Shown: one piece after another, positions 1-64,000 of the stretch | Position numbering within the stretch: the first letter of the stretch is position 1 | Layout of the letters: every line of letters starts with the position of its first letter | Notes under the pieces: generated by a model | What the model was told of the DNA's origin: nothing | What the model saw: the letters and a program-made list of their open reading frames with translations, nothing else | The model's database searches: none | Translations under genes and position numbers: made by a program | From: Mytilus californianus | Lineage: Eukaryota | Length of the DNA: 64,000 nt | Direction of reading: 5' to 3' | Assembly (NCBI RefSeq): GCF_021869535.1 | Contig: NW_026262679.1 | Location: forward strand, 34,038,001 to 34,102,000

Positions 1-282
1 ATAACTGTCATATTACTGACTTTGAATAGGCATTGGCCGACCAAAATGATGGGTAAAACTTGGTTGTATAGCTGGCTTAACTTCTCACTTGTATGACAGA
101 TCGTAAATTGTTTTGTTATAAATAAAGCCGTTTGTTTTTTGATTGATTTTTTCATATTTTTATATCAGAGCCTTTTATAGCCGACTATACGGTATGGGTT
201 TTTCTCATTGTTGAAGGCCGTATTGTTGCCTATAATTGCTTACACCCACTTCAATTGATATTACATCTCCTAATTTTTTTAT

Positions 283-1648
283 AAACATCTATGATTCTGA
301 ATTCAGTTAATAGGATGCAGTATAGTTGAATACTTGAAGTATGTTGAAATATAACTACTTGCCAACCCTACACAAATGTAAATGATTATGTGTATTTTCT
401 GACTGTTTTCAGTCCACATTTACCTTGCACATATTTAATGGTCCAATTAGAAGTGCATAAGCAAAAAATTATTTAAATGAACATTTATCAACATTAAACC
501 AAACCATGCTAAAATGTTACGTTGAATTGCATATTTTTGTCAAAGAAAAATTAACTTTTTAAACGTTGAAATCGCTTTCTTAATCATGTTAATAACCAGC
601 GCAAAAACATGAGTCAGCTTGAAACAAAATACTTCTTCAAAATTCTAAAATTGTAAACCTGCGTTTATTATTGATCCAGATTGTAAATACACTTTATATT
701 CGTAGTAAGGTCGACGTGTCCTGATTGATATTTCGATTAGACAGAAGTTAATTTATTAGAAAGATAGTTAGTGCACCTTAAGTAAATATAAAATCTACAA
801 GGATTGTAGTAAAATATAAAATTAATTTGTTCGGGCTTTTAAAAACAACAGACACATTGTTTTCCTATATAACATCCACAATTGCAAACAGCCCAAATAA
901 CAGATAGAGTGAACCGGTCCATGGTGGTGTTCCTTTTGCTCAGTCTAGTTTTCTTTGTTGTGTCTGTATACTGATGTTTGTCTTTTTGTCTGTTTTTGTC
1001 ATAGTGTTTTCAGTTTGTTTTTGACTTATAAGTTGTTTGTTTGTCTCTTTGGTATCTTTCGCCTCTTTTTGCACGATATTGTAATACACTTTTCCATTCA
1101 TGGATGCTAAAATTACTTAATTATACTTCTCTACGCATTTTTTTAGGCAAGCTAGTGTTCTCAGTTTGTTTGTGTGGGCTCAATCACATGTTTTCTGATA
1201 TATCATTGTAGGGAAGATAAGATAAGGATTGAGTTGAGGCATCACTCTGTATATCTAATATTATCTAATATTATTCTTATGTATTTCAAAAGTTGTCATC
1301 ATCATCATTATCGTAAATATATTAATGTCCTATTGTCCAGTTTTGTTGAAATTATCTACCTATGCATCATGAAAAGCTTATTGTGGTCCTAAATTTTAAA
1401 TCAAATTATTTTGAAACATTTGTAAGGTTTCAATATAGAATACAAATTAAACTGTAAATTGGCAATTTTAAAATGTGTGTCTATAAAATACACCTGGATT
1501 GCTGCTTTGAAATTCCCCTTTTGTTGGCAATATAGCGATATAGGCCACCAATGCACACTGAACGAAACTTTTACAAAAAAAACCAATCCGAAACCTTTGA
1601 GTTCATTTTCTAGCTTTCGTCAATATTTACCGTTTGTTTCGTTTCTTT

Positions 1649-1689
<41 letters not shown>

Positions 1690-3618
1690 GGTTTAAAAAA
1701 TTGTATTTGCGGAGAAAAAAAATATATCTTGAAATATGATGATTACTTACATGCGTCTCTAGAAGGCGATATCACTACAAAACAATAATGCAAACAACAT
1801 ATACGGCAAAAGGCATCATCAGAAGTATATCCATACCATTTTGCTTACCATTTTCTTTATTTAATGGTAATGAATAATTATCAAGATGCTTATAGTAATA
1901 ATCAAATTATAAGGGTTTAAAGAACTCGTTACTCGATATTAATTATTTCATATAATCTACAATGTAGTGGAGCAAAAAATCGACAGGCATAATGTTGTTA
2001 ACTTAAGATACAAAGCGTACCCAATAAAGGTGCTAAAAAGTGTCATGTGCACTGAAATCGGTATCTTAGAATAGTTTAATACCACTGGATTGTGACTACT
2101 GCTGGAGGACTGTCAATCATTCAGGGTCCAATTTGCCGTGTATCCAGTTCTTCGGTAATTTCGTGAATTAAATTCACATTTTGTTTTTTAAGCGGTATGG
2201 TAAATTTTTCGTGTATTTGTTTCTCCCACAGGTACAAATCCGTCTTTATTTTCAATATTTAAGGGTATAGATAAGAAAAAAAAAAAAAAAAAAAGATTTT
2301 ACATCAACTGCACTTTTATCCATGAAATCAAAATGTAATTCAACGTGTACCTGTTATTTATCTACTACGTGTTTTAAATTTTGCACCGAATGACATCCGT
2401 AACTAAGAAGCACCATTTTGTGTTTGAAAGCCGAAAACAGAGATTTGAATTGATTTTTTTATCAAGAATATCATGCTTTATTTCTATAAAATATTTTGAG
2501 CGCTTGCATATTCGTTATCAGGTTTTATACTATGATGTTGTTAGAAAATCAAAGTACTTGTACACACATTAAGGTACGATACTGTGAATTAAAATAAAGA
2601 TCGAAAGACTCTTTTGAAATTGACCCTGGTACTAAATCAATTTAGGGCTAATAACAACCCCTACCTTTGTTTGTCGTGGATAAATCAGGTAGATTTAAGG
2701 TTGGTACCCACACAAACAAGATTGACTTAATATATTTTTACTATTCTGCTAAATTCTTTTAAATGTTAGTTCTGTTGGTTGTGTCTTTTTTTTTTTATTA
2801 GGCTATTTTTACATGTACGTTTACCCCATTTCCGCCTTAATTCATACTTTCAAAATTTTATTTTCAATTTCTTAGGATCTAGCTTCGAGCTCTGATGATT
2901 ATTTTTTTTAAATTTGTAAATGATGCATTTAATTCATTTTGGTATCTTTTATTTTTGTATTAAAAATGAAAACACCATGTCATATGTGGTAACTATTGCT
3001 AATTGTATATCCTATCGTTTCCCACTTGTTCAAACTAAACATTTTGTTTTCATAATTTTGTTTCAATTATTAAAAAAAATTATCTTGTAGGTTCCCAAAG
3101 TAAATATCAATTTCAGAATCCGTTTCACACAACGTGCGTTATATAACACAAGCCCAACAATCGTTACCGGTTCATTAATTATAGTACCATTGATTTCATA
3201 GAAATAGAATGAAATCATGTTTGAACAAACAAAGTTCTTAGAAAATTAACTATCAGTGCATGATCTTCCATAAGTACGACGGCACTTGCATACAAAAAGA
3301 TCTATCCGAACATCATTACACGCAAAAAACAACTTTTTTATATTTCGTAACAACTACATTAAAGCATGGTATCCTTTTAGTGTTTATTATAGAATAATGT
3401 TTCTACTATCTATACTTTTCTTTGTTTTATGAGGATACTTTAGAAAGATAATTTTCGACGTGTATAAATTCTCATCTTCAACATATAATCTATAAATAAT
3501 TTGACTTATTCGTACCTTGAGTTATGCAAGTAACAAAGTACTGGTAACGGACAGCTGGTGTCGTCGGGGTCTCGCGCCAACTGCGCACCAAATGACGAAA
3601 GCAACACCTATATCATAT
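283..3618 (+). repeat. Segmental duplication block A (paralogues 38950-42245 and 62040-63239)
   Basis: Long colinear matches, e.g. ATGATTATGTGTATTTTCTGACTGTTTTCAG (385/39051) and CAATTTCAGAATC.GTTT (3108/41912/62706). Roughly 75-80% identity. Confidence 0.9.
1651..1687. repeat. (AC)18 microsatellite
   Basis: Direct reading. Confidence 0.98.
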
Positions 3619-4949
3619 AGACAATAGATAATCTAGAATTATTATCTATAGAATCTATAACCAGATAAGTATGTCTCTACTAACAAAACACTACACAGAC
3701 AAAAATATATTTATATACAAGAAACCCACACAAAGCTATGTATAAACACAGGTTCTCCGGAAAGGTAAACAGTGTCTGCCCCATTAGTGTCAGCCCTTAT
3801 GTTTCTGATGTCGATTAATATCATTGGTAACATCACAACCGCTGATGTCATAAACAATGTAGGAAGGATAGAATTGTTGCTGCGATTAGTGGACCATATA
3901 TCCACGGTCATATGCGACCTTGGCTAACAAAATAATACTGGCTCAGAATAGTTTAAAATCAAAGTCATATGAAACTTCAAATTTAAAAATAAAATAAATT
4001 GAATATGGTTGATATACTTGAATGGCTGAGATTTACAAAACATGTGTACGTGAACTTTCTTGTTAATTTTATATTAATAACAAAGAAAATCCTTTATATT
4101 ATCAAAATCTTCATAAATGTACTGCGATTGAATTATTGTCTTCCCGTACACTAATTTGCCGATATTGTCCCGTATGCAGTGACCTTTACTACGAGACCTC
4201 TCGTTAGAACTTCGGCCACCGTACAGGGCAAGTGCGAGGAGAAAACCGTGACGAAAGAATATAAACAAACGTGCACTGGAAGGTAAATAGCACTATGTGA
4301 TTCTTAAATAAGGAACAAATTTAATACAACAAATCATTTAACAACTTTAAAGGTAAAGTTAGAGACAAATGGGAACGCATGGAAAAGATGAAAAAAATAT
4401 CATGGCTCTATTAAATCACTTATTTGTTACGTGCTCCACATCCTCTATGTTGATAGTTTAAACTTCGGCAACAATTCGGAAGTTAATTAGCTTGCGATCA
4501 ACAATAACTGATTAAAATGTTATTTATCGAAAATGGCTCATTTACAAATTATAGATTCGTAATGAATAAAAAAAACCCAAAGCAAAACAAAAACGTGCAT
4601 ACAGGTTTTAGTTTAGTATTTATGCATGTATTGCTTCCATATTCTCGATACCATTAACATTACAAGAAACTCCTTCGATGACTTTAAGGAATACAGGTTC
4701 AATAGTTACTTGTGTAAATTTCAACTCTATCATGCAGTTCATGTTAGCAACGCTAAACACAAAATATTGCATCAACAGGGTATATATAATCCATTAGATG
4801 TTGCTTCATAAAAATGGAAAATTTAATGATCTCTGCAAAGTAGATCGAACTGGATGTAGGGTGGGATATCGACCGCCAATGGATAATAAAAGTATTTTTG
4901 ATAGATGCAGAACTTTTCCAAACAGCAGGTGACTTAAAAACCTTTTAAC

Positions 4950-5155
4950 TACTTTGGATTCTTTTCGTGGATACCGATTCCGTGCATTGAGAAACAATTA
5001 CATTTTCGTGGATATTTGATTTCGTGGCTTTGCCAAAGTCTGCATACAAGCCTATAGAAAATATGTACGTAGTTAAACTATTAAGTTCGTGATTTATATA
5101 CACAAACGTTATTCACGGAATTTGGTATCCCGCGAATAATATTGAATCTACAGTA
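4950..5155. mobile_element. ~205-bp MITE with TA ends (Tc1/mariner-like)
   Basis: Imperfect TIRs TACTTTGGATTC...TTCGTGGATACC and GGTATCCCGCGAA...GAATCTACAGTA. Confidence 0.65.
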
Positions 5156-7353
5156 GTTGTTGCATTGGTTCTTAAATTTGCAAATGTGGCATCCTTCCAA
5201 ACGAGACATCGGATTTAATGTCCCCATTCCGTCCGGACATGGCAATGCATTTATACATTCCGCATAGCCAAGCATATGCCCTTCTTTAGCATGGGTTTGA
5301 CTTTCGGATATGAGTAGTCTAGGGGCGACTATTTTTCTAAACCCCGGGAAATTCTTGTGGTACAGAAACTTAATTTCGATATAAAAAATATTGCCATTGT
5401 GTTATTTTAGTTTTCAATTTTAATTGTAAGCTTTATAGTAAAAGGTGATGTTGGTTTGCTTTAATAAAAAAATAACCAAAAGAAATCAAGAAGCAACATA
5501 CAATCTAAATCATTAGTCAAATATTTATACAATTTATCAGCAGATTTAAGCTTTCTCTTCCTAGCCATGAGCAGTCTTTGGTACGGTATAATATAGTTGG
5601 TTTTTTTTCCATTTTGTGTGTATGCATGTCTTTGTTGTAATCTATTATGCCATTATTAAAAAGTAAGACACATTTTCACTTGAGATTGATATTTTCTTAT
5701 ATATAATGTTTGATTTAAAAATTAAGGGAAATTTATCTATTATATTCATGATATAGATGTAATTTAGAGAATGTGGGTTTGGAAGCATATCTTAAATGTT
5801 TTCTGTTTTATTCAGTTATTCACCGCTTTTACTCGAAATGATTTACAGCTTGTCAAATTGTAAAAATACCGGTCTATAATTTTTGAAAAAAATATTATGC
5901 CCGGAAGACCACGTTTTTGTTGTATTGTAGCTGGATGCTATCTCATTGATACAATCTCCTTTTATTCATATTTGTAATCTTTATTTAGCTGTCGTGGTTG
6001 TCTAATCATTGAGATGATACATAGCTAATGGTTCAAAGCTTAAGATGGTATTCATCTGTAATTCTATTAACGATAATCTAATCGGATCTTATTTAACAGA
6101 CTGGTTATTATTTGAAAATGAATAATTAACAGTGATTGGACACAGCATCTTTTCGATGAAAATAATGAAATATAATGAAATATATAAATGAACCAATAGA
6201 TGAAACATTTATTACGACAAAGTAATTATTAACATTTTTTTATCCACCATTCGTGCGATGCTGTACAGAAATAAGTGAAAACAGCGACCATAAGCAAAGA
6301 GAATCAGATTTGTTTCAATATAAGCTGATAAAATACTTTCAGCTAGCTTTCGGTAAGTTTAACCCTTATATCGGTCGTTGTATTCATTTAAGCCAATTCA
6401 AGATGTACATGAAAATTATCATGACATGAAGTTCCGGAAATATTTTTAAAATCAGCTTAATCCTATTGTGTTGAATGCCTCTTGTATTGTAAAAACTACT
6501 CCTTTCTTAACATACTAGAGGTCATTCTTTATAACTGTGCATCGATATGTTTATTTATTGTTACCTGTTCAACGCGTCAAGTCCCATAAATTTCATGCAC
6601 AATCAAGACGAAAACAAAGTAACAATGAATCAATCTGCAATGTTGCAAGGTAGGTCAAAAGGATAAATAATTTGGATTGCTCTAAGTAAATCTATGTACG
6701 CAAGAAATGGGCAGACGTATAGCTTTACCCCTCACAGGGTTGTTGCAATGGTAATTTGACTTGCAGAGTCCGTGACTTTCTCTCTCCAAAAAGCATCCGA
6801 GTTCATGTCCCTTTTGGTTATTATGTCTAACAACTCATCACATTATTGGTGAATTTGTCTTTATTGTGCACAGAGGGAAACAATCACTTTACACATGACA
6901 TTGCATTTCTACAACTTGACGTGGTTGGGTTTATCATCCCACTCAACCAAGCTAAAGCCCCTCTTTAGCATGGTTTCTACTGCAGGATTGGAGAAGTCCA
7001 TTTGTGACCATATATTACCCTTTGGGTTTTGAAACTAAGTGCCAGTCTTTGTAAGAATCAGGCAATTTAGAAGAATTTTAAAACATGGCTTAAAAAACCC
7101 ACCAACCAAACCATCCTATTTTGAAGTTACCCTCATCCTCAGTTAGAAATGGTAGGTCTTTCGTTTCTGCGTGTCTGGTAATTCGAGAAATATCTAGATA
7201 AATTTTGGTTAGAATGACAGCAGATTACAGAGTTAGCTCTACTTAATTGTTAATTTCTAGTGCATTTCAACCAAATAATATCTTGAATTACCAGAACAGG
7301 ACAAGGAAACGATTGCTATATTTGTGCACCATAATACATTCTGAACTTTAAAA

Positions 7354-7616
7354 AAAAGTAAAATCACAAAAAAACTGAACTCCGAGGAAAATTCAAAACA
7401 GAAAGTCCCTAATCAAATGGCAAAATCAAATGATAAAAAACATTAAACGAATGGACAACAACTGTCATATTCCTGCCTTGGTACAGGCATTTAAAATGTA
7501 GAAAATGGTGGATTGAACCTGGTTTTATAGCGCTAAACCTCTCACTTGTATGACAGTCGCATCAAATTTTATTATATTTACAACGATGCGTGAACAAAAC
7601 AAACATAATAGGTAAC
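7354..7616 (+). repeat. Interspersed repeat family X (AAAAGTAAAATCACAAAAA...GACAGTCGCATCAAAT)
   Basis: Other copies: 1-110 (+, partial), 32898-32989 (-), 38735-38945 (+), 44833-45058 (+), 54837-55053 (-), 56395-56600 (+), 57585-57690 (+, partial). Confidence 0.9.
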
Positions 7617-7899
7617 ATTGTAAAATAAATTAATATAAACTTGAGCGGGTTTTTGTTCGTCATGTGTTCCCCCACTGCCTGATTCTTAAGTAGATTGGCA
7701 CTTCAGAATAATATTTTTTCTGTAAGTTTAAGATTTATTTTCAATCCTTTTACCAGGATTACTTCATTCTTACTTTCAGTAACTGCAAAAATTCTTTGGT
7801 ATGGTAAAATATTGTTTACTATTATTTCTTGATGCATCAATACAAAATATTTCACTCTGATATGGAAAATAGCAAGATCATGAACTACAAAGTTCACCA

Positions 7900-8770
7900 T
7901 GACTTAGAATATTAAATTAAAAATCTAAATGGAATTTCGGGAATCAGTTTGCTGGATTTAATTTCTAGTTGATGTAAATGAAGTACTTAAGTTTTAAATA
8001 CGTCTTCTACTTTGTAAAGAAATTGAATATAAATCAACATTGGTGTCCTTCAATGTTCCTTAGTATATCAAGAATCATTGTAAGCATTGTATTCATTGAA
8101 ATTGTTCTGGCATAAGAATAATCTTTCATATCGAGGTCTTTCAAGTGACCATAGACAATAAATATGTAAACATTCAAAACATAAGAATAATATCATTATG
8201 GTTTCCTATTTGACATCGTTCATAGCATGAATAATTAAATCTAACAGTAAAAAAAAGATGATATTATAATCAATCAGGACTAACGAGCGTCCCGACTTGG
8301 GACTGACACATTTAAATGTAAAAGACTTACATTTATTGAAATGTTTTCAGTATTCAATTCTTCCTCTTTAAATTTTATAAAAATGTAGAGAACAAAAAAT
8401 AAGAAATTTAAGCTATTAAATTTAAACACCTTAAATATTACAAAATCATATATCGATAATGGTGTATACAAGTATGTTCTTATCATAGTAATAGAAAACA
8501 ATCCCCAAGTACTAACAATTTTTACCTTTAACACTCTAACATAAGCTATACTTAAGATTTCATATTGTAAAGTTAATTCACATTGGATAAAAAAAGATTC
8601 TGTGGAAAGCTCTAAGTGAATTTGTGTACAGAATTTCTTGACATGTAGAAATAAAAATATATGAAACGCGAACAGTGACTGAAAATTAATTTGAATTCTC
8701 CAGAATATGATTTTTCTATTTCGAGATATACAATTCTTTTAATTAAAGAAAATTCTCAGAAAGTTTCAAA
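7900..8770 (+). repeat. Segmental duplication block B (paralogue 42510-43285)
   Basis: Shared GACGAGCGT.C.GACTTGGGACTGACACATTT and GAATTTGTGTACAGAATTTCTTGAC. Confidence 0.9.
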
Positions 8771-9589
8771 GAAATCCAGTCATTGTAATAAGGAAAAGTT
8801 GCAAACACTAGTGTGGACGAACAAAGGAACTAATTGACGGAAGCAAGCACCACCGTAATCCTCCGCTTAATATGTAGTAGTTTGTGGTATGTGGTTTTTC
8901 ATTTGTCAGATTTATTACATCACAGTGTTGTCTGCCTTCCGTTTCCCTTCGAGTTTTGAGTGTCCCTTTGGTATCTTTCGTCTCTTTTCTAACTTAGCAA
9001 TCATTCATTTCAAAATCAATTATCCATTAGAAAGAACTTGGTGTTAAAATTTACAACAATACAATAACATAAGCTATTTAAAGTTCAATGTTATGGCGTT
9101 ATTGAATTGAAAGAAAATGAATTGCAAGAAAGGTAATGGAAATCTGGCTTTATCCTTTTTGGAGATTTGGTTAAATGTTATTCGCTTTCAAATGGGTTTA
9201 AAAAATTCTGCTTTCTCTGCAAATGTGTGAAAGATTCAAATCCAATAAGAAATTATAAAGATTCCATCAATATTTGAAAATATCTCATTAACATTTAAAA
9301 ATTGACCTTTTCCATTCAAAATTGTGCAATTAGAAAAAAAAAATACACCTTTAAAAAGGGTAAATAATTGTATACAAGTAGTGGATGATATTGCATACCA
9401 ACAAAGAATAAAATATATCAGGTTTCCTGTGAAGAGTTATATGCTGCAGGTTGCAAAAGTATTAAAGTAAGAAGATTGTAAATGCGATCAGCAGTTTCAT
9501 CTACAATTTTTCTTTGAGGAATCTATTTCTGTATATGAGGTATAGGACGTCAATATCAGTAGACAAACACACCCCTGATATTAAAAAAT

Positions 9590-10140
9590 AACTAAATCGA
9601 ATTTCTTTAAACATGACACCAATGGACGACTTCAAACTAAAATCTATATTACAAACGTGATGATTTTAACTTTCTAATTGTCAACCTCCCAGTTCCCAGC
9701 AGTAACATACCCTATACCTCATCGTGTGGCGGTTACATCTCATTTAATCCGTTACGCTCATGCAAATTCACACTATACGAATTTAATTAGCAAGAATGTA
9801 CTTCTTACACAAAAACTGCCCTGACAGAGTAATGAGGAAGAACAGCTTAAATCGACACTACATACGTTTTACCATCACAATCACGACTTGTTTGACCGAT
9901 ACGTTATTGTGTCTAAATTTACTAAAGACATGTGTTTGCAGTCTCAGATCTTCAGAATAGTCGTCTAATCTGTAATAATTTAATTTATGACAATGTAACT
10001 GAGTAAAGATTCGCATGCCGGGTGATGCATGCAAAGCAGGAGACGCTTATCGTGTCTCCCTTCTTTGGTAATTCATCAATTCCATCAGTTTATGTTTGTC
10101 ACCTTAATTTTTCCTCTTAATTGATTTATAAGATTTGACT
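9590..10140 (+). mobile_element. Degenerate Penelope-like RT C-terminus plus 3' tail
   Basis: GRLQTKIY/KRDDFNFLIVNLPVPSSNIPY...GGYIS/LIRYAHA...LLTQKL...LKSTLHTFYHHNHDLFDRY matches the TKLYDKRDDFNFPIVNFPFLSSNIP...YGVYISQLIRY...KFYGRHHDLV.RY pattern. Confidence 0.8.
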
Positions 10141-11200
10141 ATCGGTAGACTACGTGCCAAACAAGGAAAGGTTTTGCATTTTTTGTCGTTTTTCCTGAAA
10201 TTTAGGAAATTATATCTCAAATACGTGACAAATTGAAATCGGGTGTTCACTCAGCTTTGTATACTTTAGTTTTGTCACAATTTGAGGGATTTACTTTGAA
10301 ATATTGAAAGTGCATTGTTATTTTCAAATCAATGAGGGAACATGATCTTCACATATCTTTTCTTACTTTTCTTTTTTAATGTTTTGTAACATGAGTAGAC
10401 GTATCTTTCAATCTTTTATTTGCACTAAATATCGAAGGTTTCTAAAATCCAAACTGCTTGATATCTTGGGTATAGTAAAGTGATAGATTTCAGAAAATGT
10501 ATGATGATAAGAACTTTCAAAGGACATTCTGATAAATAGATTTATAAAATTGCCTGCAATTTATTACTGCATAAGATGTCCTTCAGATGACTTTATCTAT
10601 ATGAAGCAAAATAAACAACTTCTTAAAAACAAATTAGTTTTACATTATTTTAATTCATTTTCCTTGTACAATTTAAAAAAAAAAGCCAACTATTATTTGC
10701 ATGCATGTTGAAAATAAAGCAGAGTATCTTTAAATATATATGCAGTTGTGGTTTCAAAATACGTTTAAATCAGTATGGTTATTGCATTATAAAATGTATT
10801 GACTTTATTCATCAAAACATGTTCCTTTTGTTGTCGATTTAACGATTATTCGGTTGAGGATAAAGCGTTATATGATATAATGATAGTATTACTATTCCAT
10901 AATGGCTTTTCGTTTTATATCACTAACACTAATACCAGAATCTGTCTTTTATTGTTGTAAGTCAAAACTCATATAAAGTAAAACAGTTATCATCAGGTAA
11001 CAATTTTACGAACATTTCGTTTTCAATGAAATAGAGAGCAATTTATTTGTGTAAGTTTCAATCAAATCTTTGTAACGGACTATATATTTAAGAGTTTAAA
11101 TAGTATAAAGAGAAAAAAAAAGTTCGTATAAACTATGTAACAAGAACATATAAATGATGATAACTACGGAAGCCGATAAGTTCCATTCCCAAAAAAAAAA

Positions 11201-11330
11201 TTATGTCGTAATTACGACATCGCTATGTCGTAATTTCGACATAACATGTCGTTATAACGACATCGCTATGTCGTAATTTCGACATAACATGTCGTTATTA
11301 CGACATCACTATGTCGTAATAACGACATAG

Positions 11331-11331
<1 letters not shown>
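11201..11331. repeat. Array of six 18-bp palindromes (ATGTCGTAATTACGACAT) with 3-4 bp linkers, left arm
   Basis: Units are separated by cgct/aac/cgct/aac/cact/agct. Confidence 0.95.

Positions 11332-11381
<50 letters not shown>
11332..11381. repeat. (TA)n microsatellite, ~25 units
   Basis: Direct reading. The mirror site in the right arm (~13954-13965) has only ~6 units. Confidence 0.98.
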
Positions 11382-11383
<2 letters not shown>

Positions 11384-13968
11384 AATATGTATTATGATTG
11401 CCAAGAGACTTAATGACACAGAAATTAACAACTATAGGTCATCATAATGCCATCAATAATGAGAAAAGCCCCCGCATAGTCAGCTATAAAAGAGGGACGA
11501 AAGATACTAGAGGGAGAGTCCCCGACATGACAGCTGTTTATTAATTTAATTAAAACGAGTGAAAATAACGGTTTTAATAATGTACAAACAAAGACCGAAA
11601 AACGAATATGTAACACAGCAACAAATGACAACCACTGAATTATAGACTCCTGACAGATATTCGATAATAACGGCAACCTTATAGTTTAACTTTTCACTTT
11701 TTGAAGCGATAGGCATTTCAAAATGGTTGTCAGTAAAGGCAAAGTTTGTAGCGGAATCAAATTCATCTTTTTTTTTTTTTTAGAATAATGAACACTATAT
11801 GCAATCAAGCTTAATTAAAGTTATTCACTTGCACCTCATACTTGCACATACTAGAACTTTATTTATAATCAAGTCAAATGAGACCCAGTTGAATAGGGGA
11901 GCAGTTCAAGCTCCTTGGAGCCTCTAATTATGTTTTGCATGTACATATTTGTGTAAATTATGAAGTCCTGCATTTCCATTGCAGGTTCTGAATAAGATGA
12001 ATTTTAAGCTTTTCCCAATAAAGACTATGTTTAACTTTGGACTCAAAGTGCTCAGTCCCACGGATCTCTGTACCTTCATTTGTACACACTTGAATCTTAA
12101 TGTACAGTAACTACTGAGGCTTGATGCAAATTATTACTGCATTGCTATTGTTGGTTCTTAATGAGATTCTTCAAGCGTCCTCCCCATTAAAGCCCTATTA
12201 AAACTTTGTACCCCAAGTTCTTTTAACCACTGTTCCCCAGGACAACTATTCCTACAAACTTAGAGGGAGGGTTGGGATCCCGCTAACATGTTTAACCCCG
12301 CCACATTATTTATGTATGTGTATGTCCCAAGTCTTTAATTTACATATTTGTTTTTCGTTTATTTTTGTACATAAAATAGGCCGCTAGTTATTCTCGTTTG
12401 AATTGTATTACATTTGTCATTTCGGGGCCTTTTAAGGCCGTACGTTGACCTATAATTGTTAATTTCTGTGTCATTTTGGTTTCTTGTTGAGAGTTGCGTT
12501 TTTGAACAAACCAGCGTATCACAAAGCCTTGATAACCTCTGTAGGCCCCAAATAAGACGAAAAAACATCAAAATTGGATAGAAAACTGAAACAAAATGGT
12601 TTCTAACCTCAGGGATATTAACCCTTGGCTATCTTATATTTAATGCAATCAGTATGCATCAGCATCAGGGTACAGCTCATTTGCATATATATCATTTGCA
12701 TATTTTTACAAATACTCGAAATTTAGACAATTTCTGATAACAATTCAGCATGCCAAGGGTTAATATCCCTGAGGTTAGAAACCATTTATTTTCAGTTTTC
12801 TCTCCAATTTTGATGTTTTTTCGTCTTATTTGGGGCCTACAGAGGTTATCTAGGCTTTGTGATACGCTGGTTTGTTCAAAAACGCAACTCTCCACAAGAA
12901 ACCAAAATGACACAGAAATTAACAATTATAGGTCAACGTACGGCCTTAAAAGGCCCCGAAATGACAAATGTAATACAATTCAAACGAGAAAAACTAGCGG
13001 CCTATTTTATGTACAAAAATAAACGAAAAACAAATATGTAAATTAAAGACTTGGTACAGACACATACATTAAGAATGTGGCGGGGTTAAACATGTTAGCG
13101 GGATCCCAACCCTCCCTCTAAGTTTGTAGGAATAGTTGTCCTGGGGAACAGTGGTTAAAAGAACTTGGGGTACAAAGTTTTAATAGGGCTTCAATGGGGA
13201 GGACGCTTGAAGAATCTCATTAAGAACCAACAATAGCAATGCAGTAATAATTTGCATCAAGCCTCAGTAGTACATTAAGATTCAAGTGTGTACAAATGAA
13301 GGTACAGAGATCCGTGGATCTGAGCACTATGAGTCCAAAGTTTAACATAGTCTTTATTGGGAAAAGATTAAAATTCATCTTATTCAGAACCTGCAATGCC
13401 AAACATAATTAGAGGCTCCAGGGAGCTTGAATTGCTCCCCTATTCAACTGGGTCTCATTTGACTTGATTATAAATAAAGTTCTAGTATGTGCAAGTCTGA
13501 GGTGCTAGTGAATAACTTTAATTAAGCTTGATTGCATAAAGTGTTCAATATTCTCAAAAAAAAAAAGATGAATTTGTTTACGCTACAAACTTTGCTTTTA
13601 CTGGCGACCATTTTGAAATTCCTATCGCTTCAAAAAGTGAAAAGTTAAACTATAAGGTTGTCGTTATTATCAGATAGCGGTCAGGAGTCTGTTATTCAGT
13701 GGTTGTCATTTGTTGCTGTGTTACATATTCGTGTTTCGGTCTTTGTTTGTACATTATTAAAACCGTTATTTTCATTCGTTTGAACTAAATTGTTAAACAG
13801 CTGTCATTTCGGGGACTCTTCCTCTGGTATCTTTTGTCCCTCTTTTATAGCTGACTATGCGGGGGCTTTTCTCATTATTGATGGCATTATGATGACCTAT
13901 AGTTGTTAATTTCTGTGTCATTAAGTCTCTCGGCAATCATAATACATATTCTTATATATATATAGCGA

Positions 13969-14120
13969 TGTCGTTATAACGACATAGCTATGTCGTAATT
14001 ACGACATAGTGATGTCGTAATTACGACTTGTTATGTCGAAATTACGACATAGCGATGTCGTTTTAACGACATGTTATGTCGAAATTACGACATAGCGATG
14101 TCGTTATAACGACATGTTAT
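13969..14120. repeat. Mirror array of seven 18-bp palindromes, right arm
   Basis: Same unit; linkers agcg/agct/agtg/gtt are reverse complements of the left linkers. Confidence 0.95.
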
Positions 14121-15184
14121 AAAAAACATAAAAAAAAAATTTTGAATGGCCCTTATCGGCCTCCGTAGATAACCAACATGGTAATCTTAAACAATAAGTC
14201 AAATAACGGTAGACAACAATGAAGCGAAAACAAAACCAGACAGCCACCTGACCACAAATTACAACACACGTGGCACTAAAGGTGTAATACCATTAAATCA
14301 TAACACGTCACATCAGGTTGCATACGAAGAAGGGTCGAAAAAATATTCCCTTGAATTTGAGAGTTGTAGGAAGTTAATCATACATTTCATTGCAGTAAAA
14401 AATTTCTGAGTCATAAACATATATCTTGGGTGTTTCAAAGCACCATCATTATTATTTGGTGTTTCCATAGAATTATTTGGAAACTTGGGGTTACATGGTT
14501 ACTAAAGCTTTAACACAGGATAAAAAGGGGTGAAAATTTGACAGTTTAACTCTCAGTGATGGTTTTTTTCTTATATGCAACGAAATCTTATGTGAAGTTT
14601 TGTCTATAGTACTGGGCAGGATAAACTTTACTCACGCCAATTATTTTTTTACGTGAAACAAAGATAAATTCTGCACAATTTTTTGAAAAGTGCAAATTTA
14701 ACAAAGACTAATAGGGAAATACAATGGTGGTATTACACCTAAAGACCCCACCAAAAACGGAGGGTAACTCCTTGCTCCAGAAGAATAATCAGTTTCTGTT
14801 AAACTAGTGTCATCCGACATGTTACTGCTTTATTGATACATGTACGCTAGTGAGTCATACAGTTCATAATGCATCATAAATTGGCACTTAGCGATTAAGC
14901 AATCAAATGTTCGGTTTGCAATTCTTATAGTTTGTAGATTCAAATGCCACTTGATATGCCTAAGGTAGCATCTATTTATAGGATGTAGTAGGATAGCCAG
15001 TGAGATTACTATCCAACATTGTCCAAAATGAAGCGGATTTAAACAACTATAGGTAACCGTATGGTAACAATAAATACGTTCTACAAATGACAAAAGTAGT
15101 AAAATATTAAAAGACAACACCGTACGTTAACCTGATGAAAGCCCAAACCTCTTGAAAGTAGAGAGCAGATACAAAGAGTGGCAA

Positions 15185-15510
15185 TCATAACCATAAGTCA
15201 AATAAAAACAGACAATACCTTGGGGGAAAAAAAGAAAGAAAAACGACAAATAGACAACAAAGTAAAAAAGATCCTATAGAGAAGGCTAAGTATTGAGCAA
15301 CACGAACCCACATAGCGTGGTGAATTATAATGCTTTGGAAGGGATAGTAGTTCCTGTCTCCTAGTGACACCCGTCGTCTTAGCTCTCATGGTAAGTAAAA
15401 ACTCTGTGATGCCACAGTCAAGGAAAAGAATACGGAATTGTCAAGTGGAACAAACCGTGGCCATCGGTAGCACGCAATTTCAATAACTGTCAACCAAATC
15501 AAGATAACAT
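15185..15510 (-). repeat. Family W (3' tail of the Penelope-like element)
   Basis: Reverse complement of the 52300-52600 type sequence. Further pieces at 920-1072, 3680-3925, 8880-8990, 14735-14830, 28060-28140, 40110-40210, 50335-50490 and 55055-55190. Confidence 0.7.
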
Positions 15511-16721
15511 ATATCTATGTGTACACCTATCTGGTTTTCTAATTTATTACACGAAATGTTATTGGAAGACTATGAGTACATGAATTACATCTATTTTTAA
15601 CACATGAATGATATTCTAAACATTTAAAATTGTAAAGTCAGCATTTATTTGTTGTCAAGCCTCTTGATGATGTCAGTTTCTTAGGATGATTTGTTTGAAT
15701 CAGAGTAGCTTTTTTTTTAAATTGATTTTTCCCTTCCTAAAACAAAACATTTTTATCTAGGTTTGCAACTCTTTTTATGACTCAAAGTCGAATTACATCT
15801 GTTAACTTGTTTGTATATTCTGCTAAGTGGGTCTGCTCGAATGGGGATGAAGGACTTGGAATTAAGGATTGAATTGGATACTGTATTTATAGGCTTCATC
15901 TTAAATATTATTTGTGTTTCATCTGGGATCATATTTCAATAAACGACGTTTATATCTATTTTTTATACTTGTGTAAATTATAAGGATATATAACTATGTT
16001 GCGAAAATGTCCAAGAAACCCACGACCTCGTGCTTAAATCAAATTGACCTTTGACGTTCATCTAAAAATTAACCATGAAGGTCGATTGAGAACAAAATAA
16101 ATGTTAGAAATTTCATTTCTATGTAGCAACATTTCAGTAGCGCCTGTATATGGATTAAATAATTCCATGTTGATGTCATATTCCAGAGCAAGTTTCCTAT
16201 CATACTTTCTTTGATAGAGATTTGTTGTTTGCAATAAAGCTCATGAATCAAGGGTTTCTAGTGTTAAATTTGAAGTCATCCTTTTTGAAAATAAGAAGAT
16301 GTGGTATGATTGCCAATGAGACAATTTTCAACCAAAGTTCAAATAAAGTGGATGGAAGTAGGCAACCGTGCGGCCTTCATCAATGAGAAAAATGAATATC
16401 TTACATTCGGCTATAAAAGGCCCCGATATGACAAATATGAAACAATTCAATTGAGAAAACTAACGGCTTAATTCTTAACAAAAACATTTACGAAAAACAA
16501 ATATGACAGATATGATCGAACGACAATCACTTACCTACAGGCATCTGACTTTAAACAGGCATATAAAGAATGTGGCATGGTTAAACATGTTTATGAGCGC
16601 TCAACCCTCTGCCTAACCTTGGAAAGTGGTGTTACTGCACAATATAAGAACAAACTTTGCAATTTAGTTAAAAAGGGCTTAACTCTTCAGATCGATACTA
16701 AGCAGAAAAACATCTAACAAA

Positions 16722-17032
16722 TAAACTCATCATAGTTACCAGGATTCAAATTCTGTACGCCAGACGCGCGTTTTGTCTTCAAAAGACTCATCAGTGACGC
16801 TCAAATCAAAAACGTGAAAACGGACAACTAATATACGAAGTTGAAGAGCACTAAGGACCCAAAATTCCTAAAAGTTTTGCCAAATACTGCTAAAGTAGTC
16901 TATTCCTAGGGTAGAAAATCCCAAGTTTTTCGAAAAATTCAAAGTTTTGTAAACAGTTAATTTATAAGTATTACCATATCAATGATAATTCATGTCAACA
17001 CAGAAGTGTTGACTACATGGCTGGTTATACAA
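16722..17032 (-). mobile_element. Retrozyme-type element (~310 bp) nested in a family-Y copy
   Basis: Carries a type I hammerhead motif (16757-16800) and the GTCAxCACTTCxGTGTTGACATGAA block shared with 21230-21275 and 21590-21630. Confidence 0.75.
16757..16800 (-). ncRNA. Minimal type I hammerhead ribozyme motif, G12 substituted
   Basis: GCGUCA-CUGAUGA-GUCUU(UUG)AAGAC-AAAA-CGCGCG-UC-UGGCGU. Stems I and II pair and loop III is palindromic, but GAAA reads AAAA. Confidence 0.85.
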
Positions 17033-17479
17033 ACCGGACGCAGTACGGTATTTTTACATTCAAAGTACAGATCGGAAAGAACTCTCTGTTACTGATAGCT
17101 AGATAGTTCAAAGCCAATAGAAACTAATAAAACAAATCAGGTGGACTAAAATGCCAATCAGTACACATCCAACACTCAATGGAATTAGTGTAAAGACGTC
17201 ATTAACAGTCAGGGAAAAACAATACCTTGTGCAATGCCAAACAATAGGTATCGACAGATTGTATTACCGTGGAAGTGCATGATTTTGGTAAGGTCGTTGC
17301 TCACATTTAATTTACCAATACCTATATCTTAACAAACAAAAGAGAACATTTAACCTCTTTGGATTTCATTATTCGTGATAATTGTACTTGAAGAATCATG
17401 CTTCTCTCTACTCATCTATACCACAACACGGTTTTCCCTTGACGTCTGTCGTTTGTCGTTTATAGTTAAATGCATTATT

Positions 17480-17911
17480 TGTAAAATGTAACTCAATGTT
17501 AATCTGTTAACTTTATCTAAATATTTAAATTCAGACCACAAAAAAAAAAAAAAAAAATTCTCGTCATAATGATACTAAGATGATATGCCTCCATAGAATT
17601 CAAATTCTGTCATGATGTATGTAATTACACATTTTCCGCAATGGAATAGTAGTTGAATCGACATAAATAAAAAGAAATGTTGAGATTAGCAAAGTCAGTA
17701 ACCATACTGATTCAAGATGGTTTTTTTAAACCTCGATCTAGTATATTGTAAAAGATAAATGCGTAATTTGCAATATGGAAGGAAATTATTATGATAATTT
17801 CAAATATTAAGCAAGGGAAATGCATAAACAATTTGAAACACTAATTTGATTTGAGAAGTTGTTTATTATTGCTGCATATTGATATAACTATCTGGAGGAA
17901 ATCTAATATGA
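17480..17911 (+). repeat. Duplication block H (paralogue 22175-22600)
   Basis: Shared TTAACTTTATCT...TTCAGACCAC...CTGTCAT.ATGTATGTAATTACA and TGCGTAATTTGCAATATG. Confidence 0.85.
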
Positions 17912-18620
17912 ATATAAGGAGATATGGTATGATTGCCAATAAGACAACTATTAATCAAAGTTCAAATAAAGTAGATGTAAGCAATTAAAGGAAACCGTAC
18001 GGCCTTCAACAATGAGGAAAACAAACCATTCCGTGTAGTCGGCTATAAAAGGGCCCGACATGAAAGATATGAAACAATGCAATTGAGAAAACTCATAGCC
18101 TAATTTATAACATAACAATTTACTAAAAAAACAAATATGACAGACATAAACCAACGACAACCACTGACATAAAGAATGTGGCGTGGTTAAACATTTTTGT
18201 GTGTGCTCAACCCTCCGCTCTCCTGGGACAGTAGTGTTACAGCACAACATAAGAACAAACTAAACAAATAAGTTGAAAAGGGCTTATCTCATCAGATCGC
18301 TACAAAGCAGAAAAACATCTAACAAATATTCAGACTGGGCGTGGCAGGGTATTTATACATCCCGTACAACAAAAAAGACACAAAGTACAGATCTGAGAGT
18401 ACTTGCAAATACTGAAAGCTAGTTCAAAGCCAATAACAACTCATAAAAGAAATCATGTATCTAAGACTTAAATATCAATCAGTACTCATCTAACATCCTA
18501 TAGATTTAGTGTAAAGACGTCATTAACAGTCAGAGAAAAACATTACCTTGTGCAGTACTACCAAAATATAGATATCGACAGATTGAAATACCGTGAAAGT
18601 GCATATGTGTATAATAATAC
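17912..18620 (+). repeat. Family Y copy
   Basis: Shares the head, GGCTATAAAAGG.CCCGACATGA and AAGAATGTGGCG.GGTTAAACAT blocks. Confidence 0.9.
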
Positions 18621-18699
18621 TATTTTGTTTGGGTTTGATTTACTGATAACAAACTCAATATTTATACCAATACATTGTAATAACAATATGAAAAGGATT

Positions 18700-19790
18700 T
18701 AATAAGCTTTTAAATTTAAAAGCACCTCTTTTTATTATTATAATAAAGTGTTATCTGCTTTGTAAGGTTTCGAGGAGTTTTTCAACCCGTTAGGTGCATT
18801 TCATGTGAAAAAGAATTTGTTTGGTTCAACCCTTTTATCAAAGTTGACAAGACGAGTATTTTCTTACTGATCTTGGTACATGAAATGCATAAGGTTCATC
18901 GATGATATTATAGATGACAATGGTGAATTTTTGTCTCATGACACTATTAAAGTAAAAATATAAAATAAATGTTAATTTTGTAGGCATTCTATCTATCAAA
19001 CTTGCTATACCACGTGATTGGAAAGAGTTGTAAATATAGCAACGCATGTCACCTAACAACAACTTAATTGTATTTCTTTTTGAGCATGAGAATAAAAAAA
19101 TGCCGATCAGTAAATTGTTTGCAAAAGATGTTTATTCACTTTAATTGATCAGGGACATGTTTCCATTTCACAACAAAGGTGGGAAGAAAACTTTACTAAA
19201 GAAATTAGTGATGAAAAATGTAAAAATGTTTATTCGCTGGCTTTTATTTGTACTATAGAAAGAAAACTACAAGCATTCAAATATATTTTTTTACATAGAA
19301 TAGTCCTCTATAATTTATGTCTTATTGAAAAATATAGATTTTGAGATACTAATAAATTTTCCAGTTGTAAAATGATAAAACTATTGAACATAAATTTTTC
19401 GATTTTCTTATTAGTGGCATTTTATTTATTGAGTAAGAATATTTTTGAATAAAGACACTGTGATTTTTAGTGTTTTGAATTCTGATAACCTAGTTTTAAA
19501 TGAGTGTATTCTACAGGCAAAGTAAGACACTAATTATGTAAAGATCACACAAAAAGACAGACTGTTGATATCTGTGCAAGCTTTTTAATATTTTTTTTTG
19601 GAAATTTTAGAATATTTGTATCTTTCTAAAGACAAACACGAGTCATTTGTCCATAGATGAGGGGGGAAGGGGGTGGGATTATGGATTTATTTAATATATT
19701 TTGAATATATGAATGTATATTTAATGAACTCCAAAGTTTTCTTAAGATAGTTTTATATACTGTATATTCACATTGAACAATGTCAGATAT
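18700..19790 (+). mobile_element. 5'-truncated, degenerate Tx1/L1-type LINE (ORF2 C-terminus, zf-RVT region, 3'UTR)
   Basis: Across frameshifts it reads KEFVWFNPFIKVDKTSIF / SWYMKCIRFIDDIIDDNGEFLSHDTIKVK / YKINVNFVGILSIKLAIPRDWKEL ... QRWEENFTKE...NVYSLAFICTIERKLQAFKYIFLHRIV ... TIEHKFF. Confidence 0.85.
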
Positions 19791-19989
19791 TTTATTCACT
19801 TATAGAAATAAGAAGATGTGGTATGAGTGCCAGTGAGACAACTCTCCATCTTGTGTCTTGTAACAATGTATGCATGAACTGTAGTTTGACCACCAAACCG
19901 TTAAAATTAAAAAAAAAGAATGTATTTTGAAAGCCCCAATCATAGTAATTTTTGTTTTTGAATAATCTTATCGAACACATTGGTCTTAA

Positions 19990-20830
19990 GAAAAATAAAG
20001 AAAATCAGACCTATTTAGAATACTTGTTTTGTGACAATTTGAACTGAAACTTCTTCTCTGAAATAAAAAAAAAAGAGATAAATATTTCAGAACAGTTTCA
20101 AAAATAACTAATATGAGACTCATACATATCTCATTTCTTGCTGATTGGGTGGCAAGTTTAATTAAGACCTTACATGAATACTGGATTTAAATCGTTGAAT
20201 CTTGAATAACCCCCCCAAAAAAGTGAACTTAAATAGTATACAAATACAACAAGAACAAACACCATTATTATTTTACGTCCATTTGGACAGCAAATAAGTC
20301 ACTTGAAATATCTACTTGAAACACAAATCAGGTCTTCAACTTTTTATACTGCAAACTATTGGTAAATAACAATATAATTCTATTAAAGAAATCACATAAT
20401 ACCAGAAAATTAAATTCCTAATGAATAGTAATTTAGTAAGGTGTAGTCTGAGGGTATTTTGTAGGTAATAACAAAATAATTGCAATAGAAGAAATATTGT
20501 AAGTGTGCGAAGTGTAATTTAATTCTCCATTTAGCTTTATGACATAAACACAATTTATATCACCCATATCTTAATCCCACGACTCAGTAACTTGTGCATT
20601 TGACGTGAGGAAATCATTATTTCCTTAAATTAAGTGCTTTAAGTTGAATATCGTTACACCTCCAACGGGATTAAGTAACGCAACAATGCAAACGATCTAT
20701 ATTTGTAGACACAGCATAGGATAAATCATCTATTTATGTTTGTCCTAGTCATGGACAATGTGTTTATTTTTCTCAATTGGTTGCTTTAAAGTAAATAAAA
20801 GTGTAAACACAACAATGTTTTGCGTTCTTG
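19990..20830 (+). repeat. Segmental duplication block C (direct paralogue 22900-24730; inverted paralogue 43290-44370)
   Basis: TTTTACGTCCATTTGGACAGCAAATAAGTCAC at ~20272 and its reverse complement at ~43705-43735. Confidence 0.88.
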
Positions 20831-21189
20831 CCAAACATCATGGGATAATTGTAATTTTAGAATACATTTATCACTGCTTGTCAGTTTCGAAACTAATAAA
20901 AATTAACCAATATGCAAGGTGATTGATTTATATAGCATACAGAAAAGATCTTGAATTTTAAAAACAAGTTAAGGTTATGATAAGATAAACAAATTGTCGT
21001 CAGAAGTTATACATATCAATTATCTATTCATCTATTTGATTAACTTACTCACTCTAATTACTTTCAAATCCCTATTGCTGATGTTTAATCAATCAATTCA
21101 AGTAGTTTAAAAGAATACATGACATACTTAAACTAAGGAAATATGAGGTAGATGCAACATACTGGTGACATTTATCAATTAGTGAATCA

Positions 21190-21850
21190 AAAATCTACTT
21201 CTGGTGAACGTGACGTCCACGAGGATTTCATCAACCCTGTAATCAGCACCTTTGTGTTGACATGAAATATCATTGCTAGGTTCATTTTCTGTAAAAGTAC
21301 TGGATAAAAAATATTGAATTTTCAAAATACTAAGGTTTTTACTACCTAAAGGTAGATATTGCCTTAGCTGTATGGCACATTTTTTCGGTATTTAAAACTC
21401 TGCAACATAGTATCTGCTTTGGGCTGCAACTGTTTTACTCGAGTGCCACTGATGAGTTTTATGAAAACGAAAAGCGCCTCTGGCATTTAAAATTATTAGC
21501 CCGGTATCTTTGATTAGTTTTTAAAAGCGTAACCATTGGGTCGATGCCACTGCTGGTAAACGTTTCGTCCCCAAGAGTATCACCAACCCAGTAGTCAGCA
21601 CTTTTGTGCTGACATGAAATATCATTGAAACATGCATGTTATTTTTTTGTAAAATGACTGTATACTAGAATAAAATGTAGGTTTGTTCGAACCAATTAGG
21701 TTTTCTATCCTACAGTAGGTATAGATTGTGTTAACCGTATTTGCAGTTACTTTGCGGAATTTGCGGTATTCAAAGATCTACAACTTCGAACATTTTAGAT
21801 TATCAAAAACACGACCAATGTAAGTACCGGTAAAACAAATATTCAAAAAT
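21190..21850 (+). mobile_element. Two tandem degenerate retrozyme-type monomers (~21190-21522, ~21530-21850)
   Basis: The CTGGT..ACGT..CGTCC.C.AG...ATCA.C..CC..GTA.TCAGCAC.TTTGTG.TGACATGAAATATCATTG block occurs twice. The first monomer has a hammerhead. Confidence 0.7.
21442..21487 (+). ncRNA. Minimal type I hammerhead ribozyme motif, stem III mismatch
   Basis: AGUGCCA-CUGAUGA-GUUUU(AUG)AAAAC-GAAA-AGCGCC-UC-UGGCAUU. Core CUGAUGA and GAAA are intact; 15.2/16.2 is A.C. Confidence 0.8.
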
Positions 21851-23547
21851 CTTACTACTTTGTTAAATTGATAACCTTTTAGAAAATTAATGTAAAGGAA
21901 TAATGAGTTTATAACGATCGTATCTAAATTTACGGGCTCTATAAGCAACTTCGCCGTGAATATTATGATATTATATCTCGTTTGCAATGAAAATGCCACA
22001 AGAACAGTCTAGGCTACTGTTTTTTGATTACCTTCTTAGTATCATAATTAGTATTTTTTGCTTCATAGTATTTGCATCGGTATTTCTTTACTATTAACCC
22101 GACTAAAACTCAAGATCCTTGTTTGACATAAATTTAGTCCAACATGTATCATTACTTTGCTTTTCATAGAAAAAGATATTATTCGTAAAATCAACTTTAC
22201 GTTAATCTCTTAACTTTATCTGAAATTTAATTTCAGACCACGAAAAACAGATTATGGTAATAATGATTCTAGTGAAATGCCTTCATAAAATTCAAAACCT
22301 GTCATTATGTATGTAATTACATTTTGTCCTCAATGGAATATGTGTGATTTGACAACATAGGATACATGTTTATATAAGTAACAATACTAATTAAAAATGT
22401 GTTTTGAAACCTCGCATTATTAAATTGTTAAAAAAAACTGCTTAATTTGCGTAATTTGCAATATGCATTGAAATTATAAAGGCTTATCTTAAATATGTAA
22501 CAAGAAAAATGCTTTGAAATTATGCAACACTTATTTGATTTTAGAAGTTGTGTATGATTGCTAAATATTGATAGTATTATCTGTAAAAGATCTAATGCAT
22601 AAATAAACTTAAGATAATTTTATAAAACAATTCTCAGAATGTTCTTGGAAATACATGAGCATGAAACATTAGCTCAAATCTATCATTTTTGAAAAAAAAA
22701 CATTAGTTATCAAACACTTTGGTCAAAGGAAACCTTCGATATGGGTTGGAAATATAACTATTCAAAGATATGCATGCTTAGGTAAGAAACAATGAAAAGA
22801 AAAATATAATAAATTGATGAGACCATCTTTATATCATTGATTGATTTTTTCAAAATAGTAAATGACTATCAATATTTCAAACTACGTCCTTCACATATTG
22901 GCAAAGCAAAAGTATGAGTGACATAGAAAAACCACAGTGTTTATTTGTTGTACAGATTTATGATTTCCTTAATGGTAGAAAAATTCAGAGCGCCACCGAA
23001 CTAGCTTAGAACTAAGCATCTGGAATGTGGTACTGAAAAAATAAACAGAAGACAAGAAATGTAAACAATTTTCATATTTAAGGAATTCCCATTAACATCT
23101 AGGTATAACTTACAACCTTTTTGCCAAAAGACATCATGTACAAAGATCTTGACAGGAGACAAATTTTATTCTGAGTGAGAATTGAGTCAGTCTCTTGGTC
23201 ATATTTAATTTAACCAAGAACTATTTGCAAAAGAAAAATAGAGCATATATAACCTATTCAGAATACTTGTTATGCCACAATTTGAACCCAAAAAAAACCC
23301 TCTTAAATTAAAAAAGAAAGGTAAATATTTCATAACAGTTACAAGAATGACTAATATGGGATTCATTTCTTGCTGATCGTGTTGCATATTTCAAGAACTT
23401 AAATAAATGCTGAATTTAAATCTTTGAATCTTATTTAACCAAGTGAACCTTAATTGTATGCAAATACATCAGAAACAGACAACAGTATCTATTCACGTCC
23501 ATAACGACAGCACAAAAATCACATTATATATCTTCTTGAAACACAAC

Positions 23548-24346
23548 TATTCTTTATAAAGCACAAAAAATGTCAGTATTCACCTCTGAAGCTAACAAAA
23601 CCTTTAAATAGACTTAATTAGAAGGGATATAGTTACGATACTGCAGGTCATTCAAGATTGCATATTTTGGCGTTAATATTGATTCACTAATAGGGTCTTT
23701 GCATCGGCACTAAACACATTTATTTAAAAACCAGTTGTTGGCATGACACGGGTTGTGTTCTTCTCATATATGTTATGATGGTATGATACTAAACCCCTAA
23801 CGGGAAGGACTGTGCCTGATATTCATATGATGAAGACATAATCTTTCAATCAGTTTAATTGAAGTCTGGAGCTGGCATGTCAGTTAACTGCTAGTAGTCT
23901 GTTGTTATTTATGTATTATTGTCATTTTGTTTATTTTCTTTGGTTACATCTTCTGACATCAGACTCGGACTTCTCTTGAACTGAATTTTAATGTGCGTAT
24001 TGTAATGCGTTTACTTTTCTACATTTGTTAGAGGTATAGGGGGAGGGTTGAGATCTCATAAACATGTTTAACCCCGCCGCATTTTTGCGCCTGTCCCAAG
24101 TCAGGAGCCTCTAGCCTTTGTTAGTCTTGTATTATTTTTAATTTTAGTTTCTTGTGTACAATTTGGAGTTTAGTATGGCGTTCATTATCACTGAACTAGT
24201 ATATATATTTGTTTAGGGGCCAGCTGAAGGACGCCTCCGGGTGCGGGAATTTCTCGCTGCTTTGAAGACCTGTTGGTGACCTTCTGCTGTTGTCTGTTCT
24301 ATGGTCGGTTTGTTGTCTCTTTGACACATTCCCCATTTCCATTCTC
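23548..24346 (+). mobile_element. Family Z: RT-like C-terminal remnant plus ~650-bp 3' tail ending CCCCATTTCCATTCTCAATTTTAT
   Basis: Interrupts duplicated block C. The 5' part reads KLTKPLNRL..KGYSYDT...KIAYFGVNIDSLIGSLHRH*. A short opposite-strand copy lies at 58335-58483. Confidence 0.8.
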
Positions 24347-27300
24347 AATTTTATGTTAGCTTTGTTGGTAATAGCACAATGATTACATTGGAAGAAATAA
24401 TTGTCATTGTGCGAATCGTAATTTAATTCTTCAATTCAACTTTGTGACATGAACACAGTTTATATCACCCCTCTTTAACTCCCACGACTGAATACCATGG
24501 GCATTTGACTTAAGAAAATCATTATTTCCGTTATCTTTTATATCGTTAAACCTGCCAACGGGATTAAATAGGGCAATAGTACGAACGTTTTATACATTTG
24601 TAAACGAAGAAAAAAGGATAAAGCATCTATTAATTTGTGTCATGATCATCAACAGTATTTAATTTACACAACCAATTACTTTATAGTAAATAAAAATGTA
24701 AACACAACAAAGTTTTGCGTTCCTGTCAATATACAAAAGTTTAAACATTCCAGATTGATAAATGATATTTTTAAGGGAACAAAACTGATTGACTTAAGCT
24801 AGGTTGAAAAGAGCATCTTATCGAGGGAAAATATCGCCAGGAATAATCACTGAATAAGAGTTTCAATTTTCAATCGTCAAGTTGTTTTTAACACGATCCG
24901 GTAAATTATCTCTTCATGGTTACCCGTCATTACATCCTAGACAAGTATACTAATGAAATAAAACTAAAAAGTGATGATCACTAACAAATCAAATACGACT
25001 TTTGTCACTTAAAAAGGCTGATACAATCCTCTTGAACAAAATACAACCCTTCACCCACTCGAGGCACTCAATACATTATTATAGAAGATTTATGCAAAAA
25101 CGTTTAACAATATACCTTAAATATTCCTTTGGATGTGAAGACAAGAACAATCATTCAATCATTCAAAATAAGAAGATATTCTAAAATATATTTATATTTC
25201 AAGTTCCTTGGTTTGTCTTCAACAAAATACATGATATATATCTGAATAACGAACCTTCAAGTTTCCTTATTATAGTATGGTTTTAGTAAAGTTTTATTCA
25301 GGCAAATTGTAGCACATATACAAAAATTCACAAGACAAGACAGTAATATATATTTATATATATACTTTTAAAATAGTATCATAATATATTTTAAAAATAG
25401 TGCTTAGGAAAAAGCCTTGGATATCCAATAAAAGCATGCATAGCCTTGCAACGTTCTTAGGTCAGATATCATGTTCAAAGGTATGCCACATATAGGCGTT
25501 GTATTTAGCAATGTGTCAAAAAAATCGAAATGAAGAAAATTTACTAAAACTGTGTCTCCCATTGTAAAAAAAAACAAGTTGATACAGTGTTAAAGACTGT
25601 TGTCAGGTGCATAAATCTTGATTGAAGGAGTCGATCTCTTTACAAAGAACTTTTTTCGGTTTCAGTCGTTAAATATTAAGATATATTGTTCCAACAAATA
25701 AAAGATGCAAAAACAGAACCGTCGAAAGAATTACCAAATGAAAACAACACGTTATACATTTCATGCGACCGAAGCGCTTTTCTGGATTTACCTTTATAAG
25801 GAACGCTCAAAGCCAAGTATGTATAACATCTGGAATATTTGAAGAGATATTTGACCTAAAATGACCTATATTCTTGCTATTCATTCCCGTCCACTTTACA
25901 AGATCTACATGCACATATTTGAGTTATTGTTAATTTGCTCACTTCCTAAACAGGCATAAAACGTTTGCCTTAAAAAAAATAAAGATGTCTTTTAAAGACG
26001 GAAAATAAGCGTTTAGATCATGTTAAAAATGAAGAAATCAAATTGAGACTTAAACCGAAAAATGCTGTAGTAAATAAAATAAAGATAAATATAATATGTT
26101 TTAAAATACCACGCAATATATTTGAATAAAAACCACATATTTAATTATTTAAAGTGTTAAAACCCTTGTTTTTTGGTGAAATTTGCACCAATTAAACTTA
26201 ATGACAATAATTTTTATGAAGACATATTATCTTTTATTATCATGTTGTCTTATTTAAGGGTTTTCGTTTTACACATATACCCAGTACGCCTAAACAACTT
26301 TGTTTAAACTTACCATCTCTATTGAGGATTGTTGTCGTACTTGTTACATCATTTGTCCTTAAACTGTGTTTTGTAGTTTGAATAGTGTAATGTAGTTAAT
26401 TTTTTTTTATCTCAATTGTTGTAAGAAACTACGTGTTTATGAGGGAGTCATTGCTAAGTGACAGTCAATTTGCTATTACTAGTGTGAACATGAAATTTAT
26501 CGTTAGAGGACTTCAAATTGAATGTAATACTTTATAACTGTTGGTGCGCCCGAAACGTTTTATCTATTATATTGATAGAAATAATTGTTTAGGTGATAGT
26601 AAGTCATCGTCAGCCGGGAAGTCATTATGAAAATGTCAATCCGTTCGTAATTTAGACCGTACATTTTTCAAATTTTTCAAATGCACTTATTTTCATGCAT
26701 CCTGTTTGGGATGATCACAACAGGAAGTGAACACCAGCAAACGAATCAGTTAAATAATGAAAAGAATCTTACTTGTTAGGTTTAAATCCTAAAACGTATT
26801 TGTTTATGCATCTTTTTTATAAAATTGTTTTTTTTTAAACTAGACGAAATCCTATGTAGATGTTTTTTTGTTTGTTTTACCTTCTGATTTGGAATTATGT
26901 GGTGCGTTCTGGGCACTGTACAAAAATTATATTTTATAATTAAAACATTCGGTAACGACCAGCTTCCCCCTACCCCTTCCCTGTTGTTTTATTCGTTATT
27001 ACACATTAAGAAATAGATTTTATCTTTAGATATTATACATTCATTGTAAATACGAAAAATGTAATACTATTTCTTCAATATGAAAAACAACAAAAACAAC
27101 AGATATATCCAGAGATCTGGTACTTAAATAATTTTCTGAGTGATAACTTTTAATTAACCATACACATTAAAAATAATAATTTCTAAAAAACACAGTTTGA
27201 AGACTTGCTCAGTTTTTATTCTTATACTTCTTCTACTTTTATCTCTTCTTCTTCCGGGTTTCTCGCATCTGCACTTGTACGCGTCAGTTCTTAGAATCCT

Positions 27301-29199
27301 AATATTACTTTATTTGAAAACTGAACGTCCTTTTTGACCATAAAGCACAACATTTACCCACTTATATCAACAAAAATTAAAATTTAGTTTGTCAACGTTT
27401 TGACAATCACTATGTGCTTCTATTATGGCAGGGATACGTCTAGAGTTCACAAAAAAAGCACGATTTTTTTTTATATGCATATTATATCTTTGTTTGTATC
27501 ATTTTTATTTAAACCTCTTAATGTTATTTGTCCACCAAACAGCGAGGTAGGTAACTGGTATCTGATTTTCGGAACTCTATTGGTTAGATATTACGGCTTC
27601 TTTAGTGCCAGAAAAGTAATTTCATACTTGATATTTATGACACTTGAAGAAGTAAAAATTTTCAAAATATCCTTTTGATGATAACTTGTTTAACGTTCTT
27701 AGTGACTGATTTGATAGGATAGACAGTACTAAAACCGACAATTTATCATTATTTTTTTTATTATGAACACTTATTCAATCTTATCTTCATTTTTACCGTT
27801 TACATATTTTCCCATGTTAAATGTAATATTTGTTGCAGGGTTTAATACAACCGAAGATAATTTCGTAATTATTTCGTTTTAGTTTTTTATGTCATTTTTG
27901 TTTTTATTTCCATCTACTTTGTTTTAAAGATTTGATTTAAAGATTGTAAATTAAATACTTATTTTATTGGATTCTCAGTTACTAGTATGAGTTTGGTGCT
28001 CACTTTATTTAGATTGCAATTCATATCTTATTTACTGTACCCAAGGGACTTTCGTTATTTGTCGTTATTTTGCCATGGCGTTGTCAGTTTGTCTTCAACT
28101 AATGAGTTTGGCTATTCCACGGTATCTTCCGCCTCTTGTTCCTGTTCAACATATTATTTGTTGGCTAAAACAACGTACAGGTCTTTAATTGGAATTTGGT
28201 GATGTATTATATTCGATATGCTTTTTAAAAAGTTTCTATAATAACACAATTTTCAAAGACTAAAACATATGACACATTTAAGGTAGGATTATTAATTGAA
28301 TTTTACGTTTAATTTATGTAATTATCGCATTCCTCTTCCTTTTTAGTTTGTCAATACTTTGTTTTAAAGTGTTTTTCTTTTTTGCTTGTGATTGATCAAT
28401 TTGTTTTAAAATGTCGTTTTACATATTTCTGTTTGTGATAAATAACATGATTATATTTAACTTTCGGTCACATCTACTAGATTTACAGATCTAATTACAA
28501 CTCATAAACAAACACTCCTGTTCTCACTGTGTCTAAACTACCCCGGCAAAAAATGTTTGGACTCGATGGTATCTAATATCCGGCACGGTGACGGAACATC
28601 AAAAGACAGAGAAAAGGTAGTTTTCTGTTTATTTATTTGTTATTTTTATGATATCGAAGAATATATATACATATATAACTATTTTCTATTGTGAGATATA
28701 ATATTTTCTAAAACCGTTCTAAAGTAACGGAGAAATAAGTAAAAATGCACGTCAAAATGACGAATTGAGTGAACCTTGCCTCGAATTTGTTTAATTTCTC
28801 CTTAAAATATTCACATGGTACGGAAAGAAAGGTACGGACAGAAAGATATTGACATGGAATTGCAAAACTAGTCACTTTGAGCACCTCAATCCTTGTATTT
28901 TTGCGTATGGAACTAAAGAAGTAGGTCATGTCAAAATGGAAGCACCCGGTTTTGTCAATGTTGTTTACTACACAACGACCCGGTTTTGTCTATGTATAGA
29001 ACCCGGTTTTGTTTATTTTATGAAAAATAACGTTAACACTGGTACCCTGAAACAAAAAAATAAATTAACAAATAGCTGATCATGTGGGTTTTCAAACTAG
29101 ATTTCTCAATAAAGCGTGTGGCCTAGTTTAATTAAATTGTTAAAGAGTAGAACATTTTTGTAAGATAATTGGCAAAAACGCAAAGAAATGGTAAAAATC

Positions 29200-29675
29200 G
29201 TAATTAAAGGTCAATAATTCTTTCAAGGATATCGACCAAGTCGACTTATTCGTATATATTGTCTTGCTGATCATTTTTGCTATATAACTTTTTTATATTT
29301 CAAGATAATAGACAGAAATGGAAAAAAGGAGAAATTTGTCATTCAAGGACATTAACTTCTATAAGAATTCGTGTGAGAATTTTGATGTGTATGGACAAAA
29401 GGTAGAGCTCAACATTATGAACATATCAGCCCCTGCTAAATTTTCTCTATCTATAGCTGTTTTCAAATAATAGACAAAACTTGCATCCCCCTATGTTCTA
29501 TTTTAAGCCATGTCGGCCATCTTTGTTGACAAGCTGGGGTCATCAAAAACTTTTTAAACTAGATGCCCCAATGATGAGGAGAAGTGTATGTAAAATATTA
29601 ACGGAAGACGACGGACGACAGGGGCCAAGTGATGAAAAAAGCTCACTTTTCCCTTGGGGTCAGGTGAGCTAAAAC
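29200..29675 (+). repeat. Unclassified repeat nested in the TIR element (GACGACGGACGAC...GGTCAGGTGAGCTAAAA end)
   Basis: The terminus resembles an abundant bivalve non-autonomous element (recall only). Confidence 0.5.
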
Positions 29676-29954
29676 CAACCAAGAATTCCAAACAAGATTG
29701 CACCGTTCTTGAATTAAAAAAAAGTCTAACATTTCATAATTAAGGCTTACACGAACGAAATAATATAATCAGACATGGCAAAACAACTTCAATTGCGTTT
29801 TTTTAACAAAAATAAATACTACGTATTATTTATACAGGAGTGACTGAACGCACTGACAAGTCGCGACTGCTGGAATGGTCGTTATCGATATTATTTTGAA
29901 GGTCTGCAAGATAAATAATTTAATAAAACTATCTCATAAAATTAACATTGTTCA

Positions 29955-30400
29955 TGGAACCATAAAAAAAGTCAAGGTCTGATGAAACCTGCCAGACAGA
30001 CATGAACACATTACAATCATTAAAACCAACCAAAAAAAAACTTAACATTTACAAATTAATCAAGAAAATAAGTTCAAGGTCACTTAAATAGTCATGTGCG
30101 CCAGACGAGCAAATATAGTTGACCTATTACTTATGGTATTAGAGATACGGAATACGAAATGTTAACCTTGATCATAGATATCAACCATTATCAGCTATTC
30201 ATTTTGTTAGGAAATCGCTGAACCATGAAAATTAGGTCAAGGGCAATGGACATATGACAGATAGAAACATCGTTACATAACAGATCTGTGTTCGAGGTAT
30301 GTTGCAGTCAGGCCTTCTAACTTCTGACATATGAGGCTTCATACAAATTGTTCAAGCCGCCACGAATTTGCATCCCTTGGTCTCGCATTCCGACAAATCC
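29955..30400 (+). repeat. Unclassified repeat with recurring AACCAT...GGTCAAGG subunits, nested in the TIR element
   Basis: GTCAAGGTC / GTTCAAGGTC / GGTCAAGGGC recur at ~29970, ~30075 and ~30235. Confidence 0.45.
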
Positions 30401-33400
30401 AAAATATCAATGTGAATTTTTAGAAAAACATGATAACCCTACTCACATACATACAATTTCGCAGGTGTCCCTGCTTTCTTATTTCTTATAAAATTTTAAG
30501 TTGGTATACGATTTACTTATATCACATCAGTGGCGAATACAGGCGGCGTATAGGTCACACGCCCCCACCCGACCTTTGATGGCCCCAAAAAATTAAATTT
30601 TTTTTTTTACGATTTTTTTTAGCATAATTCGTGTAAACCATTGTTCGCTTCGCTACGTTCTGTGGTATGTAAGCTGTTTGAACTACGCCCGGTTTGAAAA
30701 AACCAGAATCCGTTCCTATATATTGTCAATAATATATTGACCAACGTCAATGTACGATAAACATAACACAACGGAGAGATAACAGAACCGTTTATTTATA
30801 CAACCATTAATAAACTAATCATTATTGCATTTTCTCGATGGCCTGAGACTATTATAATACTAATTTATACTTAGTATTATAGTTACAATTCGGGATAGAT
30901 ATATTTGATTTTTAATGCATGATTATTGTAATACTTTTCTCACCATAAACATTCTTTTTCTATGGCGATTCTGCAAGCATATATACATTTGTTTGATTAT
31001 CATGCCTCATAATGAACATTTAGCCTTAAGAAGATTTATTTTAAACGGTCATAGGAAATACTACACCCCTAGGTAGATTGGATTACTTATAAAGATAACC
31101 ATCCTGTTGTGCAAGAAAATCACATATCAAATGTGCGTCCTTCAATTTTTAAGACCATGAACTCTAATTTTAAGTTAAACACTAAAATTTACATAATTCA
31201 TACAACAACAAAAAACGTATAGAGAGCTTAAAACTCTATTTGCGGTTTAACCTTTATCTATCTATTTCGCAGTTAGAGTATTTTTTTTTTTTGCAAAGTA
31301 AAAATATAATTATGTTTGTTCCAATAAAGTAGGAATTCAAGTGTTTACAGATTCAAATAAATAACAGGTTGTCCTCTGTAAGAAATCGTTTTCCAACCAG
31401 CCACCAAACTCCTTTTAATTGCTGAAGTTCAATTATGTTATGCGATTATGCATTTTTTTCTTTGACAAAACCGGGTTCTGCCTTGTGAAATCTAGGACAA
31501 AACCGGATTGTACACATTGACAAAACCGGGTGCTTACATTTTGACATGACCCATTTCTTTCGTTCTATACGCAGAAATACAAATATTGAGGTGCTCAAAG
31601 TGACTAGTTTTGCAATCTCCATGTCAATATCTTTCTTTCCGTACCTTTCTGTCCGTACCATGTGAACAATTTAAGGAGAAATTAAACAAATTCGAGGCAA
31701 GGTTCACTCAATTCGTCATTTTGACGTGCATTTTTACTTATTTCTCTGTTAATCTAGAACGGTTGTAGAAAATATTACATATCACAATAGAAAACAGTTA
31801 TATATGTATAAATATTCTTCGATATCATAACAATAACAAATAAACAGAAAACTACCTTTTCTCTGTCTATTGATGTTCCGTCACCGTGCCGGATATTAGA
31901 TACCATCGAGTCCAAACATTTTTTGCCGGGGTAGTCTAGACACATTGGTTCTGATTAATGACATTTAGACCAAAACCGTCTATAAACTTATAAGTCTTTC
32001 CGGGTTGAGGACTTTACAGGCTACACCAGTGCCGATGAGCTTGTTTAAACCCTTCAATGTTATTCAATTTGAACATGATTCATTCAATTTTTATTTTAAC
32101 CATAAACGTATTTTCCCATGCTTATTTTGACATCCATGACAGGGTTTACAGTTCATTACACGTTTTTTGTTGAATTGAATTTTACATATTCGTTTATTTT
32201 AATTTTAAGATTTGATTAACATTTTGAATTTTGAAATTAATGTCAATTAATATTAATTATGAGTTTTAAGGTCGGCTTAAGTATTGAATGCTTCTTTTAT
32301 AATTTTATTGAAAAAATGTTGATAGAAGCACATTTTGTATGAAGCGCGGAAATGTTACTTTTATTGCATATTTTGTGTATTTAGAGTCTTTTTTTGTTGT
32401 AGAATATTCTTTTTTATTGTAAATCAAAACAGCAACTGAATCTTGTGACCGCCGACATTTATCAGTTATTTCATCGACATGCAAAAACGCGACTATTGTC
32501 ACACGCAGTTTCCTTCGAGTAAAAGGGATTATATTTATTCATTATTCCATAAGTGAATATAGTAAAAATGTATTAACAAATATACCGAACTGCAAGGTAA
32601 ATTGGAAAAGGGGGAAGTTCATAAAACCTTAAAATTGAATAAACTGATACACAACGTCAGCATTTAGAATATATTACTCAAGACCATCCAGCATTATTTA
32701 GGTTCTTTCCGATGAACGTTTTGAGACTAAAGGCGAAACGTTCTTCGACAAAACCCTTGCGATTTATTTATCCGATGACGGTTTACACAGACTGAGTAGC
32801 TGAAAGCTCTTGAATTTCGTATGAGAAACGTACACTACGTACACGGGGGAATATTATTGCCAAGGTGAGGATAATTAATAATTTCAAAATTGAAATCGTC
32901 TAGTCTGAGCTTTTGATTTTGTCATTTTATAAGGGACTTTCCGTTTTGAATTTTCCTCGGAGTTCGGTATTTTTGTTATTTTACCTTTTGCTATAGATTT
33001 AAGTACTGAAATGACCACTGTATTCAAATTCGATGTATGTTTTAAAATGAGGCAGAGGAATCTGTATCTGTGGTTTCTTAAATAACTAGTTCTGGAGGAT
33101 ATTTATGGGACCCGATCAGAAAGGTTTAGAATCTTAATGGAAAGACCACTATCAATATATGGAATTAAATTTAGTTATAATGATATCAATATTAATAATA
33201 ATGATTATAAAAAAAAAAGAAACAGAGGAATAATAAAATGTCACCAGAGTTCGGGGTGAAATGGAACTAATAGTATTAGTTGTAAAGATTATAAATATGT
33301 AAATTCAGAACAAGAAGAATAAAAACAGGAAGAGATGAAGAAGAACTAAGTAAAATCAATAGTTCTTATTACTTTGTCAGGGAAAACTTATCATTACTTA

Positions 33401-33819
33401 GAAATACAGTAATTCTTCATGCTTCGTTAAGATGACTAATCAAGCGCAATGTGGCATCTGATCAGTGTCGTAAAAGAACCGGAAACTGCTTTCACGTCGT
33501 CAAATGTTCCATGCTATGACAGTAGAACATACCTTTTATGTATCGTAAAAACTAATGGTTTGACTGGTTTTTTTTCGTAATTATTTGTTGGATTTTTCGA
33601 TTTTCTCCATCTTTATATGAGATGACATGAAACGCTATCAGTTTTTGATATTACCAACTCGTTTTCATTTCTAGTCTTGACTGTTTTAATTTTTTTCTGG
33701 AATTTTCCTTCTGTATGTTATTTCCGAATCCCGTGACGTGCAGACTGAAATTGGTACCACTCAATTATATTGATAATAATTGAATTCTAGAAAACCTTTA
33801 ATTTACATAATTGTCTCAT

Positions 33820-36800
33820 TAGACTTAATATTGTTCAAATGATTAATTTTTTCTTACTATGGCAGATTAATTTTGCTAAAGCGTTATAAAATATTCATTT
33901 TTCTACATGAGCTGTTACTATGCTGGTTCGAGCATCTGTAATTTTGAAAATGCATGACGCTAAGACCAGTTCATGTGCAATAGATTAATTTTAGAATGCA
34001 AGCACAATTTAAAATAAGGAGACGTCGTATGATTACAAATGAGACAACAACGTTATCTAGAAGATAATCGTCTAAATTGAGCCACTGTTATGCATAAAGT
34101 GGTTAAAGGTAGGTAAATGAATGATTCTTTACTCATGAAACTTAAACTGCGTCTAAATATACAAAGTATAATATAAAATGACTGAATAATAGCCAACGAT
34201 AAATCTTACGGGGCGATGGATCATAAAATTATGATACAGTACACTACAAAATATAATATATAACAAGTCTAAAAGGGTACAACATCACCAAAAAAAAATT
34301 AAATCACGAACAAAGTATAATAATCAAAATCTGTAAAAACAGAATCGTTGATGGACGTAAAATATCATTTTAGATGTGTATATTTCTCTTAAATTTGATG
34401 ATATATTTTTTGTTCCTTTGGTAATAAAGTACTCGTGTATTCATGTACTTATACATCCTTGGCATTCAAATTTTTCGTTTTCAGTGTTCCTGGCGATGGT
34501 AAATCCAATAAATTTTTTCGCACACACCAAACTAATAAATGGTAGATTAAACACTTGTATAATCGTGGTTTAAAGATAAAGATAAGTGGTTTAATTCCAT
34601 TCAATAGGATTGTTTATTTATTTTTTAACCCGTCTGCATGCAGGCATCATAAAACTTCGGTCAAGAGTTCGCACAAACATAAACAGGTCAGATAAAGTTG
34701 CATGCTTCAAGTATTTGCCATGTGGGAAATAAGTAGATGAAATTCTTAGTTAATTGCTCATTATGTAAACAGCTTTTCTAGCATCTTTTCAAAACAACCG
34801 TCATCAATCCCAACCCGAATTCACCTTCAACAAACAAGGACAAGGGAAAAAACTCCACAAATAAACCTTTGGAAATATTTCACTTGTAATTAAAAATTTT
34901 CATTCATTGTCCAAGCATGTTTCATTTAACATCAACTCAACACCCGTCACGTGGGGTCTGGTCTACTACCACGCAAGGGCTGAATGAAACTGCGCTTTGT
35001 CATTCTTTCGATCATCTGTGTTGTTCAAGTTGAGCGTAGTGGCATGTCAGCAGATTTACTTTCCACGAAAGAACTAGTTGCCAACAAAGTCCTGGAGCAA
35101 AATAAATATTTAGATAGTTGAGTGATTTCCAAAGGCCAAAATTTGATTCTTATTTTAATATTCATAAAGAATATTTTACATTCTATCGTATCTGTAATAT
35201 CACTGGTTCCATGAGAGTTATTATTGAAATCTACAGTCTGACAGTACACCCTTATTACACTCATTGGACAGGACCCTTTAAATAAAATTAGTTACCTCGA
35301 TTGAAACAGATGTTAAAGGTCAAAATGGTTCCGCTAATGACCAAACCAGCACATTAAGAAACTTCACAGATTGAATTCTTGCGAAGATGTTATATATAAA
35401 TCAATAACACTATCAGTAATTTATGTGCGATTGAATAGGATTATTACAGCGATTTCAATTTTGACTTCGACAATTACGAATCTATCGGATGCCATAAATA
35501 CTAACTTCTTAACATTGATCACATGATATAATCGCTAGTAAAACCAGTATCACAGTTTTTAATACTACATTTAACTATTCTATCAGATCTAAGGACGTGA
35601 GATTTCACCTAATACGATTGTGGTACTAATTGGACAAACAACAAGATCTTGTAGAAAAATTAAGTCATTTTAGATTTGCCGTTATTTGTTGATTGATTTT
35701 TTATTTAAAACCCAGTGGCAAATATTTCACACATATACCGGAAGACATAACATGGAATGTATTCTGCGGTGTTCAAATAAACAATTAACAACAAAAGTGT
35801 GTTAATATGCTTTTTGTAACCAATAATCAGCACAGACTTTTGTGATCAAGAACTCAATTCTCGATATACTATTTTATGAGTTACTGATAAATGCAACTGC
35901 TTAAACCAAAAAATCACACAAGAAAGATTTTCGTCTTTCACTCAAGAAAGAGAAATTTCAGCATTAGTTTTACACATACACACACAGAAATAAATGAATA
36001 TAGAAAGTTTATTTTTTCAGTTGCTCTAAGGAGTAGAGCCAGTAACCCTAATTAACGGCCCTGTGAAGGGGTATTTTGTAAATTTTATTTGTTTGAGTAA
36101 ATCTTATGTGTATCTTTTACTAAATGTATTAGTTATGAAAGTTTTAATAAGAAGAAATTTATATCTGCTTCATTTATTATGAACTTATTAGCTTGAAATA
36201 GGAATAAATATCATTTTAGAAATTCTCCTTTTTTGGCTTAATTGTAATATTTCATCAGATGGCGCCGCCCCTCACCAATAAAAAAATTGGTTGAAAATGA
36301 ATAAATGTTATAAAGAAAGAATATTTTTGTGAATAAACTCTTCATACCTTTGTTAGTAAGGGGAGGCGTTAAACTTTCAGGTTAAAAAAAAAATGCACGT
36401 ACATTTATGACATCATAAATACATCACTTATGACGCAATCGGTAGAAATCTTCTCTTTAACTTAAACAAGTGGACATTTTAACGTATGTTTTATCAAAAT
36501 TTCACAAACCCTCGCAGTAATTTTTTTTTTAAATTTCAGAGCCAAAATTTTTAGTTAGCATGGTTAGTGAAATTACTAATGTTTTTTGTGGTATTTATGT
36601 GCATTGTTTCATCTTTGCTCCTGTTTGCAGAATGTTTGATTATTCAATCCTCTAGACATGTAAACATAAATATGTTTATTTTCGATAATCAAAAACAGCA
36701 CTAAGAAATAGTCCATTTAACCACATATTTAATCAGAACATAATTCTGAAATTGTACAATTGAAGGTGCAATGTAGTTTTAAGCAAAGAATACTCCTTCG

Positions 36801-38860
36801 ATCGTAAGAAATATAAATTGTTTCTGTCATATCAATTGGTTGACATATAATTAAAGGACATTTCTTAATTGTTATAAATTATATTTTGTCAGTCATTCTT
36901 TTTCATCACTAAAATAAATGAAACAAATTTTTGATATTAAGTCGAAAATCCCAAAATCAGATATATTTAAAGCATTGAACTTTTTATCTTGGATTTTAAA
37001 AATTATTCTCTTTATTTCTACCAATAAACAAGACATTTCCATGCAATCACTATAGAATTGCTCTTTGATATCAAAATATGATTAAACATCAATTTGGAAC
37101 GTTTAGTGATTCCAAATAGTTCATGGCATTTTGCTATCTGAATTTATTCAGCTTAATCTGGTTACTTAATTAGCAATAATTTTGTTTCGATTTCTGTTAG
37201 AATACATCTAATTACGTAAAATTGACAGTAAAATTTAAATCCCGACTAAACTGATATACCATGAATTTAAAAGTACAATTATTTCAAACATTCACCATAC
37301 TTACAAAATGAAAATATAATTAAAATTAACAACACTTTGGTCAACAACTGCAACATATGCAGCATGAAAATGACAATCTATAGCATTGGCTTGTACTTAA
37401 ATATTTCTTTTTTGTTTGTTTATTCAGTGTAATATGGATTCCTTACATTACAAAAGATATCAAATTCTACTTATTTACCCAATTTCTTACTTGAATATAT
37501 TTTAATGCCTTTGTTGAAGAGAAGTAGGAAGTAACTAACTTTGGTGCACTAAGTTTTGTTATCAGTAATCATATTTTTATCCGATTCCTAATAGAAACAG
37601 TTGCGTTGTCGTTCTTAAAAGTTCTGTTTTGGAATCACGTCATTTTACTTTCAATTAACTTGTTTATTATAAAAACTAAGAGTGATAGCGACAGGAAATG
37701 GATGATTGAAGATGATTCTTATATATGTGGAAACACAACGGATGAAAGTTAATCGTTGTCAGAAAGACACACTTATTTTATCAGAGAATAGGTATTTGAG
37801 TTTCATTAATATCTTCGTGTAAGATATTTTGTATGTTACTACTGCTTAGAAATGGAACGTAGACAATAAGACAGTTGGAAACGATATGTTTGTAATATAT
37901 CAAAGTTTTAAGTCCTCCATCTACAAATGTATGTCAATATCAAGAAACATTTACAAGCTTTTGACGATTGGAAAATTAACGAAATATAAGTATTGAAATT
38001 TCACAAATATTTTCAACCATGTTGTTCAGCAGAGCACTTGTAGTCATTTATGACTTCCAATTTGTTTTAATCTCTTGCTAAAGTAATTAGTTTGATAAAC
38101 ACCCGTGCTGTTTACACATTGATGTATCTAAATTATAGCATGCAGCACGAATATGATTTATAACCGTTTCTTTACAAAATAATGAGTAAACATATAAAAT
38201 CAGTATGTCCATCATTTATCGCTGTCAAGAAATTTTACTTTTTGTTGAAAAACAACACAATACTATTGTCGCTACAAAACAAACACCGGTGTTCTTTCAT
38301 TCAGTCGGTACTTAAATTCAGTTGCTATCAATTATATCTGCTTGGTTATATCTCGTGGTTTTAATTGCGTTTACCGAATGATGAAAATTCTATAGTTTCA
38401 ACCTGAAAGGAAAAGTAGGACAAAATTGATATTAACGATGCGTATTAGTCTTATATTTGAACATTTGCAATGATTTTGTTCTTATTAATCAGTTAAAAGA
38501 TTGCTTCAATCTTCTTTTTTCTTGCTTTCATTCTGAATTTACATTTTGAAAATTTCTGAATGAGATTTTTTTTTTTTTTTTTTTTGGGTTAAAAATAACG
38601 ACATGTCTAATGGATTGATAATGGGGATGGGTATCGAAAATTGTAAAGTAAACGAGTTTGAAGTTTCAGAAGGTTAGTGGCTCTTGTTTTCGAAAATGAA
38701 TCACTATCAATAATTATTGCTCTGTACTTTTTTTGATGAATATTAACAAAAATAATGAACTCTAAGGTAAATTCAAAAAAGGGAAAGTCCATAAAACCTG
38801 ACAAAACCAATTGTTAAACTTTATTAAACATCGGAACGAATGGAATAGAACTGTCATATT
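33820..38860 (+). repeat. Duplicated blocks D-E-F-G (paralogues 44350-45215, 45215-46260, 52950-54080, 56340-57690)
   Basis: Shared TTTTTCTACATGAGCTGTTAC (33897/44433), AACGGCCCTGTGAAGG (36054/45254), CCGATTCCTAATAGAAACAGTTGCGTTGTC (37581/53861), GATGC.TATTAGTCTTATATTTGAACATTTGCAATGA (38438/56977). Confidence 0.88.
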
Positions 38861-41800
38861 ACTGACTTAGAACAGACATCCAGACGCAAATGGTGGATTA
38901 AATCTGGTTGTATAGCTAGTTAAACCTTCCACTTGTATGACAAATGTTTATATCAATGATTCCAAATTCAATTTATAGAATGCAGTATAGTCTAAAAACG
39001 TGAAGAAGTATATTGAAATAGGACTGTTTGCCACCCTTATAAAAAGGGAAATGATTATGTGTATTTTCTGACTGTTTTCAGTACACATTCTAACTTGCGG
39101 ATATGTATTGGTCCAACTAGAAGTTCATAAGCAGTTTGAATAAAAAAAAATCAACATTAGATCCAATCATGTCAAAATTTTATGTTAAAATGCATAATTT
39201 TGTCGAAGGAAAATAAACTTTTTAAACGTTTGAAGAGCTATCTTAAAAACCATCACAAAACCCTGAGTCAGCTTAAAACAAAATACTTTTCAAAATTCTA
39301 TGATGGTGAACTTGCATTTATTGTTTATACATATTGTAAATACACTTTATATTCGTAGTAAGGTTAGCGTGTCCTGATTTATATTCTGATTAAACCGAAG
39401 TTAATTTATGAGGAAGATTTCTACTAGCGCATCTGTAATAACTATACGATCTACGAGGAGTGTCGCAAATATAAAAGAATAATTTGTCTGGACTTTTAAA
39501 AAACGTTCACATTGTTTTCAGAAGATAACCTCCACAAACAGAAACAGCCCTATCTCAAATAACAGATAGCTTGCACGATATTGTAATTACACACACAAAA
39601 CCCTTTTCATTTCATGTATACTAGGTTTACTAAACTATAATTCCCTACGCAGTTGTTTTAGGCAAGCTTGTGATTCGAGGTTGAACGTTTGGGCTCAATG
39701 ACGTGTTTTCAGATATATCTGATATAAGGAAGATAAGATAGGGATTATGAAAGAGAGGCAAAAGTTACCATAGTTGAAGCATCATTGACAGCGGACAATA
39801 ATGAACAAGCCTTAGTACTGGCATGATTATTAATATGTTTATTATTCCTCACTCCTAATGTTATTCTTATGTATTTGAATATCCTATTGTTATTAAATCA
39901 ATGCACTATTTTTCCGTTCTATTGAAATGACCACTTCCGAAAATTATATTTGTATTGCCTATAATTAGTTATATCTATTTTATTTGAACTTTGGTGGATA
40001 TTTGTCTCATTGGCAAAAATACCACATCTCCTTATTCTTATATCATAGAAAAGCTTAATGTGGGCCTAATTCGTTAATGTTTATTTTGATATGTTTATAT
40101 AAAATACACATGAATTACTGTTGTTTGTCTGTCTTTTTCTTTTTTAGCCGTGGCGTTGTCAGTTTATTTTCGACTTGAATGTCCCTTTGCTATCTTTCGC
40201 CTCTCTTATACTGCTTTTTACTGCTCTGAAATTCCCTTTCTGTTGGCAATGTATCCAAAACGGTAACCCATGCACCAACATGCTCATTGTACTCCTATAG
40301 AACCTCCACAATTGCACATATACCTATCACAAATGATAGATACTTTGCACGATACTGTAATAACATATACGAAACCTTTTTTACATTTATGTGTGCTACG
40401 TTTACTAAACCAAAATTCATTCCGCATTTGTTTTCGGCAATCTTGTGTTCTGAGGTTACTAATTTGGACTTAAGGACGTGTTTCTGCTATATCATTTTAG
40501 GAAGGTAAGATATGGATAAAAAAGAGAGGCGAAAGATACCAAAGATGAAGCATCAGTGACAGAAAATGAACAAAACTTAGTACTGGCATACTTATTATGT
40601 TCATCCTTCCTTACTCCTAATATTATTCTCATGTATTTGAATGTTATGTCGTAAATAATTATATTTTATTCCTATTCATCATGAAAAAGTTTAATGTGGT
40701 CTTTACACTTTAATGTATATTCTTAAAACATTTGAAAGGTTTCAATATTTAGTCTGCTACACAATACAATGTAAATGCGATTTTATATGTGTATAAACAA
40801 TACACCTGGATTGCTGCTCCGAAATTCCCTTTTTGCTGGCAATGTACAGTTAAAGGTCATCCATGCACACTAAATCGACCTTATATGAAATAAACCCATT
40901 CGAAGACTTTGAGTTCATTTTACATGTTTTGATAGTTTTTGCCAATCTTTACTGTGTGTCTCGATTCTTAATACACACACATACATAGCTAACAAAAATA
41001 TCATTTGCGGAAAACATAAAGTATCTTGAAATATCACATTTGATAACATGCATCTTCAGTATTTGTTTCTTCCACAGGTGCAATTCCGTCTTGATTTTGA
41101 ATATTTAAGAGTATAAATATATTTTTTTCCCACCAACTGCACTTATATCTATAAAATAAAAATGTAATTCAACGCTGTATATCACAGTTAAAGATACAAA
41201 TGTATTTCATTATGTACCTGTTTTCTATATCTACTACGTGTTTTAAATTTTGCATCGAATGACATCCGTAACTAAGAAAAACTATATTGTGCATGAAAGG
41301 CCAAAAAAATCAAAAAATCAGGGCCTACCTCTTTTTGTTAGCGTAAATCAGTTAGATTTAGGGTTAGTACCCCTAAAACAAACTTGACTTTACATATTTT
41401 TACTATTCTGTTAGATTCTTTTAAATGTAAGTTTTGTGACCCTCAAATACAAATTTTTGTTCTGCTGATTTCTTGAAGTAAATTCGATAAACACGTCGTT
41501 CATGAATACTACGATATTTGTAATAATTGAGAATTTATTCAATTATAAGATAAAACAGTAGCCCTTCAGTCGGTTATTTTATTGTTCGGGTTATTTGCTG
41601 GGTTTTGTGTCTTTTTTGTACCGTTTAGTCTATTTTCGTTTACCCCATATCTGCCTTAACTCATACCTCTAACATCCTAATTTCGATTTCTCAGTATTTA
41701 CCTTCGAGCGCTAATGAGTTCTTTCTTTTTGAAATCTGTAAATGATGGATTTAGTTCGTGTTGGTATCTTCTATTTTTATATTAGAAATGTTATTTGTGG

Positions 41801-42245
41801 TAACCGTTGCTTATTGTATCGCTTCCTCAATGTTTAACTGAAGAGTTTTTCCTTATTATTGTGTTTCAATTATTAAAAGAGTTATCTTGTATGTCCCAAA
41901 AGTAAATATCAATTTCAGAATCTGTTTTATACAACGGGAGTTATATAACTCGAGCCCAACAGTCGTTACCGTTTCATTAATTATAGTACCGTTGATTTCA
42001 TAGAAATATAAATAATTCATGTTTGAACAGACTGAGATCTAAGATATTTTAATTATCAGTGCATAATCTTCCGTAAGTATGACAGCACTTGCATACAAAA
42101 TACATCTTTCTGAACATCATTACACGCCAAAAACAACTTTTTATTATAATCTTTCGTAACAACCACAACATAGCAAGGTATTCTTTTAATGTTTATTATA
42201 AAAATGATTTTTGTACTATCTATACATTTCTTTGCAGTATGAGAA

Positions 42246-42510
42246 ATGATAAACAACAGTACACAAAACACAACATAGAAAAATAAAGACCGAGCAACAC
42301 GAACCCCACCAAAAACTTGGGTTGATCTCAGGTGCTTCGGAAGGATTAGCTGATCCTGCTCCACATGTTGCATCCGTCGAGTTGCTCATGAAAGTACAAA
42401 CCCGGTGATTCGTCTTATTTGCTAGATCACATTCGGGGAAAATGGAACGGGATTGTAGTTTCCACTAATGAGTTTGAATGTCCCTTTGGTACCTTTCGCC
42501 TCTCTTTTAC
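42246..42510. repeat. Family W insertion with an internal strand switch
   Basis: 42246-42465 is in minus orientation; the last ~45 bp (GAGTTTGAATGTCCCTTTGGTACCTTTCGCCTCTCTTTT) are the same family's terminus in plus orientation. Confidence 0.7.
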
Positions 42511-44832
42511 CACGGCTTACAATATTAAAATTAATATAAAAACTGAAGATTAGGAATAAGTTTGGTGGATTTAATTTCCAGTTGATGTAAATTAAGGTCT
42601 CAAGTTTTTATGCTTCTACTTTTTAAAGAAATTTAATGTAAATCAACATTGCTGTCTTTTTTATTTTCCCTTGTATAGCAAGGATCATTGTAGGAATTTA
42701 ATCATTGCAACTCTTCTGGTATAAGTATAATCATTCATACAAGATTTTTCCAAGTGACGCTAGACATTTTCTCCGCATTATAAATGTGTTAACATTCAAA
42801 ACATAAGTATAATATCCTTATTTTATTCCATTTGACATCGTTCATAGCATAAATGATTAAATCTAACAGAGAACGAAAAAGATATTAAAATCAATCAAAA
42901 CTGACGAGCGTTCGGACTTGGGACTGACACATTTGAATGTAAAAGGCTTACATTTATTGAGATTTATTTTCAGTACTCAATTCTCCCTCATTACATTTTT
43001 GGTCGGTTTAATAAAAGATGCAGGGACAACAAAAAATAAGAAATTTAAGCTAATCAATTAGCACTCTAACACAATCTACTGTAGACTTCATTTTGTAAAG
43101 ATATTCACTTTGGATAAAACACGATTTTTAGGAAAGCTAAAAATGAATTTGTGTACAGAATTTCTTGACGTGCAGAAAAGAAAATATATGAAACGCGAAC
43201 AGTAACTGTAAATTAATATGAATCCTCAGAATATGATTTTTCTAATTCGAGATACACAATTCTATGAATTAAAGAAAATTCGAATTACTGTGTTACCTTA
43301 TCCCGTTTGAAGGAGTAACGATATAAAACTTAACGGAAATAATTATTTCCTTACGTCAAATGCCAATGTTATTTAGTCGTGGGAGTTAAAGATGGGTGAT
43401 ATTAATTGTGTTTATGTCATAAAGTTGAATTGGAGAATTAAATTACACTTCGCACAATGACAATTATTTCTTTCAATGTAATGATTATGCTATTACTTGC
43501 AAATCTATCCTTAGACTACACAACTTACATGTCTGTAATGTCTTAGGAACACTGACTTACTTGACTAAATTACTATTTATTATCTTCCTGAGAAATTTAA
43601 TATTCTGATATGAGGTGGATTGCTTTAATAGAATTATACTGTTATTTACAAATACTTTGCAGTATCAAAAGTTTAAAACTTGATTTGTTTCAAGTTGATA
43701 TTTCACGTGACTTATTTGCTGTCCAAATGGACGTAAAATAATTATGGTGTTTGCTTCTGCTGTATTTGTATACTATTTACGTTCACTTGGTTATCTAAGA
43801 TTCAACAATTTAAATTCAGCATTCGTGTAAGGTCTTCAATCATGCCAGCCAATCATCAAGAAATGAAATATGTATGAGTCTCAAACTAGTCATTATTGAC
43901 ACTGTTCTGAAATATTTATCTCTTTTGTTTTTATTTCAGATGAGAAGTTTGTTGTCAATTCAAATTGTCACAAAACAAGCATTCTGAATAGGTTATGTAT
44001 TCTCTATTCTTCCTTTGCAATAGTTCTTGCTAAAATTAAATATCTACAACAAACTGACCAAATTCTTACCTGAAACAAACTTTGTCTCCCGTCAAACTTT
44101 TTTCACATGATTTCTTTTGGCGCTACATCTTTTTTCAAAAAAGGTTGTAAGTGATATCTAGATATTAATGGGCCATCCTAAAATATGGAAATGTTTGACA
44201 TTGTCTTCTTTTGTTTTATATTCTTAGCACCACATTCCAGTTGATGTGACATGAGCTAATTAATTACAGTGGCATCCTGACTATTTTTCTAACATTTAGG
44301 AAATCATAAACCAGATATGTACAACAAATTTAAAATGGTTTATAACTCTGTCAGGCTCACATATGTTTTACAATCTGATTAATTGTTTCCAACTATGGTA
44401 GATTAACTTTGGAACAGCGTTATGATATATTTATTTTTCTACATGAGCTGTTACATTGCTGGTTCGAGCATCTGTGTTTTCTGTAATATTGAAACTGCAT
44501 GACGCTTAGACCAGCTGATGTGCAACAGATACTTTTAGAATGCATGTACAATATAAGAGCAAGGAGATGTGGTATGATTACAAGTAAAACAACAACGTTG
44601 TCAAGAAAATACTCGTCTAAAATGAGTCACTGTTATAAAAGGAGGTTGAAGGTAGGTAAATAGATGATTCCTTACTCATGCAATTTGAGCTGCGTCTAGA
44701 TAAAAAATAATAATAATATATAAAAAGAAATATAGTGGATTCAATATGTGTAATAACGAAGAGTAGATATATAGGATACAGGTGAAATATCCCTTCAAAT
44801 GTGGCTATCTCTTCAAAATTTGACTTCCGATT

Positions 44833-45058
44833 AAAAAGTAAAATAACAAAAATACCGAACTCCGAGGAAAATTCTAAACGGACAATCCCTAGTAAGAAAA
44901 TAGCAAAATCAAAAGCTCAACCACATCAAACGAATGGATAACAACTGTCATATTCCTGACTTGGTACAGGCATTTTCTTATGTAGAAAATGGTGGATTAA
45001 ACCTGGTTTTATAGATAGCTAAACCTCTCACTTGTATGATAGTCGCATAAAATTACAT
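44833..45058 (+). repeat. Family X copy
   Basis: High similarity to 7354-7570; absent from the paralogous block at 34250-34370. Confidence 0.9.
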
Positions 45059-47456
45059 TGTGTGTGAACATTATATATATGATGATATATTTTCTGTTCC
45101 TTTTGTACTAAAAGTCCTCGTGGATTCATGGGTTTATACATCCTTGGCATTCAAATTCTTTGTTTTGAATGTTCCTGACGATGGCAAATCCAAAATGTTT
45201 TTCGCACGCACAGAATTTTCATTTGCTCTAAAGGAGTAAAGCCAGTAACGTCAAACGGCCCTGTGAAGGTGTATTTTATTAACTTCATTTGTTTGATTAA
45301 ATCTTACGTGTACTTTTGCTAACTGTAAAAAAAAAAAAAACCCAAAGGATATGGGGTATCCATTCATGACACTAAATAAGTACATGCACAGCAAACAACA
45401 CACACAAAAAGCAAAGGAAAAGCGCTTTGATTGCTGTTCTTCATCTCAAAGTCATAACACGAAGCAAAAAAAAAAAAAACCCTCAAAAGCTCTAACCTCA
45501 CTGCACGTTTAAGACGGCCCCTAGCACCGGGTTGATCGGAATTCTCTGCAAAATGATTGGGATAGACTTTGTAAGATGTATTCTTTTTCAAATATTTAAC
45601 AAGAAAAATTCTATATCTCCTTCATTTATTATAAATGTATAAGCCTGAAATAGGAATAAATTTCGTTTTAGTTCTTTTTTTCTAGAAATTTGTTACCATT
45701 TTTGTCTTAATTTTACTATTTCATATGTTGTGCCTACCTTTGACCATTACAAAATTTGGTTGAAATGAATGGATGTGGTATAGAAAGAATATTTCAGAAA
45801 ATATATTTGTGAAAAAAACTCATCATAGATATGTCAGCTAAGGGTAGCGATACTGTTTTTTATTTATTGAAAACAAAAATTTTCCAAAATTATTCTTAAA
45901 ATCAGGTTTTTAAGAAATTCATGTACATTTATGACATCAGAAATACATCACTAATGACACAATCGGTGGAAATATCCTCTTTAACTTAAACATGTTAAAC
46001 ATGTGGACATTCTAACGTATGTTTTTATCAAATTTTCATAATACTATCGCAGTAAAAAAAAATCATATTTTAGGGCCAAATGATGAGTTAATGAATAAAA
46101 ATTCTGAAACATCAATGAGCTTTTTTTCACCTTTAACCCTGTTTGCCGAATGTTTGATTATTCAATCCTCTAGACACGTAAACATAATATATTCGAATTC
46201 ATTTTCGATAATCAAACACAGCACTAAAAATTGTCCATTGAACCACAATATATATAACTTAAAAAACTTTACATCTCCGTCTAATGACTATCACAATCAC
46301 ATTTTTCATTACAACTGTTTGATCGATACATGTACAAAGGATTTTCAATGTTTATCATTAAGTGCAGCTACAATACTGAAATGTCAGAGAGCATATTTGG
46401 TTTTAAAAAGGAGCATGGAAAGGTAAAATGTACTTCGCAGGCAGATTAATGCACTTTAAAAAACATAGACACTGATTGTTGATGATTGCATCGAAATCGA
46501 AATCTGACGTCATAATCTAAACTATGCGGAATGTGATTGGTTAGAACGTTTTGTCGACGTCAAGTTTGAGTTTGTCACAAACAGCTAATCGGGCACCTTG
46601 TCATGATAGACAAACCAACAAAATCACGTCGAAAGAAGGATGTTGCTCATATTTTGAAGTAAGTTTGTTTAAAATTATTATAGCCTATTATTACCGATGT
46701 TTGTCGATTTTCATTTCATTGAAGATTGCATTCCGATTAATCATATCTTCATTGACTATTGGATAAGTTTGAATGTGAGACATTTTGAAGAATAGATATG
46801 GGTTCAAGAGTTTTAAAAAGGGAGTACATCAACAAGGCAATGTAAGGGATGAAACTTGTAATAAGTCCGAGCACCCTGCCAGCATTCCTTCCTATTCGCC
46901 TTTGATGCATGTCATGATTCGAATTTTATGCTGGAGGAAAACCCTAGACATAGCTATTCAGTAAATTGTGAGCATGAACGTTCATATTTCACATGAAAAA
47001 GTACTTCTTTAGATGTTTATTTCATTAGATAACATATTAGAAAGCAAAGAAAGGAAATATTTCAAAATATATGCATGCATGGCACTGTGCATGCAATCAT
47101 ACTACTGGCTTGCCTGAATATAAATAAATTGCATAGTCAGGCACATAAGATGTTAAAATAAAAATAACTATTATTTATTAAGGCCATTATTAAAAAAAAT
47201 AATCTTAATTATGGTTTTACATTTAATAGTCATCATACTATCATTTTAATTCATCCCTGTATCGTACATTGTACAGTTTAATTGATTTCATTTAGTCTAT
47301 TTTAGTATAAATGTTATTCTATAGATTAATGTTTATTAGTAATAAATATTGATTAACTATCAAAATTTGTATCTAAAGTCTCTCAGTTTTAATTATATTT
47401 CTTTGCATAAATCTTTTTCACATTTTGACAAGTCTCACTTAAGAATATACATGTAA

Positions 47457-47930
47457 AAATAAGGAGATGTGGTATGATTGCCAATCAGACAACTATCCAC
47501 CAAAGTTCAATTGAAGTGGATGTAAGCAATAATGAGCAACCGTTCGGCCTGCAACAATGAGAAAAACCCATATCGTATTGTCATGCTATAAAAGGCCCCG
47601 ACATGAAAAATACGAAACAATTCAATTGAGAAAACTAATGGCCTAATTTATAACAAAACAATTTACGAAAAACAAATATGACAGGCATGAACTAATGACA
47701 GCCACTGAACTACAGGCTCCTGACTATAAAAATCAGTTGAAAAAGGCTTAACTCTTCAGATCGATACAAAGAAAAACATCAAACAAAAACACAGACAGGA
47801 CGTGGCAGGGTATATATACATCCCTCATCCCTAACAACAAAAAAGACACTAAGTTCAGATCTGAGAGTACTTGCAGTTACTGACAGCTAGTTCAAAGCCA
47901 ATAACAAGTAATAAAAAATCATGTATCTAA
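47457..47930 (+). repeat. Family Y copy (internal deletion)
   Basis: Same diagnostic blocks. Confidence 0.9.
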
Positions 47931-49101
47931 AATAAAATGAATCTTATGTTTGTTTATAATTTACAATGGGGTGTGTGAATTTAGTTTGAAACCTTTAAGT
48001 AATAAATGTAACTTCGTTCACCACACATTAAAATGGCATTTCTAATGCCTAAAGACATGTAGTTTCCATAAAATCAAACGAGCGGTCTACACAATATAAG
48101 CATGAATATTATAATGTACGTCAGCAGAGGGTCTGGCTGGGTTTCTTATCTTTTTTCTTTAAACATTTAGACCATTTGTCTCTATTCTTTATGTTTTTAC
48201 ACCCATTTGTTCTCGATTCTTTTTCCCCCTATTTTTCTCTATTCTTTAATTTTTTCACTCCTTATTCTGCTCGTTTTGCCCATTATTATCAATTCTGTAA
48301 ACCCCATCCAGACTGACCCTCATGTATTAGTGTACATAACCTTTTTTGCTTCATTGATTTGGATTCAGCCAAAACTGATAAAGACATAGTTATTTACAAA
48401 GTGGTTAAGCATTGTGATTGATAAATATCAGTCAAAGTATCCCGTAGTAACTTGAATTTTGTTTTGACATAAGATCAAAACACAAAGAAATTGTCAGAAC
48501 ATTTATAACCATATCCTGAGATAATTTAAGATCTAGGTATGCATGAAAAAGAAGTTTTAAAGATAAGTGTGAGGACATCTACAACATAAATATCACAGTG
48601 CTTAATAGGAAATAATCCATGGCATATAAAATGTGAATTAAAAAAAAAACCCTGGGAATGACGCATTTTTCAGTATGACAACAAATGAATATAAAAAAGG
48701 AAGAATTATATGTTCAAACTGACTCTTGAACATTTATGACATTGAATTGAAAGTATTAACTCAGAGTAAAGGACTGTGCACTTCTTTTTTGTGAGATCAA
48801 CACAAACAAAAAAATGAATTTATCACAATAGAGATAATTTTGGATATATAAATACAAACTGAAATGTGTATAATTGTGATATGATATGTTGGCAGGCTGG
48901 TAACTCTAAGTGTTTCCTGGTATATTTTATAATTAACAAAATTTTACATGTATATAAGATATTCTTGGCATGTTACATGTGAATTAAGAAAACAATGTTT
49001 CCAGTACAACAATAACATATGAAAATCAAAAGGATGATATCAAGAGTGTATCCTAAATTGAGGTAAATTGTATGGCTTTCCAAATACCGTTTAGATTCCT
49101 A

Positions 49102-49145
49102 ACATCACAGAAGAGACATTAATTGTCGAAATCCGGATATGGTGT
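49102..49145 (+). ncRNA. Minimal type I hammerhead ribozyme motif, U4 substituted
   Basis: ACAUCA-CAGAAGA-GACA(UUAAU)UGUC-GAAA-UCCGGA-UA-UGGUGU. All three stems pair; core reads CAGAAGA instead of CUGANGA. Confidence 0.8.
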
Positions 49146-49496
49146 ACAAAAACCTTTGCACCTTTTGTTTGCGGTATACCATCTTTTCCGCAAGTTTATT
49201 GTTTTCTGTTTAGTATTAAATTTATAATTAAGATCCATTTATTACATCGGTGATCCGTTTATTTGGCAATCGCCAATGGCAGTCAGCAGGGTTTAAGAAA
49301 ATTTGTTGTTCGACCTGTTAGTCAAATGCGTTTTGTTAAAATATACTTTTTCACTATTTTGGTCTTTTGGAAAATGTTGTTTGTGCTGTATTTAGACCCC
49401 TCTAACAAAAAATTTGTTTTGCATGCACACGTATAAAAATTGCGGTTTTTATCCAACGCAATCATAGGTTTGAACGTTGTTTTCAATTTAAACTTG

Positions 49497-49518
49497 TTTA
49501 TATATATATATATATATA
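49497..49518. repeat. (TA)n microsatellite next to a family-Y repeat head
   Basis: Direct reading. Confidence 0.9.
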
Positions 49519-49526
49519 TGTATTTA

Positions 49527-49975
49527 TAAATAAGGAGATGTAGTATGATTGCTAATGAGACAACTATCCACCAAAGTTCAAATGAAGTGGATGTAAGCAA
49601 TTATAGGCAACCATACAGCCCTCAACAATGAGAAAAACCCATAACGTATGCTCGGCTATAAAAGGCCCCGACATGAAAAATATGAAACAATTCAATTGAG
49701 AAGATTACCGGCCTAATTTATAACAAAACAATTTACGAAAAACAAATACGACAAGCATGAACCAACGACAACCTCTGAACTACAGGCTCCTGACTTGGGA
49801 CAGGCACATAAAGAATGTGGCGGGGTTAAACATGTTTGTGAGCGCTCAACCCTCCCTCTAACCTGGGACTGTGGTGTAACAGTACAACATAAGAACAAAC
49901 TATAAAAATCAGTTGACTCATCATCAGATGGATACAAATAGAAATACGTCTAACAAAAAATAAAGAGTGGACGTG
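49527..49975 (+). repeat. Family Y copy
   Basis: Same diagnostic blocks. Confidence 0.9.
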
Positions 49976-52269
49976 GACACATTTATTATGGATCATGGAA
50001 AACAACAACAAAAAAGCATTGTATGGATTGTAATAAGGATTATCAGTCAAATTTCACTACTGGATTGTGAAATGTGCAATGCTCTTGATATTCAGTGTGA
50101 GCAAACTATTTTGAAATGAATGAAACATTATCATTTATTTTATGAAACTTTTGAAATAGACATTATGTATTTAATAATTAATACCCATAATGAACCCAAG
50201 AAGTAAAGGCTTTTACTTTTACGTGCAAACCACTTTATCAAATTAACAAATATTTTCACATCTTTTAGGAAATCTCTTATTCCATATATTATGTTTTACA
50301 ACAATACAAAAAAGAAATTATTTACTTAAAAGAGAGGCAAAGGATACCAAAGGGACATTCAAACTCACAAGTCGAGAATAAACTGACAATGCCATGACTA
50401 AAAATGAAAAAGACAAACAGACAAACAGACAAACAACAGTACACAGTACACAGTACACAAAACACAACATAGAAAACAAAAAGCTGAGCGACACGAAACC
50501 CATCAAAAAATTTTATTTTACTTAGTTATATATTTTTTGCTGGTTTTAATTCTGGACCAATGTATTTGTATTTAAATCATTTGATTTAATATGTTTTATA
50601 CAGAAGTGGCTGCAATGAATGAATTATGCATGCTCAACAAATGAACTGTTAACACAGAGAAATGAATTCTAGCCCTAGCAGATATTGTTTCTAGAAAGAT
50701 CAAATAACACTTTTGACTATTTTCTGCTCCATACGCACAAGATTTATATTCTCATGAAACATGCAGAATTCAATTGAAGGGGCTTTATTATTCTTCCGTA
50801 CAGAAGGTCCCGTAAATGTATTTTTTGTTTTAATCAGGAGGTTTTATTTTAGAAAGACTTTATTGCCGTTCGTCATCTTAAATTTGTAAAAACCCTATGA
50901 GAATTGTAATTAAGTTAGTAAGTTTATTTTATTAAAGTCGAGGCATATGTGCAGAAAAAAATGAACATTAGGTTACGAAAGCTCTAACAAAGTATATTGT
51001 GGCTAGAGTAACCCCCTTTTTTCCCACCTCTTAACATGCGTATTCACCTTGCTGTGTTTAAGATTCCTTACGACATTAAAGTAAACCATTGATAAATTGA
51101 CATATGTTTACATCTCTAATTGTTCATTTCAAGTCGAAAGTTTTTATAAATGTCGATTATGTCAAAGCTCATGATTACCGAAATTGCTGTTTCTTGTGTT
51201 TTAATTTACCAAAACACTTAAAATTGACAACGAAGTTGGACTTGGTATAGGCATGGTTGAATTGTATGTCACTTATGTTATTTTATGGTTGACAAGGACA
51301 TATTTTAAGAAAGAAGCAGCTGTGACAGGAAAGATAATATATGTATCAATGAAAAAACAACTATATTTTCATCTATTAGTGCAGGTCTTTGGAGTGTGCC
51401 GAGCTGTTAAAGTTGGAGGTTCGTACGCCATATTTGAATGTCGCTTGTAACCATGGTAAAGAGGTTGGTGGTTCGTATACATCAAAAATTAAAAGTTTGG
51501 ATGATATACGGGATGGTCAAAATTAGTCCTTGGTATGAAAGATTCTTGAGAAAAATTCAGAATAATTTCCAATTCTTATTCTAATGAATAAATAGCCAAA
51601 TTACCGTACAACATCATTAACCTACCTGCGTTGATTACAGATGCATAAACTACGTTAATAAATATGCTGAGGTGAACGACAGAAAAACAATAACGAACAT
51701 AGAGTATATATTGGCTTTTATATTTTTACGTTTTGGGGGATCTTGAACAAACCAAAAAAGCTCTTCGGACGCACAAAATTACGTAAAATGTAATTTTCAT
51801 TTTTATTTCAAAAGTAACAGGAGATTTTGATGCAACACCATAAAGTCAATAGATTCTTAAATGACAAATCTAAGTCTGAGTTTTGTCTTAATATTCTAAA
51901 AAGTATAAACTATGCTTGCTTTGTCTTTACGAAGTCTTAACATTTTTAATCTTTATCAAATTCCCTCAACATATTCTTTACATCAGAAATTTGCCTAAAT
52001 AAATTCAAGTACTTATACATCCTTGGCTTTTAATTTTCTAAGTATTAGCGTTCGCGATGATACTTAAATACTGCAAAATGCTTCTTCGAAAGCACACAAT
52101 TTATTAGTGTTAATTATATTTTTCAGCCTGCGACGATACAACTGCGGGTGGATTATTAATTCCTGCGTGTATCATCAACTCAGTAGTTAGTGTAACTTGC
52201 CTCTCTGAAATTGTTTGTTACTAAATTTAGAAATTAGTAAGAAACAAGGTTCCATATTCTTAAGGCAAA

Positions 52270-52600
52270 TTTGACCTTAAGTTCCAAGTGGTGAAGTTGA
52301 AATCATACTTTCGAAAAAAAACTTTTGGACGCAATCACGAGTCGTTTGATCGTTCTGGAATATCTGTGTCATAGATGACGACGGATACGTTCCAATTATA
52401 ATAACCACAATCCCGTCCTCTTTTCCTGGATAATAACCCTCAGAATTAAACGTATTGCAAGGTTTGTATTTACATGAGCAGCACGACGGTTACCCCATGT
52501 TAAGCAGGATCTGCGCAATCCTCAAGGAGCACATTAGATCACCCCCGGTTTTGGCAGGGTTCGTTTTGCTCGTTTTATAATTGTATATCTTTTGTGTGTA
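52270..52600 (+). mobile_element. Penelope-like RT extreme C-terminus and 3'UTR (family W)
   Basis: QVVKLKSYFRKK.FGRNHESFDRSGISVS*MTTDTF, followed by the GAGCAGCACGACGG...GCAGGATCTGC...GAGCAC...ATCACCCCCGG tail. Confidence 0.75.
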
Positions 52601-54836
52601 AACATATATTTGTTAACATCTATTTAAAGTAAAATGATCAAGAAGATAAGAATGTCTCACTTTTGTTGTAGTTGTTCTTGTGTTAGTCACCAAGTATCTA
52701 CATGATTTTAACTAAACATTTAACCTGAAGATGATTAACATGCTCGATTCAAAGATTGAACAACAGTATTTTGTCTTGGTTTTATTAAAGCAAGATTTAC
52801 ATTTTAACCAGAAAGATGTCTGGTGTTATCTATCTATATATGTATGGTATGCTTTATTATGCTGTGTGTTTTTTTAAACAAACTCAAGCATTTTTAGGCA
52901 AAATTTTATTCAAAATTGAATATCTAATAGAACACTACTATTTCTTGTTCCTTTTCATATAAAACAAAGTCAATAACAAAATCTCAAAGAATAACTGTAA
53001 TGATAGTAAATAGTTGCAAATACTGTTCTTAAAATGATTAATAAATACATAATTCTGAAATTGTTTAATTGAAGGTGCAATTTAATTCCTAACAAAAAAT
53101 AGTCTTTCAATCGTGAGATATGTAAATTGTTTCTGTCACATCAATTTGTTGACATATCATTGAGGGACATTTCTTAATTGTCATAAAATATATTTTGTCA
53201 TGCATACTATTTCGTCCACATTGAGTGGTAAATCCTAAAATCGGATAGATTTAGAACATTGAACTTTTTATCTTGGATTTTCAAATTATTCTCTTGCTTT
53301 CTACCATTTCCATTCAATCACTATAACATTTCTCTTCGATATCAAAATATATTTAAACATCAATATGGAACTTTTAGTGATTCAAATCAATCCATGGCAT
53401 TTTGCTATCTGAATTTATATAGCATTTTTTTACGGTAACTTATGAGAAATACTTTTGTTCGTTTTCTATGTGAATGCAACAAATAATGTAAAATTGACAG
53501 TAATATTCAAATCCTGATTAAACTGATTTCTTATCTTTGAATTAAATGTTCAATTCTTTCAAAACATTCACGATACTCATACAATGAAATAAACTTAAAC
53601 TAGCAACACTTTTGTACAACATATGCAACATATGCAGCATGACATTGACAATTTATAGTATTGGCTAGTATCTAAGTACTCCTTTTTTTTCGTTTGGTTT
53701 TCTGTGCACTCTTTATATTATAAAACACATAAATCTCTACTTATTTACCGAATTTCATACTCATATGTAATTCTAATGCCTATGTTTTCGTTTGTTTTTG
53801 TACCAATGGAATAGGTAGGTAACTAATTTTGGTTTTGTTATCAGTAATTATATTTTTTGTCCGATTCCTAATAGAAACAGTTGCGTTGTCTCTCTTAAAA
53901 GTTCTGTTTTGTAATCACGTAATTTTCCTTTCAATTAACTTGTTTACTTTAAAAAGTAAGAGTGATAGCAAAAGGAAATGGATGATTGGAGCTGATCCTT
54001 TTATTCGTGGAAACACAACAGATGAAAGTTAATCGTTGTCAGAAAAAACACTTATTTTTATTCAGAGAATAGGTATTTGACTTTCTTCGTGTTAGGCATT
54101 GTGTAATATATCATAGTTTTAAGTCGCAAATCTGTGTCAATATAAAGAATAATCTCTAAAAATGAAGCAGACCTTCTAGTATTGGTACTTTCCTTTATTT
54201 CAAATTCAATTAAAAACATGATGTGTAAACGCTCATTGAAAGCTAAATTTAAAATTCTAGACAGAATTCTTTTCCTTTTTATCCTTGAGGACGTTTTGTA
54301 TGAAATCTGCTCTGTATGACAATTTATGAGAACAAAAAATAAGTCGGTCAGAAAGGATGCACAATGAGTACCCTACATACTGGTTGTATAGATCAACCAA
54401 TGTAGTCAAGTATTTCTATGATATTTTCTTTTTTGTATTTGTCGTAAGAACCAGTTTGATTTTCAAAAGGAAAATGTTCCCTGATCATGAACACGAAATT
54501 TGTAGCTACCATTTCAATTTGTGAAGAAAAACTCTGGTTAATGAGAAGATTAATTCGATTTATCAACTGCTGATCATATAGAATAGTATTGTATAGCATA
54601 GAAAAATCAGTTATAATGTTATTGCCCAACAGTTATGTGTAATGATTGTTATTAAAGATTTTGGAGTAGATCCTTATATTACTTTAGGATTCCACACATA
54701 AATGTCACTGCTAGTTGATTACACCTCATCACAATTATTTGACAGACATACTTGTATTTTATTGTAAGTTGAAGAACCATAAAAGGATGTTTAGTCTAAC
54801 ATCTAAACGAGCCAGTCATGTAGCTTTTGTTCGTTG

Positions 54837-55053
54837 GAATTTGATGCGACTGTCGTACAAGTGAGAGGTTTAGCGTTATAAAACCAGGTTCAATCCACCG
54901 TTTTTTACATTTGAAAATGCCTGTACTAAGTCAGGAATATGACAGTTGTTGTCCATTCGTTTGATGTGTTTTATCATTTGATTTTGCCACTTGATTAGAG
55001 ACTTTCGTTTTGAATTTTCCTCGGAGTTCAGTATTTTTGTGATTTTACTTTTT
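54837..55053 (-). repeat. Family X copy
   Basis: Reverse complement of 7354-7570. Confidence 0.9.
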
Positions 55054-55259
55054 GTTGGGTGGGATTCGTGCTGTTAAGTCTTCCATTTTGTGTTTTGTAT
55101 ACTGTCGTGTGTCTTTTGGTAATTTTTTTGTCTTTGCCATGGCGTTGTCATTTTGTTTTCGACATTGGTATCTTTCGACTCTCTTTTATAAGGATTTTTT
55201 GTGAAGTTTTAGTTTTCATTATTAGAATGGATATATGCATCGTCCATTTTATGTAAAAA

Positions 55260-55780
55260 CAAAGGAGGTAAAGACGGGTGTTTACATTCATATAGGAATC
55301 ATATGTGCTCCTCTGTTCATCGACATATTCCTTTATTTTTATGAGATATTCTTTATACAGTGGCAAGTAAAGAATAATGAAAAGAAGCCAGCATTATCCT
55401 TTTACTTCACACTCGGCCTTTAAGAATTTTTCATTTCACTGAACAAAAGTCAACATTTAATGACTTCCTTGATCGTAGCTATCCCATTATACTCGACACA
55501 AAGAATACCACATATACACTTAAGAGTGCTTCATATCTTGATTTGCAAGTAAAAATTTTCCATGAGTGTCATTTGAGAAGTAGTTCTTATGACAATGGAC
55601 CGATTCCAGTTTTCCCGTTGACGACTTTCCAATTATATGAACACGTGCGGCAATATTTAGCTGCACCTGCATAATACAAAAAAATACCTCCAAGTTGATC
55701 AATGCACATGATTGCTTATATGCACAAAGAAGCATTGAATCAATGATTTTTTTATTGTTAAGTTGAAGTCAGTTTTTCGA
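55260..55780 (+). mobile_element. Degenerate Penelope-like reverse transcriptase fragment (catalytic region)
   Basis: GVYIHIGIICAPLFIDIFLYFYEIFFIQ...KKPALSFYFT matches GIPMGTNCAPLLADLFLYSYE...KKLA.SFNFT. FNDFLDRSYPIILDTKNTTYTLKSASYLDL matches the IYP.ELE.K.TT....SASYLDL motif. The YIDD position is destroyed. Family assignment is from memory. Confidence 0.8.
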
Positions 55781-56394
55781 AAAATGTATGGTATAAATGT
55801 TGATTTTGCTGCTTTTTTCTGAATATCTGTGTTACAGTTTCAGTGTTTATTTGTATCAGTTTTCAGTATTGTATTTGTTTTAGTTTTCAGTGTTGAATTT
55901 GTGCTATTTATTTTTTACAATCGCTCTACCGGTATCAATCTTGTCTGATAGTTGCTCTAAGAACTGTATTTGCTTTCGGTAATGTATTAAACATTACTAA
56001 TGAAAACGCTAATCATTAAAATGGAGAGGGAATAAAGAGCTCCAATATACAGATTGTGTTTAAGTTCTTGAGTCGTTATGGCTAGAACAGATATATTTAC
56101 TCGTATAGTGTATGATTTTATATTATCGGATATGAACCATTAGTTGAAATCAACAGAAGTAATTCTATGGATGTTAATTGCTGATAAGTAAATGTTGAAC
56201 TTGTCAGTGCATCTGAGTTCACTTCGAGGTTTTGGTTTGGTTTGTGTTGCTCACATCTTGTTCAGCAGAACACTTTGCATTTGTTGTACTCTCTTGATTA
56301 GTTTTGATAAATACCCTTGCTTTTTAAACCTGGCCGTTTCAAAATTAAGGCATGCAGCACCAATATGATTTATAACCGTTTCTTCACAACTTAC

Positions 56395-56600
56395 AAAAAG
56401 TAAAATAACAAAAATACCGAACTCAAAGGAAAATTCAAAACGGAAAGTCCTTTGTTAAATGGAACAATCAAAAGATCAAACACATCAAACGAACTGTTTT
56501 ATTTCTGACTTGGTACAGGCATTTCTTTATGTAGAAAATGGTGGATTGAACCTGGTTTTATAGCTAGCTTAACCTCTCACTTGTATGACAGTCGCATAGA
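56395..56600 (+). repeat. Family X copy
   Basis: Inserted in block G' relative to G (38160-38200). Confidence 0.9.
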
Positions 56601-57146
56601 ATACAAGTGGTTTGTATTCTCATGTACCAAAAATAAGAAAACTAATAAAATCAGTATGAAAGGAACAATTGATATAAACATTGAATAGATTACCATGCCT
56701 TGTTCTTGAAGTTAATAAGGTACAAATACGGTCCATTTACATATTCCACCATTTACGCTCTCAATCAATTTACTTTATGTTGAAAAGCAACACAATACTA
56801 TTGCCGATACAAAACAAACTCCCGGCGTCCCTTTATTCAGGCGGTACTTAAATTGAGTTGCTATCAACAGTGTCTGATTTAGTAATATCTCATGGTTTTA
56901 ATTGGGTTTATCGAATTGAGATGTAACATATATAGTTGCAACCTTTAAGGAGAAGTAGGACAAAATTGATATAAACGATGCATATTAGTCTTATATTTGA
57001 ACATTTGCAATGAAGTGAAAAGATCGCTTCAATCTTATTTATTTACTTATTGCTTTCATTGTGAATACACATTTTTAAATTTTGTGATTGATAATGGGGA
57101 TGGGCATCTCAAATTGTAAAGTATAAGAGTTTAAAGTTTCAGAAAG

Positions 57147-57452
57147 TTCTCCGAGGGTATCACCAGCCCAGTAGCCAGTATTGCAATAGTGGCATGAAAA
57201 TACGGATTTTTTTTTTATTCAAATTTGCTGTTACGAAATTTAAGAAATTATTCTAAATTAGGGAATATATCTCCCTCATGCAGAGAGCTGATTCCTTGCC
57301 CGACTTTGGCTATACTTGTTGGTCTTTTTCCGATTATAGCTCTCCATCCTTTTAATAAGCTTTGGATTTTTAAATATTTAGACATCGAACATCACGGAAG
57401 AAAAATTTATTGTCGAAATGCGCATCTGGTGCAGAAAAATTGGTACTGTTAA
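57147..57452 (+). mobile_element. Retrozyme-type element with degenerate hammerhead at 57389-57432
   Basis: Starts CCGAGGGTATCACCAGCCCAGTAG. Ends ACATCA-CGGAAGA-AAAATTTATTGTC-GAAA-TGCGCA-TC-TGGTGC. Inserted in duplicated block G'. Confidence 0.7.
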
Positions 57453-58211
57453 TTTTATTTCAATAGATTTGTTGTTTTCTAAAATAAAACACTTTAATTA
57501 AAGATTTTTGCTCTGTACCTTTTTTATGATGGCGAACCTAGACAGCTGTAGAATACATGGCCTGTGAGTATCTATGAAAAAGTATTAACAAAAAATACAG
57601 AACTCCAAGGTCAATTCAAAAATAGAAAGTCCATAACACCTGACAAAACCAAAATGTTACACTTTATGAGCCATCATTGCAACAGAACGAATGGAAAACT
57701 ATTTTTATATGATGGGATATAAACATCATGGTTTACGTTGCTTCGTTCCCCATTTTAACAGTCTCTTTCTAAATATAACTCTATGCATTTAATACATGGA
57801 TTTTTTCATAAATCACCTTGTTTGCCTTGAATTTACGAATCAATTTTCAAACGAAAATTGTGCAGTGTAGGAAAAAATAAGGTGTTGTATAATTATGTAT
57901 CATCTCTTCAATTTAGACAGACTTATTCTTAGCGATTGTAAATGATTTCTGGGACGTACGAAAAATTATAATCATTGTGAACATGAATGAAATATTTGCC
58001 CCTGGACGTTTAACTACAAACAAAATTATTCCACCGACTTAATATACGAACAGTATACTATTCCAAGAAGAGAACTTCTCATACTTTTCATTATTAAGTA
58101 GGTACACACGAAATCAGTCATGTCGGTGTTGGATGATGCCATTAAATAGTTATGTTTAATACAAACCATCCCGAACTACTGACTTTAGTGACGGTTCATT
58201 ATTATGGATAC

Positions 58212-61200
58212 AGAGAGGAAATGCTGGCACTCTAAATTGATGCTGACAAAATTTTGTAGTCATTGTGTTCCAATATTGCTGTCATCTTTATTATACAATC
58301 CATCCTGACATAAAAATATTACTGATTTACTATTAATTGAGAATGGAAATGGGGAATATGTCAAAGAGACAACAACCCGACATAGAGCAGACAACAGCCG
58401 AAGGCCACCAATGGGTCTTCAATGCAGCGAGAAACTCCCGCACCCGGAGGCGTCCTTCAGCTGGCCCCTTAACAATTGTGTATGTGACTATATAAGATTT
58501 TCATATAAAAGTGCAAATATGGTTAGTTTGGTTGATGCAGTCAAATAATTTTGTTATACGAGTCAGCCTGAAGTATCAAAATTACTAAAATATGTTAACG
58601 ATTCAATATTTTGAATAAAAAGAGGACATGCTGGCACTCTAAATTGATGCGGACAAAATTTTGTAGTCATTGTGTTCCAATCTTGCTGTCATTTGTATTA
58701 TACAGTCAATCCTGACATAAAAATATTACTGATGTACTATGCAACTATAATATTTACATAATAAAGTGCAAATATGGTCAGTTTTGGATTGATGCAGACA
58801 AAAAATTTTGTTATACGAGTCAGCCTGAGGTATGAGAACTACTTATATTTCTTTACGATTCAATATTTTGAATAAAAATGAGAAATGCTGGCACTCTAAT
58901 CTGATGCGGACAAAATTTTGTAGTCATTGTGTTCCAATATTGCTGTCATTTGTATTAAACAATCAATCCTGACATAAAAATATTACTGATTTCATTCGAT
59001 TATAAGATTTACAAAATAAAGTGCAAATATGGTTAGTTTTGGTTGATGCAGACAAATAATTTTGTTATACGAGTCATCCTGAGATATCGAAACAACTGAA
59101 ATAATTTTATTATTCATTATTTAAATAAAAAGAGGACATGGTGGCATTCTAAATTGATGCGGACAAAATTTTGTAGTCATTGTGTTCCAATAATGCTGTC
59201 ATTTTTATTACATATTCAATCCTGATATAAAATTATTACTAATTTACTTTGCAACTATAAGATTTACATAATAAAGTGCAAATATGGTCAGTTTTGGTTG
59301 ATGCGAACAAATAATTTTGTTATACAAGTCAGCCTGAGATATCTAAACGACTGAATTTTTTTTACATTTCAATATTTTGAATAAAAAGAGGACATGCTGG
59401 CACTCTTAATTGATGTGGACAAAATTTTGTAGTCATTTTATTCCAATATTGCTGTCATTTCTATTATACAATCAATGCTGACATAAAAATATTACTGATT
59501 TACCAAGCAACCATAAGATTTACATAATAAAGTTCAAATATGGTCAGTTTTGGGTTGATGCAGACAAATAATTTTGTTACATGGGTCAGCCTGAGGTATC
59601 AAAAGTACTGAAATATGTTAACGATTCAATATTTTGAATAAAAAGAGGATATGCTGGCACTCTAAATTGATACGGACAAAATTTTGTAGTCATTGTGTTC
59701 CAATATTGCTGTCATTTGTATTATACAATCAATACTGACATAAAAATATTACTGATTTATTATGCGATTATTAGATTTACATAATTAAGTGCAGATATGG
59801 TTAGTTTTTGTTGATGCAGACACATAATTTTGTTATACGAGTCAGCCTGAAGTATCGAAACTACTGAAATATTTTTATTATTCAATATTTTAAATAAAAA
59901 GAGGACACGCTGGCATTCTAAATTGATGCGGACAAAATTTTGTAGTCCTTGTGTTCAAATATTGCTGACATTTTTATTATATATTCAATCCTGATATAAA
60001 AAATTATTACTAATTTACTATGCAACTATAAGATTTACATTATAAAGTGCAAGTATAGTCAGTTTTTGGTTGATGCGGACAAATAATTTTGTTAAACGAG
60101 TCAGCCTGAGATATCTAAACGACTGAAATTTTTTTACGTTTCAATATTTTGAATAAAAAGAGGACATGCTTGCACTCTAAATTAATGCGGACAAAATTTT
60201 GTAGTCATTGTGTTCCAATATTGCTGTCATCTTTATTATACAATCCATCCTGATATAGAAATATTACTGATTTACTATGCAACTATAAGATTAATATGAT
60301 AAAGTGCAAATATGGTTACCGGTAGTTCGGTTGATGCGGTCAAATAATTTTGTTATACGTGTGAGCCTGAGGTATCAAAAGTACTGAAATATGTTAACGA
60401 TTCAATATTTTGAATAAAAAGAGGATATGCTGGCACTCTTAATTGATGGGGACAAAATTTTGTAGTCATTGTGTTCCAATATTGCTGTCATTTTTATTAT
60501 ATAATCAATCCTGATATAAAAATATTACTTATTAATTATGCGACTATAAGATTTACATAGTAAAGTGTAAATATGGTCAGTTTTGGTTGATGCGGACAAA
60601 TAATTTTGTTATACGAGTCAACCTGAGGTATCAAAACTACTGAAATATTTTTATTATTCAATATTTTAAATAAAAAGAGGACACGCTGGCACTCTTAATT
60701 GATGCGGACAAAATTTTGTAGTCATTGTGTTCCGATATTGCTGTCATTTGTATTATACAATCAATCCTGACATAAAAATATTACTGATTTACTATGCGAC
60801 TATAAGATTTACATAATTAAGTGCAAAGATGGTCAGTTTGGTTGATGCGGACAAATAATTTTGTTATACAGGTCAGCCTGAGGTATCGAAACTACTGACA
60901 TTTTTCGTGATTCAATGTTTTGAATAAGAAGAGGACATGCTGGCACTCTTAATTGATGAAGACAAACTTTGGTAGTCATTGCGTTCCCATATTGCTGTCA
61001 TCTTTATTATACAATCCATCCTGACTTAAAACTATTAAAGATTTATAATGAGACTATATATATTTTCAAAATAAAGTGCAAATGTGGTCAGTTTTGGTTG
61101 TTGCGGTCAAATGATTTTGTTATTCGAGTTAGCCTCAGATATCGAAACTACTGATATTTTTTTACGATTCAATATTTTGAATAAAAAGAGGACATGCTGG

Positions 61201-61681
61201 CACTCTAAATTGATGCGGATAAAATTTTGTAGTCATTGTGTTCCAATATTGCTGTCATTTTTATTATATAATCAATCCTGATATAAAAATATTACTAATT
61301 AACTATGCAACTATAAGATTTACATAGTAAAGTGTAAATATGGTCAGTTTTGGTTGATGCGGACAAATAATTTTGTTATACGAGTCAGCTTGAGGTATCG
61401 AAACTACTAATATTTTTTAACGATTCAATATTTTGAATAAAAAGAGCACATGCTAGCACTCTAAATTGTTCTGGACAAAATTGTGTAGTCATTGTGTTCC
61501 AATATTGCTGTCATCGGTATTATCAGAAGTACATTACTAGACGACGTGTGCAAGCTGTACTATATAGTAAGGCGATCATGATGTCCCCTTTATCAGTGGA
61601 ATGCCCCAAAGGTGGTATTATACAATCCATTCTGACATAGAAATTTTACCGATTAACTATGAGGCTATATAGATTTACATA
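58212..61681 (+). repeat. Tandem satellite, ~256-bp monomer, ~13 copies
   Basis: GCTGGCACTC-type anchor at 58223, 58630, 58887, 59140, 59396, 59653, 59909, 60168, 60429, 60685, 60939, 61196 and 61452. Spacing is 253-261 bp except for the first unit, which is interrupted. Confidence 0.97.
58335..58483 (-). mobile_element. Family Z terminal fragment inserted in the first satellite monomer
   Basis: AATTGAGAATGGAAATGGGG...GGCGTCCTTCAGCTGGCCCC is the reverse complement of ~24205-24344. Confidence 0.9.
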
Positions 61682-62026
61682 ATAATAAAACAACGTTAAC
61701 AAAAGATATAGTGACGTTAACAATGGTAAAATGAAAACGGCGTAAAAAGTAGCTGTAACGTTTGACGTAAATTAAACTGTCTTTTAAATTACCGACATAC
61801 TCAGGGCCACCAGATGCAATGTTCGTTAGCTGTGATGTGTTGTGACATGCGGAATGAACTAATATAGATGTATCTCACAAATAAGAAAAATATGAAATGT
61901 TTAATTACGTAAACACTTGTTTGCTAAATGCTTATAACCTTTTCTGTCATTTGTTTAACCAATTCAATGTTTATGCGGCAGCGGCCGGAAGTCTTGTTTT
62001 CATGATGACTTAGTTGTGTTCTTTCC
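61682..62026 (+). repeat. 345-bp direct repeat, copy 1 (copy 2 at 63328-63672)
   Basis: ATAATAAAACAACGTTAAC...GTTGTGTTCTTTCC occurs twice, same length, only scattered substitutions. Confidence 0.95.
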
Positions 62027-63239
62027 AGTATATTAGGTCAGTGCCCTGATTGATATTCCAATTAAACAGCTAATAATTATCCCTACCTTTTTTTGTTGGG
62101 GATAAATCAGTTAGATTCAAGGTTGATTCCCCAAAAACAAACTTGAATTTACACATTTTTACTATTCTGTTACCGTCTTTTAAATGTAAGTTCTGTGACA
62201 CTCAAATACAAACTTTCGTTCTTGAGGTTTTTGAAGAATACTCGAAAAAAAAACACGTCCGTCATGAATGATATTACTACGATATTTGTAATAATTGAGA
62301 ATTAATTCAATCATAAGATAAAACAGGAGCCCTTCAGTCGTTTTTTGTATTGTTCGGGTTATTTGTTGTATTTCGTGTGTTTTCTTTGACGTTTGGGCTA
62401 TTTTCACATTTATGTTTACCCCATATCCGCCTTAATTCATACTTCAAACATTTTATTTTCGATTTCTTAGTATTTGGTTTTGAGCTTTGACGAGTTTAAT
62501 CTGGTTTTGAAATTTGTATATGATGGATTTAAATCATGTTGATATCTTCTATTGTTGTATTAAATATGAAAACACAAAGTCAGTTGTGGTAACCGTTGCT
62601 AATTGTATATCCTATCGTTTCCTCCTTGTTCTACTAAACATCTTTTTCTCATAATTTTGTTTCAATTATCAACAAAATTATCTTGTAGGTCCCAAAGTAA
62701 ATACCAATTTCAGAATCTGTTTCATACAACGGGAGTTATATAACACGATCCCAACAGTCGTTACCGGTTCAATGATTATACTACCATTGATTTCATAGAA
62801 ATAGAATTAATTCATGTTTAAACAGACTGAGATCAAAGATATTTTAATTATCAGTGAAAAATCTTCCATAAGTTAATCGGCAATTTCATACAAAATAATG
62901 TTTTTGAACACCATTACAAACAAACAAAATCTACTTTTTTTTAAATTCCGTAACAACTGCATTGAAGTATGGTATTCTTTTAATGTTTATTATAGAATGA
63001 TTTTTGTACTATCTGTACATTTCTTTGAATTATGAGAAGTCTTTTGAAAGATAATTTTTCGACGTGTATTAATTCTCCTGAGTCTCATCTTCAACGTAAA
63101 ATCTACAAGTTGTCTGACTTATATGTACCTTAAATTATGCAAGTAATAAAAAACTTGCTACGGTCAGCTGGTGTCGTCGGGGTCTCACAACTCTCCAACT
63201 GCGCATTCAATGATGAGGCACCACCTATATCATATAGAC

Positions 63240-63672
63240 TGTGACAGATTGGTAAACTCGATGTGTGGACAGGCAGTAAACAACGTCTAATTGGTTTCAC
63301 TATGTAAACGAAATAACACATTACAAGATAATAAAACAACGTTAACAACAGATATAGTGACGTTAACAATGGTAAAATGAAAACGGCGTAAAAAGTAGCT
63401 GTAACGTTTGACGTAAATTAAACTGTCTCTTAAATTACCGACATACTCAGGGCCACCAGATGCAATGTTCGTTAGCTGTGATGTGTTGTGACATGCGTAA
63501 TGAACTAATATAGATTTATCTCACAAATATGAAAAATATGAGATGTTTAATTACGTAAACACTTGTTTGCCAAATGCTTATAACGTTTTCTGTCATTTGT
63601 TTAACCAATTTAATGTTTATGCGGCAGCGGCTGGAAGTCTTGTTTTCATGATGACTTAGTTGTGTTCTTTCC
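63240..63672. mobile_element. LTR-like segment beginning TGTGACA, abutting the BEL gag fragment
   Basis: Homology to the paralogous host segment (3600-3618) stops exactly at ...catatagac|TGTGACAG. TG start is typical of LTRs; the other LTR boundary is not resolved. Confidence 0.45.
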
Positions 63673-64000
63673 GTTTCCGAGCGTGATACACTTTTCTCCG
63701 TTTTCCCCTACAACTTCCGACAGACTGATTTTAGTAGAGTAAACATGGTCCCAAATGTGCTCTCGCTTGTCCTAAAGATTCTTGACCGTGTATGCTACAC
63801 CATATTCTGTCGGAAAAGTTTCTCAAACTGTCTGCGTTTGACCTCGGCGCAGGCAAATCAATTTTGAATATATGCGTTCGTGATTTTGTGGTTCTGACCA
63901 AACCTCTGTCTCAGTATTGCTACGGCTTGATAGTAATATGCACTTGTAAGTAGGTATCCGGCGATACATTGCGCGGCTATGCCCTGAATTTGATTTTGCA
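63673..64000 (-). mobile_element. Degenerate BEL/Pao LTR retrotransposon gag (DUF1759-like) fragment
   Basis: Minus strand reads QNQIQGIAAQCIAGYLLTSAYYYQAVAILRQRFGQNHKITNAYIQN, then after a frameshift IDLPAPRSNADSLRNFSDRIWCSIHGQESLGQ. This fits the BEL gag pattern (G.A..CIAG..LT..NY..A..IL..RFG...I.NA). Stops and frameshifts present; runs off the window. Confidence 0.85.

What the first reader, a model, noticed from the sequence alone, without database searches (positions are those of the whole stretch)
28520..31952. Transib/RAG-like transposon: RSS-heptamer-type terminus, 5-bp TSD, unusually long TIRs
Seen: the element starts CACTGTG; the right end read inward is CAATGTG; GTTCT is duplicated exactly on both sides; TIRs are ~435 bp and >90% identical. 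Known: CAC-starting TIRs (CACWRTG) plus 5-bp TSDs define Transib and ProtoRAG/RAG-like transposons, relatives of the V(D)J recombinase. RAG-like elements are reported in some molluscs, and their TIRs are usually tens of bp. Inference: this is a fairly recent non-autonomous derivative of a Transib/RAG-like family with atypically long TIRs, so a partner transposase may exist elsewhere in the genome. An A-rich tract (GCAAAAAAT) starts 14 bp after the heptamer, loosely like an RSS nonamer.
Basis: partly seen in the sequence, partly recalled or inferred. Interest (0 to 1): 0.75.

Follow-up and report, generated by a model that had tools for sequence, protein, structure and literature searches.

The report
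Gene-less Transib-type transposon copy in mussel
This is one ordinary, gene-less copy of a several-hundred-copy cut-and-paste transposon family in a mussel genome; its CAC...GTG ends and 5-base target duplication fit the Transib group (relatives of the antibody-gene enzyme RAG1), but the enzyme that moves it was not found.

Summary
The element spans 28525-31947 (3423 bp), with 437-bp inverted ends that are 93% alike, a CACTGTG start, and GTTCT duplicated on both sides.

It belongs to a homogeneous family of about 3.5 kb:
- 559 exact 17-base termini in the 1.65-Gb genome, against 0 in the control.
- 20 of 22 paired copies have an exact 5-bp duplication.
- All other ends read CACTGTG. This copy's right end (CAATGTG) has a private change in the third C of the CAC, which is needed for cutting, so it is probably immobile.
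- Neither the copies nor their majority sequence hold a frame longer than 77 codons, and there is no RNA gene. The family is non-autonomous.
- Insertions favour AT-rich c|WWNWW|g sites, unlike the GC-rich targets of insect Transib.

The ends do not fit the protostome RAG-like consensus, so this is "Transib-type", not "RAG-like". Long ends are not new for Transib; Hztransib is described with long TIRs.

The enzyme was not identified. Membership therefore rests on ends and duplication only.

The scan had already found and followed up this family on other DNA of this genome (s1-307219, s1-335351), with the same verdict. Low interest.

The parts
28520..28524 (.). left copy of the 5-bp target site duplication GTTCT
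   Evidence: the only exact flank repeat length is 5
28525..28961 (+). left terminal inverted repeat (437 bp), starting with heptamer CACTGTG (28525-28531) and holding the A-rich tract GCAAAAAAT (28546-28554)
   Evidence: same terminus in 30 of 31 termini tabulated
28817..28845 (+). 14-bp tandem duplication GGTACGGAAAGAAA x2 inside the TIR (mirror copy at 31631-31659)
28941..29019 (+). three direct subterminal repeats ACCCGGTTTTGT at the inner edge of the left arm; possible protein-binding sites (inferred)
   Evidence: (family D4)
28962..31513 (.). non-coding internal region, conserved over its full length among family copies. Segments 29467-29663 and 29861-30254 are also parts of far more abundant repeats
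   Evidence: (table 2)
31453..31531 (-). three subterminal repeats (ACAAAACCGGGT on the + strand), the mirror image of those at 28941-29019
   Evidence: I4, I12, I13
31514..31947 (-). right terminal inverted repeat (434 bp). Its terminal heptamer reads CAATGTG inward (31941-31947): position 3 is A where all other copies have C
31948..31952 (.). right copy of the 5-bp target site duplication GTTCT

Best explanation
This is a non-autonomous cut-and-paste DNA transposon copy from a family of about 3.5 kb and several hundred copies. A DDE transposase encoded elsewhere moves the family, most likely one of the Transib superfamily (RAG1-fold, CMCT clade).

Inferred mechanism: the enzyme binds the long inverted ends, cuts exactly at the CAC termini, and joins the ends to target DNA with a 5-bp stagger. 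Gap repair then produces the 5-bp duplication. It prefers AT-rich pentamers in a palindromic c|WWNWW|g context.

This particular copy is an old, fixed or high-frequency insertion. Its right terminus has lost the CAC, so it probably can no longer be excised.

Shown here: family, termini, TSD length, target bias, lack of coding capacity. Inferred: the identity of the enzyme, hairpin chemistry, and the immobility of this copy.
For: Termini and copy number:
- 30 of 31 tabulated termini start CACTGTG, with unrelated flanks.
- The 31-mer terminus with at most 1 mismatch occurs 298 + 262 times and the exact 17-mer 286 + 273 times; controls give 0.

TSD: 20 of 22 pairs have an exact 5-bp flank repeat.

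Family structure:
- Whole-length conservation among copies; median spacing of paired termini is 3529 bp.
- Mean pairwise K2P distance is 5%, and copies are 1.8-4.8% from the majority.

Non-coding: the longest open frame is 76 codons in this copy and 77 in the majority sequence. No Rfam or tRNA hit.

Target: the TSD is 16% GC against 33% in the outer flanks, and C is enriched at position -6 (19 of 49).

Literature:
- A 5-bp TSD plus CAC heptamer is the Transib/RAG signature, and hAT ends have G at position 3 (PMC1131882).
- The CMCT clade has CA..TG ends and 2-5 bp TSDs (PMC12730594).
- Hztransib has long TIRs and a 5-bp TSD (PMC1852546).
- CAC is vital for cleavage (PMC7204232).
Against: - No transposase was linked to the family. 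Pfam RAG1 (PF12940) found nothing in the genome: the best hit was 15.5 bits at E = 2.7. That search is weak here, and a Transib transposase is reported to give no InterPro domain hit at all.
- A survey of bivalve genomes found only one Transib-type DDE element (PMC10294476).
- Targets are AT-rich, whereas insect Transib and RAG prefer GC-rich sites.
- TSD length and termini vary even within Transib, so they are supportive rather than defining.
- One pair shows a 6-bp repeat and one shows none.
Confidence: 0.65

Rival explanations
1. The family is moved by another, possibly undescribed, RAG1-fold lineage of the CMCT clade rather than by canonical Transib. One candidate is the mussel elements that pair a RAG1-fold transposase with a chromodomain gene; another is a CACTA/Chapaev-like lineage that makes 5-bp TSDs.
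For: - CACTG... ends, long TIRs and subterminal repeats are also typical of CACTA-type elements.
- CMCT lineages share CA..TG ends and make 2-5 bp TSDs.
- Canonical Transib DDE genes are nearly absent from bivalve surveys.
- Earlier scan notes report several RAG1-fold transposases in this genome (untested here).
- The AT-rich target differs from classical Transib.
Against: - Described CMC lineages make 2-4 bp TSDs. 5 bp is the classical mark of Transib.
- No link between those enzymes and these ends was tested.
Confidence: 0.2
2. It is a hAT5-type element: a hAT lineage that makes 5-bp TSDs.
For: [quoted passage not shown]
Against: The third terminal base of hAT ends is always G, not C (PMC1131882). 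Here CAC is invariant in the family.
Confidence: 0.07
3. It is a non-autonomous derivative of a RAG-like (RAG1L-RAG2L) transposon.
For: RAGL transposons with CAC ends and 5-bp TSDs, and a few non-autonomous derivatives, are reported in bivalves (PMC7204232).
Against: - The protostome RAGL TIR consensus CACTWMCAAACKTYKBB matches only the first four bases. The conserved AAA at positions 8-10 is TCT here.
- PF12940, which is built on RAG1, found nothing in the genome.
Confidence: 0.04

Closest known systems
Non-autonomous Transib families (TransibN1_AG, TransibN1_DP, Hopper/Kodama) and Hztransib
   Same: CAC-starting heptamer (CACTGTG, against the consensus CACAATG and RSS CACAGTG); a precise 5-bp TSD; a palindromic target motif, as with cCASTGg for Transib-N1_AG; gene-less derivatives that outnumber autonomous copies; and long TIRs, as described for Hztransib.
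   Different: - The target pentamer is AT-rich (16% GC), not GC-rich.
- The A-rich block sits 14 bases after the heptamer on both ends, so there is no 12/23 asymmetry and no 23-bp spacing.
- The element is about 3.5 kb, as long as an autonomous Transib, yet entirely non-coding.
- No partner transposase was identified.
Protostome RAG-like (RAGL_B) transposons of oysters
   Same: CAC ends, 5-bp TSD, bivalve host.
   Different: The TIR consensus is not matched beyond CACT. No RAG1L/RAG2L genes were detected. RAGL copy numbers are low, whereas this family has hundreds of copies.
CACTA/EnSpm-Chapaev (CMC) elements
   Same: CACTG-type ends, long TIRs and subterminal direct repeats.
   Different: CMC elements make 2-4 bp TSDs. 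This family makes 5 bp in 20 of 22 pairs.

Membership tests
Transib superfamily | Transposase homologous to Transib TPase / RAG1 core (DDE with C2C and H3-4H motifs) | tested here: inconclusive
   The element and the family majority sequence are non-coding. PF12940 in the whole genome gave no hit at E <= 0.01, but the first look is insensitive. No Transib protein was available as a query, and no further genome DNA could be fetched.
Transib superfamily | 5-bp target site duplication | tested here: met
   20 of 22 paired copies have an exact 5-bp repeat; this copy has GTTCT.
Transib superfamily | Termini with an RSS-like heptamer starting CAC | tested here: met
   CACTGTG in 30 of 31 tabulated termini. 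It matches the RSS heptamer CACAGTG at 6 of 7 positions.
Transib superfamily | Second conserved A-rich (nonamer-like) block about 23 (or 12) bp after the heptamer | tested here: inconclusive
   The A run covers TIR positions 24-29. In a 12-bp-spacer register, nonamer positions 5-6 are AA. The best match to ACAAAAACC (6 of 9) is at spacer 14, and nothing fits at spacer 23. Both ends are identical. The family is too young for conservation to be informative.
Transib superfamily | [quoted passage not shown] | tested here: not met
   TSD GC is 16% against 33% in the outer flanks, from 49 distinct flanks. This is a tendency reported for insect families, not a strict criterion.
RAG-like (RAGL) transposons | Convergent RAG1L-RAG2L genes, or ends matching the RAGL TIR consensus CACTWMCAAACKTYKBB | tested here: not met
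   There are no genes, and the ends match only CACT.
hAT (hAT5 subgroup) | Terminal third base G (YAG ends) | tested here: not met
   The third base is C in the family. The rule is taken from PMC1131882.
CMC (CACTA/Mirage/Chapaev) | 2-4 bp TSD | tested here: not met
   5 bp in 20 of 22 pairs.

The most novel reading that the evidence does not exclude
Mussels carry hundreds to thousands of CAC-ended, 5-bp-TSD, long-TIR elements, yet bivalve surveys find almost no canonical Transib transposase. The family may therefore be driven by an undescribed RAG1-fold transposase lineage, for example the one earlier scan notes found paired with a chromodomain gene. That lineage would have an AT-rich target preference and would recognise the ends symmetrically.
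Probability: 0.2. Interest if true: 0.6.

Novelty: new member of a known kind. Interest (0 to 1): 0.22.

Why it matters
On its own, very little. It is one decayed copy of a common repeat, useful mainly for repeat annotation of Mytilus genomes.

The family would matter only if its enzyme were found. It offers several hundred clean substrates: defined ends, a 5-bp TSD and a palindromic AT-rich target. These could be used to study how a Transib/RAG1-type enzyme in a lophotrochozoan recognises ends without 12/23 asymmetry. They could also help explain why such elements abound where canonical Transib genes seem rare.

Tried and rejected
- Pfam RAG1 (PF12940) against the whole genome at E <= 0.01 and E <= 10. 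Only a 15.5-bit noise hit at C24:20389467-20389652. This says little, because the first look found a single candidate and Transib transposases can lack any domain hit.
- Looking for an autonomous copy by fetching 10 kb inward from 20 termini. All partners lay 1.8-5.9 kb away and were non-coding. Long frames in those loci were LINE reverse transcriptase/endonuclease outside the elements, plus a capsid-like gene in a nested insertion. I did not try to fetch more by another tool, so the 22.2-kb pair on C2 stayed unread.
- Empty-site test. Only contigs were available. Junction-spanning contigs are present in X1 (possibly the source individual; both junctions), X3 (right junction) and X20 (right junction). 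No joint skipping the element was among those listed. This shows presence, not absence of an empty allele. 'Organism D' differs from the window no more than a second individual of organism A does, so it is not good evidence for an orthologous insertion in another species.
- RNA genes, tRNAs and tandem repeats inside the element: none of note.
- A coding remnant in the majority sequence: none; the longest open frame is 77 codons.
- Earlier scan notes were searched for the enzyme's ends: no details.
Full report
**1.
The sequence shows GTTCT at 28520-28524, then CACTGTG at 28525. At the other side it shows CACATTG at 31941-31947, followed by GTTCT at 31948-31952. The repeat finder and a pairwise alignment give inverted arms at 28525-28961 and 31514-31947. 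They are 93.4% identical over 438 columns, with two small indels. Past about 437 bp the likeness becomes patchy. It is carried on by three ACCCGGTTTTGT repeats at the inner edge of each arm (28941-29019 and 31453-31531). A 14-bp tandem duplication also lies inside each arm. GCAAAAAAT starts exactly 14 bases after the heptamer.

**2. It is one copy of a large, uniform family.**
The genome is 1.65 Gb in 175 contigs. Earlier scan notes call it a Mytilus mussel, one of them the California mussel; I did not verify the species. The left arm finds 1238 first-look candidates, and the best 40 are all 95-97% identical over the full 437 bp.
- The 31-base terminus with at most one mismatch occurs 298 + 262 times.
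- The exact 17-base terminus occurs 286 + 273 times.
- The reversed control gives zero in both cases.
- Of 31 termini tabulated, 30 begin CACTGTG, and the flanks are unrelated apart from one duplicated locus pair (L018/L030).

I fetched 10 kb inward from 20 termini and found the partner end for most. Twenty of 22 pairs have an exact 5-bp flank repeat as the longest one. One pair has 6 bp (TTAAAT) and one has none (L043's true terminus is two bases outside the BLAST start).

Copies are conserved over their whole length. The median spacing of 26 inverted terminus pairs read from the coordinate list is 3529 bp. Fourteen full-length copies differ by a mean K2P distance of 5.0% and lie 1.8-4.8% from their majority sequence. 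The window copy is at 3.0%. Those 14 were chosen as the best matches to this copy, so the family as a whole may be older. The two arms of the majority sequence are themselves only 94% alike over about 490 bp. The arm-to-arm difference is therefore largely inherited and is not a clock.

**3. The family is non-coding.**
The longest ORF in this copy is 76 codons. The longest open frame in the majority sequence is 77 codons. There is no Rfam or tRNA match. Contig depth shows that two internal segments (29467-29663 and 29861-30254) also belong to much more abundant repeats (table 2). The interior therefore looks like a patchwork rather than a deleted gene.

**4.
- Every other right end reads CACAGTG on the + strand, which is CACTGTG inward. 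This copy's CAATGTG is a private C-to-A change at position 3 of the heptamer. CAC is the part of RSS and RAGL ends that is vital for cleavage (PMC7204232). I infer that this copy can no longer be excised at that end.
- The target is not random. Over 49 distinct flanks the pentamer is 16% GC against 33% further out. Positions -5, -4, -2 and -1 are almost always A or T, and C is enriched at -6 (19 of 49). This gives a palindromic c|WWNWW|g site. Palindromic pentamer targets are known for Transib families (cCASTGg), but those families and RAG prefer GC-rich DNA (PMC1131882).

**5. Which superfamily?**
Kapitonov and Jurka defined Transib by a 5-bp TSD and a 38-bp end: a CACAATG heptamer, a 23-bp spacer and an A-rich nonamer.
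- The heptamer criterion and the TSD criterion are met here.
- The A-rich block is present but sits at spacer 12-14, not 23, and identically on both ends. With a family this young, conservation says nothing.
- The protostome RAG-like consensus CACTWMCAAACKTYKBB fits only at CACT, so 'RAG-like' is not supported.
- hAT5 elements also make 5-bp TSDs, but hAT ends have G at position 3.
- CMC elements share CA..TG ends, long TIRs and subterminal repeats, but make 2-4 bp TSDs.
- Long TIRs are not foreign to Transib: Hztransib is described with long TIRs and a 5-bp TSD.

The signature therefore points to Transib, or at least to the CMCT clade. A 2026 preprint shows that TSD length and end sequence vary inside Transib, and that classification should rest on the transposase.

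**6. The transposase was not found.**
Pfam RAG1 (PF12940) found nothing in the genome. That result carries little weight: the first look produced one candidate, the control genomes cannot ring, and a bona fide Transib transposase is reported to give no InterPro hit. I had no tool-given Transib protein to use as a query. Candidate long pairs could therefore not be read, above all C2:17274260-17296498, with 22.2 kb between inverted termini. A survey of bivalve genomes found a single Transib-type DDE element (PMC10294476). This keeps open that another RAG1-fold lineage drives these elements. Earlier scan notes report several such enzymes in this genome, including one paired with a chromodomain gene. 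I did not test that link.

**7. Population evidence.**
Only contigs of public runs were on hand. Contigs span the left junction (28081-28550) and the right junction (31915-32115) in X1, which may be the source individual. They span the right junction in X3, another individual of the same organism label, and in X20 (organism D), whose flanks differ no more than X3's do. No joint that skips the element was listed. The insertion is therefore shared wherever it can be seen, and the empty-site test gave no positive result. The family's words are very abundant in all four runs, including organism B, whose flanks are about 6% diverged. The family is thus not confined to one species.

**8. Verdict.**
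The feature is real and was accurately described, but it is ordinary: a decayed, gene-less copy of a high-copy Transib-type family. The scan has already flagged this family many times on other DNA of this genome and followed it up twice with the same conclusion (s1-307219, s1-335351).
- the genome-wide TSD tally;
- the AT-rich palindromic target;
- the private CAC-to-CAA defect of this copy;
- the mismatch to the RAGL consensus;
- named candidates for the search for the autonomous partner.

Noticed in passing
L035:2759-10000 (G000:C24:51583468-51613491): One family copy is split. Likeness to the family stops at L035:2758, and the partner terminus lies 30 kb away. The inserted DNA holds broken frames, one of which matches the Pfam double jelly roll-like capsid domain (PF21738, E = 2e-39), so it is a Polinton/Maverick-like insertion of about 26.5 kb. 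Observed only.
   Followed up: partly
G000:C2:17274260-17296498: Two inverted family termini lie 22.2 kb apart. This is either a copy with a large nested insertion or a long, possibly gene-bearing relative.
   Followed up: no
G000:C1:135911303-135911779: Two inverted termini lie only 477 bp apart: a miniature foldback-like derivative of the family.
   Followed up: no
L018 (C165:50765496-50768932) and L030 (C121:89579910-89583346): The two loci are 99.6% identical over all 3.4 kb, including 1.5 kb of flank that holds a roughly 113-bp tandem array, although they lie on different contigs. This is a recent segmental duplication or an assembly duplicate.
   Followed up: partly
L039:1112-4623: A LINE-like pair of frames lies next to a family copy. 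One frame has a PHD finger ahead of the endonuclease domain (PHD E = 5e-5, just under Pfam's cut-off), followed by a reverse transcriptase.
   Followed up: no
window 27891-28284 and 32816-33012: The flanks of the element hold other very abundant repeats. The second is the most abundant stretch of the 5.9 kb that was laid.
   Followed up: no
window 1-64000: The only ORF of 110 codons or more in the whole 64-kb window is 46019-46426 (135 aa). GC is 31.4%. The region is gene-poor and repeat-rich.
   Followed up: no
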